From: Gallionellaceae bacterium
Lineage (GTDB): Bacteria > Pseudomonadota > Gammaproteobacteria > Burkholderiales > Gallionellaceae
Direction of reading: 5' to 3'
DNA length: 42,936 nt
Assembly: GCA_041659125.1 (NCBI GenBank)
Contig: JBAZYW010000002.1
Location: 1-42,936 of the forward strand
Shown: positions 1-42,936 of the stretch, piece by piece
How the letters are laid out: every line of letters begins with the position of its first letter
How positions within the stretch are numbered: the stretch's first letter is position 1
Notes under the pieces: model-generated
The model's database searches: none
What the model was told of the DNA's origin: nothing
What the model saw: only the letters and a program-made list of their open reading frames with translations
Program-made: the position numbers and the translations under genes

Positions 1-2
1 GG

Positions 3-2696
3 GGCCCACCCGCCACTAACACCACGCTGACTCAACCCGTACTCACGGAACGCTGCTACAACACCGCTGGCACCCCTAGCTCAGTGCCGTGCACGTCCTC
101 CGAGACTCGGGTTCGCCGAGTAACGAACACCCCACCAAATTGGGCCACAGGCGGCAACAAAGGCTGGAAAGTCGCCTTGCCCATAGGTGGTGAGCGTGTG
201 GTGGGTGAAGGTAGCTTCATATCCAGCGGACGCTATTACTTCACCACCTACAACCCGACCATCAGCTACCTCGTGCCCAACACCACTACCTATGTCTGGG
301 GAGAAAACTGGCAGATGGCGTTGGAATCCGTGACGGGTGGCAGCACTGACCCGTTCATGGATTTGGACGGCAGCGGCACTATTACCGTCAATGACAGGAT
401 TAAATATACCGCCACGGATGCCGAAGTCGTCGCTGGCACCCAAACAGTGAACACCGCGATTATCACTCCCAACGTGGATGGTATTGAAGTCGGCAAGTGG
501 GTGGCTCGCGGCGTGCAATCGCAGCCAACTTTGGTGAAATTGACCGCACTCTTCACCACCTTGTTCAATACCAATCCGGATGTGACTTTCCCGCCTGCTG
601 CGCCAGTAGGGACAGGTGTGTCCGGAGGACACTTCGATGAAGATATATTTTTCGGTGCTGTCACCGCCAGCGCGCGTGCCACCGCCACCATCACGGTCAG
701 CAGTACCGGCAACACCTTGCCAGCTACGCTGGGCGGCATACAGGTGGATGGAGTGAGCATCGTGCCCGCTTTGACGGTCAGCGACATCACCAACGGATCG
801 GCAACTGCCACCAATGCCAGCACTATCAAGAACAAAGTGTCCAGCAGCACTTACACCGCCACCGTGTCGGGTAGCACTATTACCCTCACGGCTCCAGCGG
901 GCACCGGCTACAACGGCAAGGTGGTCACCATACTCGCTGGCACCTCATCCGGCACTCCGGGTACAGCGGGCACTTATCCCACGGGACTGATCACATTCGC
1001 TGGTAGCGGCACTACGAGTAGCAGCAACAGTGCCAAGATCAATAATGACTTAACAGGTAGCAAGTCCCTAATAGTGGGCGGCTACAGTTATGGCAGCTCT
1101 ATCACCATCGGCAAGAACAAAACTCCGTCCGACGCGGCCAGTGCTCTCGTTAATGCCATCACCACTGCTGGCACCGTTAAAGCCTACATCGGCGGTGACA
1201 CCGTTACACCGACCTGCGCGGCACAATCGAGCAATGTCGTTTGTTTGGTGGACACCTCGACTTATAGCGATCAAGCGATATCCATCGGTTCACCAAATTC
1301 CAGATGGGGCTCGGTGACTTACGCCGCTAGCGCCACCACCACAGGTGGTGCCGCAGGCACCGCAGGCACGGGTTGGAGCGATCTGGCACCTGCACTTTCC
1401 ACAACCAACTTCAGCGGCGGCACGGATGGCAGCACCGCCGGTGATACGTGCACTTCGGGATGCACAAAGGACACGCACGTTCACCAATACGACGATAAAT
1501 ATGACGTCACCGGTGTAAACATGCTGAATGCCAGCACAACCTCGTTTAACCTTGATCGGGCCATACCCAGCACCTCGCAAAATTTCAAGGTCATCCTGCA
1601 AAACCAGTATTTAAACCCGGCGGTAAAGTTACACATCGGCGATGCAAGCTACTTGCCGAATGTGGATTTCGGTTATGTCAGTATCAAAAATTACACCACA
1701 GGCGCCACGCTGGATGTGGCGACCTTACCCACGTATAACCGCAATCCAGCTTCTACTGGCGATGGATTGACCACAGGTGCTAAATATATAGGCAGCTTGG
1801 CCATCAATATGCCGATCGATGCCTTAACTGCCAAGAACTGGTGGGGCAACGGTGACGTGCGCGTCGGTCTTATCCCCACTACCCCTGGCTGTGTCTATCA
1901 GGCTGCTGGTTCGACTGACGGTAATATGTACAAACCCGTCAGGGCACCTGCCAATGATGCTGTGCTAGATTATCCTCTGGATGGGCCGGGAACTTTGGGT
2001 TACTCCGGTGCCACCACCCCTGCGACGGCAACCGGTGTGCGTCACGGCGGCGCATTGACCGTGCAGATTATTAGGGATACCACGCCCAACAGCGCACTTG
2101 AACTCAACGATCATTTAAGCCGTCCCGAGTACGGCTGGCGCGTCAAATCGGCGCTGTACAGCACCTACGTGTTGGCGGAGTACATCACCTACTGGCACCA
2201 CCCGAATGGCTTGTGTTTTAATTCTACGGGTTGGACAAAAACACCCGGCCCGGATAACGGTAGCAGTACCGCCTCCGCTCCGGCGGCGGGTTCCACCGAT
2301 CCAAAAATCGGCAATTTGAGCGGTACGGGTGGCACGGTTACCAGCGTAGTCCCAGCGGGGGACACCATCACCATCACTTATGTCGATGGCTCTAGAGACA
2401 TCATCCAGCGTATCGTGAATGCGGATGGCACAGTCACCACGATCACCATCCATATTCCTGCTGGCGTAAGCGGCACACCCACAACTACCCCGAATGCGGA
2501 TAAAACCGTGACGGTCACGGTTGCCGGGGTCAGCGGCACAGTTGCCTCCGGCGGCTCCGCCACGCTAAGCAACGGCGCGATTATCGGCGCTGTCACTACG
2601 GCCAATACAGCCGGCAGTAGCGGCAGTGGCGGCCTGCTCAATCAAAATGCGATTGGGTATAGACGCATATTCTGGAAAGAACTGATTAGAGACTAA
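3..2696 (+). CDS. pilY1: PilY1/PilC-like type IV pilus tip-associated adhesin, C-terminal part (5' end lies outside the window)
   Basis: The frame is open from nt 3, with no stop upstream of the GTG at 84. The GWKVALP..GERVVGEG..YFTTYNP block, the EF-hand-like loop DLDGSGTITVND (nt 360-395) and the terminal GYRRIFWKELIRD resemble the PilY1/PilC C-terminal domain. A pilin gene follows directly. Confidence 0.65.
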   Translation, partial: GPPATNTTLTQPVLTERCYNTAGTPSSVPCTSSETRVRRVTNTPPNWATGGNKGWKVALPIGGERVVGEGSFISSGRYYFTTYNPTISYLVPNTTTYVWGENWQMALESVTGGSTDPFMDLDGSGTITVNDRIKYTATDAEVVAGTQTVNTAIITPNVDGIEVGKWVARGVQSQPTLVKLTALFTTLFNTNPDVTFPPAAPVGTGVSGGHFDEDIFFGAVTASARATATITVSSTGNTLPATLGGIQVDGVSIVPALTVSDITNGSATATNASTIKNKVSSSTYTATVSGSTITLTAPAGTGYNGKVVTILAGTSSGTPGTAGTYPTGLITFAGSGTTSSSNSAKINNDLTGSKSLIVGGYSYGSSITIGKNKTPSDAASALVNAITTAGTVKAYIGGDTVTPTCAAQSSNVVCLVDTSTYSDQAISIGSPNSRWGSVTYAASATTTGGAAGTAGTGWSDLAPALSTTNFSGGTDGSTAGDTCTSGCTKDTHVHQYDDKYDVTGVNMLNASTTSFNLDRAIPSTSQNFKVILQNQYLNPAVKLHIGDASYLPNVDFGYVSIKNYTTGATLDVATLPTYNRNPASTGDGLTTGAKYIGSLAINMPIDALTAKNWWGNGDVRVGLIPTTPGCVYQAAGSTDGNMYKPVRAPANDAVLDYPLDGPGTLGYSGATTPATATGVRHGGALTVQIIRDTTPNSALELNDHLSRPEYGWRVKSALYSTYVLAEYITYWHHPNGLCFNSTGWTKTPGPDNGSSTASAPAAGSTDPKIGNLSGTGGTVTSVVPAGDTITITYVDGSRDIIQRIVNADGTVTTITIHIPAGVSGTPTTTPNADKTVTVTVAGVSGTVASGGSATLSNGAIIGAVTTANTAGSSGSGGLLNQNAIGYRRIFWKELIRD

Positions 2697-2700
2697 CGCA

Positions 2701-2737
2701 AACAGTGTGCTACCAATTTCGGGAGTGGCACACTGTT
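2701..2737 (+). promoter_or_regulatory. Stem-loop between pilY1 and the pilin gene (possible attenuator, processing or stability element)
   Basis: AACAGTGTGC (2701-2710) is the perfect reverse complement of GCACACTGTT (2728-2737). The stem extends by about 3 more pairs including one G-U. No U-run follows. Confidence 0.35.
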
Positions 2738-2756
2738 CATTTACCAAGGAGCAGCA

Positions 2757-3215
2757 ATGAAATCTCACCGTAACAATGGCTTTACCTTAATTGAGTTGAT
2801 GATCGTCGTCGCCATCATCGGCATCCTCGCCGCCATCGCCGTGCCTAACTACAGCGCCTATATAGTCAGAAGCTCACGCGCAGCGGCGCAGACGGAACTA
2901 CTGCAACTGGCCAGCCTGCAGGAAAAAATTTATCTCAATTCGAATGCTTACACACCAAACATCACGGGCATTTATGACGGTACCGCTGCTGCAAATAACG
3001 CTGCCGCAGCGGGAGGCTTGAACAGGCCCGCCGGACCAACAGCAGGTTGCGGTTTAACAGATGACGGCAAGTACGAACTCTGTCTTAATATCACCGCCCC
3101 CAGTCAAACCTATACGCTTACAGCCACTCCCGTCGCGACTAAAACGCAAGTGGGCGATGGCAATATTTCTATTAGCGAAAATGGTAAACGCCTGTGGGGC
3201 GCGGTAACTTGGTAA
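2757..3215 (+). CDS. pilE: Type IV pilin, PilE-like (prepilin with N-terminal methylation motif)
   Basis: Leader MKSHRNNG followed by FTLIELMIVVAIIGILAAIAVPNY, the class III signal peptide and conserved hydrophobic alpha1-N. C-terminal Cys pair (CGLTDDGKYELC). AAGGAG-like RBS upstream. Position after pilY1 matches the minor pilin operon. Confidence 0.85.
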   Translation: MKSHRNNGFTLIELMIVVAIIGILAAIAVPNYSAYIVRSSRAAAQTELLQLASLQEKIYLNSNAYTPNITGIYDGTAAANNAAAAGGLNRPAGPTAGCGLTDDGKYELCLNITAPSQTYTLTATPVATKTQVGDGNISISENGKRLWGAVTW

Positions 3216-3241
3216 TAAGACCGCAAATATTGCAAGCTAAC

Positions 3242-3266
3242 AAAAAGCCCGCAATGCGGGCTTTTT
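3242..3266. terminator. Bidirectional rho-independent terminator between pilE (+) and ppc (-)
   Basis: AAAAAGCCCGC-AAT-GCGGGCTTTTT is a perfect hairpin flanked by an A-run and a T-run. It lies between two convergent stop codons. Confidence 0.75.
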
Positions 3267-3267
3267 G

Positions 3268-6096
3268 TTAGCCGCTATTCCTCAACCCCGCCGCAATGCC
3301 GTTGATGGTCAGATGGATCGCACGCTTCACCTTTTCGTTGTCGTCCCCGGCGCGGTGGCGGTGCAGCAAGGCCACTTGCAGGTGATTGAGCGGGTCGATG
3401 TAGGGCGTGCGCGTGGTCAGGCTGCGCGCGAGCGTCGGGTTATCTTCCAGCAGCGTCGATGCGCCGGTGATGGCGAACAGCATATCGACGGTGCGTTGCC
3501 ACTCCGCCTCGATCTCGCCGAATATCTTCGCGCGCAAAGCTTCATCCTGCACCAGCTCGGCGTAGCGCGAGGCGATACCCATGTCGGTCTTGGACAGCAC
3601 CATGTCCATATTGGAAAGCAAGCCTCTGAAGAATGCCCAGTTCTGGTTCATCGCTTGCAGTTGCTTGAGTCCGGCCTCGCCTTCGCGCTCGATGAACTGC
3701 TGTGCAGCGCTGCCGAAACCGTACCAGCCCGGCAGGATGGCGCGGTTCAGGCTCCAGCTGAACACCCAGGGGATCGCGCGCAGATCTTCAATATTGTCCG
3801 TTGCCTTGCGCGATGAAGGACGGCTGCCGATATTGAGTTCGGCGATCTCGCGGATCGGCGTGGCGGCAAAGAAATACTCGGTGAATCCTGGTGTTTCGTA
3901 CACCAGTTTGCGGTATGCGGAGAACGCGTTGCCGCTCAAATCTTCCATGATGCGGTGAAATTCCGGCATGGTGGAATCGTCGCCGTGGTGATGCACCAGC
4001 GTGGCTTCCAAAGTCGCCGCGATGAGGATTTCCAGATTGCGCCGACCGATCTCAGGGTCGGAATATTTGCTGGAAATAACTTCACCCTGTTCGGTGATGC
4101 GTATCTGCGCGTTCACGCTGCCCGGCGGTTGCGCCAAGATCGCCTGATAGCTGGGGCCGCCGCCGCGACCGACTGTGCCGCCGCGACCGTGGAACAGGCG
4201 CAGTTCAACGCCGTGCTTTGCGAACACTTTCACCAACTCGACTTCGGCTTTGTACAGCTCCCAATTGGCGGTGAGATAACCGCCGTCCTTGTTGCTGTCG
4301 GAATAGCCCAGCATCACTTCCTGCGTGTTGCCCCGGCTTTGCAGCAGTTCGCGATAGAAAGGTATGCCGAACAATTCGTCCATGATCGGACCGCAGCCCT
4401 GCAAGTCGGCGATAGTCTCGAACAGCGGAATGATATTGAGGTGCAGCGCCGGTGTTTTGCCCACTTCCAGCAGGCCGGTCTGTTGCACGATCAGCGCCAC
4501 TTCCAACAGATCGCTGACGGCGTCGGCCTTGGAGATGATGTAGTTGGGCAGTGCCGCGCGGCCGAAACGTTGATGTATCTCGGCTGCCGCTTGCATCAGA
4601 TGCAACTCGCCGCGCACGGTCTCGGTGAATGCGTCCACATCGGTTGCCAGCGGCTTGCTGGCTTGCAGCGCTGCCAGCAGCGTTTTGCGGCGGGCAGCCT
4701 CATCCAGCGTGGCGTAAGTTATACCCTGCGCAGCGAGCAGTCCGCTCACGACCTGCTCGTGGATAGCGCTGTGCTGGCGCATGTCGATCGGCGCCAGATG
4801 AAAGCCGAACACTTGCGCCGCACGGCGCAGATCGGCCATGCGTCCGCGCGCCAGATAGGTCGCGTGGTGATGTTCCAGCGAATGGATAACGATATCGAGA
4901 TCGGCGATGAACTCATCGACCACCGCATACGGCTGAACGGCTTTGCTCACCGGATGCAGATGGCTGACGCGATGGCCGAGCTTTTCGGTGGTGGCAACCA
5001 AGCGCGCATAAATCGCGATCAACGCGCGACGATAAGGCTCGTCTTCGCGGCTCACCGCTTTGTCGGGCGAACTGGCGGCGAACGCTTCCAGCTCGGCGCT
5101 CACCTCCACCAGCCGGACGGACAGGCTCAAACGCGAACTCAACAACTCGGTCTCGGCCAAATAATATTCCAGCGCAGTAGCGGAATGACGTTCTGCCGCA
5201 TCCAGCATCACCTTATGCGTGACAAACGGATTGCCGTCGCGGTCGCCGCCTATCCAGCTCCCCACACGCAGGAAAGGCGGCAGGTTCAGGCGCTGGCCGA
5301 AGCGTGCCTCGATCTGCTTTTCCAGTCCGCCGTACAGCTTGGGTATCTCTTTGAGGAAGGTGTAGTCGTAGAACGTCAAGCCGTTCTTCACTTCGTCCTG
5401 CACCGTCAATTTGGAAGTGCGCAACATGCGCGTGTGCCACAAGATCAGCACGAAACGATGCAATGCGTCTTCGTTGTCAGCCAACTCTTCCGGCGTCATG
5501 TCGAGACGGTCTCTATCCGCCAGCAAACTGGAGATGACCAGCTGGCAATTCAGAATGCTCTTACGCTGCACCTCCGTCGGATGCGCGGTCAGCACCGGCG
5601 ATATCAATGCCTTGTTGAAAAATTCCTGTAATGCGGCGGCATCGACATTTTTTTCTTTAGCCCGATCCAGCGCCAATTGCATGCTGCCCTCTTGCGGCGG
5701 GGAGCCCGCTTTCAAATGTGCGCGGCGGCGGCGATTGTGGTGCAGGTCTTCGGCGATATTGGAAAGCTGCGAGAAATAGCTGAATGCACGCACGACGGCC
5801 AGAGTCTCGTCGGGCGAAAGCGCATCCAATACGCCTTCAAGCTGGTCGCGATCGCGGTCATCCTGCGTTTTGCGAAAGCGCACCGCAGTGCGGCGCACAT
5901 TTTCGATCAGCGCAAAAGTCTCTTCGCCTTCCTGCTCGCGCAGGGTATCGCCGAGAATACGGCCAAGCAGACGGATGTCGTCGCGTAACGGCACATCCTT
6001 ACTGGATATGTCAGCGGGGGCAGCAAGCAGGTTCATGACGTTCTTCTTCAACATAGGGTCAACGCGCACATTCAGGCTCATGTTAGAATGAGCCAT
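3268..6096 (-). CDS. ppc: Phosphoenolpyruvate carboxylase
   Basis: A 942-aa ORF with [21 protein letters not shown] and [14 protein letters not shown] motifs and the C-terminal LRNSG typical of Ppc. The start is uncertain: in-frame ATGs at 6081, 6054 and 6036 would remove the overlap with hemC. Confidence 0.95.
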
Positions 6097-6129
6097 AAAT
6101 TATCAACAAATAATCATTCAGGAAAAGCA

Positions 6130-7080
6130 ATGAATCAGGCATCCCAGACGACACCCGCACCCAAAAAACTGGTCATCGCATCGCGCGAAAGCGCATTGGC
6201 AATGTGGCAGGCTGAACACATCAGGGATCGACTGCGCGCATTATATCCGCAAACCGAGGTGAGTATATTGGGCATGACCACCCAAGGCGACCAAATTCTC
6301 GACGTGACGCTTTCCAAGATCGGCGGTAAAGGCTTGTTCGTCAAAGAGTTGGAAACCGCGCTGGAGAACGGCAGCGCCGATATCGCCGTGCATTCGCTGA
6401 AAGACGTGCCGATGCATTTGCCTGAGGGCTTCGTGCTGGCCTGCATCGGCAAACGCGAAGACCCGCGCGACGCCTTCGTTTCCAACCATCATGCCCATCT
6501 GGAAGCCTTGCCTGCGGGCAGCGTGGTCGGCACTTCCAGCCTGCGCCGCGAAAGCCAGCTGCGCGCACGCTTCCCGCATTTGAAGATAGAGCCGTTGCGC
6601 GGCAACGTGCAAACGCGTTTGCGCAAGCTGGATGAAGGCCAATATGCCGCGATCATTCTGGCCGCCGCAGGCTTGAAGCGCCTGGGTCTGGGCGAGCGCA
6701 TCCGCGCGTTCATCTCCAGCGAAGACAGCCTGCCCGCCGTGGGACAAGGCGCCCTAGGCATCGAAACCCGCGCCGACCGCCCCGATCTGGAAGTTTTACT
6801 GCGTCCGCTGCACGATGCGGAAACCGCCGCCTGTGTATTCGCCGAACGCGCCATGAGCCGTGCATTGGCAGGTAGCTGCCAAGTGCCGCTGGGCGGCTTT
6901 GCGGAAGTGCAGGGTGACAAGTTGCGCATGCGCGGTTTTGTCGCCAGCCCCGATGGCAGCAAGATGCTGCGCGCCGAACAAACCGGCAGCATCGCCGCAG
7001 CAGAAGCTCTCGGCGACGCTGTAGCGCAAGCGCTGCTCAAGCAAGGCGCAGGCGAAATTTTAGCCGCTTTGAATGACTGA
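6130..7080 (+). CDS. hemC: Porphobilinogen deaminase (hydroxymethylbilane synthase)
   Basis: [25 protein letters not shown] and [11 protein letters not shown] motifs. I chose the ATG at 6130 (AGGAAAAG upstream) over the ORF-track start at 6088, which overlaps ppc. Confidence 0.93.
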
Positions 7081-7855
7081 CACCCCGCTTGCCGGACTCA
7101 ACATCGTGGTTACACGCCCGCGCGAGCAGGCGGCGCAGTTGCAGCAGCACATAGAGCAGCTGGGCGGTAACGCGGTATTGTTGCCGCTACTCGACATCAG
7201 TCCGCCGATTGATACGCAAGCTTTGCGCAATCTGGTCGCCCGTCTGCCCGAATTCGACCTCGCTATTTTCATCAGCCCCAATGCGGTGCATTACGGCATG
7301 GCTGAGATTGTAGCGACAGGCGGTATACCGTCCGGATTGCGCATCGCCACCGTGGGACAAGGCAGCGCCAAAGCATTGCGCGATGCAGGCATGCAAGATG
7401 TCATTGCGCCGCAAGACCGCTTCGACAGCGAAGCCTTGCTGGCGTTGCCGCAATTACAAAACGTGCATAGTTGGAAGATCGTAATCTTTCGCGGCGACGG
7501 GGGGCGCGAGCTGCTGGGCGACACGCTTAAAGCGCGCGGCGCTGAAGTAGAATACGCCACCTGTTATCAGCGCAGCAAAACACAACAAAATCTCAGCGCC
7601 CTGTTGGACATCAAACCGGACGCCATCACGTTGAGCAGCAGTGAAGCGTTGGGCTATCTCTGGGAGGCGCTCGATGAAACCGGCAGAAAGCAAATGGCGG
7701 GTGTGCCGCTTTTTGTGCCGCATGCCCGCATCGCGGCGGCAGCTCAACAACAAGGCTGGCGAGATGTCATACAGACGGCAGGCGGGGATGACGGAGTCGT
7801 GTCCGGTTTGGTAGCATGGTCGAAAGCAAAATCTAGCATCGGAAAACATTTATGA
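7073..7855 (+). CDS. hemD: Uroporphyrinogen-III synthase
   Basis: A 260-aa ORF overlapping the hemC stop. The [13 protein letters not shown]-terminus is typical of HemD, and it sits in a hemCDXY arrangement. Confidence 0.85.
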
Positions 7856-8951
7856 GCGAGCAACCACAGTCTCATCAGCAACCCGCCCAAAATAAAACCG
7901 GAACAGATTCGGGTACGTTCCGCGCCATGCTGCGCACCCCCGGCCACAACCCCTTGGTGAACCTGATCTCGCATCTGAACATCACGCAGATGACGCTGGC
8001 CGTGCTGGTGGTGGTCTTCGTGTGGCAGTGGTTCGATGCGCATTACCAGATCAATCAGGTGCAGCAGGAACTGGCCAAACGTCTGGCAGAAATGGATGGC
8101 ACAACAAGGCCAACCAGACCTTGGTTACCCAGAATCAGGAGGTCGTGCGCGAACTCGGCGGCAAGCTCAGCCTGCTGGAAAGCAAATATGCCGAGGCGCA
8201 AAATCAGCGCGCCGCGCTGGAGACACTGTATCAGGAGATGTCGAGCAGCCGCGACCAGACCGCACTCGCCGAAGTCGAGCAGATGCTGATGATCGCCGGG
8301 CAGCAGTTGCAGCTCTCTGCCAATGTAAAAGCCGCATTGATCGCCATACAACACGCCGATAGCCGTTTGCAGCGTCTGGATCGCCCGGCATTGGGGGGCC
8401 TGCGCAAGTCGATCAATCAAGACATCGACAAATTGCGCGCACTACCCAACATCGACACGGCAGGCATCAATCTGCGCATCGATAGCCTGATTACAGCCGT
8501 CGACACCTTGCCGCTGTCGCAGGACATACGCGCGCAAGAGAATAAACCTCTACCCGTCCCCGTCATCGCGGAAAGCGCGTGGAATAGATTCTGGCGCGAA
8601 TTATGGCTGGAGACAAAACAACTGGTGCGCATCGAAAACACGCAAAAACGCGAACTGCCATTGTTGTCGCCGACCCAGACTTTCTTCCTGAGAGAAAATC
8701 TAAAGATACGTCTGCTCTCTGCCAGACTGGCCTTGTTGTCGCACGACGAAGTGAGCTACAAGCGCGACCTGAAGACCGCCCAAGAGTGGACCGGAATCTA
8801 TTTCGACACGCGCTCCAGAGAAGGCGCCCAAGCACAGGCGACATTGCAGAAACTCGCCGCTTCCAACATCAACATCGAGCTTCCCGATATCAGCGCCAGC
8901 CTCGAAGCCGTGCGCAACTACCGCATCTCACACGAAAAGGCCGCGCGATGA
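7852..8951 (+). pseudogene. hemX: hemX-like membrane protein gene (HemX / uroporphyrinogen-III C-methyltransferase-like), interrupted by a frameshift near 8098-8103
   Basis: The N-terminal part with its TM helix (LAVLVVVFVWQWF...QQELAKRLAEMDG) is in frame 1 (7852-~8100). The coiled-coil and C-terminal part (NKANQTLVTQNQEVVRELGGKLSLLESKY...) continues in frame 3 to 8951. Frame 1 beyond 8100 becomes Arg/Cys/Ser-rich nonsense. Confidence 0.7.
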
Positions 8952-10126
8952 AATCCCTCGTCTGGTTGCTGGCACTGTTCGCCGCCGCAGTGGCACTGAC
9001 GCTTGCCGCGCACAATCCCGGTTACGTGCAGCTGGTTTATCCGCCTTACCGCATCGAGCTGTCGCTCACTCTGTTCGTGCTGTCTTTGCTGGGGTTGTTC
9101 GTGCTGGGCTATATGGTCGTGCGCCTGCTGCTTGCGGCTTTGCGTCTGCCCGCTTATGTGCACGCTTTCCGTGAAGAGCGGGCGCAAAGCAAAGGTCGCG
9201 CAGCCATGATGGAGGCATTGACCGCCTTTTTCGAGGGGCGCTACGCGGCCGCAGAAAAAGCCGCCGTGCATTCCATGGATCTGGGCGAAAAATCCGGATT
9301 AAATCCCATCGTCGCGGCGCGCGCCGCCCATGAACTGCGCGAGTTCGACAAACGCGATGCCTATCTCGCCGATGCCGAGAACAAGACCATAGGCGAAGCG
9401 ACCATGCGCCTGATGGCAAAAACCGAATTTCAGCTCGACCAAAAGCAACCCCAGTCGGCATTAAGCTCGCTAAAAGAGTTGAGCGGCGCGGGTATAAACA
9501 AACACGTCGGCGCACTGACTCTGGAACTCAAAGCGCAACAACAAGCGCGCAACTGGGATGCCGTGCTCGACCTCGCGACGCAACTGGAAAAACGCCATGC
9601 CATCGACGCGACTCTGTCGATACAAATGCGCCAGCAAGCCTGGCTGGAAAAGCTACGCACGCCAACGCACGACATCGCTTCCCTGCGCGACTTATGGAAA
9701 GCCATGCCGGGCGAATTCAAACGCCGCCCCAAAATCGCCGCCACCGCCGCACAAGCGTTCTTGAAATTGCATGATGCCGTCAGTGCAGGCAAATTACTGG
9801 TAGAGAGTCTGAATGCGCAATGGGATAGCGACCTCGTCACTCTGTACGGCGACTGCCATAGCGATGATGTCGTGGCGCAAATCGACCAGGCCGAGCGCTG
9901 GCTGAAGATACACACCGACGATGCCGGCTTGTTGCTGGCACTGGGCAAGCTATGCCTGCATCAGGGCCTGTGGGGCAAAGCGCAAAACTATCTGGACGCC
10001 AGTATCAGCCTGCACCCCAGCCGCGAGGCGTATACCTCGCTGGGGCAGCTGGCAGAAAAACTAGAGAAGAAGGAAGACGCGTTCAATTATTACCATCTCG
10101 CGATGGAGCTGAAAGACGGCAAATAA
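8948..10126 (+). CDS. hemY: HemY-like membrane protein (TPR-containing, heme biosynthesis-associated)
   Basis: The ATG at 8948 overlaps the hemX stop (ATGA). Two N-terminal TM helices (MKSLVWLLALFAAAVALTLAAH..., LTLFVLSLLGLFVLGYMVV) followed by a TPR-like C-terminus. Position after hemX. Confidence 0.85.
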   Translation: MKSLVWLLALFAAAVALTLAAHNPGYVQLVYPPYRIELSLTLFVLSLLGLFVLGYMVVRLLLAALRLPAYVHAFREERAQSKGRAAMMEALTAFFEGRYAAAEKAAVHSMDLGEKSGLNPIVAARAAHELREFDKRDAYLADAENKTIGEATMRLMAKTEFQLDQKQPQSALSSLKELSGAGINKHVGALTLELKAQQQARNWDAVLDLATQLEKRHAIDATLSIQMRQQAWLEKLRTPTHDIASLRDLWKAMPGEFKRRPKIAATAAQAFLKLHDAVSAGKLLVESLNAQWDSDLVTLYGDCHSDDVVAQIDQAERWLKIHTDDAGLLLALGKLCLHQGLWGKAQNYLDASISLHPSREAYTSLGQLAEKLEKKEDAFNYYHLAMELKDGK

Positions 10127-11128
10127 TTAGCTCTTTGGCACAAACGTAAACGCATCCGAGAAAAACTCATCATTGGGCAAACGGCATTTTTCAGTGAGTT
10201 CGCGATGCGCCGCCTCAACCACCACCGGCGCGCCGCAGGCGTAGACCTGATGCCCGGACAGATCGGGATAATCCTCTACTACCGCCTGATGCACAAATCC
10301 CGTGCGCCCGGACCATGCTTCATCCGAAACAACGGGCGTGAACTTGATGCCGTGTTGCTCCCATTTCCGCGCCTTTTTCAGCATATACAGATCGGCTTGC
10401 TTGCGCACGCCCCAGTACAAATGCATGGGGCGCTTGATGCCGATATGCATGGCGTGTTCGATGATGGCCTTGGTCGGCGCGAAGCCCGTACCGCTAGCGA
10501 TGAAGATGATGGGCTTGTCCGAATCTTCACGCAGAAAGAAAGTCCCTAGCGGCCCCTTGATGCGCATGATGTCGCGCTCTTTCATTTCGTTGAACACATG
10601 CTGGGTGAATGCACCGCCCGCGATGTTGCGGATATGCAATTGCAGAAATTCGTCGTCATGCGGGGCATTGGCCAATGAAAAACTGCGCGGCTTGCCGTCT
10701 TTTTGCAAAATGTCGATATATTGACCCGCCAAAAATTGCAGACGTTCATTGGCCGGTAATTTCAAATACAGCACCATCACATCGTCGGCGATCTTTTCCA
10801 TCTTTTGCACGCGGCACGGCAGCGTCTTCACCTGAATATCATTCCCCGTGGTGACCTCATGGCTTTCGATGACGAGATCGGACTTCGGTTTCGCACAACA
10901 GAACAAAGCCAGCCCGTCCGCTTTCTCGGCGTCGCTCAAGGCATAAGCCTGATGGTTTCCATAGTCCACCGAACCCTGTAAAACCTTGCCTTTGCACACC
11001 CCGCAAGCACCGTTGCGGCAGCTGTAGGGCAGGGTGTATCCGTGCTCCAGTGCGGCTTCAAGGATGGTCTCTTCAGGCTTGATTTCAAAACTGTGATTGC
11101 TGGGGTGGATTCTGGCTTTAAAAGTCAT
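10127..11128 (-). CDS. 2Fe-2S ferredoxin / FNR-type flavin oxidoreductase (AscD / CDP-6-deoxy-delta-3,4-glucoseen reductase-like)
   Basis: N-terminal plant-type ferredoxin motif CRNGACGVC...C, the RSFSLA FAD-binding motif, and the ASGTGFAP NAD(P)-binding motif. Confidence 0.8.
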   Translation of the reverse strand: MTFKARIHPSNHSFEIKPEETILEAALEHGYTLPYSCRNGACGVCKGKVLQGSVDYGNHQAYALSDAEKADGLALFCCAKPKSDLVIESHEVTTGNDIQVKTLPCRVQKMEKIADDVMVLYLKLPANERLQFLAGQYIDILQKDGKPRSFSLANAPHDDEFLQLHIRNIAGGAFTQHVFNEMKERDIMRIKGPLGTFFLREDSDKPIIFIASGTGFAPTKAIIEHAMHIGIKRPMHLYWGVRKQADLYMLKKARKWEQHGIKFTPVVSDEAWSGRTGFVHQAVVEDYPDLSGHQVYACGAPVVVEAAHRELTEKCRLPNDEFFSDAFTFVPKS

Positions 11129-11179
11129 GTTAATTTTGCTGGATTCACGAGGGGCGCGATTTTAACGCATAATCGGCAG

Positions 11180-12052
11180 ATGAAAAGCATTCTCATTGTC
11201 GGCTGTGGGGACATCGCGCTGCGCGTTGCGCCCTTGCTGCGTTCGCGTTACCGCCTGTTCGGCTTGGTGCGCAATATGCAGCATGCTGCGACGCTGCGCG
11301 CGACGGGCATCATCCCGATAGCAGGCGATCTGGATCATTCGCATCTCGCCCGCATCGCGGGATTGGCACACATGATTCTGCATTTCGCCCCGCCGCCGAA
11401 TAGCGGAACAAGCGATACCCGCACCCGTCACTTGCTGGCTGCGCTATCGCACGGCACTTTGCCCGAACGGCTGGTCTACATCAGCACCAGCGGCGTGTAT
11501 GGCGATTGCGGCGGGGCACGGGTGGACGAATCGCATCCGCTCAACCCGCAATCGGCACGCGCGGTGCGGCGTGCCGATGCCGAGCAGCGCATCCGCGACT
11601 GGGCAAAACGCAATCGCGTGCATGCCAGCATTCTGCGCGTACCCGGCATCTATGCCGCAGAGCGTTTGCCGCTGGAACGGCTGCGCACAGGCTCACCCGC
11701 CATCGTTGCGGAACAGGACAGCCACACCAACCACGTCCACGCCGACGATCTTGCAAACATCGTCGTGGCGGCATTGCGTCGCGGCAAACCGAACCGCGTG
11801 TACCACGCCAGCGACGACAGCGATTTGAAGATGGGCGACTACTTCGATGCGGTGGCTGGCGCCTGCCACTTGCCCCTACCGCCGCGCCTGCCGCGCGATG
11901 AAGTCGAGCGTGCAGTGTCGCCGGTGTTATGGTCGTTCATGAACGAATCGCGGCGCTTGGACAACGCGAGAATGAAGCAGGAATTGAAAGTGAAGCTGCG
12001 TTACCCGACCGTGACTGAGACCTTGGTAGCACTCAACAAAGCTGGTTCGTAA
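11180..12052 (+). CDS. NAD-dependent epimerase/dehydratase family (SDR) protein
   Basis: Rossmann N-terminus MKSILIVGCGDIALRV. I chose the ATG at 11180 because the upstream part of the ORF overlaps the divergent reductase gene. Confidence 0.7.
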   Translation: MKSILIVGCGDIALRVAPLLRSRYRLFGLVRNMQHAATLRATGIIPIAGDLDHSHLARIAGLAHMILHFAPPPNSGTSDTRTRHLLAALSHGTLPERLVYISTSGVYGDCGGARVDESHPLNPQSARAVRRADAEQRIRDWAKRNRVHASILRVPGIYAAERLPLERLRTGSPAIVAEQDSHTNHVHADDLANIVVAALRRGKPNRVYHASDDSDLKMGDYFDAVAGACHLPLPPRLPRDEVERAVSPVLWSFMNESRRLDNARMKQELKVKLRYPTVTETLVALNKAGS

Positions 12053-12063
12053 ATTTAGCCTGC

Positions 12064-12095
12064 GTTGCCCTGCCCGCTTAAGCGGGCAGGGCAAC
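12064..12095. terminator. Perfect 32-nt palindrome (14-bp stem hairpin) after the epimerase gene
   Basis: GTTGCCCTGCCCGCTT|AAGCGGGCAGGGCAAC. There is no clear U-run, so it could be a terminator or a REP-like element. Confidence 0.55.
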
Positions 12096-12244
12096 ATTCT
12101 GATTCACATATTGCATGCTTTCGATGTTGAGGTTGCCGCCGATGTCGGCATCTATATGGGGGTGCCGCGAGTTCCGGCTGCGCTTGCGTATCGCGGTATG
12201 TTTGTCCGAGTTGTCGTTGTTTGCATCATTAGTGGTTTAGTTCG

Positions 12245-12281
12245 GCGGGAGGGGAATTTATTCCTCCGCTGCCCCTTTTTT
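12245..12281 (+). terminator. Candidate intrinsic terminator inside the long non-coding gap upstream of the OMP gene
   Basis: GCGGGAGG(GG)-AATTTA-(TT)CCTCCGC hairpin with one bulged G, followed by TGCCCC and a T6 run. Confidence 0.3.
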
Positions 12282-12535
12282 GCATTCCTACGTCACCCTT
12301 GGAAACCGATTTTTAAACACCGTGGCTGTTCCTCAATTTTATATTGATGCCCAATTGACCATTGCGTTACTTGCTTGAGTGACTCATCATTGCCGTCATA
12401 GTCTGGTCGACTTAGCCACAGTCGCGTAGCACGCTACACCATCTATTGCTTGGTCAGAATTCAATCGGTACACGTGGTCACGATTCTTTCGGCGACAGCA
12501 TAGGCGCGTTATTTGCCATTGATAAGGAGTACATC

Positions 12536-13432
12536 ATGAAAGCACGATTCGCAGTATTGTCCCTCTTGGTCTTGGTCAGCTTCGAGGCCCAAGCAGATTT
12601 GCCGGGATGGGCCGGCCCCATGCAATCGGTCATGTTGGGAGTCATTTCGGTTTCGGAAGCGATGAACGCAGCGACTTACGATCCAGTTGTCGATTTCAAA
12701 AAGGGGGACGTCTATGTTGGCGGCAGTGTTGCCCGCTACAAGGTCGATCCGCTCTACGACGAATCCAGCGTGGCTAAGGTGTCAGGCGATTTCAATGGGA
12801 CCGGAGGCGGCTTCATGCTTGCTTACGGACTTTCGGATCGCTGGATGGTTTCGCTCCTCAGAACGAATTTCGGATTCGACGGTCAGGGTCAAGGTCAAAG
12901 TACAGGCTCGTGCGGATCATGTGTGCCGTGGAGCGTGCAGCTCGACCATGCAGGAATAGAGCATATCGAAGCGGTTGGTGCCTACAAATTCCAGTGGAAT
13001 TCGGTCAGTCTGCCGGTCTATTTTGGGGTCACCCAGGAGCAGTACTCCATTGATGCGGTGACGGTGCAAAGCGGCACAACTGTCCGGGCAACAGCCGATG
13101 GAACATCGCGAGGCCTCGTGGCAGGCATCGCGGCAAGTTTCCCTATTGGAGCCTACTTCGATCTGGCTCCGTATTTTCGAGGAACTAACTTCCAGGGGTT
13201 CCAAGTCAATGCGCGCATCCCCGGTACAAATACGCAGGCCACTGGTGCCTTTAGCGATAACGGGGGCTACGGAATCATCGGGCTGAAGGTTGGTGCCCGC
13301 GTTACCAAGGATTTCCGAGCCAGCCTTGACTTGGGCTCGTATTTGCGCAGCCTCGACTCGGTCAACCAGATATGGATGAAAGGCACGAAAATTCAGAACA
13401 GTGCGGCGCTGACCTTAAATTATCGGTTCTGA
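12536..13432 (+). CDS. Putative outer-membrane beta-barrel protein, unknown function
   Basis: AAGGAG RBS before the ATG at 12536. Signal peptide MKARFAVLSLLVLVSFEAQA. Alternating beta-strand-like sequence and a C-terminal ...LTLNYRF with terminal Phe typical of OMPs. Confidence 0.6.
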   Translation: MKARFAVLSLLVLVSFEAQADLPGWAGPMQSVMLGVISVSEAMNAATYDPVVDFKKGDVYVGGSVARYKVDPLYDESSVAKVSGDFNGTGGGFMLAYGLSDRWMVSLLRTNFGFDGQGQGQSTGSCGSCVPWSVQLDHAGIEHIEAVGAYKFQWNSVSLPVYFGVTQEQYSIDAVTVQSGTTVRATADGTSRGLVAGIAASFPIGAYFDLAPYFRGTNFQGFQVNARIPGTNTQATGAFSDNGGYGIIGLKVGARVTKDFRASLDLGSYLRSLDSVNQIWMKGTKIQNSAALTLNYRF

Positions 13433-13548
13433 ACCCTGCGAAGGACAATAGGGATAAATTAAAGGGGTCCGCATCGCAATATGTTTTTGCATTTCACCTT
13501 TCCTGTTCAAAATCAGTTTGATCTTCGACTCTCGCACCTTGGCCTGTC

Positions 13549-14865
13549 TCAACCGTGCATCAAATTGAGTTGTTTGGCGATGATGTCGTGATTCAGCCAG
13601 AGCACCGGGGCAGACGGAGCGGATGTTTCGTGGAACATCAACGGCCCGGTTCCTTCCAGCACCAAAGCGCTCAAAATATCGGTCACCAGCACTTTCCGGT
13701 CTTTATGCATCTGCGTGATCTCGTCGGACGTACCGATCATTAGATCGGCCAGCACCGGAGTGTTATCCATCGGCCAGGCCGCAAAATCGCGGAATGTTTT
13801 CATCACGTCGCTGGCATTGTAGTCGGCGATCTTTTTCAACAGCTGTTCCAGCGAATGCCCTTCCTGGAACAAGGCGCGGCAAGCCTGCCACTGCGCCTCG
13901 GCCCAAGCGCCGCCATTTTCTTTCTTCAGCGCGTTGAGCAGCGGGAACAGGGAAAGCTCCACACCGACAAAGATGTCGGAAGAATTGGTGCGTATCTCGG
14001 GACAGTTGTAAACCGTGGCCTTGATGCCTTTGGCCCAGGCGGCTTCGGCTATGTGTTCGAGACGCATCTTGGCTTTGCCCTGGGTATAACTGGTGTAGGT
14101 CTGCCATTGGTACTGGTCGTCAATAAGTATCTCGGTACCGTGATAGCCGTATGCCGTATAGCGCACCTGCCCGCCCGTTTTCTCCAGACGCGCGCGTATC
14201 GCCGCGCTGCCTTCGATGAGGTGTTGGAAAGTGTTCGCGGTAACCTCGTCAAAATTCATCAAAATGAGTTTGCCGAGATCGCTGTCGAGCAGCGCGCGCG
14301 TGGACAGGAAGCGCTCGCCGCAGCCTTTGTAGACGCGGTTCGCAATGGCCAGAAACACCTTCACCTTGGGGATACCGCCCGCCATGGTATGCGCGAAGAA
14401 AGCATTGCTGCCGTCCGGAATCATGCCGTCCAGCGTCGCCATCACCTGAGCCACGGAGTCTTTGAAGCGCTTTACGCCGACTGCGCGGCATTTTTCGATA
14501 TGCGGCCAATCGAGCTTGTCTTCCTGCCAGCTCTTGAGCGTCATGTTCGCCAGAAGATCGGTAGGGGTAGGCTCGCCTGCGGGGGCATCGAGATCGAATC
14601 CCGCCATCAGCGGCACATTGATGATGCGCCCGCCCAAGTTGACTTCGGCTATGGCCAGCTCTTCATCAGTCAACGCACGCAAGGCGTTGTTCTCATCGCG
14701 GCGGCCGACAGTCACGCCGATGATGGTCATCCCTGCCTTGCGCGCTTCGTTGATCAAACCGTTGGCGTAACCTCGCCCGAACAATTCGCCGAACAAGACA
14801 AAAACATCGCCTTTGCGAAAGATGTTGGTCTGAGGAAGATTTCTTAACGGAATTGGGGCAATCAT
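13549..14865 (-). CDS. Conserved hypothetical protein (438 aa), family not recognised
   Basis: A long ORF with balanced, protein-like composition. GGAG lies 8 nt upstream of the ATG. It lies 61 nt downstream of trpD on the same strand. The 330-aa ORF on the opposite strand looks like antisense artefact. Confidence 0.7.
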   Translation of the reverse strand: MIAPIPLRNLPQTNIFRKGDVFVLFGELFGRGYANGLINEARKAGMTIIGVTVGRRDENNALRALTDEELAIAEVNLGGRIINVPLMAGFDLDAPAGEPTPTDLLANMTLKSWQEDKLDWPHIEKCRAVGVKRFKDSVAQVMATLDGMIPDGSNAFFAHTMAGGIPKVKVFLAIANRVYKGCGERFLSTRALLDSDLGKLILMNFDEVTANTFQHLIEGSAAIRARLEKTGGQVRYTAYGYHGTEILIDDQYQWQTYTSYTQGKAKMRLEHIAEAAWAKGIKATVYNCPEIRTNSSDIFVGVELSLFPLLNALKKENGGAWAEAQWQACRALFQEGHSLEQLLKKIADYNASDVMKTFRDFAAWPMDNTPVLADLMIGTSDEITQMHKDRKVLVTDILSALVLEGTGPLMFHETSAPSAPVLWLNHDIIAKQLNLMHG

Positions 14866-14926
14866 AAAATGGACTCCAGTTTGATGAACGTTGCTATTCT
14901 AATAGGTTATGCGAGCCAGTTCCCGG

Positions 14927-15955
14927 TTATACGGGAGGAGTGTTGCTAATCTGTATCAGCTGCATCAGTTTATTCTTCGCCGCGCCGCTGGCGATGACTT
15001 CTGCGGCCTTTTTTACCCCGTGCGCCAAAGTATCGGCCAATCCCGCCACATAAATTGCCGCACCGGCATTGAGTAACACGATGTCGCGCGCGGCACCGGC
15101 CTGATTATCCATCACACCCGTCAACATGGCTTTAGCTTCATCGGCGTTGGCTACGCGGATGTCGTTCAGCGGCGCAGCCTTCAGGCCGAATTCGTCGGGT
15201 GTTACGGTGTATTCGCTGATCTTGCCGTCCTTCAGTTCGGCGATGAAAGTCGGCGCACTGATAGAAATCTCGTCCATGCCATCGGAGCCATGCACCACCA
15301 GCACATGACGGCTGCCGAGTTGCTGCAACACTTGAGCGAGCTTACCGGTGAGGTCGCGCAGGAAAACACCCATCACCTGATTTCGCGCACCTGCCGGGTT
15401 GGTCAACGGACCGAGCAGGTTGAACAGCGTGCGCACGCCAAGTTCGCGCCGCACCGGTGCGGCGTATTTCATCGCGCTGTGATGATTGGGCGCAAACATA
15501 AAACCGACGCCGATACTCCCGACGCAATGCGCCACTTGTTCCGGTGTGAGGTTCACATTCACACCGAGCTTTTCCAGAATATCCGCGCTGCCGCAGGTAC
15601 TGGAAACCGAGCGCCCTCCATGCTTGGCGACCTTGGCACCCGCCGCCGCCGCGACGATGGCAGAGGCGGTGGAGATATTGAAAGTCTGCACCCCGTCGCC
15701 GCCCGTGCCGCAGGTGTCGATTAGATGAACATCATCCTGCACGTTCACTTTGGTGGAAAGTTCGCGCATCACCTGCGCGGCGGCGGCGATCTCCACTACT
15801 GTCTCACCTTTCACGCGCAGCGCCACCAGCACAGCGGCGATCTGCGCGGCAGTGAGCTGTCCGCCCATGATGCCCTGCATCAGCTCCAGCATGTCCGTGT
15901 GCGTGAGGTCGCGGCGTTCCAATAACTGGGTCAGCGTCTGCGGGTAATTCATCAT
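14927..15955 (-). CDS. trpD: Anthranilate phosphoribosyltransferase
   Basis: [17 protein letters not shown] and KHGGRSVSS motifs. The start overlaps the trpG stop (ATGA). Confidence 0.95.
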
Positions 15956-16521
15956 TTCGCTCCATTCAAAAAGTTGCGCAGCATGTCATGCCCGTGTTCG
16001 GTCAAGATCGACTCGGGGTGGAATTGTACCCCGTGCACCGCCAGCGTCTTGTGGCGCACACCCATGATCTCGCCGTCGTCAGTCCATGCGGTGATCTCCA
16101 GACAATCCGGCAGCGACTCGCGCTCGATCACCAGAGAATGGTAACGCGTCGCGATGAACGGATCGGGAAGTCCGGTAAACAAACTGTTGCCGTGGTGATG
16201 GATTAGCGAGGTCTTGCCGTGCATCAGCGTCTTGGCGTGAATGATCTTGCCGCCGAAGGCCTGGCCGATGCTCTGGTGACCGAGACACACACCGAGCAAA
16301 GGGATCTTTCCGGCGAAGTGTTTAATCGCGGCGACCGAAATACCCGCCTCGTTCGGCGTGCAGGGGCCGGGCGATACCACAAGGTGCTGCGGGTTCAATT
16401 TTTCGATCCGCTCCACAGTTATTTCATCGTTGCGGTACACCGCCACCTCTGCACCGAGCTCGGCGAAATACTGCACGAGGTTATAGGTGAAGGAGTCGTA
16501 GTTGTCTATCATCAATAGCAT
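15952..16521 (-). CDS. trpG: Anthranilate synthase component II (glutamine amidotransferase)
   Basis: [25 protein letters not shown] (catalytic Cys) and FHPES motifs. Confidence 0.93.
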
Positions 16522-16533
16522 GTTCGTTTCTCC

Positions 16534-18021
16534 TTAACGATGCACTTTGGCATCGAGGCCGTCGAGCACCATCTCTGCCGCGCGCAACACCGCGCGCGCT
16601 TTGTTCTGCGTTTCCATCCATTCGCTATCCGCCACCGAGTCGGCGACGATGCCCGCACCCGCTTGCACGTATAGCGTATCGTTCTTCACCACGGCGGTGC
16701 GTAATGCGATAGCAACATCCATGTCGCCGTTGAAAGCGAGGTAACCCACCGCACCCGCGTAGATGCCGCGCTTGCTGGGTTCCAGTTCATCAATGATCTC
16801 CATGGCGCGCACTTTGGCCGCGCCGCTCACCGTGCCCGCCGGGAAAGTGGCCTTGAGCACATCCATCGCACTGAGCCCCTCTTTCAACTTCGCCTCGACG
16901 TTGGATACGATGTGCATCACATGCGAGTAGCGTTCGATCACCATCTTGTCGGTAAGTTTCACCGTACCGTTTTGCGCGACACGACCGATGTCGTTGCGCC
17001 CGAGGTCGATCAGCATCAGATGTTCGGCCAGCTCTTTCGGGTCGGCCAGCAATTCCTGCGCGAGCTCGACATCCTGTTGCGCTGTCTTGCCACGCGGACG
17101 CGTCCCGGCAATGGGGCGCACGGTGACGGTGTCGCCTTCCAGCCGCGCCAATATTTCCGGCGAGGAACCGACCACGTGGTGATCACCCATGTCGTAATAA
17201 AACATATAGGGCGAGGGGTTGATGCTGCGCAGCGCGCGGTACAGCGACAGCGGGGAAGCCGCGAAAGGTTGCACCATGCGTTGCGCCAACACTACCTGCA
17301 TGATGTCGCCGTCGAAAATGTATTGCTTGGCGGTTTCCACCGCGTGTTTAAACGCGTCTTCGCCGAATTCCGATTTGGCTTCAAAGCCGCGCAACTGCGG
17401 CGCTTCGGGGATTTTGACCGGCTGGCGCAAGGTGCGCTGCAAGGCATCGAGGCGTTGCTTGGCGTGCGAGTAAGCATCAGGTTGCGCCGGATCAGCATAT
17501 ACGATGAAAGTCAGCTTGCCGGAAAGGTTGTCGATCACCGCGAGTTGCTCGGTGAGCATAAGCAAGATGTCGGGCGTGCCAATAACATCTTTTTTCTGCG
17601 TGGACGCAAGGCGCGGCTCGATGTAGCGCACGGTGTCGTAACCGAAATAGCCAGCCAACCCGCCGGTGAAGCGCGGCAGACCTGACAACGGCGCAACCTT
17701 GAAACGCGCTTGATAGTTCTCGATGTAGTCCAGCGGATTGGCGACTTCCTCGCTGATTTCACCGGCGGGCGTGGTCAGTGTGACTTGCTTGCCGCGTACC
17801 GTGATGCGCGTGTCAGCGGGCAGGCCGATGAATGAATAGCGCCCGAAGCGCTCGCCGCCCTGCACCGATTCCAGAAGATAAGAAAAAGGCTTGTTGGCGA
17901 GTTTGAGATACAGCGACAGCGGCGTGTCGAGATCGGCGAAAGTCTCCGCGACCAGCGGGATGCGGTTGTAGCCTTGCTTGGCGAGTAATTGAAATTCTTG
18001 TTCGGTGATGGGGGACAACAT
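16534..18021 (-). CDS. trpE: Anthranilate synthase component I
   Basis: A 495-aa chorismate-binding enzyme with [13 protein letters not shown] and GAGIVADS motifs. GAGAGG RBS 5 nt upstream. Confidence 0.95.
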
Positions 18022-18081
18022 AGTTACCTCTCTAAATATTTTCGATGACGATGAAAGAATGCAACATCCAGTGATGCGGAA

Positions 18082-18129
18082 TCACCATCGCCAGCTGATC
18101 GTCTTTGAAGAGAGGTCGTTATGTGTCAT
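18082..18129 (-). CDS. Candidate trp leader peptide MTHNDLSSKTISWRW (15 codons, two Trp codons)
   Basis: ATG ACA CAT AAC GAC CTC TCT TCA AAG ACG ATC AGC TGG CGA TGG TGA, read by hand on the minus strand. It starts 2 nt after the gph stop and ends 60 nt before the trpE ATG. It has no SD of its own and no canonical terminator follows. Confidence 0.4.
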   Translation of the reverse strand: MTHNDLSSKTISWRW

Positions 18130-18131
18130 GT

Positions 18132-18818
18132 TCAAGCATGCTTGATGAGCGGCAATACGCCCATAAGATCAGAAATCACGGCATCCACGTTGAGGCCTTC
18201 AACAGGCTCGCCGTGGTTGTAGCCATAAGGTACACAGATGATGGGGCAACCTGCGGCGCGTGCAGCCTGCGCATCGCTGAGCGAGTCGCCAACCAACAGC
18301 ATCCGTTCGATAGGTACGCCGAAAAACTTGGCCGAGTGCAACAGCGGCAGCGGATGCGGTTTCTTCTCCGGCAGCGAATCACCGGATAGCACGATGTCGA
18401 AATAATGCGCGAGGCCGATGCCTTTCAGCAACGGCTCGGTGTAGCGCCCCACTTTGTTGGTGATACAGCCCAAACGGAATCCCGCTGCTTTCATCGCATC
18501 CAATCCCGCAATCACATTGGGAAAAGGCTTGCTATCGAGCAACAATTCGGTGTAATGCTTTTCGAAAACGGGCAGCGCCTTGTCGAACAAGGCAACATCC
18601 GGCTCGGCGTGCATGTCGCCCGTGAGCGCGCGCTTCACCAGCCAGTGAATGCCGTTACCGATGTAACTCATCAGCAGGTCTTGCGACACGGTGGGACGCC
18701 CCATGTCGCGCAACATGCGGTTCGCCGCCTCCGCCAACTCCGGTGCGGTATGCAGCAGCGTACCATCGAGGTCGATGACGATGGCGGAGACGGGCAACGG
18801 GAAGTTCTTGAAACTCAT
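18132..18818 (-). CDS. gph: Phosphoglycolate phosphatase (HAD superfamily)
   Basis: HAD motif I VIDLDGTL, then ITNK and VGDS..D motifs. Position between rpe and trpE, as in many betaproteobacteria. Confidence 0.88.
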   Translation of the reverse strand: MSFKNFPLPVSAIVIDLDGTLLHTAPELAEAANRMLRDMGRPTVSQDLLMSYIGNGIHWLVKRALTGDMHAEPDVALFDKALPVFEKHYTELLLDSKPFPNVIAGLDAMKAAGFRLGCITNKVGRYTEPLLKGIGLAHYFDIVLSGDSLPEKKPHPLPLLHSAKFFGVPIERMLLVGDSLSDAQAARAAGCPIICVPYGYNHGEPVEGLNVDAVISDLMGVLPLIKHA

Positions 18819-19507
18819 TACTTCTTAACTTTAGCCAACTCTGCGCGCAATTCGCCGATGATGGTGTTGTAATGGTTCTTGTCGCTGGCGTTGTATTTGC
18901 CGAACACCGCAGAGCCGGCGACAAATGTATCCACACCCGCTTCAGCCACTTCTTTGATGTTGGCCGGGCCCACGCCACCGTCGATCTCCAGACGGCAGTT
19001 GTATTTGCCGGCGTCAATCATCTTGCGCACTTGGCGTGCTTTATCCAACACATGCGGAATAAATTTCTGTCCGCCGAAACCGGGGTTAACCGACATCAGC
19101 AACACCATGTCCAGCTTGGGCAGCGTGTATTCCAGAATATCCAGCGGAGTAGCCGGATTGAACACCAGACCCGCTTTGCAGCCGCTTTCCTTGATCAGGC
19201 CGATAGTGCGGTCGATGTGCTCGGATGCTTCCGGGTGGAAGGTGATATAAGTCGCACCCGCTTTGGCAAAATCGGGAATGATGCGATCCACCGGCTTCAC
19301 CATCAGATGCACGTCGATAGCCGCAGTCACGCCGTGCTTGCGCAAAGCCTCGCACACCAGCGGGCCGATGGTCAGGTTAGGCACGTAATGGTTGTCCATC
19401 ACGTCGAAGTGCACGATGTCCGCGCCGGAGGCAAGCACGTTGTCGACCTCTTCGCCCAGCTTGGCAAAATTGGCAGAGAGAATCGAGGGGGCGATCTGGT
19501 AGTCCAT
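18818..19507 (-). CDS. rpe: Ribulose-phosphate 3-epimerase
   Basis: [20 protein letters not shown] and [15 protein letters not shown] chose the start at 19507 (AAGGA RBS). The 344-aa ORF-track version is an upstream read-through. Confidence 0.95.
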
Positions 19508-19612
19508 GATTTGATCCTTAGGGTTTAAATTTTGGACGCACATTCTAACCGAAACACCCGCAAACGCTACAGCGTGCTTGTCTTGCCGCGCAAAATGCGG
19601 TGAAATACGGCG

Positions 19613-19996
19613 ATGGATAAATACACGCACTACCGCATTCAAGTCAGCGTCAAGGTTCGGTATATACCTGAGCAATCCGAAGAGGCCGATAACCGTTTCG
19701 TTTTCGCCTACACCATCACGGTGAGCAACGAAGGCGAACAGTCGGTGAAATTGCTCAGACGCCACTGGATCATCACCGATGCCAACAATCATGTGCAGGA
19801 AGTAAAGGGCAAGGGCGTAGTAGGCGAACAACCGATCATCAATCCGGGACAAAGCTTCGAATACACCAGCGGTACAGTGCTAGCTTCCCAAGTCGGCACT
19901 ATGTCCGGCAGCTATCAGATGGCACTGGAAGACGGTGCGGAATTTCCCGTACCCATCCCGCAGTTTGTATTGAGCGTGCCGCGCATCTTGCATTAG
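19613..19996 (+). CDS. apaG: ApaG (DUF525) protein
   Basis: A 127-aa protein. [26 protein letters not shown]...[15 protein letters not shown] is the characteristic ApaG pattern. Confidence 0.9.
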
Positions 19997-20010
19997 CACC
20001 GGTAAGTCGC

Positions 20011-20613
20011 ATGTCATTAAAAACCAGTTATCGTTTCATCGCGCCGATCTACGATGTATTTCTTGAACGCTCCACGAGCCGGGCACGCAGACTCAGCTTG
20101 GCGCGCTTGCCGCAGCAAGAAAGCTTGCAGGTATTAATCAACGGGGCAGGTACCGGCTTGGATTTCCCCTTTCTGCCGCCGCGCCATGAGTACACCGCAC
20201 TTGATCTGACCGGCGCGATGTTGGCACGCTCGCTGAATCGCGGAAACGGCCTGAAAGTGGCTCGCGTGCAGGGCGATGGCATGAGCCTGCCATTCGCCGA
20301 CGAAAGCTTCGACGTGGTGGTGCTGCACCTTATTCTGGCCGTGGTACCGAGACCCGATCTGTGTCTGGCGGAAACAGCCCGGGTGCTCAAGCCGGGCGGA
20401 CGCATTCTGTTGTTCGACAAATTCTTGCAGCGCGGTCAACAGGCCTGGATACGGCGCAGCCTCAATATTTTAATTAAACACCTCGCGACGCGGCTCGATG
20501 TAGTCTTCGAGGAGGTGCTGGAAGCGACACCCCGTCTGCACGTGGTGAGCGATGAGCCCGCATTGGCGAACGGCTGGTTTCGTCTGATCGAAATACAAAA
20601 GGACATGGCATGA
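20011..20613 (+). CDS. Class I SAM-dependent methyltransferase
   Basis: Motif I VLINGAGTGLDF and post-II VLKPGGRILLFD. Confidence 0.75.
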   Translation: MSLKTSYRFIAPIYDVFLERSTSRARRLSLARLPQQESLQVLINGAGTGLDFPFLPPRHEYTALDLTGAMLARSLNRGNGLKVARVQGDGMSLPFADESFDVVVLHLILAVVPRPDLCLAETARVLKPGGRILLFDKFLQRGQQAWIRRSLNILIKHLATRLDVVFEEVLEATPRLHVVSDEPALANGWFRLIEIQKDMA

Positions 20614-21779
20614 AATTACAGAAAAAATGTTGTTTGATGTTGGCTGCCGGCATGCTGCTGTCCGCCTGCCAAACCCCGCAACAAATTGCCCCTCCCTCGC
20701 TTCAAGTAGAGAAACCATTCGTTACCGCACCGACTTTTATGGTGAGCAAATGGGCGATGCTGCCGGATTGGGCGACGCTCAACCTCGCGCCCTCATGGCC
20801 GGCCTTGCAACAAAGCTGCCGCGCGCTCAGATTCAAACCCAAGTGGCAACCGCTCTGCTCTGCCGCAGAGCAAGTGGATGCCACTGATGCTGCCGCACAA
20901 CGCGCGTTTTACGAAACCTGGTTCACCCCGTATCAGGTATTCAATCCGGACGGTAGTGAAAACGGCCTGATCACCGGCTACTACGAGCCGTTGCTCAAAG
21001 GCAGCCGCCACATGAGCGAGCGTTTCCGTTACCCCCTTTATGGCGCACCGGAAGATTTGCTCGAAGTCGATCTCGGCGATGTCTATCCGCAATTTAAAGG
21101 CATGCGTCTGCGCGGCCGTCTGCACGGAAAAAAGATCGTCCCTTATTACAACCGTGCCGAAATCGATGCCGGAGTCCCGATATTGAAAGGCCGAGAACTG
21201 TTCTGGGTGGAGAACGAAGTCGAGCTGTTCTTTCTGCAAATCCAAGGCTCGGGGCGCATCGAGCTGGAAGACGGCAGGCGCGTGAAAATCGGTTACGCCG
21301 AACAGAACGGTCACCCGTATATCTCCATCGGCAAAAAATTGATCGATATGGGCGAACTCAAACCGGAAGAAGCCTCCATGCAGGGCATCAAGAATTGGGC
21401 GGAGCATAATCCTGAACGGCTATCCGCGCTGCTGGGGCAAAACCCCAGTTATGTTTTTTTCCGCGAATTGCCGGACACCCTGTCCGCCCCTCTGGGTGCG
21501 CTGGGCGTGCCACTCACCAACGAATACAGCATTGCAGTCGATCCGCGCACCGTGCCGCTGGGCGTGCCGGTATTTCTTTCTACCACCTTGCCGAACAGCG
21601 CTGAGCCGCTCAACCGTTTGATGTATGCGCAGGATACCGGCGGCGCTATCAAAGGTGCGGTGCGCGCCGATTTCTTCTGGGGTTTCGGCGAGTTGGCAGG
21701 TATCCAAGCGGGGCGCATGAAGCAGCCGGGACGCATGTGGGTGTTGTTTCCGCGCGGTACCGAACCGACACTGAATTAA
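20610..21779 (+). CDS. mltA: Membrane-bound lytic murein transglycosylase A (lipoprotein)
   Basis: Lipobox LLSAC. GYYEP, FLQIQGSGRI, D.GGAIKG and RADFFWG motifs of MltA/3D domains. Confidence 0.9.
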   Translation: MKLQKKCCLMLAAGMLLSACQTPQQIAPPSLQVEKPFVTAPTFMVSKWAMLPDWATLNLAPSWPALQQSCRALRFKPKWQPLCSAAEQVDATDAAAQRAFYETWFTPYQVFNPDGSENGLITGYYEPLLKGSRHMSERFRYPLYGAPEDLLEVDLGDVYPQFKGMRLRGRLHGKKIVPYYNRAEIDAGVPILKGRELFWVENEVELFFLQIQGSGRIELEDGRRVKIGYAEQNGHPYISIGKKLIDMGELKPEEASMQGIKNWAEHNPERLSALLGQNPSYVFFRELPDTLSAPLGALGVPLTNEYSIAVDPRTVPLGVPVFLSTTLPNSAEPLNRLMYAQDTGGAIKGAVRADFFWGFGELAGIQAGRMKQPGRMWVLFPRGTEPTLN

Positions 21780-21796
21780 ATTCGCAGGAATTATTG

Positions 21797-22207
21797 ATGG
21801 CGAATAAAACAGAAAACTCAACGGATAACACCAAACTCCGCATCGACAAATGGCTGTGGGCCGCGCGTTTTTTCAAGACGCGCGCACTCGCCGTGGATGC
21901 AATCGAATGCGGCAAAGTGCTGGTGAATGAAACGCGCGTCAAGCCCGCCAAAGCGATCACGGCAGGCGACACCCTTGCCATTCGCCTCGGCCCTTATCTG
22001 TTTGAAGTGGAAGTTCTCGCCCTGTCGGACAGACGCGGCCCGGCACCCCAGGCGCAAAAACTCTATCGCGAGACGGAGGCGGGACGATTGAAACGCGAAG
22101 CCCTCGCGGCAGAGATTAAAGCCCAACCGCAGCCTTCCGAACTCAAAGGCCGTCCGACCAAACGCGACCGGCGCGAGATCGAACGTTTCAAGGTTGGGGC
22201 GTGGTGA
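21797..22207 (+). CDS. hslR: Hsp15-like ribosome-associated heat shock protein (S4 RNA-binding domain)
   Basis: LRIDKWLWAARFFKTRALA...I..G.V.VN...KP S4 motif with a basic C-terminus. The ATG at 21797 has an AGGA RBS. Confidence 0.8.
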   Translation: MANKTENSTDNTKLRIDKWLWAARFFKTRALAVDAIECGKVLVNETRVKPAKAITAGDTLAIRLGPYLFEVEVLALSDRRGPAPQAQKLYRETEAGRLKREALAAEIKAQPQPSELKGRPTKRDRREIERFKVGAW

Positions 22208-23378
22208 TATTTTTCAGCTCGGACGGCCTGCCGAACAGCCAGCCCTGACCGAAGTTGCATTTAAGCTCCAGCAGCTTCATGCGCACTTCCTCGGTCTCGA
22301 TACCTTCTGCCACCACATCCATCCCCAGAGAGTGCGCGAGCTGAATGGAGGAATTCACGATCTCCCAGCTTTGCGCCGAAGTCAGCATCGTGCTGGTAAA
22401 TGAACGATCGACTTTCATCGTGCCGATAGGATAACGGTTCAATGTCTCCAGCGATGAATGCCCGGTTCCAAAATCGTCAAGGGCAAGCGTGCTACCCAGT
22501 TCGGTCAACTGTTTGAGCAGATTCAAGGCAACATCCGGTTTGTTGATAATGACGGTTTCGGTGAGTTCCAGTTTTAACTCTGTCGGCGGCATCCGATGAC
22601 GCGTGATGATGGATTTAACATCATCAACGAAGCTGTCGCCGGTGAGTTGCGAGGGCGACATATTAACGCTGACGAAAGGCAATGCAATGTTCGTCGATTT
22701 GCGCAAAACAGGCCAATCGCGACATGCGCGCTCCAGGGTCCACAAACCTATTTCGCGAATCTGCCCGGTCTGTTCTGCCAACCACAGGAAATCGAGCGGC
22801 GAGATCAAACCATCTTTTGGATGACGCCAGCGGATCAGCGCTTCATAGCCTGCCACCTGCCCGGAAGACAATGCGCAGATAGGCTGGTAGTACATCTCGA
22901 ACTCGTCTTTTACCAGAGCGCGCCCGATGTCATTCGCCATGGTTAATTTTTGCGTGGCTTCGCTGCGAAGGGCGTTGCGCTTAGTGGTGACTTCCGCCTG
23001 ATCCAACTGTTGCGCAGCGGATTGGGGCAGTGACGTGCCGCGTTTGTTGCGATAACGATCCAGAATAACCAGCAGCAGATGCCGCACGATGGGGTCGGTC
23101 TTTTCCAGCAACTCATTCACCAGTTGGCGCTGGATGGTGATGAGGACGACCTTCTCCTGCGCTCTGGCGGTGGCGGTTCGCGGTTGATGGTCAATCAGTG
23201 CCACCTCGCCGAACAGCTCACTTCTGCCGATTTGATTGACGCGCTGCTCCCGTCCGTCAATGGTCACGAGGATTTCAACAATGCCATCTTCAATCAAATA
23301 GGCGCAATCTCCCGCATCCCCCTCGTTGAAAATGATCTCGCCAATACCATAGATTTCACGATTAAGATTGTTCAGCAT
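22188..23378 (-). CDS. Cyclic-nucleotide-binding domain + EAL domain protein (putative cNMP-regulated c-di-GMP phosphodiesterase)
   Basis: N-terminal CAP/Crp-type cNMP domain (FGEVALIDHQPRTATARA). C-terminal EAL domain with EALIRW, VNMS, ELTE, DDFGTG, EGIE and QG motifs. Confidence 0.85.
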   Translation of the reverse strand: MLNNLNREIYGIGEIIFNEGDAGDCAYLIEDGIVEILVTIDGREQRVNQIGRSELFGEVALIDHQPRTATARAQEKVVLITIQRQLVNELLEKTDPIVRHLLLVILDRYRNKRGTSLPQSAAQQLDQAEVTTKRNALRSEATQKLTMANDIGRALVKDEFEMYYQPICALSSGQVAGYEALIRWRHPKDGLISPLDFLWLAEQTGQIREIGLWTLERACRDWPVLRKSTNIALPFVSVNMSPSQLTGDSFVDDVKSIITRHRMPPTELKLELTETVIINKPDVALNLLKQLTELGSTLALDDFGTGHSSLETLNRYPIGTMKVDRSFTSTMLTSAQSWEIVNSSIQLAHSLGMDVVAEGIETEEVRMKLLELKCNFGQGWLFGRPSELKNITTPQP

Positions 23379-23457
23379 CGCTTACCCCTAGTCGCACCAA
23401 TGTTTTATGGTTCGCAGCTTGCCAGCATTCCAAGAAAAAGCAATGCGCAATTAATAC

Positions 23458-23928
23458 TTAGATGTTTTTCAGATCAAACGAGCGCACAAGCAGTGCGATG
23501 CCAAGCAGGCTTTGGATCAAATAAAGGATGCTGGCCACGCCGTGCAGCGCTTTGAATTGCGGGGCCAATGCGCTATGCATGACATCCAGCGGCAACGCTT
23601 GGGATTTCAAATCTGCCATGACGGGCTGGATAGCGAACTGGCCGATGAGCAGCAATAGCAGCATGAGCGCAACTATAAGAAATGACTTTTGTTTCCACAC
23701 AGACCGCCCGAATTGACGGAGCTGGTACGCCAATAAATACAACGCGCATGCGATGCCCGCTAACGCCATCCAGGTAAACATTTTGCCGGCCAGTAGTCCG
23801 GCCAACTGGCGGTCGGGCAAGGTTTGAAACAGCACCGGCACGGCAAGATAGCCGATAGCCCACGTTCCACCGACCCAAAGGGCGGCGCTTAGAACAACGA
23901 GGTGACGGGGCAGGTTGCGCAGCATCAC
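23458..23928 (-). CDS. Small integral membrane protein (DUF4149/TMEM205-like)
   Basis: A 156-aa protein with four predicted TM helices. The start overlaps the dsbC stop (ATGA). Confidence 0.6.
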   Translation of the reverse strand: MMLRNLPRHLVVLSAALWVGGTWAIGYLAVPVLFQTLPDRQLAGLLAGKMFTWMALAGIACALYLLAYQLRQFGRSVWKQKSFLIVALMLLLLLIGQFAIQPVMADLKSQALPLDVMHSALAPQFKALHGVASILYLIQSLLGIALLVRSFDLKNI

Positions 23929-24617
23929 TTGTTGTTATCCAGCGCCTTGTCCAATTCTGCGGCAGGCATATAACCGGGGATGAGCACGCCATTGGCGAAG
24001 ATCAATGCGGGAGTACCGTTCACTTTAAGTTTTCTGCCCAACTCCATCACCTTGGCGATGGGGGCGTCGCACTTGCCCGCAGCGGGTTGTACGCCGCTCA
24101 GCATCAAATTGTCCCAAGCCTTAACCTTGTCCTTGCTGCACCAAACTGCACGCACCTTTTCGGCGGAGCCGTCGAAGATGGGATAAAGGAACAGATACAG
24201 TGTGACATCGTTCACATTCTGCAACTCGCGCTCCAACTTTTTGCAAAAGCCGCAGTTCGGGTCGGTGAAATAAGCCATCTTGCGGCTGCCGTTACCCTTT
24301 ACTTTTTTCACAGCGAGATCGAGAGGCAGCTTGCTGAAGTCGACGGCAAACAACTGGCGCGAGCGGGCTTCCGTTACATTGCGCCGGTTCTTTATGTCAA
24401 ACAGGCTGCCGTCGATCAGGTACTGCCCGCTTTCGTCCGCATAGAAAACACGGTCTGACGTCACCACTTCATACATGCCGGCAATCGGCGATTTGTTGAC
24501 TTGCGTGATCTCCCCCAGCTCTTTGCCCAGCAGGTCTTTGAGTTTGCTCGCGGTATCGGTTTCGGCAGCATGGGCCAGGGAAATTGAAAGCAATCCCAGC
24601 AGTATTGTTTTAAACAT
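23925..24617 (-). CDS. dsbC: Thiol:disulfide interchange protein DsbC/DsbG family
   Basis: Signal peptide MFKTILLGLLSISLAHA. N-terminal dimerisation domain and thioredoxin fold with FTDPNCGFCKKLE (CxxC). Confidence 0.85.
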   Translation of the reverse strand: MFKTILLGLLSISLAHAAETDTASKLKDLLGKELGEITQVNKSPIAGMYEVVTSDRVFYADESGQYLIDGSLFDIKNRRNVTEARSRQLFAVDFSKLPLDLAVKKVKGNGSRKMAYFTDPNCGFCKKLERELQNVNDVTLYLFLYPIFDGSAEKVRAVWCSKDKVKAWDNLMLSGVQPAAGKCDAPIAKVMELGRKLKVNGTPALIFANGVLIPGYMPAAELDKALDNNK

Positions 24618-24638
24618 GGTGCGTCCTTGATTAATGAA

Positions 24639-25805
24639 TTAATTGAGTGCGTGCTGGGCCAGCATTTTTTTCAGCGGCGTGATGTGATTCGTGGCGGAGA
24701 GGCCGAGGTTGCGCAGCGTGCGCAGCAGCGGGTTGTCGTTGATGAACAGATGTTTCAATGCGTCGGTGGTGAGTTGCATGGAAAGGATGTCGTCGCGCCG
24801 GGCTTTTTCGTAGCGCCGCAATAAAGGCAGTTCTCCGCAATCGCCGTGTGCGCCGTTTTGCATCAACATTTCGGCTAATTGGCGTACATCGCGAAAACCC
24901 AGATTGACACCCTGTCCGGATAAGGGATGCACATTGTGCGCGGCATCGCCGACCAAAGCCAAACGGTGCTTGGTGATATGCGCGAGGTTTAGCACGCGCA
25001 GAGAAAAAGCCGACGGTGCGGTGATCAAATTCAATTCGCCCAGCATGTGTTGCGAAGCGGTGGCCACCTGTGCGCAAAACTCTTGCGGCGACAGTGCCAG
25101 CAGTTCGCCCGATTTTTCCGGGCTGACCGACCACACGATGGAAATGCGTTTATCCGGCAACGGTAGCAGCGCGAGAATACCGTCCGGCGTAAACCATTGA
25201 TAGGCGATGCCGTGATGCGGTTTAGAGGTACTGAAGTTGGCGACCACTCCGTGCTGATGGTAGGGCGTTGGCACTTCCGCCATGCCCGCCTGATGGCGCA
25301 CCCAGGAATCGCGCCCGTCCGCGCCGACCACGAGTTTGGCGCGGATCTCGCGACCATCTGCCAGTTTCAAATGTGCGGCATCAGGCTGCCAAGTCAGTTC
25401 AGCACAGCGCGCGGGGTTGAGCAAAGTCAGGTTGTCCTGTTGTTGCAGTCCATCCCACAACGCCTGTTGCAGCAAACGGCTTTCTAAAATAAAAGTGAGT
25501 TCCGCCGCGCCGATCTGATACGCGCTGAAATCCAGTTCCGCCCCGCTGTCGCCGAACACGCGCATTTCTTCGACCTGCTGCACGCGGCTCATGTCCATCT
25601 TTTGCCATGCGCCGCAGTCGCGCAGGAATTCGGCATTACCGGGAGTGACGGCGTATATCCGACTATCCCAGTCGGCAGAGTCTGCCGGCAAAGTTGGTGA
25701 GGACTGACCTTCCACCAACGCCAAGCTCAGTCCGCTGGACTTGAGCGCAGCGGCGAGGCTTGCACCTACCAACCCCCCGCCAATGATGACCACATCGAAT
25801 TCCAT
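24639..25805 (-). CDS. UbiH/UbiF/VisC/COQ6-family FAD-dependent ubiquinone biosynthesis hydroxylase
   Basis: MEFDVVIIGGGLVGASLA (GxGxxG), LVGDAAH and HPLSGQGVNLG motifs. Confidence 0.85.
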   Translation of the reverse strand: MEFDVVIIGGGLVGASLAAALKSSGLSLALVEGQSSPTLPADSADWDSRIYAVTPGNAEFLRDCGAWQKMDMSRVQQVEEMRVFGDSGAELDFSAYQIGAAELTFILESRLLQQALWDGLQQQDNLTLLNPARCAELTWQPDAAHLKLADGREIRAKLVVGADGRDSWVRHQAGMAEVPTPYHQHGVVANFSTSKPHHGIAYQWFTPDGILALLPLPDKRISIVWSVSPEKSGELLALSPQEFCAQVATASQHMLGELNLITAPSAFSLRVLNLAHITKHRLALVGDAAHNVHPLSGQGVNLGFRDVRQLAEMLMQNGAHGDCGELPLLRRYEKARRDDILSMQLTTDALKHLFINDNPLLRTLRNLGLSATNHITPLKKMLAQHALN

Positions 25806-25885
25806 CGCATTTCGTACCGATAAAAATTTGGCGGCATCATAGCATGGGGCGGTTGATTAATTTATAATCGCCGCCCCCTTCGGAA

Positions 25886-26899
25886 ATGACCATGCAAATC
25901 GGCCCCTACCAACTCAAGAACAACCTCATCGTTGCACCCATGGCGGGCGTGACCGATAGGCCGTTCCGCATGCTGTGCAAGCGCATGGGCGCGGGCATGG
26001 CGGTGTCAGAGATGGTGGCTTCTAATTCCTTGTTGTATGGCTCCGAGAAAACCAAGCGCCGCGCCAACCATGAAGGTGAAGCCGATCCGATCTCGGTACA
26101 GATCGTCGGTGCCGACCCCAAGATGCTGGCGCAGGCCGCGCGCTACAACGTGGATCACGGTGCGCAGATCATCGATATCAACATGGGCTGTCCGGCCAAA
26201 AAGATATGCAACGTGATGGCGGGTTCCGCGCTCATGCAGAACGAAAAACTGGTGGCCGAAATACTCGAAGCCGTGGTCGGCGAAGTTGACGTACCTGTCA
26301 CGCTGAAGATACGCACCGGCTGGGACAGGCAGAACCGTAACGCGGTGAACATCGCACGCATCGCCGAAGCCAGCGGCATTCAGGCACTGGCTATTCACGG
26401 TCGCACCCGCGCCTGCGCCTACACCGGCGATGCCGAATACGACACCATCCGCGCCGTAAAGGCAGCAGTAAACATCCCCATCATCGCCAACGGCGACATC
26501 ACTACACCGGAAAAAGCGCGCTTCGTGTTGCAGCACACCGGCGCGGATGCGGTAATGATCGGACGCGCGGCACAAGGACGTCCGTGGTTGTTCCGCGAGA
26601 TCGCGCATTTTTTGGATACGGGTACCTACCTGCTGGCACCGCAAGTGGCAGAGATACAACAAGTGCTCATTGCCCATGTGCATGAGCTGTACGAGTTTTA
26701 CGGCGAACACACCGGGCTGCGCGTCGCGCGCAAACACATCTCCTGGTACACCAAAGGACTGGCCGGTTCGGCGCATTTTCGCCATCACATGAATCAGCTG
26801 GAAAGCATTGCGGAGCAATTAAGCGCAGTAAATGATTTTTTTGAAGGGCAATTGCAGGCAGGGGAGAGTTTGCAATATACCGAGGCATTGGCAGCATGA
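25886..26899 (+). CDS. dusB: tRNA-dihydrouridine synthase B
   Basis: LIVAPMAGVTDRPFR and IDINMGCPAKK motifs. Followed by fis, as in the canonical dusB-fis operon. Confidence 0.93.
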   Translation: MTMQIGPYQLKNNLIVAPMAGVTDRPFRMLCKRMGAGMAVSEMVASNSLLYGSEKTKRRANHEGEADPISVQIVGADPKMLAQAARYNVDHGAQIIDINMGCPAKKICNVMAGSALMQNEKLVAEILEAVVGEVDVPVTLKIRTGWDRQNRNAVNIARIAEASGIQALAIHGRTRACAYTGDAEYDTIRAVKAAVNIPIIANGDITTPEKARFVLQHTGADAVMIGRAAQGRPWLFREIAHFLDTGTYLLAPQVAEIQQVLIAHVHELYEFYGEHTGLRVARKHISWYTKGLAGSAHFRHHMNQLESIAEQLSAVNDFFEGQLQAGESLQYTEALAA

Positions 26900-27159
26900 A
26901 AAAAGGGGGGCGTGTCGTGTTAGATGAAAATGAAGTGGCGCAGTATGTGCGCAAGGCAGTTGGCGATTATTTTACCGACCTCGACGGCGAAGAACCGTTG
27001 TGCGCGGTGTATGACATGGTGATGGGCTGCGTGGAGAAGCCGCTGCTGGAGTCGGTATTGCACCATGCGGGTGGCAACCAGACGCGGGCGGCGGAGCTGC
27101 TCGGGCTGAACCGCAACACCCTGCGCAAAAAAATTCAGACGCATAAAATTAAATCGTAA
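26896..27159 (+). CDS. fis: DNA-binding protein Fis
   Basis: An 87-aa protein with the C-terminal [29 protein letters not shown] overlap with dusB. Confidence 0.9.
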
Positions 27160-27173
27160 CCTTCGGAAATAAA

Positions 27174-28739
27174 ATGGCAACCATCACACAAGCACTCATC
27201 AGCGTATCGGATAAATCCGGCGTCCTCGAATTCGCCCAAGGCCTGCATCAGCTTGGCGTGAAAATTTTGTCCACCGGCGGCACAGCCAAGCTGCTCGCCG
27301 ATAACGGCGTGCCCTGTACCGAAGTGGCGGACTACACCGGCTTTCCCGAAATGCTGGATGGTCGCGTGAAGACGCTGCAACCGAAAGTGCATGCCGGCAT
27401 TCTGGCGCGCCGCGATTTGCCCGAGCATGTGGCAACATTAAAGAAACACGACATTCCGACCATTGATCTGGTGGTGGTGAATCTGTACCCGTTCGCGGCG
27501 ACCATCGCCAAGCCCGGCTGCACGCTGGAAGATGCGATTGAGAACATCGACATCGGCGGGCCGACCATGGTGCGCTCCGCTGCGAAGAATCACGCGCACG
27601 TCGCCATCGTCACCGACCCGACCGACTACGCCGACGTGCTGGCCGAGATGCAAACCAACAAGGGTGCGGTGAGTGAAGCCACGCGTTTCGATCTGGCGAA
27701 GAAAGCGTTTTCGCACACCGCCGCCTACGACAGCATGATCAGCAATTACCTTACTACGATCAGCAGCGACGGCAGCAAGAGCGAGTTTCCCGCGCAAATC
27801 AATTTCAACTTCGCCAAAGTTCAGGACATGCGCTACGGCGAAAACCCGCACCAGAGCGCCGCGTTCTATCGCGATCTCAATCCGGTGGCGGGCGGCATTT
27901 CCGACTACACCCAGCTGCAGGGCAAGGAGCTCTCTTATAACAATATCGGCGATGCCGATGCGGCGTGGGAGCTGGTCAAGACTTTCGACCAGCCCGCCTG
28001 CGTTATCGTCAAGCACGCCAACCCTTGTGGCGTGGCGATTGCCGATACCCCGCTGAACGCTTACAAGCTGGCCTACGCCACCGACACCACTTCCGCATTC
28101 GGCGGCATCATCGCCTTCAACCGCGAGCTGGATGTCGAGAGCGCCACGCAGATCACCGCCAACCAGTTCGTCGAACTTATCATCGCACCTGCGGCTTCCG
28201 AGGCTGCTTTGAAAGTGACGGCAGCGAAACAGAATGTGCGTGTACTCACCGTGCCGCTGTCCAATGCGCACAACCAGTACGACGTAAAGCGCGTGAGCGG
28301 AGGTCTGCTGGTGCAGACACCGGACGCACTCAATGTACAACTGGCACAACTCAAAGTCGTGAGCAAAGCGCAGCCGAGCAAACAACAATTGACCGACCTG
28401 CTGTTCGCATGGCGCGTGGCGAAATATGTGAAGTCCAACGCTATCGTGTTCTGTAAAAATGGCCAGACCTTGGGCGTAGGCGCAGGCCAGATGAGCCGCG
28501 TGGACAGTACGCGCATCGCCAGCATCAAGGCGCAGAACGCAGGCTTGAGTCTGGTGGATTCCGTCGTGTCATCCGATGCCTTCTTCCCGTTCCGCGACGG
28601 TATCGACGTGCTGGCGGCAGCGGGCGCGAAAGCAGTCATCCAACCCGGCGGCTCCATGCGCGATGAAGAAGTCATCGCAGCGGCGGACGAACATGGCTTG
28701 GCGATGGTGTTTACCGGCTTCCGTCATTTCAGGCATTAA
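27174..28739 (+). CDS. purH: Bifunctional AICAR transformylase / IMP cyclohydrolase
   Basis: [10 protein letters not shown] (MGS-like domain), [14 protein letters not shown] and a C-terminal ...FRHFRH. Confidence 0.97.
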
Positions 28740-28749
28740 GCTTTGAGTC

Positions 28750-28772
28750 CCCTCCCCCATGCAGGGGGAGGG
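28750..28772 (+). terminator. GC hairpin immediately after purH (terminator or REP-like element)
   Basis: CCCTCCCCC-ATGCA-GGGGGAGGG, a perfect 9-bp stem 10 nt after the purH stop. No U-run follows. Confidence 0.45.
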
Positions 28773-28888
28773 TTAGGGTGGGGGTAGAATCTTGCCGCAT
28801 CTCAACACTTTTATCCCCATCCTAAGCTTTCCTTTCTAAGAGGGAAGGAGCTTGGCTGTAGAATTGCTCTGTTGCAGTGAGGTGAAAA

Positions 28889-29125
28889 ATGTTACTCGAT
28901 GTTGTGAATGTAAAAACCACACCGGATTTCCAGCTTGATCTGGATTTTCAGAATGGAGAGCAACGTCGTTTTGATATGCGCCCTTTGCTAACCATGCGTC
29001 CTTGGAATCGCATTGCCTCTGAGCAATTGTTTCATCGTGCATCTGTTGCCTATGGAACAGTGATCTGGCCGGGCGAGATTGACATTTCGCCTGAGACGCT
29101 CTACGACGACTCAGTTCCGTTGTGA
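28889..29125 (+). CDS. DUF2442-like small protein (78 aa)
   Basis: GAGGTG RBS 4 nt upstream. The pattern V..V....DF.L.L.F.NGE.R.FD..PLL......L.....F....V.YGTVIWPGEIDISPETLY matches my memory of the DUF2442 family. Confidence 0.65.
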   Translation: MLLDVVNVKTTPDFQLDLDFQNGEQRRFDMRPLLTMRPWNRIASEQLFHRASVAYGTVIWPGEIDISPETLYDDSVPL

Positions 29126-29212
29126 ACATGTTGAGTTAGCGTCTTTTCGCGTAAGCTAACCTATTCTGATCTAATCGCACGACGATGTTCATTTACATGC
29201 CAAAGGGAAGTT

Positions 29213-30457
29213 ATGACAATTAGCGCACTTACAGTGGAAAACTTTAAGGGAATTGCAGATCAAACTGCATTCAAGATTCGTCCGATAACAATTTTTGTTG
29301 GCGCGAACTCTTCAGGTAAAAGTAGTTGTATTCATGCACTAGCTTGTTTGTCTCAGACTATAAAGCTTGGCGATGCCTCCTCACCTTTGGTTCTTGATAA
29401 CGAGAATGCTCAAGTTCATTTGGGTCGTTTTATTGAAATAGTGCACTCAAAATCATATTCGGATCCTATTTCTCTTGGTATATCAGCAGGCAATATTTCT
29501 ATCGAATTTGGACAAAAGCCAGTCACAGGTGAGGTTTCAGGTTCATATACTTTTAAAAGTACGAAACGAACACAAGAAATATCTCTTGCTAAAGTGATCC
29601 TAAAAATTGGGGCGCGAACGATAACAATATCACCAGCAAAGGGTGGTGTGTACAAAGTAATTGATTCGGTCACTCCAGGGGTTGTTCTCGAAGCAAAACA
29701 TGTGGGGAGTTTTTCCTTCATGCTGACAACGCCAAAGAACCCCACCAGCGAATGGTTTGCAACTTTTTTTGTATTGAGAGGAATACAAGAGCATATTGAT
29801 GCGCAGCTTAAAAAAACTCTTTATCTGGGCCCTTTTCGCAGACCGCCAGCAAGAAGGTATCCTTTTAGAGGTTCGTTGCCCTCAGAGGTTGGCGCACAAG
29901 GTGAGGAGGCAATTGCACTTCTTGCGCATGAATCTGTTCAGCCAAAGAATCGACCACACACTAAGCGAGTTGCTAAATGGCTTAAAGCATTGGGGCTTGC
30001 AAAAGCAGTCGGTGTTTCACGGCTGGGCGCATCAGATTTATTTGATGTGAGCATAACTCTTGAAGATGATGCTGCGTTGCCAATTAGCGATCTTGGATAT
30101 GGTCTTTCGCAAATTTTACCGGTTCTTGCTCAATGCAGTTTTGCTCCCCAAGGAGCAACCCTATTATTTGAACAACCTGAGCTTCATCTTCATCCCGGTG
30201 CAGCGCGGAAATTAGCGCAAGTATTTGTGGAGGCGACTACAGAAAAACAAGTCAAAATTGTTGCCGAAACGCATTCACAAGATTTATTGATTGCGATGAT
30301 TTCAGAACTTAAGGCAAAACGCCTTGCGTTAACTGACATTGTTGCCTATGAAGTGCAACGTATTAATGGAAAGAGCGTCTACCGAGAAATCATCTTCGTC
30401 CAAGATGGCGACGACTTTGAGGCGGATCATCCTTGGTTCAAGTCGCTTGAGAAATAG
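29213..30457 (+). CDS. ABC/SMC-like (AAA_15/AAA_21-type) ATPase with DUF3696-like C-terminus, no fused nuclease
   Basis: Walker A FVGANSSGKSS, YLGPFR motif, signature-like SDLGYGLSQILPVL, Walker B LLLFEQPELHLHP, and H-loop AETHSQ. AAGGGAAG RBS. Low GC: 39 of the first 100 nt are G+C by hand count. Confidence 0.85.
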   Translation: MTISALTVENFKGIADQTAFKIRPITIFVGANSSGKSSCIHALACLSQTIKLGDASSPLVLDNENAQVHLGRFIEIVHSKSYSDPISLGISAGNISIEFGQKPVTGEVSGSYTFKSTKRTQEISLAKVILKIGARTITISPAKGGVYKVIDSVTPGVVLEAKHVGSFSFMLTTPKNPTSEWFATFFVLRGIQEHIDAQLKKTLYLGPFRRPPARRYPFRGSLPSEVGAQGEEAIALLAHESVQPKNRPHTKRVAKWLKALGLAKAVGVSRLGASDLFDVSITLEDDAALPISDLGYGLSQILPVLAQCSFAPQGATLLFEQPELHLHPGAARKLAQVFVEATTEKQVKIVAETHSQDLLIAMISELKAKRLALTDIVAYEVQRINGKSVYREIIFVQDGDDFEADHPWFKSLEK

Positions 30458-30507
30458 TGTAATTGTAGTGGCGCAAGTTGCTTGCTTCACAATAAATTGA
30501 GGTTGTT

Positions 30508-31794
30508 ATGAAAATTCTAGTCATCGGTAACGGCGGTCGCGAACACGCAATGGCATGGCGCTTGGCGCAGGGCGCCAAGGTGCAGAAGGTTTATGTCGCT
30601 CCCGGCAATGCGGGTACGGCGCTGGAAGAGGGCGTGGAAAACGTCGCCATCACCGCCATTCCCGAACTCATCGAATTCGTAAAGCGCGAGCACATCGAGA
30701 TTACCGTGGTCGGCCCGGAAGCGCCGCTCGCGGCGGGCATCGTGGATGCTTTCCATGTTGCCGGACTGAAGATCTTCGGGCCGACCCAAGCCGCCGCACA
30801 GCTGGAATCCTCCAAGGATTTCGCCAAGCGTTTCATGGCGCGCCACAACATTCCCACGGCTTTCTTTGAAACCTTCAGCGACATCAAATCTGCGAAAGCC
30901 TATGTCGAAAAACACGGCGCGCCCATCGTCGTCAAAGCCGACGGACTCGCGGCAGGCAAAGGCGTGGTCGTGGCGATGAACAAGGACGAAGCGTTCGATG
31001 CCATCGACATGATGTTGTCCGACAATAAACTCGGCGATGCAGGAGCGCGCGTGGTGGTCGAGGAGTTTCTCGCGGGCGAGGAAGCCAGCTTCATCGTCAT
31101 GGTCGACGGCAAGAACGTGTTGGCGATGGCGACCAGTCAGGATCACAAGCGTCTGCGCGACGGCGACCTCGGCCCCAACACCGGCGGCATGGGCGCGTAT
31201 TCCCCCGCTCCGGTGGTTTCCCCGAAAATCCATGCGCGCGTGCTGCGCGAGGTGATCCATCCCGTGGTGCAGGGCATGGCGAGCGAAGGCATCATCTACA
31301 CCGGCTTCTTATACGCGGGCCTGATGATCTCTCCCGACGGCGGCATCAAAGTACTGGAGTTCAACTGCCGCATGGGCGACCCGGAAACACAGCCCATCAT
31401 GCTGCGCTTGAAGAGCGACTTTGCCGCTATCGTCGAGCACGCCGTCAACGGCACGCTGGATAAAGTGGAAGCGGAGTGGGACAGGCGCACCGCGCTCGGC
31501 GTGGTGATGGCGGCGGCGAACTATCCCGACACGCCGCGCAAAGGCGACGCGATCAGCGGCCTGCCTGACCGGCTGACCGGGAAGCTGGAAGACGCGCATG
31601 TGTTCCATGCCGGCACCACGCTGCACGACGGCAAAGTGGTTACCAGCGGCGGGCGCGTGCTGTGCGTCGTGGCGCTCGGCGACATGGTGAAAGTGGCGCA
31701 GAAACGCGCCTACGAGATCGCCGACAACATCCACTTCGACGGATGCCAGATGCGGCGCGATATCGGCTACCGCGCCATCATGTCTAGGAAGTAA
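30508..31794 (+). CDS. purD: Phosphoribosylamine-glycine ligase
   Basis: [14 protein letters not shown] and an ATP-grasp domain ([21 protein letters not shown]), 428 aa. Confidence 0.97.
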
Positions 31795-32352
31795 TTGCAT
31801 CGCGCTGTTGCATCGCCCCACCGCATCGCCGCGCATCTCAAGCGCGGCGGCCTCATCGCCTACCCCACCGAGTCCTGTTACGGGCTGGGCTGCGACCCGG
31901 CCAATCGCAAGGCCGTACTAAAGCTGCTCAAGCTTAAACAGCGTCCGCAGCACAAAGGCTTGATTCTCATCGCCTCGCACTACCATCAAGTCGCACGCTA
32001 TCTGCAAGCAATCGCGCTCGCAGATCAGGCCAAATTACAAAACACCCGCACACAGGCTGTCACCTATCTGCTACCGACACGTCCTTCCGCGCCACGCTGG
32101 TTGCGCGGTACGCATAACACGCTGGCAGTGCGTCTCACTGCTCATCCATTTGCAAAACATCTTTGCCGTAGTGCCAACAGTGCATTGGTTTCCACCAGCG
32201 CCAACCGTAGCGGGCAACGACCCGCAAAGACCTACGCCGAGTGCCTGCGCTTATTCGGAAAAAAAGTGTGGGTATTACCGGGACGCGCGGGCAAACGCAG
32301 ACAACCTTCGACGATACAAGCATGGTCGGATGGTAGAATCGTGCGCAAATAA
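31795..32352 (+). CDS. tsaC: L-threonylcarbamoyladenylate synthase, YrdC/TsaC type
   Basis: [16 protein letters not shown] and STSAN motifs of the YrdC domain. TTG start immediately after the purD stop. No in-frame ATG lies upstream of the conserved block. Confidence 0.78.
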
Positions 32353-32369
32353 TTCAACAACCGTAAACC

Positions 32370-32449
32370 GTCATTCCCGCTTGATGAAACTACTAGCCAT
32401 TCGACTAAGCCAGCAAGCTGGCAAGTCGCTGGTTATGCGCGGGAATGAC
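32370..32449 (+). repeat. Nested inverted-repeat element in the tsaC-hemF spacer
   Basis: The outer arms are 11 bp and perfect: GTCATTCCCGC (32370-32380) / GCGGGAATGAC (32439-32449). The inner part is CGACT-AAG-CCAGC-AA-GCTGG-CA-AGTCG (about 32402-32427). Confidence 0.5.
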
Positions 32450-32467
32450 ACTGATTCTGGAGAAAAA

Positions 32468-33382
32468 ATGGATAGCAGCGCCGTCAAACAATACCTGCTT
32501 CAGTTGCAGGAACTCATCGTTGACCGTCTCGAACAAGTGGACGGCAAAAAATTCCTGCGCGACAAATGGACGCGTGCCACAGGTAGCGGTGGTATCGGCA
32601 AGGGCGAAGGGATTAGCTGCATCCTCGAAGAAGGCAATGTGCTGGAGCGCGGCGGTGTGGCGTTCTCGCATGTGCAGGGCGACAAGATGCCTGCCTCGGC
32701 CACAGCCCATCGCCCCGAGCTGGCCGGATGCAGCTGGGAGGCGATGGGCGTGTCGCTGGTGATGCACCCGCGCAATCCCTACGCGCCGACCTCGCACGCC
32801 AACGTGCGCATGTTCATGGCGCACAAACCCGACGGCGAAAAAGTGTTCTGGTTCGGCGGCGGTATGGATCTCACGCCTTACTACGGCTTCGAGGAAGATG
32901 CGAAACACTTCCATCAGGTATGCAAGAACTCGCTCGCACCATTCGATCCCTCGCTGCATGCGAAATATAAAAAATGGTGCGACGAATATTTTTTCCTCAA
33001 GCACCGCAACGAACCGCGTGGCGTGGGTGGCATCTTTTTCGACGACCTGAGCGAACCGGATTTCGATAGCTGCTTCGCCATCCAGCAAAGCGTGGGCGAC
33101 CACTACCTGTCGGCGTATGTACCGCTGCTGGAAAAACGCAAAGACACGCCCTACGGCGAACGCGAGCGCGACTTTCAGCTGTATCGTCGCGGCCGCTATG
33201 TCGAATTTAATCTGGTTGTCGACCGTGGCACTATTTTTGGTCTGCAATCGAACGGGCGCACCGAATCCATTCTGCTGTCCATGCCGCCGCTGGTGAAATG
33301 GCGCTACGATTGGCACCCCGAACCCGGCACGCCGGAAGCGGAGCTGTACGACAAATATCTTGTGCCTAAAGACTGGGTGTAA
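32468..33382 (+). CDS. hemF: Oxygen-dependent coproporphyrinogen-III oxidase
   Basis: [29 protein letters not shown] and FNLV.DRGT.FGL motifs. GGAG RBS before the ATG at 32468. The upstream part of the ORF-track ORF overlaps tsaC. Confidence 0.93.
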
Positions 33383-33389
33383 GAAAAAC

Positions 33390-33418
33390 AAAACCCGCCA
33401 GCGGCGGGTTTTGTTTTT
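33390..33418 (+). terminator. Rho-independent terminator of hemF
   Basis: AAAACCCGCC-AGC-GGCGGGTTTT followed by GTTTTT. Confidence 0.8.
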
Positions 33419-33488
33419 AATCGTTCTTTACTGTTGAAGGCGAATGTTCAGAGCATCATCAAAACGATTCTGACTCCACCAACCTTCT

Positions 33489-33683
33489 CTACATGCAATA
33501 GGTCATTTGCTTGCCAGCCTGATTGAATTCCGTTTGCTCGGGATAGCAATCATGCCTCCAGCAACAGCCCTCAGGCGCGCAGTTATGTACGCATTTAGTG
33601 GCATAACAAGGTGCATGACCTTCATCAATCTGGATCTGGCGGATAAGCATTACCTGAAGACTAGATGAATTGTTTTGTAACAT
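33489..33683 (-). CDS. Hypothetical small Cys-rich protein (64 aa)
   Basis: MLQNNSSSLQVMLIRQIQIDEGHAPCYATKCVHNCAPEGCCWRHDCYPEQTEFNQAGKQMTYCM has 7 Cys. AAAGGGG lies 6 nt upstream of this ATG. It sits in an AT-rich spacer downstream of a terminator-like hairpin. No homology recognised. Confidence 0.35.
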   Translation of the reverse strand: MLQNNSSSLQVMLIRQIQIDEGHAPCYATKCVHNCAPEGCCWRHDCYPEQTEFNQAGKQMTYCM

Positions 33684-33836
33684 TTGCATCCCCTTTAAGT
33701 ATGAAAAACAGTGGGGGAATTTTACAAGCCTGAAATAAGAAACATATATGCCAAACGGTCTATATATTGTTGATATACATCTATATCCTGAACAAGAGTT
33801 GCCTTGAGGATTGCACCGCAATCTATTGTTTATCGG

Positions 33837-33866
33837 TAAAATAAAATACAACCTTCGGGGAAGGCC
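33837..33866 (-). terminator. Candidate terminator of the sensor gene
   Basis: The minus strand reads GGCCTTC-CCC-GAAGGTT (5 bp plus 2 G-U) followed by GTATTTTATTTTA. Confidence 0.35.
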
Positions 33867-33873
33867 GAGCTTA

Positions 33874-36800
33874 TTACTCGGACAATGACTTCCCGCTCGC
33901 CAGCACTGCATCGAATTCTTCTGCCGGCATCGGCTTGGCATATAGAAAACCTTGCACGTAGTCGCAACCTGCACTGAGTAAAATGTCGCGCTGCTCGGTA
34001 GTCTCCACGCCTTCCGCAACTACCTTCAAGCCGAGTTTATGCGCCATCACGATGATGGCTTCGGACAGCGCGAGGTCGTTCGGATCACTGGCGAGATCGC
34101 GCACGAAAGAACGGTCGATTTTGAGGTAGTCGATGTCGAACTTTTTCAGATAGGAAAGCGATGAGTAGCCGGTGCCAAAATCATCCAGCGCGACCTGTAT
34201 GCCCGCATCGCGGAAATTCAACAGGCTCTGCTTCACCTCCGTTCTGGCATCGAGCAACAGCCCCTCTGTGATTTCGATCACCACGCACTCGCCCGGCAGT
34301 CCGATCTTGTGCAAATGTGCCACCCAGCTTTCATGCTTGTCGTCGGGAAGGAATTGGTTCGGGGATTTGTTCACGCTCACCTGCTTGCAGGAATAGCCCT
34401 GCGTATGCCAGCGCCGCATCCATTCGACCGCTTCGTGGAAAACCCAATTGCCGATATCCACGATCAGCCCGGTCTCCTCTGCGAGTGGAATGAACTCTAG
34501 CGGGCTGACCAATCCGCGTTGCGGGTGTTGCCAGCGGATCAGCGCTTCGGCCTTGACGATCTCGCCGCTGCGCAGGTCGATGATAGGTTGGAAATATAAA
34601 CGGAACTGCTTGGCAGATAGCGCTCCGCGCAGATCTTTGATGAGATGCTGGCGTCTCTGCGCATGCTCCTGCATCTCTCCGGTGAAATAACTGAAGCCGT
34701 TGCGCCCGCGACTCTTGGCCACATACATCGCTTGATCGGCGTTCTTGAGCAAGTCTTCCACTGCGATGGCATCGTTGGGATAGAGCGTGATGCCGAGGCT
34801 GGCGGAAATATAGATCGACTCGTCGCCAAGATGGAACGGCAAGGCGAGTGTTTCGATAATATGCTCGGCAATCGACTCGACACGATGAGTGTCTTCGAGT
34901 TGCGACAGAATGACGGTGAATTCGTCGCCACCGATACGCGCCACCGTGTCGGAATCGCGCACGCAAGCACTGATGCGCTGCGCCGCCTCCACCAGCAACA
35001 GATCGCCGACATCGTGACCCAGAGTATCGTTCACTTCCTTGAAGCGGTCGAGGTCGATAAACAGCAGAGCCAGCACCTGATTCTTGCGTTGCGTCTTGTG
35101 CATCTCCTGTTCCAGACGGTCGTGGAACAAACGGCGGTTGGGCAGATGCGTGACGCTGTCGTAATTGGCCTGATGCCAGATCATATCCTCGGCACGCTTG
35201 TGTTCGATGGCGATGCTGGCAAGATTGGCTGCCTGCTGGATCAGACTAATATCGTTTTCGTCGGGAGCGCCGGAGTGACATTGATAGATAGCAAAGGTAC
35301 CGAGTATCTTTCCGCTGCTGGAGCGTATCGGCTCCGACCAGCACGAGACCAGCCCTCCCTGCTTGGCCAAGGCAAGGAATTCCGGAAAAGGCGTCCAGTA
35401 CGGATGAACATAAATGTCTTCGGCGATGACCCTTTCGCCCCGGAACGCTGCCGTGCCGCAACTGCCAACACCGTCGCCGATCGGCAAGCCGTGTACCGCA
35501 CGGTTATAATCTTCGGGCAAGCTCGGGGCCGCCCCCAGCAGCAGGCGTTTGCCCTCTTCATCCAATAGCAGAATGGAACAAAGCAGGCCGTTGCGGGCGC
35601 TCTCGACGCTGCGCACGATCTGCTGCAACACCTCCGGCAGCTCCCCGCCCTTGGCCAGCAACTCAAAAATCATGTTGCGCGTCCGCTCCTGCTCGATGTT
35701 GCGCTGGCGCTCGGTGATGTCGCGTCCGACGCCGATCAGGCCAAGCAACTCGCCCTTGGCTCCGAACAGAGGAGTCTTGACCATCTCCAGAAAGATGTTG
35801 CGTCCGTCGGCAGCAGGCATCCATTCTTCGTAACGCAACGGTACTTTGCCGGCCATCGCCAACTTATCCTGCGCGTCGAAATATCGGGCCTTCTGCTCCG
35901 GCACAAAGTCGAAAATAGTCTTGCCGATAAGATCACTCTCGCTGCGCCCGAGCAAAGTCTCAAATGCCTTGTTGCAGCCGAGGAAGCGTCCCTCGCTATC
36001 CTTGTAAAAAATATAATCGGGAATCGTGTTGACCACGCTTTGCAAGCGATGCCCGATGGCGTGGATGACATCGTTTTGCGCCGCATCTTTCTCGCGGCGC
36101 AATATCTGGATGCGATCCGCCAAGGCAAAAGACAACAGCAACATCTCCAGCGCCGAACCGATCTGGATGCCGTACAGTGTGAGAAAGTTGGTCGGCATCA
36201 AACCCAGATTGCGCGCGCCCATCATCGAAACGCCCGTCATCAGCAGCGCCCATGCCAATAAAAAATATCTTGCGCCCGCCTGCTTCTTGCGCAAACAAAC
36301 GATGCCGCTACTGATGACCGCGATGGGCGTGGTCGCACCGAGCAGAGAAACGGCCAGCGCTCCCCAGCGATATGGCAGCAAAGCGCAGCCCAGCAAAGTC
36401 AGCACGAATAACGCGATGAGCAGCAACAATACGCGATCATGGCGCGGCGTATTCTTTCGGGTATCGAGAAAGTAGCGTGTGAACAAAATGCCGAACACGC
36501 CTGCCGCCGCGAAACCGACGGGAAGCGCCGCATTACCCCAGCCCGGCGCATCGGGCCACAGGAACTGGTTGCCCAATCCGCTCAGCGACAACAGCCCCAC
36601 CGCCAAGCTCGCGACAAAACACACATAAGCCAGATAGACGCGTTCGCGCAAAGAAAGGTACAGCAACAAGTTGTACAACATCAGTGCCAGCAACATGCCG
36701 AAATACAAAGCCAGCGCGCCGTAACTATTCTGGTTGTGCAGGTCGAAATCGTTCTCTTCCCACAAGTGCAACGGGATAGTCAGCGTGCCGGAAGATTGCA

Positions 36801-37308
36801 CGCGCAAATAGAGCGTCTGCTGTCCCTCCGACAACATGAGAGGAAATACGAAGTTGCGATGGACAGCAGGGCGCGCGGAAAACGGCACAAGATCGCCAGC
36901 CTCAAAATGTCGCCAACCGTTCGCACCGACGACGTAAAGCGTCACATGGTCGAGCGAGGGGAACGCGACTTCCAGCAACATGCGGCTGGCCGATACTTCA
37001 TGGGCATCGATGTTCAGGCGCAGCCAATACGTCGAGGCGGAATATCCGTAGTTGATGTCGCTATCGAGATTTACCCGACTCTGTATAGCGGGGTGAAAAT
37101 CACCACCATGAGCAGCGCTGCTAACCTCTTCGATGGTGAGCTTGCCTTCAGGATCTTCCAGCGCCTCCATATATTTGGCGATAGCAAAATACGAAGTCGC
37201 AGGCGACACCTCCAACGGTGCCGAGGCCTGCGCTACCGTGGCGCAGAACAAGGTGCAAAGCCCGAATAGCAGGCTGACGAAGACGGAAAGGCGAGCGGCA
37301 GTTTTCAT
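33874..37308 (-). CDS. 7TMR-DISM (extracellular DISMED2 + 7TM) - PAS - GAF - GGDEF - EAL signalling protein
   Basis: Signal peptide, a periplasmic domain of about 170 aa, then 7 hydrophobic helices. PAS (FYKDSEGRFLGCNKAFE) and a GAF-like region. RIGGDEF (intact GGDEF). EALIRW...DDFGTGYSS...EGVE..QG (intact EAL). Confidence 0.9.
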   Translation of the reverse strand: MKTAARLSVFVSLLFGLCTLFCATVAQASAPLEVSPATSYFAIAKYMEALEDPEGKLTIEEVSSAAHGGDFHPAIQSRVNLDSDINYGYSASTYWLRLNIDAHEVSASRMLLEVAFPSLDHVTLYVVGANGWRHFEAGDLVPFSARPAVHRNFVFPLMLSEGQQTLYLRVQSSGTLTIPLHLWEENDFDLHNQNSYGALALYFGMLLALMLYNLLLYLSLRERVYLAYVCFVASLAVGLLSLSGLGNQFLWPDAPGWGNAALPVGFAAAGVFGILFTRYFLDTRKNTPRHDRVLLLLIALFVLTLLGCALLPYRWGALAVSLLGATTPIAVISSGIVCLRKKQAGARYFLLAWALLMTGVSMMGARNLGLMPTNFLTLYGIQIGSALEMLLLSFALADRIQILRREKDAAQNDVIHAIGHRLQSVVNTIPDYIFYKDSEGRFLGCNKAFETLLGRSESDLIGKTIFDFVPEQKARYFDAQDKLAMAGKVPLRYEEWMPAADGRNIFLEMVKTPLFGAKGELLGLIGVGRDITERQRNIEQERTRNMIFELLAKGGELPEVLQQIVRSVESARNGLLCSILLLDEEGKRLLLGAAPSLPEDYNRAVHGLPIGDGVGSCGTAAFRGERVIAEDIYVHPYWTPFPEFLALAKQGGLVSCWSEPIRSSSGKILGTFAIYQCHSGAPDENDISLIQQAANLASIAIEHKRAEDMIWHQANYDSVTHLPNRRLFHDRLEQEMHKTQRKNQVLALLFIDLDRFKEVNDTLGHDVGDLLLVEAAQRISACVRDSDTVARIGGDEFTVILSQLEDTHRVESIAEHIIETLALPFHLGDESIYISASLGITLYPNDAIAVEDLLKNADQAMYVAKSRGRNGFSYFTGEMQEHAQRRQHLIKDLRGALSAKQFRLYFQPIIDLRSGEIVKAEALIRWQHPQRGLVSPLEFIPLAEETGLIVDIGNWVFHEAVEWMRRWHTQGYSCKQVSVNKSPNQFLPDDKHESWVAHLHKIGLPGECVVIEITEGLLLDARTEVKQSLLNFRDAGIQVALDDFGTGYSSLSYLKKFDIDYLKIDRSFVRDLASDPNDLALSEAIIVMAHKLGLKVVAEGVETTEQRDILLSAGCDYVQGFLYAKPMPAEEFDAVLASGKSLSE

Positions 37309-37394
37309 GGCCGCTCATCTTACGATAAATTTCCGCTGAAAATATGTTTCAATAACACTTAGCAGGTTAAAAATTAATGCACGGAAAGAAAGAT

Positions 37395-38015
37395 ATGCAA
37401 CCGAAAGAGCATTGGGAAAAAGTCTATAGCAGCAAAGCTGCTGACGCGGTGAGCTGGTTCCAGCCGCATGCCGACCTGTCGCTCGATCTCATCAAAGCCA
37501 CGGGAGCTGCACTCGACGCGGGCATCATCGACGTGGGCGGCGGCGCCTCGACGCTGGTGGACGATCTCATCGCCAATGGCTACAGCGACCTGACCGTACT
37601 CGATCTTTCTGCGGCTGCGCTGGATGCGGCCCGTCATCGTCTTGGAACGCAAGAAAGCAAAGTGAACTGGATCGTGGCCGACATCACCCAAGCCGAACTT
37701 CCGTCCAAGCGTTACGACATCTGGCATGACCGCGCCGTATTCCATTTCCTCACCACACAGAAACAACGCGATGCCTATGTGCGCACCGTATTCCATTCGG
37801 TCAAGCCGGGCGGCCATGTCATCATCGCCACCTTCGCCGAAGACGGCCCGGAGCAATGCAGCGGGCTACCCGTGATGCGCTATCGTGCGGATGATTTGCA
37901 CGACGAATTCGGCGACGCATTTACTTTGCTAAAGCATCAGAAAGAAGCGCACCAAACCCCGTTCGGCACCGTGCAGCAGTTCGTCTATTGCTATTGCCGC
38001 CGCGCGGGTTCCTGA
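37395..38015 (+). CDS. Class I SAM-dependent methyltransferase
   Basis: IIDVGGGASTLVDDL motif I and VKPGGHVIIATF. The start could be 37377 or 37395; the latter has a purine-rich GGAAAGAAAG upstream. Confidence 0.75.
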   Translation: MQPKEHWEKVYSSKAADAVSWFQPHADLSLDLIKATGAALDAGIIDVGGGASTLVDDLIANGYSDLTVLDLSAAALDAARHRLGTQESKVNWIVADITQAELPSKRYDIWHDRAVFHFLTTQKQRDAYVRTVFHSVKPGGHVIIATFAEDGPEQCSGLPVMRYRADDLHDEFGDAFTLLKHQKEAHQTPFGTVQQFVYCYCRRAGS

Positions 38016-38030
38016 TCTTCGTCCAAACAA

Positions 38031-38936
38031 TCACACCAGCTGTTTGATCCCCACCACCTTGGCTAGCGCCACTGCCTGCACCAATGCTTCGACAGCCTGT
38101 GTGCGCGCAAAGCTCTTACGCCATGCCAATGCGATACGCCGCGAAGGGATCGGCTTGGTGAAGGGAATGACTTTCAGCAAGCGGCTGCGATAACGCGGAC
38201 TGTTGGCTGAAGCGGGCAGCACGGTGATGCCGTGGCCGGAGGCGACCATGTTGCGTATGGTCTCCAGCGAGGTGCCATGTTGAATATCCGCGCTTTTGCG
38301 GTCGAGTTCCGGGCAAGCTTCGGCCACCTGATTGCTGAAGCAATGACCGGAATCGAGCAGTAACACTTTTTCTGCGGCTAACTCTTGCGCTTTGATGCTG
38401 CGCCGATTGGCCCAGCGATGTTCGTTGCCGATCACCACCTCGAACGGCTCGTCATATAACGACCTGGTGAGAATGCTGCCATCGCCGAACGGCAACGCGA
38501 TGATGATGATATCCAGCTTGCCGTTGCGCAGCAGAGTATCCAGATTAGCGGTGATGTTCTCTTCTATTTCCAGCTGCATTCCCGGCGCGATTTTTTTCAG
38601 CGAGGGGACAAGGTCGGGCAACAAATAGGGGCCGACGCTGTGGATGACGCCCAGACGCAAAACACCGGCCAACTGGTCTTCGCCGTACCGGGCGATTTCC
38701 CGGATGCGCCGGATCTCTTCCAGAGCGCGTTGCGCCTGCTCCACAATTGCACCGCCGACCTGCGTGAGGGAAACATCGCTTTTCCCGCGCTCGAAAATCT
38801 TCAGGCCCAATTCCTCTTCGAGCTTCTGTATCGCCAACGATAGAGCGGGTTGGCTGATGAATGATTTTTCTGCGGCGCGCCGGAAGTTGCGTTCCTGTGC
38901 CACGGCGACGATATAGCGTAGTTCGTTCAAAGTCAT
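38031..38936 (-). CDS. oxyR: LysR-family hydrogen peroxide-sensing regulator OxyR
   Basis: The HTH MTLNELRYIVAVAQERNFRRAAEKSFISQPALS. LLLDSGHCFSNQVAEAC...TSLETIRNMVASGHGITVLPA aligns with E. coli OxyR around the redox Cys199/Cys208. GGAGAG RBS before the ATG at 38936. Confidence 0.85.
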   Translation of the reverse strand: MTLNELRYIVAVAQERNFRRAAEKSFISQPALSLAIQKLEEELGLKIFERGKSDVSLTQVGGAIVEQAQRALEEIRRIREIARYGEDQLAGVLRLGVIHSVGPYLLPDLVPSLKKIAPGMQLEIEENITANLDTLLRNGKLDIIIIALPFGDGSILTRSLYDEPFEVVIGNEHRWANRRSIKAQELAAEKVLLLDSGHCFSNQVAEACPELDRKSADIQHGTSLETIRNMVASGHGITVLPASANSPRYRSRLLKVIPFTKPIPSRRIALAWRKSFARTQAVEALVQAVALAKVVGIKQLV

Positions 38937-38949
38937 AATGCTCTCCGCT

Positions 38950-39000
38950 GATTTGCATAGCAAATCGTAGCATATAAAATTTTCAATTAGATTTATCGGT
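38950..39000. promoter_or_regulatory. Putative OxyR operator in the oxyR / rubrerythrin divergent region
   Basis: Perfect palindrome GATTTGC-ATA-GCAAATC (38950-38966), followed by ATAG/TAG-containing AT-rich repeats (CATAGCAAATCGTAGCATAT...ATTAGATTTATCGG). Confidence 0.4.
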
Positions 39001-39081
39001 GCACAAAGCCTAAATTGCCAGCGTGGACGACGGGGCTTTTTCCGCAGTTCATTCGTTTCTCAAACTTTTTAGGAGACCATC

Positions 39082-39501
39082 ATGCAACTCAAAGGATCCA
39101 AAACCCACCAGCACCTGAAGGATGCGTTTGCCGGAGAATCACAGGCCAATCGCCGTTATCTGTATTTCGCGGCCAAAGCGGATGTGGAAGGCCAGAACGA
39201 TGTGGCCTCGGTGTTTCGCTCTACCGCAGAAGGAGAGACCGGACATGCGCACGGCCATTTGGAATACATGGAGGCCTGCGGCGACCCCGCCACCGATCTG
39301 CCCATCGGCGGAACCCGTGACAATCTGAAATCTGCCATCGCCGGTGAGACACACGAATACACCGACATGTATCCCGGCATGGGCAAGACTGCACGGGTGG
39401 AAGGTTTCGACGAGATCGCCGACTGGTTCGAAACACTGGCCAAGGCCGAGCGCTCGCATGCCAACCGTTTCCAGAAGGCGCTGGACAATCTGGCGGATTG
39501 A
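39082..39501 (+). CDS. Rubrerythrin-family di-iron protein lacking the rubredoxin domain (erythrin-type)
   Basis: [17 protein letters not shown]. Di-iron ligands E...ETGH (ExxH) and E...ERSH (ExxH) in a 139-aa four-helix-bundle-sized protein. No C-terminal CxxC pairs. AGGAGA RBS. Confidence 0.85.
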
Positions 39502-39512
39502 AAGCGCTGGCT

Positions 39513-39545
39513 CGCATCCCCCGACGGACTTAGATGGGGGATGCG
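39513..39545 (+). promoter_or_regulatory. GC hairpin between the rubrerythrin and Fe-S protein genes
   Basis: CGCATCCCCC (39513-39522) / GGGGGATGCG (39536-39545) form a perfect 10-bp stem with a 13-nt loop. Weak T-content follows. Confidence 0.45.
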
Positions 39546-39595
39546 CGTCTTGATGTTCACAACGAATATGCTAATTTAGTAGCAGGAGGGATGCG

Positions 39596-40924
39596 ATGAG
39601 TACACGCGAAGGCAATCTGGGTGCACCGCAGCGCCACCCGCTAGACTGGCGCAACCCGGAGTTTTACAACGAAGCCTCGCTGATGGACGAACTGCACCGG
39701 GTATATGACATCTGTCACGGTTGCCGGCGCTGCTTCAATCTGTGCAATGCCTTTCCCACTTTGTTCGACGCGGTAGACGCGAGCCCCTCGAACGAACTGG
39801 ACAGCATCGAGAAGACGGTCTACTGGAAAGTGGTCGACCAGTGCTATCTGTGCGACATGTGCTTCATGACCAAGTGCCCGTATGTACCGCCGCACCCGTT
39901 CAATCTGGATTTCCCGCATTTGATGCTGCGCGCCAAAGCGGTGAAGTTCAACAAAGGCGAAACCAGATTCCGCGACAAACTGTTGTCCAGCACCGACCTG
40001 ATGGGCAAACTGGCGTCCATTCCGGTGGTCACCCAAGTGGTGAACGGGGTGAACAACACCTCTGCCACCCGCAAGGTCATGGACAGCGTGCTGGGGATTC
40101 ATCAGCAGCGCAAACTACCCGAATATTCCAGCCGTACTTTTCGCGCCAATGCCGCGCCCGACGAGCGCTTCCCGGTCAGGAACGGTGAACGCACGCCGGG
40201 CAAAGTGGCGGTCTACTCGACCTGCTACATCAATTACAACGAGCCGGGCATCGGCCACGATCTGCTCGACATCCTCGCGCACAATGAAATCCCCGCGCGT
40301 CTGGTGGAGAAAGAAGCCTGCTGCGGCATGCCCAAACTGGAGCTTGGCGATCTGCAAGCGGTCAAGCGCCTCAAGGAAAGCAACATTCCCCACCTCGCCA
40401 GACTGGCGCGCGAAGGCTACGCCATCGTCACGGCGATTCCCTCATGCACGCTGATGTACAAACAGGAACTGCCGCTGATGTTCCCCGACGACGCCGAGGT
40501 GAAGGCGGTGGCAGAAGCGATGTTTGATCCGTTCGAATATCTGATGCTGCGCCACAAGGATGGCCTGCTCAAAACCGATTTCAAAAACAAGCTGGGCAAA
40601 GTCTCCTACCATGTGCCGTGTCACTTGCGCGTGCAGAACCTCGGCCTGAAGACGCGCGCCATGCTGCAACTGGTGCCGGACACCGAGATCACCACGGTGG
40701 AGCGCTGCTCCGGCCACGACGGCACTTGGGGCGTAAAGAGCGAATTCTTTGCGGAATCGATGAAGATCGGCAAACCGGTGTTCAAGCAAATGGCCTCCGG
40801 CGAGCCGGACTATGTCAGTTCGGACTGCGCCATCGCCGCACGCCACATCATGCAGGGCATCGGTGAAACACCGGCGCAAAAACAGCATCCGCTCACGCTG
40901 CTGCGCATCGCTTATGGATTATGA
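39596..40924 (+). CDS. (Fe-S)-binding protein with two 4Fe-4S ferredoxin motifs and CCG domains (HdrD/GlpC/GlcF-like)
   Basis: CHGCRRCFNLC and CYLCDMCFMTKCP cluster motifs. CCG-type motif EACCGMP and further Cys-containing repeats (IPSC, VPCH, ERCSG, SSDC). 442 aa. GGAGGG RBS. Confidence 0.85.
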   Translation: MSTREGNLGAPQRHPLDWRNPEFYNEASLMDELHRVYDICHGCRRCFNLCNAFPTLFDAVDASPSNELDSIEKTVYWKVVDQCYLCDMCFMTKCPYVPPHPFNLDFPHLMLRAKAVKFNKGETRFRDKLLSSTDLMGKLASIPVVTQVVNGVNNTSATRKVMDSVLGIHQQRKLPEYSSRTFRANAAPDERFPVRNGERTPGKVAVYSTCYINYNEPGIGHDLLDILAHNEIPARLVEKEACCGMPKLELGDLQAVKRLKESNIPHLARLAREGYAIVTAIPSCTLMYKQELPLMFPDDAEVKAVAEAMFDPFEYLMLRHKDGLLKTDFKNKLGKVSYHVPCHLRVQNLGLKTRAMLQLVPDTEITTVERCSGHDGTWGVKSEFFAESMKIGKPVFKQMASGEPDYVSSDCAIAARHIMQGIGETPAQKQHPLTLLRIAYGL

Positions 40925-40983
40925 GCAATTGTAAGTTTCGATTTTTTGATGACTAAGACAATCTTTCGACAAAAGGAACAGCA

Positions 40984-41571
40984 ATGGCAAAATTAACCCG
41001 TGACAAACTCATGACGCTGGAAGCCTATGCCAAAGCGCGCAACGCTTTTCGCGCAGAAGTGATGGCGCACAAGAAGCAACGCAACGTCGCATTGGGCGAG
41101 CACCTCACGCTGATCTTCGAGGACGAGCTGACCATACGCTATCAGGTGCAGGAAATGCTGCGCGCGGAAAAAATCTTCGAGGAAACCGGCATCCAGGACG
41201 AACTCGACGCCTACAATCCGCTCATTCCGGATGGCAGCAACTGGAAGGCGACCATGATGATCGAATACGAAGACATCAATGAACGCCGCCGCATGCTTAC
41301 CCGACTGGTCGGCATCGAAGAACGCGCGTGGGTGCAGGTGGCTGGTTTCGATCGCGTCTACGCCATCGCCGACGAAGATCTGGAACGCGCCACCGAGCAG
41401 AAGACCTCGGCGGTGCACTTCCTGAGCTTCGAACTAACCACAGAGATGTCGCGCGCCCTGAAACAGGGTACGGCCCTGAGCATGGGGGTCGATCACCCAA
41501 ACTATCAGGCCACCTTTGATCCGATCCCGCCGACGATACGCGCCTCTCTGCTGCTTGACCTGCAAAATTGA
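40984..41571 (+). CDS. DUF3501-like protein (195 aa), function unknown
   Basis: AAGGAA RBS. Soluble, acidic protein with no cofactor motif I can see. The family assignment is from memory of DUF3501 proteins that accompany rubrerythrin/CCG Fe-S genes. Confidence 0.6.
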   Translation: MAKLTRDKLMTLEAYAKARNAFRAEVMAHKKQRNVALGEHLTLIFEDELTIRYQVQEMLRAEKIFEETGIQDELDAYNPLIPDGSNWKATMMIEYEDINERRRMLTRLVGIEERAWVQVAGFDRVYAIADEDLERATEQKTSAVHFLSFELTTEMSRALKQGTALSMGVDHPNYQATFDPIPPTIRASLLLDLQN

Positions 41572-41608
41572 GGCGTCCATCCGCAACACATGGAGGTTGC
41601 TTTCCGAT

Positions 41609-41686
41609 TTGCGCAACAAATCGAAACGGTTTGCACAATCAATTTGATTTGATGTGTGCAAAAGAATAAATTGCGATTGTGTGCAA
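41609..41686. promoter_or_regulatory. Repeated TTGCRCA(C)AATC motifs upstream of dps (candidate operator)
   Basis: TTGCGCAAC (41609-41617) and TTGCACAATC (41631-41640) on the plus strand. GATGTGTGCAA (41651-41661) and GATTGTGTGCAA (41675-41686) are inverted copies. Confidence 0.35.
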
Positions 41687-41713
41687 GCCATTCACCAACC
41701 AATGGAGGACATC

Positions 41714-42193
41714 ATGAAGACTTCATCAATCAACATCGGCATCAGCGAAAAAGACCGCAAGAAAATCGCCGACGGCTTGGGGCGTATGCTGGCCGACAGC
41801 TACACCCTCTACCTCAAAACCCACAACTTCCATTGGAACGTCACCGGCCCGATGTTCCAGACACTGCACCTGATGTTCATGACCCAGTACAACGAAATCT
41901 GGATGGCCGTGGACATGGTGGCAGAACGCATCCGCGCGCTGGGCTACCCGGCTCCCGGCACATACAAAGAGTTCGCCGCGCTCACCAGCATTGAAGACAG
42001 CAAAGGTGTGCCGAACGCGAAAGAAATGATCAGGCAACTCGTCGCCGGACAGGAAGCCGTAGTGCGCACCGCACGCGCGGTGCTGCCCATCGCAGAAAAG
42101 GCGGGCGACCAACCAACGGTCGATTTGCTCTCCGCACGGATGCAGGTGCATGAGCAAAATGCGTGGATGCTACGGAGTTTGTTAGAGGAATAA
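41714..42193 (+). CDS. dps: Dps (DNA protection during starvation / miniferritin)
   Basis: LADSYTLYLKTHNFHWNVTGPMFQTLHLMF..QY and D.VAERIRALG motifs. TGGAGGA RBS before the ATG at 41714. Confidence 0.9.
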   Translation: MKTSSINIGISEKDRKKIADGLGRMLADSYTLYLKTHNFHWNVTGPMFQTLHLMFMTQYNEIWMAVDMVAERIRALGYPAPGTYKEFAALTSIEDSKGVPNAKEMIRQLVAGQEAVVRTARAVLPIAEKAGDQPTVDLLSARMQVHEQNAWMLRSLLEE

Positions 42194-42200
42194 AGCGATG

Positions 42201-42936
42201 TTAGATGCGCAATAAATAATCGAGTACGATTCCCGCAAACACCGCCGCCCCGAACCAGTTGTTATGCAGAAAAGCCGCGAAGCATTTTTCGCGGCTTCTG
42301 TCTTTGATGAGGCGGTAGTGGTACAGCGCGACACCTTCCGCGACGACCAGTCCCGCGAAGTAAGCCACCCCCAACCCCACCATCAGCCCCGCCACAGCCA
42401 GCAACGCCAAGGTGACGCCGTAGCAGGCCATCACCGCAAGCACATCGTATTTGCCGAAAAACAATGCCGAGGAATGGATACCGAGATGGATGTCGTCGTC
42501 TCTGTCCACCATCGCGTATTCGGTGTCGTAGGCGATAGCCCAGAACACGTTGGCGAGCAGCAGCACCCATGCCACGGGCGGCACCTCGCCTAACGTTGCG
42601 GCGAATGCCATCGGAATGCCAAAGCCGAAAGCAATGCCTAAGTAAGCCTGCGGGATGGCAAGGAAGCGTTTGGTGAACGGGTAGCTCGCGGCAAGAAACA
42701 CGGCAGGGAATGACAATATCCAGGTCAGCGGATTCAGCGGCAAGATCAGCAGAAATGAAACAAATGCCAGCACGACAGCCAGCCATACTGTTTCGCGTTC
42801 GCTGACTTTGCCGCTGGTGAGCGGACGTTCTTTGGTGCGCTGCACATGCTTGTCGATATGGCGGTCGGCGTAGTCGTTGATGACGCAGCCCGCCGAACGC
42901 ATCAGTGTGGTGCCGAGGGTAAAGATGAACACGATG
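42201..42936 (-). CDS. ubiA: 4-hydroxybenzoate polyprenyltransferase, 5' end outside the window
   Basis: [31 protein letters not shown] (NDxxDxxxD) and [12 protein letters not shown] motifs. Multiple TM helices. The frame is open to the window edge. Confidence 0.9.

Follow-up and report, generated by a model that had tools for sequence, protein, structure and literature searches.

We found that the spacer between purH and purD in a Gallionellaceae-like betaproteobacterium is a recombination hotspot that gathers small toxin-antitoxin and defense-type cargo. In the 42,936-nt stretch of DNA analyzed here (the window), we consider it likely that this hotspot holds two unrelated modules, a decayed toxin-antitoxin system of the DhiTA type and a separately acquired, single-gene ATPase cassette.

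A low-GC insert splits purH and purD

The insert follows the gene order dusB-fis-purH, a context shared by all related loci, and has the following features:

27174-28739, + strand: purH, 521-aa ORF, left anchor of the hotspot
28740-30507: insert between purH and purD, 1,768 nt, low GC
28740-28852, + strand: GC-rich, purH-proximal hairpin element at the site of the deleted DUF4160 gene, defined by homology to loci L171 and L172
28860-28880, + strand: what is left of DUF4160 (DhiT-like toxin gene), its 3' end with the TGA stop codon, defined by alignment
28889-29125, + strand: DUF2442 ORF, 78 aa
29126-29212, + strand: spacer 5' of the ATPase gene with a GTTAGC...GCTAAC inverted repeat and the ATPase RBS, left end of the exchanged block
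29213-30457, + strand: ATPase ORF, 414 aa
30458-30507, + strand: spacer with the purD RBS, right end of the exchanged block, marked by a drop in identity
30508-31794, + strand: purD, 428-aa ORF, right anchor of the hotspot

The GC content of the insert is 0.441, compared to 0.571 and 0.564 in the 5-kb flanks. Across the window, stretches of 1,768 nt have a mean GC of 0.560 (sd 0.026); the minimum, 0.438 at 28751, coincides with the insert, and the lowest value elsewhere than the insert region is 0.516. At third codon positions, GC is 0.32 in the ATPase gene and 0.47 in the DUF2442 gene versus 0.74 in purH and 0.79 in purD. These values bear out an earlier note on this DNA, which had described a foreign, low-GC insert splitting the two genes, and the G+C counts it had made by hand (39 of 100 at 29213-29312, 66 of 100 at 27541-27640) were exact. 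ORF calls, Pfam and the RBS-like sequences GAGGTGAAAAATG and AAGGGAAGTTATG also agree with its description of two genes, each with its own RBS. A promoter and terminator scan returned counts equal to the shuffled expectation. ORFs overlapping inside the ATPase gene (e.g. 29796-30050) were considered as partners and rejected, as they are not conserved in the related locus L006.

The purH-purD spacer carries variable cargo

PurH was compared through homologues, the window's exact protein not being on record, and homologues up to 95% identical have the Pfam domains MGS and AICARFT_IMPCHas. The gene that follows the cargo in L173, L174 and L175-L179 encodes GARS_N, GARS_A and GARS_C domains and is equivalent to the window purD. 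Between these anchors, the spacer in related Gallionellaceae contigs is either empty or filled with varied cargo. A DUF4160/DUF2442 pair is often present, with VapBC, MNT/HEPN, AbiC-like genes, unknown genes or the ATPase as its neighbor.

Comparison of junctions in relatives, which the earlier note had proposed, found the insert to be variably present, with one empty junction and different cargo in others. The empty junction, L173, has a spacer of 217 nt and a PurH 93% identical to that of the window, L174 contains a 251-aa ORF and MazE/PIN, and L171/L172, with a PurH 95% identical, contain a DUF2971-like gene on the minus strand. In L175-L179, the DUF2442 gene occurs with putAbiC, MNT/HEPN, NTP_transf_2+PIN or unknown ORFs, and DUF4160 is intact in L177-L179 and carries an internal deletion in L175/L176. 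The order is DUF4160-DUF2442-ATPase in L006/L007 and ATPase-DUF4160-DUF2442 in L005, where the ATPase gene is directly 3' of purH. A DhiTA-type pair without the ATPase was also found at argF-argG.

The occurrence of the ATPase and DhiTA genes side by side in two orders (L005 versus L006/L007) within one lineage counts against their independence, and could reflect selection for linkage instead of chance co-residence in a 2-kb hotspot.

Direct and inverted repeats bordering the insert were short, chance-level matches only, and there was no tRNA, integrase or att-like sequence. When the slot borders of eight junction variants were aligned, only the genes and the purD RBS were conserved. An integron- or integrase-type insertion mechanism was rejected for lack of repeats, tRNA, integrase, att-like site and conserved borders. 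A literature search on a purH/purD hotspot found no report within the collection covered.

The DUF2442 gene is an orphan antitoxin

The 78-aa protein matches Pfam PF10387 with an E value of 2.2e-13 (50.7 bits, cut-off 23.9). Against the NCBIfam DhiA model NF048016, which has 160 positions, it scores 20.3 bits with a cut-off of 200, and is therefore a domain relative rather than a DhiA equivalog. No PADLOC model matched it, and a PDB sequence search gave nothing significant. Genes for relatives that are 83-94% identical come right after a DUF4160 gene in L006, L007 and L177-L185.

The window retains only the end of this upstream gene. Positions 28860-28880 align with the final ~21 nt of DUF4160 in L006, L007 and L177, where the gene is intact, and 5' of 28860 homology to DUF4160 disappears in the same alignments. 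In its place is the 113-nt hairpin element, which has a 9-bp stem (28750-28758 / 28764-28772) closed by a loop of 5 nt, and another, imperfect hairpin near 28826-28851. This element is homologous to the sequence immediately 3' of purH in L171/L172, relative to which a T/A to G/C change in the stem is compensatory. The window has a single copy of the element, and L006/L007 have none, with DUF4160 at that position instead. An Rfam search of the whole window gave zero matches, including no ZTP or purine riboswitch, so the element is not a known RNA family. The same toxin gene has undergone an independent internal deletion in L175.

We conclude that the DUF2442 protein is the antitoxin of a DhiTA-type DUF4160/DUF2442 pair. 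Close relatives retain the toxin gene intact, whereas here it is deleted, leaving an orphan antitoxin. The dhiTA pair (DUF4160 toxin DhiT, DUF2442 antitoxin DhiA) was experimentally validated in Dickeya dadantii 3937 (PMC8198452); growth inhibition by the toxin, neutralization by the antitoxin and autoregulation by the complex are results for that Dickeya module only (PMC8198452). The window resembles dhiTA in its DUF2442 domain, and its close relatives share the toxin-first order, with DUF2442 a few nt downstream of DUF4160; it differs in that all but the last 21 nt of the toxin gene are gone. The dN/dS of the DUF2442 gene, 0.02-0.03, is a measure of constraint over the history of the compared lineages and not proof of selection after toxin loss. 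The orphan is presumably harmless now, and could still neutralize related DUF4160 toxins.

The ATPase block has moved separately from its neighbors

Sliding identity against L006 revealed a block of 91-100% at about 29120-30500, bordered by flanks of 75-90%. At the left end (29126-29212), identity to L006-L008 climbs from 75-90% to 95-100%, and at the right end, shortly after the start of purD, it drops from about 95% to 76-90%. In one relative, the ATPase block is ~96% identical and the genes on either side 76-90%. Beyond these relatives, the left spacer has only its last ~30 nt in common with L005, and the right spacer (30458-30507) shares only a TTGAGGT-type RBS with other junction variants.

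Synonymous divergence was discordant in the same way. Between the window and L006, dS is 1.53 for DUF2442 and 0.94 for the 3' end of purH but 0.105 for the ATPase gene, about ten-fold below both, showing that the ATPase block moved separately. Lineages have recently exchanged the cassette, and homologous recombination via the conserved flanks is the probable route. The earlier note had paired DUF2442 with the ATPase as one functional unit; that pairing did not hold, given the assignment of DUF2442 to a DUF4160 pair and these dS values.

The ATPase defines a small clade with no adjacent effector

The second gene encodes a stand-alone ABC-type ATPase (AAA_15/AAA_21, OLD-ABC), with Pfam matches to AAA_15 (E 1.9e-23) and AAA_21 (E 1.6e-21). 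All of the motifs quoted in the earlier note are present in its translation: GANSSGKSS at residues 30-38, YLGPFR at 204-209, GYGLSQ at 295-300, the Walker B stretch LLFEQPELHLHP at 317-328 and ETHS at 352-355. Canonical ABC ATPases have a D-E dyad in Walker B. Here Walker B reads LLFEQPE, with Q321 at the position of the catalytic Glu, an Arg replaces the Q-loop Gln (GPFR), the signature is GYG and the H-loop is ETH. The motif residues are invariant over 32 homologues from several phyla. The frequency of EQ in the retrieved loci is subject to bias, since the pattern FEQPELHL was used to find them. The reading frame is intact and dN/dS is 0.08-0.17.

An AlphaFold2 model (pLDDT 83, pTM 0.86) predicted a single ABC head. 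The best 50 Foldseek matches to this model were all ABC-ATPase heads, with the SMC head 5H68_A as the top PDB match and PtuA and the retron-IA ATPase among the others; a PDB profile search retrieved an OLD-family protein (6p74, 5.6e-12) and AriA (8v46, 2e-4). Pfam found no nuclease, TOPRIM or HNH domain in the ATPase or the DUF2442 protein, in line with the earlier observation that no effector domain is visible. The DUF3696-like C-terminus that had been proposed for the ATPase was not recovered, as PF12476 gave no match even at E<=1 and precomputed Pfam domains included it in 0 of the 120 homologues listed.

Metagenome and genome scans returned no ATPase relative above 55% identity among the matches listed, and the nearest relatives came from a protein index. 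The close clade of the ATPase comprises ~33 clusters at 50% identity, each scoring at least 357 bits, with the next family at 241 bits or less. Its full-length members all range from 402 to 439 aa, can be aligned over essentially their whole length and span beta- and gammaproteobacteria, Verrucomicrobiota and Planctomycetota. At 24 distinct loci of close-clade relatives (41-55% identity), a small sample with many short contigs and a crude ORF caller, no neighbor recurred, and the surroundings were defense islands. Neighbors varied by locus and included Drt8, PDC-S60 (DUF4062 + STAND NTPase), a TIR-like protein, PDC-S32 (AbiJ N-terminal domain), Zeta toxin, an N6/N4 methylase, HicAB, and GmrSD with HipA and NYN.

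At these 24 loci, Pfam detected neither DUF2442 nor DUF4160 in the 54 small ORFs that lie on the ATPase strand no more than 500 nt from its gene. Narrow profiles built from the local DUF2442 and DUF4160 sequences, run on all ORFs of both strands at 170 loci of ATPase relatives, matched at the purH locus only. Co-localization of DUF2442 and the ATPase, expected if the two form a system, is therefore in practice confined to one narrow lineage at one hotspot (0/24 loci on the ATPase strand).

Relatives at a greater distance (24-39% identity) are ATPases of the HEC-03 type, and most of them have the gene for a PIN partner immediately 3' (55 loci by clustering, 87 with an HMM). The HMM for this partner, which matches PADLOC HEC-03A at E 4e-27, had 0 matches in the window or at any close-clade locus. 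The ATPase clade is small and discrete, with no adjacent effector and no fused domain. Judged from sequence, it appears to be sister to the HEC-03 ATPases and, by PADLOC score, about equally close to Menshen NsnB.

Relationship to known defense systems

The earlier assignment of the ATPase to the AAA_15/AAA_21 class of anti-phage ATPases stands: its top PADLOC matches, to HEC-03, NsnB and PDC-M55A, all have E values near 1e-45. The best is PDLC04148 (HEC-03B, E 2.5e-46), an ABC head of the same type, but this match reaches only 157 bits in two stretches and is no better than those to NsnB or PDC-M55A. The window ATPase also differs from HEC-03 in having no PIN gene beside it, and a large score gap separates its clade.

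Menshen consists of NsnABC, with NsnB as the transducer ATPase (PMC12065111). The NsnB match (E 2.6e-45) pairs ATPase residues 3-394 with model positions 2-317 of 345, almost end to end, and its score is low for a genuine member. In both proteins Arg replaces the Q-loop Gln, GxG replaces SGG and Walker B is non-canonical, and 5H68_A is the top structural neighbor of both. However, Walker B is EQ in the window ATPase and EN in NsnB, and the C-terminal DUF3696 helix of NsnB has no match in the window ATPase. The insert, which consists of two ORFs, contains no gene for NsnA (ParB-DUF262 + ParBDB) or NsnC (inPIN + effector), and an HMM of a GmrSD_N/DUF262-like neighbor cluster had no match in the window.

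The PADLOC candidate PDC-M55 is represented by PDC-M55A, which matches the ATPase over its full length (E 2.7e-45). OLD, PARIS AriA, Septu PtuA and Gabija GajA share Pfam families with the ATPase and gave weaker PADLOC matches (AriA 1e-25, Old 3e-15, GajA 1e-12, PtuA 4e-10). In contrast to these systems, no TOPRIM, HNH or DUF4435 is fused or adjacent to the window ATPase, whose neighbors are purH, DUF2442 and purD.

Favored and alternative explanations

Under the favored explanation, the first module would be a type II toxin-antitoxin system of the DhiTA type that has lost DUF4160 except for 21 nt, with the hairpin element in its place, and the second would be a one-gene ATPase cassette acquired on a separate occasion. 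The ATPase probably has a role in defense or genetic conflict. It may act as an ATP-dependent dimerizing switch or sensor rather than a motor, since its Walker B has E-Q instead of the canonical D-E; this argument rests on analogy with engineered EQ mutants, and E323 could be an alternative base. On its own, the ATPase would bind or clamp a target, or it would work with a partner encoded elsewhere.

A bolder proposal, which we put forward tentatively and regard as unlikely, is that the clade (~415 aa) could protect against phages or plasmids with one gene and no other component, as an ABC-ATPase head that has given up the PIN/nuclease effector of its HEC-03 and Menshen relatives. The natural EQ would then give an ATP-locked dimer that holds an invader molecule in a clamp or sequesters it, or the ATPase might instead act via toxins elsewhere in the genome (e.g. 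of the DUF4160 type), and the gene would spread between hotspots as a one-gene cassette by homologous recombination.

The insert could instead descend from a three-gene system resembling Menshen or PARIS, in which a DUF4160 effector, a DUF2442 antitoxin or adaptor and an ATPase sensor or transducer cooperate, so that sensing of infection releases or activates DUF4160; the window would then hold a disabled, effector-less version. All three genes are adjacent in L006/L007 and, reordered, in L005, and the ATPase has the NsnB-type motif changes noted above. There is precedent for linking an NsnB-like ATPase functionally to DUF4160, which is among the effector domains found at the C-terminus of certain NsnC proteins of Menshen (PMC12065111), and HEC-03 (ABC ATPase + small PIN toxin-like protein) requires both of its components (Payne et al., bioRxiv 10.1101/2024.01.29.577857). 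This history nevertheless seems improbable, as the same DhiTA subfamily occurs in the spacer with five other cargo sets that lack the ATPase, and also at argF-argG, while close-clade ATPases beyond this lineage have no DUF4160 or DUF2442 nearby. The ten-fold lower dS of the ATPase block also argues against it, and the variable gene order fits independent insertions.

The lack of an adjacent effector, with a PIN HMM that finds 87 distant-relative loci and none in the close clade, would also be expected if the ATPase were a functionless, decaying relic of an HEC-03- or Menshen-type system that has lost its PIN or NsnA/C partners. We consider this quite improbable, given the intact frame and low dN/dS, the invariance of all nucleotide-binding motifs in 32 homologues and the coherence and uniform length of the clade across phyla; the recent spread of the cassette between lineages also suggests selection rather than decay.

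That DUF2442 is a dedicated partner of the ATPase in a new two-gene defense or conflict system is highly improbable: the two lie side by side in one orientation within a single low-GC insert and each has an RBS, and no named PADLOC system is composed of this pair, but DUF2442 is the downstream half of a DUF4160 pair in relatives and has a toxin remnant directly upstream here, its adjacency to the ATPase is limited to this lineage, DUF4160 lies between the two in L005, and their divergence and GC3 (0.47 versus 0.32) are discordant.

Implications

The proposed DUF2442-ATPase system is not a real unit, which disposes of a false lead. The purH/purD junction, and apparently argF/argG as well, is an integrase-less hotspot in Gallionellaceae that can be mined for new cargo genes, with a DhiTA-type pair in most of the variants seen and a neighboring slot for alternative toxin-antitoxin or defense cargo. 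Decay of toxin-antitoxin pairs is expected to remove the toxin before the antitoxin. This locus displays that order twice, through different deletions, with the toxin lost first and the antitoxin kept. The partner-less clade of HEC-03/NsnB-like ABC ATPases sits in defense islands of several phyla, and if it protects alone, a very common type of sensor ATPase would be shown to work without a nuclease.

Gene content and composition of the purH-purD insert

Recomputing the ORF map of the window returned the order dusB, fis, purH, a 78-aa ORF, a 414-aa ORF and purD, exactly as mapped in the earlier note on this DNA:

27174-28739, purH
28889-29125, DUF2442 gene, 78 aa (Pfam DUF2442, E 2.2e-13)
29213-30457, ATPase gene, 414 aa (Pfam AAA_15, E 1.9e-23; AAA_21, E 1.6e-21)
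30508-31794, purD

The GC fraction is 0.39-0.47 along the insert, against 0.55-0.64 to both sides, and among all 1,768-nt stretches of the 42.9-kb window the one lowest in GC (0.438 at 28751; mean 0.560, sd 0.026) coincides with the insert. GC3 reached 0.74 in purH and 0.79 in purD, but 0.32 in the ATPase gene and 0.47 in the DUF2442 gene. The hand counts of the earlier note (39 and 66 G+C per 100 nt) were exact on recount, and all of the ATPase motifs it quoted were found in the sequence. Elsewhere in the window, a ~480-nt AT-rich stretch (33392-33873, GC 0.40-0.43) has no convincing ORF or Rfam match and is flanked by a coproporphyrinogen oxidase (hemF-like) gene and a gene for a 1,144-aa membrane-bound signalling protein, whose GGDEF/EAL-type domains were inferred from its translated sequence.

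The 113 nt directly 3' of purH (28740-28852) share homology with a GC-rich double-hairpin element found at the same position (6570-6690) in L171/L172, contigs of relatives encoding the most similar PurH found (95% identical). The element, present in one copy in the window, reads CCCTCCCCC-ATGCA-GGGGGAGGG, then GGGTTAGGGTGGGGG, then a second hairpin, and a compensatory T/A to G/C change distinguishes its main stem in the window from that in L171/L172. It has no Rfam match and could be a purH terminator or a REP-like element.

The purH-purD spacer varies in its cargo

PurH homologues were found at 87-95% identity, some of them with names beginning 'Ferr...', and together with the sources of the close DUF2442 homologues they put the window in or near the Gallionellaceae. 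Comparison of purH-purD junctions across contigs of relatives showed that their content varies. The insert is variably present, a point that the earlier note had proposed to check, with other junctions empty or holding other cargo.

Table. Content of the purH-purD junction in contigs of relatives
L173: empty, 217-nt spacer
L174: 251-aa ORF, then MazE-like + PIN
L171/L172: hairpin element, then DUF2971-like gene on the opposite strand
L179/L180: 245-aa ORF, DUF4160, DUF2442
L177: DUF4160, DUF2442, 332-aa ORF, MNT/HEPN
L178: DUF4160, DUF2442, two unknown ORFs, NTP_transf_2, 89-aa ORF + PIN
L175/L176: deleted DUF4160, DUF2442, 211-aa ORF, putAbiC
L006/L007: DUF4160, DUF2442, ATPase
L005: ATPase, DUF4160, DUF2442 (contig stops short of purD)

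Repeat searches and alignments of the junction variants revealed no integrase, tRNA, flanking repeat or conserved att-like sequence at this slot, and homologous recombination through the conserved flanks would be the simplest mechanism of exchange. A literature search found no paper on a purH-purD hotspot. Gallionella contigs carry a DUF4160/DUF2442 pair from this subfamily (83% identity) at argF-argG too, again without an ATPase gene. In L181-L185 the pair (about 4224-4737 in L181-L183; DUF2442 83% identical) sits between argF and an FlK-like thioesterase gene, with argG following. It seems that the DUF4160/DUF2442 module has settled repeatedly between housekeeping biosynthetic genes.

Three junction variants contain an uncharacterised 245-251-aa ORF beside toxin-antitoxin (TA) genes (L174:6609-7364, L179:3429-4166, L178:4784-5521), with no Pfam match for any of the three. 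If homologous to one another, these ORFs would be further hotspot cargo of unknown function.

The DUF2442 gene is an orphan antitoxin

DUF4160 and DUF2442 form the domain pair of the type II toxin-antitoxin system dhiTA, which experiments in Dickeya dadantii have validated and in which the toxin gene precedes the antitoxin gene (PMC8198452). The metagenomic contigs L006/L007, whose ATPase is 96% identical to that of the window, have the order purH, DUF4160, DUF2442, ATPase, purD. Alignment with these contigs showed that the DUF4160 gene is deleted in the window apart from ~21 nt at its 3' end, stop codon included (28860-28880), so the DUF2442 protein is an orphan antitoxin. In contrast to DhiTA it has no adjoining toxin gene, and it falls below the NCBIfam cut-off for DhiA (20 bits vs 200); its close homologues are from Gallionella and Nitrosomonadales MAGs. 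L175/L176 lost the same toxin gene otherwise, by an internal deletion that spared ~60 nt at the 5' end and ~30 nt at the 3' end, indicating at least two independent losses. Loss of the toxin is TA decay in the expected order. Downstream of the deleted gene in L175 (4364-4500) and L176 lie an intact DUF2442 gene, a 211-aa ORF and a putAbiC-like gene. The DUF2442 gene is intact in the window too. A dN/dS of 0.02-0.03 reveals that it was strongly constrained across the history of the compared lineages, but is silent on selection after toxin loss.

The ATPase gene has a separate history

Between the window and L006, dS of the ATPase gene was only 0.105, while DUF2442 reached 1.53 and the 3' end of purH 0.94. 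A sliding comparison with L006, L007 and the further contig L008 revealed a block of 91-100% identity (about 29120-30500) spanning the upstream spacer, the ATPase gene and a short downstream spacer, with flanks at 75-90% (purH, DUF2442, purD). This block is clearly a recent recombination tract or an allele sweep confined to one cargo gene, and together with the low dS it means that the cassette was exchanged between lineages far later than its neighbours diverged. Only ~30 nt upstream of the ATPase start codon are common to L005 and the window, thus the mobile unit is essentially the ATPase ORF itself.

The ATPase belongs to a discrete clade related to HEC-03 and Menshen ATPases

The best PADLOC matches of the ATPase were nearly equal: HEC-03 ATPase (2.5e-46), Menshen NsnB (2.6e-45) and the untested PADLOC candidate PDC-M55A (2.7e-45), with AriA, HEC-01A, Old, GajA and PtuA far weaker. 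An AlphaFold2 model (pLDDT 83, pTM 0.86) consists of one ABC-ATPase head into which a beta-rich segment is inserted, plus a small beta/helix element at the C-terminus. The earlier note had likened this C-terminus to DUF3696, but Pfam gave no match to that domain at E<=1, and it occurs in 0 of the 120 homologues listed. The best Foldseek matches in the PDB were SMC and Rad50 heads, PtuA and the retron-IA ATPase, led by 5H68_A, also the top structural neighbour reported for NsnB (PMC12065111). A sequence profile search of the PDB recovered an OLD-family protein (5.6e-12) and AriA (2e-4).

Like NsnB, the ATPase deviates from canonical ABC motifs, with Arg for the Q-loop Gln (GPFR) and GYG for SGG; its own Walker B (LLFEQPE) has Gln where the catalytic Glu is expected. 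The deviating residues are invariant in 32 homologues; the frequency of the EQ form among fetched loci is inflated because FEQPELHL was among the search patterns. Engineered EQ mutants are known in SMC, Rad50 and ABC ATPases, and this analogy suggests that the protein may bind ATP, dimerise and hydrolyse slowly, as a switch rather than a motor, although E323 could be a substitute catalytic base.

In an all-library profile search, the clade comprised ~33 clusters at 50% identity (>=357 bits), separated by a score gap from a far larger family (<=241 bits; 3,199 hits at E<=1e-30). Lengths of the full-length clade members all fall within 402-439 aa and their alignments run essentially from end to end, therefore the clade has no domain fusions. 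The clade members listed came from beta- and gammaproteobacteria, Verrucomicrobiota and Planctomycetota.

We sampled neighbourhoods at 170 fetched loci with ATPase relatives. In most distant relatives (24-39% identity) the next gene downstream is a PIN-like one of ~175 aa (55 loci by clustering, 87 by HMM) that matches PADLOC HEC-03A (E 4e-27), so these loci are HEC-03 systems. Many HEC-03-type loci (L103-L170, L024-L090; e.g. L134:4805-5494, L131:7928-8617) have a ~230-aa RNA ligase as third gene (Pfam RNA_ligase, E 9e-30; 25 loci by clustering, 41 by HMM), co-oriented, usually two genes downstream of the ATPase and matched by no PADLOC model. The order ATPase-PIN-RNA ligase suggests an RNA cleavage-and-repair logic that is absent from the HEC-03 description. 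Some distant relatives have in place of the PIN gene a ~340-aa family (cluster 2; L088:9847-10863, L085:9568-10578) or a ~180-aa family starting with a PIN-like VIDAS motif (cluster 8; L165:7307-7846, L169:7290-7826), neither with a Pfam or PADLOC match for one representative each.

The 24 distinct loci of the close clade (41-55% identity) had no recurring neighbour, and the PIN HMM had no match in these loci or the window. Their neighbours differ by locus and are typical defence-island genes: Drt8 (E 4e-145), PDC-S60 (DUF4062 + STAND NTPase), a TIR-like protein, PDC-S32 (AbiJ N-terminal domain), Zeta toxin, an N6/N4 DNA methylase, HicAB, DUF4145, NYN, GmrSD, HipA and transposases. By Pfam, DUF2442 and DUF4160 were absent from the 54 small ORFs that share the strand of the close-clade ATPase and lie no more than 500 nt away, in a test that recovered both positive controls.

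Probably two independent modules in one hotspot

We consider it probable that the insert holds two independent modules in one hotspot: a decayed DhiTA with an orphan antitoxin, and a stand-alone ATPase cassette from a clade sister to the HEC-03/NsnB ATPases. The main rival, an ancestral system in which DUF4160, DUF2442 and the ATPase belonged together as three genes, is unlikely. All three genes adjoin in two different orders in this lineage, and some Menshen NsnC proteins have DUF4160 as a C-terminal effector domain (PMC12065111); however, many DhiTA contexts lack the ATPase, many ATPase contexts lack DhiTA, and the genes diverged discordantly. That the ATPase is a dead relic is quite unlikely, as this conflicts with its conservation (dN/dS 0.08-0.17, purifying selection). 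The new two-gene system of DUF2442 and ATPase proposed in the earlier note was not supported and is very improbable.

Unlike HEC-03, the locus has no PIN partner; unlike Menshen, it has no NsnA or NsnC and its ATPase no DUF3696; unlike PARIS, Septu, Gabija and OLD, it has no nuclease. A literature search found no paper on the partner-less ATPase clade. In its workings the locus resembles what is already known, namely a TA remnant and a sensor ATPase of the OLD-ABC class, and the partner-less clade is its only undescribed element. These ATPases might be self-sufficient single-gene defence factors, a role we regard as possible but doubtful.

Follow-up and report, generated by a model that had tools for sequence, protein, structure and literature searches.

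A divergent oxyR, rubrerythrin, RFO, DUF3501, and dps locus in a Gallionellaceae bacterium as a probable peroxide-inducible scavenging module

The window, a stretch of 42,936 nucleotides from a Gallionellaceae bacterium, carries an oxyR gene divergent from four co-oriented genes, together with two operator-promoters and a predicted RNA stem-loop:

38031..38936, minus strand: oxyR, LysR-type peroxide sensor of 301 aa, ATG at 38936
38950..39016, plus strand: operator-promoter of rbr, with a dyad, a proximal element, and a -10-like TAAATT
39082..39501, plus strand: rbr, 139 aa, aerobic-type rubredoxin-less rubrerythrin (Rbr), presumed di-iron peroxidase
39513..39545, plus strand: GC-rich intercistronic stem-loop of ~11 bp between rbr and the RFO gene, from minimum free energy (MFE) folding
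39596..40924, plus strand: RFO gene, Fe-S protein of 442 aa with two [4Fe-4S] motifs and two CCG domains
40984..41571, plus strand: DUF3501 gene (PF12007, 5e-75), orphan-fold partner without conserved cysteine
41606..41672, plus strand: operator-promoter of dps, a second copy of the rbr-type site
41715..42193, plus strand: dps, Dps-family miniferritin of 159 aa with its own promoter

This arrangement had been described in a first-pass annotation of the sequence, and the coordinates and orientations of all five genes match it.

The oxyR product has HTH_1 and LysR_substrate domains (Pfam), and its top PDB match is OxyR of Pseudomonas aeruginosa (4x6g, 299 bits). OxyR is also the top NCBIfam match by a wide margin, although its 243 bits lie below the cut-off of 329 set for an enterobacterial model (NF008361). 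Both redox cysteines are present, in a GHCF...EACP pattern that aligns to C199/C208 of 4x6g. Translation from the ATG gives 301 aa, the length of the orthologs in relatives, and we rejected a 310-aa open reading frame starting at TTG as overlong by that standard. Likewise, a 179-aa open reading frame starting at GTG was rejected for dps, because the ATG at 41715 lies behind a GGAGGA ribosome-binding site and yields the 159 aa found in relatives. The product is a ferritin-like protein of Dps type (PF00210, 7e-29), close to the ~160 aa expected of that type, whose top NCBIfam matches are DpsA/Dps, below their cut-offs.

The rubrerythrin indeed lacks the C-terminal rubredoxin domain, as had been claimed: PF02915 is its sole domain (3e-27), it has a single cysteine and ends at residue 139, and it covers only positions 3 to 146 of the 194-position NCBIfam rubrerythrin model, with no Fe(Cys)4 domain of the classical kind. 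Ligands read from the sequence are E19, E52xxH55, E89, and E123xxH126. At 252 bits, its match to the Burkholderia pseudomallei Rbr of structures 9onm/4di0 (~83% identity) exceeds that to sulerythrin (173 bits), with 92 bits reached against the classical Desulfovibrio vulgaris enzyme, in keeping with a rubredoxin-less member of the clade of sulerythrin, ferriperoxin (Fpx), and B. pseudomallei Rbr (BPSS1839). All three are single-domain and, like the Rbr of the window, probably domain-swapped di-iron erythrins; sulerythrin, from Sulfolobus tokodaii, was isolated with an Fe-Zn centre. Without a rubredoxin domain, electrons must come from outside the protein, and the suggestion that Rbr needs an external reductant is supported by the ortholog ferriperoxin of Hydrogenobacter thermophilus, which is essential for aerobic growth and has measured peroxidase activity, with negligible oxidase activity, only when a reductase (FNR with NADPH) is added (PMC3317640). 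That assay used neither RFO nor DUF3501, and the RFO gene is unlinked in H. thermophilus. Since FNR and NADPH alone allow turnover, RFO and DUF3501 are not strictly required for it; the millimolar Km of ferriperoxin for H2O2 could mean that native partners were missing.

The 442-aa protein RFO is an adjacent COG0247-type Fe-S oxidoreductase, 57 to 90% identical to the RFO genes downstream of rbr in other loci. Two ferredoxin-type motifs (C40xxC43xxC46xxxC50 and C83xxC86xxC89xxxxC94P) precede two CCG domains (PF02754, 2.3e-14), and all 15 of its cysteines are invariant among 75 orthologs. This N-terminal cluster pair followed by two CCG domains is common to GlpC, LdhH, EtfD, GlcF, and HdrD/HdrB, so that the HdrD/GlpC/GlcF architecture first assigned to RFO stands in outline. 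A complete HdrD/HdrB CCG motif reads CXnCCGXmCXXC, with five cysteines in each of two motifs and two non-cubane [4Fe-4S] clusters; RFO, by comparison, retains four cysteines in domain 1 (C210, C242, C243, and C284) and three in domain 2 (C342, C371, and C411), where the motif itself reads CSG at C371. We therefore rejected an HdrD/HdrB identity, with HdrB likeness at the level of fold only. GlpC was rejected as well, since RFO scores 244 bits against a cut-off of 278 and 190 against 280 with the two GlpC models and the window has no glpAB. These two models and LdhH, a subunit of quinone-dependent L-lactate dehydrogenase, are nonetheless the nearest characterised relatives by NCBIfam score, followed by the thiol-dependent TfrB (6e-21). 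The fold neighbours of the CCG half are LutA (TM 0.80), EtfD, and HdrB (TM ~0.6); a search against PDB chains found no sequence match to RFO. RFO thus differs from these subunits in its sub-cut-off scores, its reduced CCG cysteines, and the absence of both a partner dehydrogenase and a membrane anchor (no transmembrane segment is predicted). The proposed direction of electron flow also differs: RFO would pass electrons out to a peroxidase, whereas subunits of the GlpC/LdhH/EtfD/GlcF type take them in from a dehydrogenase.

Immediately downstream and co-oriented lies the PF12007 gene, whose product matches PDB 3fjv (BPSS1837) at 2.5e-67. Its AF2 model (pLDDT 94.8) has 3fjv as its sole structural neighbour. 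Glutamate, histidine, aspartate, and tyrosine residues of DUF3501 are nearly invariant, and no cysteine is conserved. Fusions of DUF3501 to the C terminus of RFO are found in over 100 protein clusters of Nitrosomonas, and these natural fusions support the earlier view of the two as a working pair; an AF2 model of one such fusion reaches a pTM of only 0.63, with a disordered linker.

Clustering of the three families goes far beyond chance. Among 80 reference-genome loci fetched with DUF3501 alone as bait, ~66 keep the order rbr-RFO-DUF3501, which settles the co-occurrence check put forward with the first-pass annotation in its favour. The idea itself, however, had been published before: the names aerobic-type RBR, RFO, and DUF3501 for the trio go back to Cardenas et al. 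(2016), who found its members together in 185 of 4,461 genomes and suggested RFO as the substitute for the missing rubredoxin domain (PMC5114695), a hypothesis that later papers, including a 2025 preprint, restate. Rbr and DUF3501 occur without RFO in Thermoproteales (PMC5114695) and in a few bacteria as well, which counts against the supply role proposed for RFO and DUF3501; in three loci of this kind (L045, L062, and L076) the stop of rbr touches or overlaps the start of DUF3501, in support of their linkage. The literature searched yielded no biochemistry on RFO or DUF3501 and no RFO/DUF3501-dependent peroxidase activity. The locus is a further member of the described aerobic-type rubrerythrin system, with which it agrees in its three families and their order: a rubredoxin-less Rbr, an RFO that combines two [4Fe-4S] motifs with CCG domains, and a PF12007 protein. 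Unlike the described system, the trio here has a divergent oxyR partner, dps downstream, one operator-promoter in two copies, and a place in a slot of interchangeable scavengers, regulatory and slot features that we did not find described in the literature searched.

The rbr site consists of a perfect dyad, GATTTGCataGCAAATC, at 38950 to 38966, a proximal element, TCAATTaGATTT, at 38983 to 38994, and a conserved -10-like TAAATT at 39011 to 39016; the dps site repeats this plan with GATTTGCgcaaCAAATC at 41606 to 41622, TCAATTtGATTT at 41639 to 41650, and TAAATT at 41667 to 41672. The two upstream regions are collinear, with 44 of 72 positions identical (background 17.3 +/- 3.7, z ~7), and the window holds two operator matches with at most one mismatch where 0.04 are expected. 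The rbr operator block is invariant in 7 relatives, and the dps operator is kept upstream of dps in two other loci (L081 and L088). A spacing of 14 bp between the rbr dyad and the ATG of oxyR implies that OxyR regulates its own gene. In metagenomes the same operator occurs ~70 nt upstream of katG (at least ~13 loci), catalase (at least 2), and dps (at least 6), and likewise precedes a second erythrin; the counts are illustrative rather than a census, as these loci were picked by the operator pattern. An OxyR ortholog (73 to 84% identical at the katG, catalase, and dps loci) almost always adjoins the operator, and it is immediately divergent from the operator in at least ~76 operator-bearing loci. 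From this adjacency and the content of the regulon, we infer that OxyR owns the shared predicted operator.

Expression data from relatives point to induction by peroxide. In B. pseudomallei bpss1837-1839, the same operon as the trio in the window, all three genes rise with a log2 fold change of 3.3 to 3.4 after 100 uM H2O2 (PMC4175613), and in S. solfataricus SSO2643-2645 rise 4- to 7-fold on an array after 30 uM H2O2, with the rubrerythrin SSO2642 also reported as up-regulated (PMC2739297). In Rhodanobacter, rbr and dps are among the OxyR targets (preprint). A peroxide-defence role of rbr-RFO-DUF3501 is well supported. The membership in a peroxide regulon that had been suggested is also supported, given orthologous clusters induced by H2O2 and an operator shared with katG, catalase, and dps beside OxyR orthologs. 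The linkage to oxyR itself proved lineage-specific, with oxyR nearby in only 2 and dps in 0 of the 80 other DUF3501-baited loci.

Between oxyR and ubiA, the operator-selected metagenome loci hold one of four modules, with or without dps: Rbr-RFO-(EncFtn)-DUF3501 (at least ~21 loci), Rbr2-rubredoxin-rubredoxin reductase (at least ~32), KatG (at least ~14), or catalase (at least 2). Each erythrin in these alternatives has its own candidate electron-supply genes downstream. Judged by sequence, the modules of this slot are interchangeable H2O2 scavengers. Dps had been taken for an integral member of the system, a view that does not hold, since a promoter and operator of its own precede the gene, which in sister lineages is absent (L085) or replaced by rbr2-rd-rdr (L083); it is an optional, co-regulated, separately promoted passenger of the slot. 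The work of Loprasert et al. in 2003 is said to have found the B. pseudomallei katG followed by dpsA, the latter also with its own promoter and both under OxyR control. In both organisms a scavenger is thus followed by a dps with its own promoter, the scavenger of the window being the rubrerythrin trio instead of KatG, and sister lineages of the window have exactly katG-dps in this slot.

We assign a probability of roughly 0.6 to the reading that the locus is a peroxide-inducible H2O2-scavenging module of the aerobic-type rubrerythrin system in which RFO and DUF3501 supply Rbr with electrons. As suggested by the sequence and the comparative data, oxidised OxyR would bind an operator of ~45 bp overlapping a weak -35 region, activate the two like-built promoters of rbr-RFO-DUF3501 and dps, and autoregulate its own divergent gene. 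Rbr would reduce H2O2 to water, a step demonstrated biochemically for ferriperoxin (PMC3317640), and probably organic hydroperoxides too; like the Burkholderia ortholog, with which it shares 83% identity, it is probably a domain-swapped di-iron dimer. RFO and DUF3501 may be the reductant of Rbr, a soluble pair forming its dedicated electron supply: RFO would accept electrons at the CCG-domain cluster and relay them through its two [4Fe-4S] clusters, and the cysteine-free DUF3501 would dock Rbr and bring the di-iron site within tunnelling distance. In parallel, Dps would sequester Fe(II) and consume H2O2. Our leading guess for the ultimate donor is the respiratory quinol pool, because the NCBIfam relatives GlpC and LdhH and the structural neighbour EtfD are positioned at the quinone interfaces of their enzymes; a thiol or a ferredoxin/FNR-type donor would be second choices. 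The logic of a di-iron peroxidase with a small, dedicated one-electron carrier is common to the classical rubrerythrin/rubredoxin/NAD(P)H:rubredoxin oxidoreductase chains of Desulfovibrio and Pyrococcus, which the Rbr2-rubredoxin-rubredoxin reductase module of the sister lineages follows in the same slot. Unlike those chains, the system of the window has neither a rubredoxin domain or gene nor a flavoprotein reductase, and the carrier proposed for it combines a multi-cluster Fe-S protein with a cofactor-less orphan-fold protein. More tentatively, and as a doubtful extension, Rbr-RFO-DUF3501 might form a new class of respiratory-chain-coupled peroxidases. Quinol (or a low-molecular-weight thiol) would give up its electrons at the cysteine-poor CCG cluster, the two [4Fe-4S] clusters would pass them on, and the orphan-fold, cofactor-less DUF3501 would dock Rbr. 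If so, a quinol:H2O2 oxidoreductase would be conserved across a span that reaches from Sulfolobales over Proteobacteria to the ancestral mitochondrion, and in vivo it could be exchanged for KatG or catalase.

It is unlikely that the trio instead handles or repairs iron beside Dps, with Rbr mainly a ferroxidase or metal buffer and RFO and DUF3501 delivering or repairing iron or Fe-S clusters. The adjoining dps would fit such a role, as would an EncFtn-like ferritin gene that sister lineages have inserted between RFO and DUF3501, a suf operon directly downstream in one locus (L090), promiscuous metal binding by B. pseudomallei Rbr (preprint), and the near-invariant, cysteine-free residue set of DUF3501. 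However, ferriperoxin behaves as a peroxidase and hardly as an oxidase (PMC3317640), the invariant architecture of RFO, two [4Fe-4S] motifs plus CCG domains, is that of an electron-transfer subunit, and a scavenging role is suggested by the OxyR-controlled slot, which the trio shares with KatG and catalase.

We also consider it improbable that electrons flow the other way or to another substrate, with RFO and DUF3501 as an Hdr-like reductase of disulfides (or of something else) in the repair of oxidised thiols, merely co-regulated with an Rbr that is reduced by general reductases of the cell, for example FNR or ferredoxin. The reduction of ferriperoxin by FNR and NADPH without either protein (PMC3317640), the score of RFO against the thiol:fumarate reductase subunit TfrB, and its HdrB-like fold are compatible with this, but the CCG motifs fall short of the full HdrB cysteine set, and DUF3501 and RFO are nearly confined to genomes with aerobic-type Rbr (one exception each among 4,461; PMC5114695), with the same coherence of the three in eukaryotes. 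Such near-exclusive co-occurrence indicates a specific partnership rather than general thiol repair.

A separate question is whether the shared operator serves not the adjacent OxyR but another regulator, such as a Fur/PerR-family or a different peroxide- or iron-responsive factor. Its dyad, GATTTG-N5-CAAATC, departs from the textbook ATAG-N7-CTAT, the operator is present without an adjacent oxyR in L090, and, among the other Betaproteobacteria and Gammaproteobacteria that were sampled, half have rbr under a different, repressor-type dyad. We regard another regulator as quite improbable, given the divergent OxyR ortholog at no fewer than ~76 of these operators, targets that make up a classical OxyR regulon, and a site in which the LysR T-N11-A core stays within the 17-bp frame GAT...ATC and a further, degenerate dyad (read from the sequences) lies one 22-bp step from the first.

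It is very improbable that RFO serves an ordinary metabolic dehydrogenase as a subunit (GlpC, GlcF, or LutA/LdhH) and merely adjoins rbr, even though its top NCBIfam matches are GlpC models and many databases attach the label "glycerol-3-phosphate dehydrogenase subunit C" to its homologs and to DUF3501 proteins as well, because it falls under both GlpC cut-offs, the window has no glpA/glpB, glcD/E, or lutB/C nearby, synteny with rbr and DUF3501 is kept and RFO is fused to the latter, and peroxide induces the cluster in two organisms that are distant from each other (PMC4175613, PMC2739297).

Within the trio, the segment from 39499 to 39598, which spans the spacer between rbr and the RFO gene, folds with an MFE of -34.7 kcal/mol (z = -2.3). 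The stem-loop is possibly an attenuator or mRNA stabiliser that sets the amount of Rbr above that of RFO and DUF3501, in which case Rbr would probably be more abundant than its reductase. A helix run of at least 7 is found in this spacer in 95 to 98% of 83 loci, as a raw share with no composition control.

Our main explanation for the oxyR-linked cluster of the window is a peroxide-inducible H2O2-scavenging module in which RFO (a 442-aa Fe-S protein) and DUF3501 would supply electrons to a rubredoxin-less, aerobic-type rubrerythrin (Rbr). All of the genes that the first-pass annotation had described were recovered in this region, as follows.

Genes of the cluster
38031-38936, minus strand: oxyR, with LysR helix-turn-helix and effector domains; best NCBIfam match OxyR
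39082-39501, plus strand, divergent from oxyR: rbr, 139 aa, PF02915 only, one Cys
39596-40924, plus strand: RFO, 442 aa, two ferredoxin-type Cys motifs and two CCG domains
40984-41571, plus strand: DUF3501, PF12007 at 5e-75
from the ATG at 41715, plus strand: dps, last gene of the cluster, 159 aa, with a GGAGGA ribosome-binding site preceding the start

The OxyR protein aligns to full-length P. aeruginosa OxyR with 299 bits, its GHCF...EACP segment matching the redox pair C199/C208. We place its start at the ATG at 38936, which gives 301 aa, the length common to all orthologs in relatives; a TTG start (310-aa ORF) was rejected as an over-extension relative to these. Rbr carries the ligand motifs E19, E52xxH55, E89, and E123xxH126 and is ∼83% identical to B. 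pseudomallei Rbr crystal structures, with sulerythrin also close. The closest named relatives are Gallionella and Nitrosomonadales MAGs.

RFO is most like GlpC, yet it scores under both GlpC cutoffs in NCBIfam. All 15 of its cysteines, putative cluster ligands, are invariant among 75 orthologs: the two ferredoxin motifs account for 8, CCG domain 1 contributes C210/C242/C243/C284, and domain 2, which has CSG as its motif, contributes C342/C371/C411. In HdrB, ten CCG cysteines bind its two non-cubane clusters; since RFO has fewer, it is not a standard heterodisulfide reductase. The HdrD-like architecture initially proposed for this protein was borne out for the two ferredoxin motifs and the CCG domains, but not for the CCG cysteines, which at 4 + 3 fall short of ten. 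No hydrophobic segment was found in RFO, and sequence and profile searches against PDB chains returned nothing usable; its link to LutA, EtfD, and HdrB comes from fold comparison alone. In DUF3501, an alignment of family members contains no conserved Cys, and the near-invariant residues are Y15, R19, R33, E46, T50, Y53, E57, H145, H171, and D192. Its AF2 model (pLDDT 94.8) has a sole PDB match, 3fjv, a structural-genomics entry of DUF3501 itself, and the fold search recovered no other neighbor and hence no functional lead. Representatives longer than 195 aa, considered as fusions to Rbr or other domains, proved to be frameshift or chimera artifacts.

The locus is a further member of a published system, and neither the trio (rbr, RFO, and DUF3501) nor the hypothesis is new. 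The aerobic-type rubrerythrin lineage goes back to Cardenas, Quatrini and Holmes (2016; PMC5114695), who defined it, found it co-localized and co-occurring with DUF3501 and with an Fe-S oxidoreductase of COG0247 that they named RFO, noted RFO-DUF3501 fusions in Nitrosomonas, and proposed RFO as a stand-in for the rubredoxin domain that was lost. The first-pass annotation's idea of a reductase or adaptor for the erythrin was thus already in print (PMC5114695), and a 2025 preprint on B. pseudomallei Rbr restates the partner hypothesis. The co-occurrence check it had called for has also been published, with the triple present in 185 of 4,461 genomes and one RBR-less exception each for RFO and DUF3501 (PMC5114695). 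Maaty et al. (2009; PMC2739297) had remarked that the "glpC" downstream of the Sulfolobus rubrerythrin probably has another function, and Gray et al. (2020) described a three-component system with predicted mitochondrial targeting in protists and inferred it for LECA. Our literature search, which covered sulerythrin, ferriperoxin, and glpC with rubrerythrin as well as RFO and DUF3501 themselves, turned up no biochemical work on either of the last two, so the earlier statement to that effect stands.

Work on relatives has established that the erythrin di-iron site acts as a peroxidase, that an external reductant is required, and that peroxide induces all three genes. The B. pseudomallei genes bpss1837 (DUF3501, whose product was crystallized as 3fjv), bpss1838 (RFO), and bpss1839 (Rbr) rose with a log2 fold change of 3.3 to 3.4 ten minutes after 100 µM H2O2, comparable to katG (PMC4175613). 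In S. solfataricus exposed to 30 µM H2O2, SSO2643-2645 were up 4- to 7-fold on arrays, and the rubrerythrin SSO2642 was also reported as up-regulated (PMC2739297). Ferriperoxin, the aerobic-type Rbr of Hydrogenobacter thermophilus, reduces H2O2 (Km of 1.6 mM) and organic hydroperoxides only with NADPH and FNR, which bears out the external reductant predicted for a rubredoxin-less Rbr; its gene is essential at 10% O2 (PMC3317640), so that at least one bacterium depends on the Rbr component to grow aerobically. In Rhodanobacter, rbr and dps are reported as OxyR targets (preprint).

The window contains a matched pair of putative operator-promoters. A perfect dyad, GATTTGCataGCAAATC, lies between oxyR and rbr (38950-38966), and a copy with one mismatch lies 5' of dps (41606-41622), two matches where 0.04 would be expected. 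The rbr and dps upstream regions are alike over 72 nt with equal spacing (dyad, 16 nt, TCAATTnGATTT, 16 nt, TAAATTGC), with 44/72 identities versus a window-wide mean of 17.3 (SD, 3.7) and 34 at the next best position. The rbr block, including a −10-like TAnATTGC, is invariant in seven relatives, and the dps block is kept in two. There is no recognizable −35 element at the position covered by the operator, and OxyR-activated promoters usually have their operator over the −35 position; just 14 bp separate the dyad from the oxyR start, a closeness expected under LysR autoregulation. We infer a candidate OxyR-activated promoter layout together with probable oxyR autoregulation; the presumed OxyR sites span 38950-38994 and 41606-41650, and transcription is predicted to start near 39023 and 41679. 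A generic promoter scan proposed TTTGCA-17-TAAAAT, whose −10 is not kept in relatives; TAnATTGC is kept and is preferred.

The composite operator (18 specified bases) was searched for in metagenome contigs, and for every match the downstream gene was classified; the loci were picked by the operator pattern, and the counts describe the matches listed and are no census. Among the matches listed, the downstream gene was rbr-type in 56, katG in ∼13, a monofunctional catalase in 2, and dps in 6, with the operator ∼70 nt upstream of the katG, catalase, and dps genes, whose identities were confirmed by Pfam. An ortholog of the window OxyR (73 to 84% identical) is divergently adjacent in at least ∼76 loci, and ubiA is often at the other end among these matches, delimiting a slot that holds the following scavenger modules.

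Modules in the oxyR-to-ubiA slot, each with or without dps, among the matches listed
Rbr-RFO-(EncFtn-like)-DUF3501: about 21 loci
157-aa erythrin, rubredoxin, and NAD(P)H:rubredoxin reductase: about 32 loci
KatG: about 14 loci
Catalase: 2 loci

In some loci, such as L083 from a sister lineage, two modules stand in tandem. Judging from this comparison, we conclude that the operator probably marks the peroxide regulon of the clade, trio included, and that the trio and bona fide H2O2 scavengers appear to be used interchangeably in the slot. Because the trio is swapped with KatG, catalase, and the erythrin-rubredoxin-reductase module under one OxyR-type operator, the exchange is independent genomic evidence that it may be a complete H2O2 scavenger. 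The second erythrin is then followed by a textbook electron-supply chain, and by analogy this parallel suggests that the trio carries its own, with RFO and DUF3501 as the putative supply chain of the aerobic-type Rbr.

The second erythrin, also rubredoxin-less, is 35 to 45% identical to the window Rbr, and genes for a 54-aa rubredoxin and a 389-aa rubredoxin reductase come after it (L083:5809-7688; also, e.g., the metagenome loci L113, L131, L142, and L193). This module stands either alone in the oxyR-adjacent slot or behind the trio; in L083 its promoter resembles the rbr operator-promoter in diverged form. Several sister lineages have an EncFtn-like (PF22277) ferritin-like gene of 96 to 97 aa between RFO and DUF3501, where the window has a spacer of merely 59 bp (40925-40983) without this gene.

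EncFtn-like inserts
L083:4706-4996
L087:4706-4996
L089:4705-4998
also in L106, L115, L119, L140, L160, and L194

In the relative L090 (3006-10588), the same operator and trio occur with no adjacent oxyR, a flavodoxin/FMN-reductase-like gene lies divergently upstream, and a sufBCD-sufS Fe-S assembly operon lies directly 3' of DUF3501. Within the clade dps is optional: L085 lacks it, and in L083 other genes take its place.

A natural RFO-DUF3501 fusion with RFO N-terminal was identified first in one Nitrosomonas locus and then in >100 protein clusters (656 to 668 aa), and it argues that RFO and DUF3501 act as a unit. For the fusion of strain Is79A3, the AF2 model (pLDDT 79.7, pTM 0.63, disordered linker at 445-466) matches 3fjv in its C-terminal part and LutA, EtfD, and HdrB in its CCG part. 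In three loci of the DUF3501-bait set that lack RFO, the stop codon of rbr abuts or overlaps the start of DUF3501, which is compatible with a direct Rbr-DUF3501 partnership. Public records often name DUF3501 proteins and the fusions "glycerol-3-phosphate dehydrogenase subunit C"; this is an annotation error spread from the GlpC-like neighbor gene.

The trio is widespread, with DUF3501 alone comprising 2,631 representatives at 50% identity, and its regulation differs among lineages. With DUF3501 as bait (a trimmed 30-sequence alignment, the untrimmed version being too diverse), we retrieved 80 reference-genome loci, mostly from other Betaproteobacteria and some from Gammaproteobacteria. The order rbr-RFO-DUF3501 is the same in ∼66 of them, and the neighbors are unrelated housekeeping genes, with oxyR nearby in only 2/80 and dps in 0/80. 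The linkage to OxyR and Dps emphasized in the first-pass annotation accordingly describes a Gallionellaceae/Nitrosomonadales-type arrangement but is not general. None of 70 distant loci has the window-type dyad upstream of rbr; 34 of these 70 upstream regions, versus 15 of 2,100 control windows, carry the dyad TTAGAC-N3-GTCTAA. This second dyad follows a near-consensus sigma70 promoter (TTGACA-17-TATACT) at a distance of ∼11 bp and precedes the rbr ATG by about 97, 96, and 62 nt in L002, L013, and L039, respectively. It does not occur in the window. A reading of TTAGAC-N3-GTCTAA as an OxyR tetramer site was rejected, as there is no further dyad at ±22 bp and its position 3' of a consensus promoter argues for a candidate repressor operator at the transcription start. 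Its 6-3-6 geometry resembles the Irr ICE box, a likeness in motif shape only, and we found no evidence as to which regulator binds it. The Irr target blr7895 is not an aerobic-type Rbr; the literature identifies it as MbfA.

The functional reading of the cluster in the first-pass annotation is reasonable. OxyR would activate the cluster, RFO would pass electrons to Rbr, DUF3501 would serve as the docking adaptor, and a conserved intercistronic hairpin may raise Rbr expression. The contribution of our comparisons, in the form of a putative regulon operator, RFO-DUF3501 fusions, invariant putative cluster ligands, and apparent module interchange, is to sharpen the printed hypothesis and yield concrete DNA sites and protein pairs; newly added are the shared OxyR-type operator, the slot of interchangeable modules, and the contrasting regulation in other lineages. 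By NCBIfam score, the nearest characterized relatives of RFO are two GlpC models and LdhH, a subunit of a quinone-dependent L-lactate dehydrogenase, and then TfrB, which is thiol-dependent. The quinone interface is where GlpC, LdhH, and EtfD operate, and the trio occurs only in aerobic respirers (PMC5114695) and mitochondria (Gray et al. 2020). For these two reasons we rank quinol first as the candidate donor, with somewhat over a third of the probability given to the main explanation, followed by a thiol donor (TfrB/Hdr-like chemistry) and then by ferredoxin or FNR.

Several features of the window lie outside the cluster. A 1,144-aa multidomain ORF (33874-37308, minus strand), two genes upstream of oxyR and with no evident tie to the cluster, has a sequence suggestive of a membrane sensor that carries the c-di-GMP domains GGDEF and EAL. 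The SAM-methyltransferase gene at 37377-38015 (plus strand) is convergent with oxyR across a 15-bp gap, and in the relatives L081 (1410-2042) and L085 (1414-2061) a methyltransferase gene runs in the same direction as oxyR, with a 4-bp overlap at the oxyR stop, reflecting either an inversion or a different methyltransferase. Between purH and purD, a low-GC stretch (28800-30500; 0.43 versus about 0.56 elsewhere) encodes a 414-aa AAA_15/AAA_21 ATPase, which hits three PADLOC models (HEC-03B, NsnB, and PDC-M55A) at about 1e-45 and looks like the product of a small inserted defense-type gene; beside it is a 97-aa ORF with no family match.
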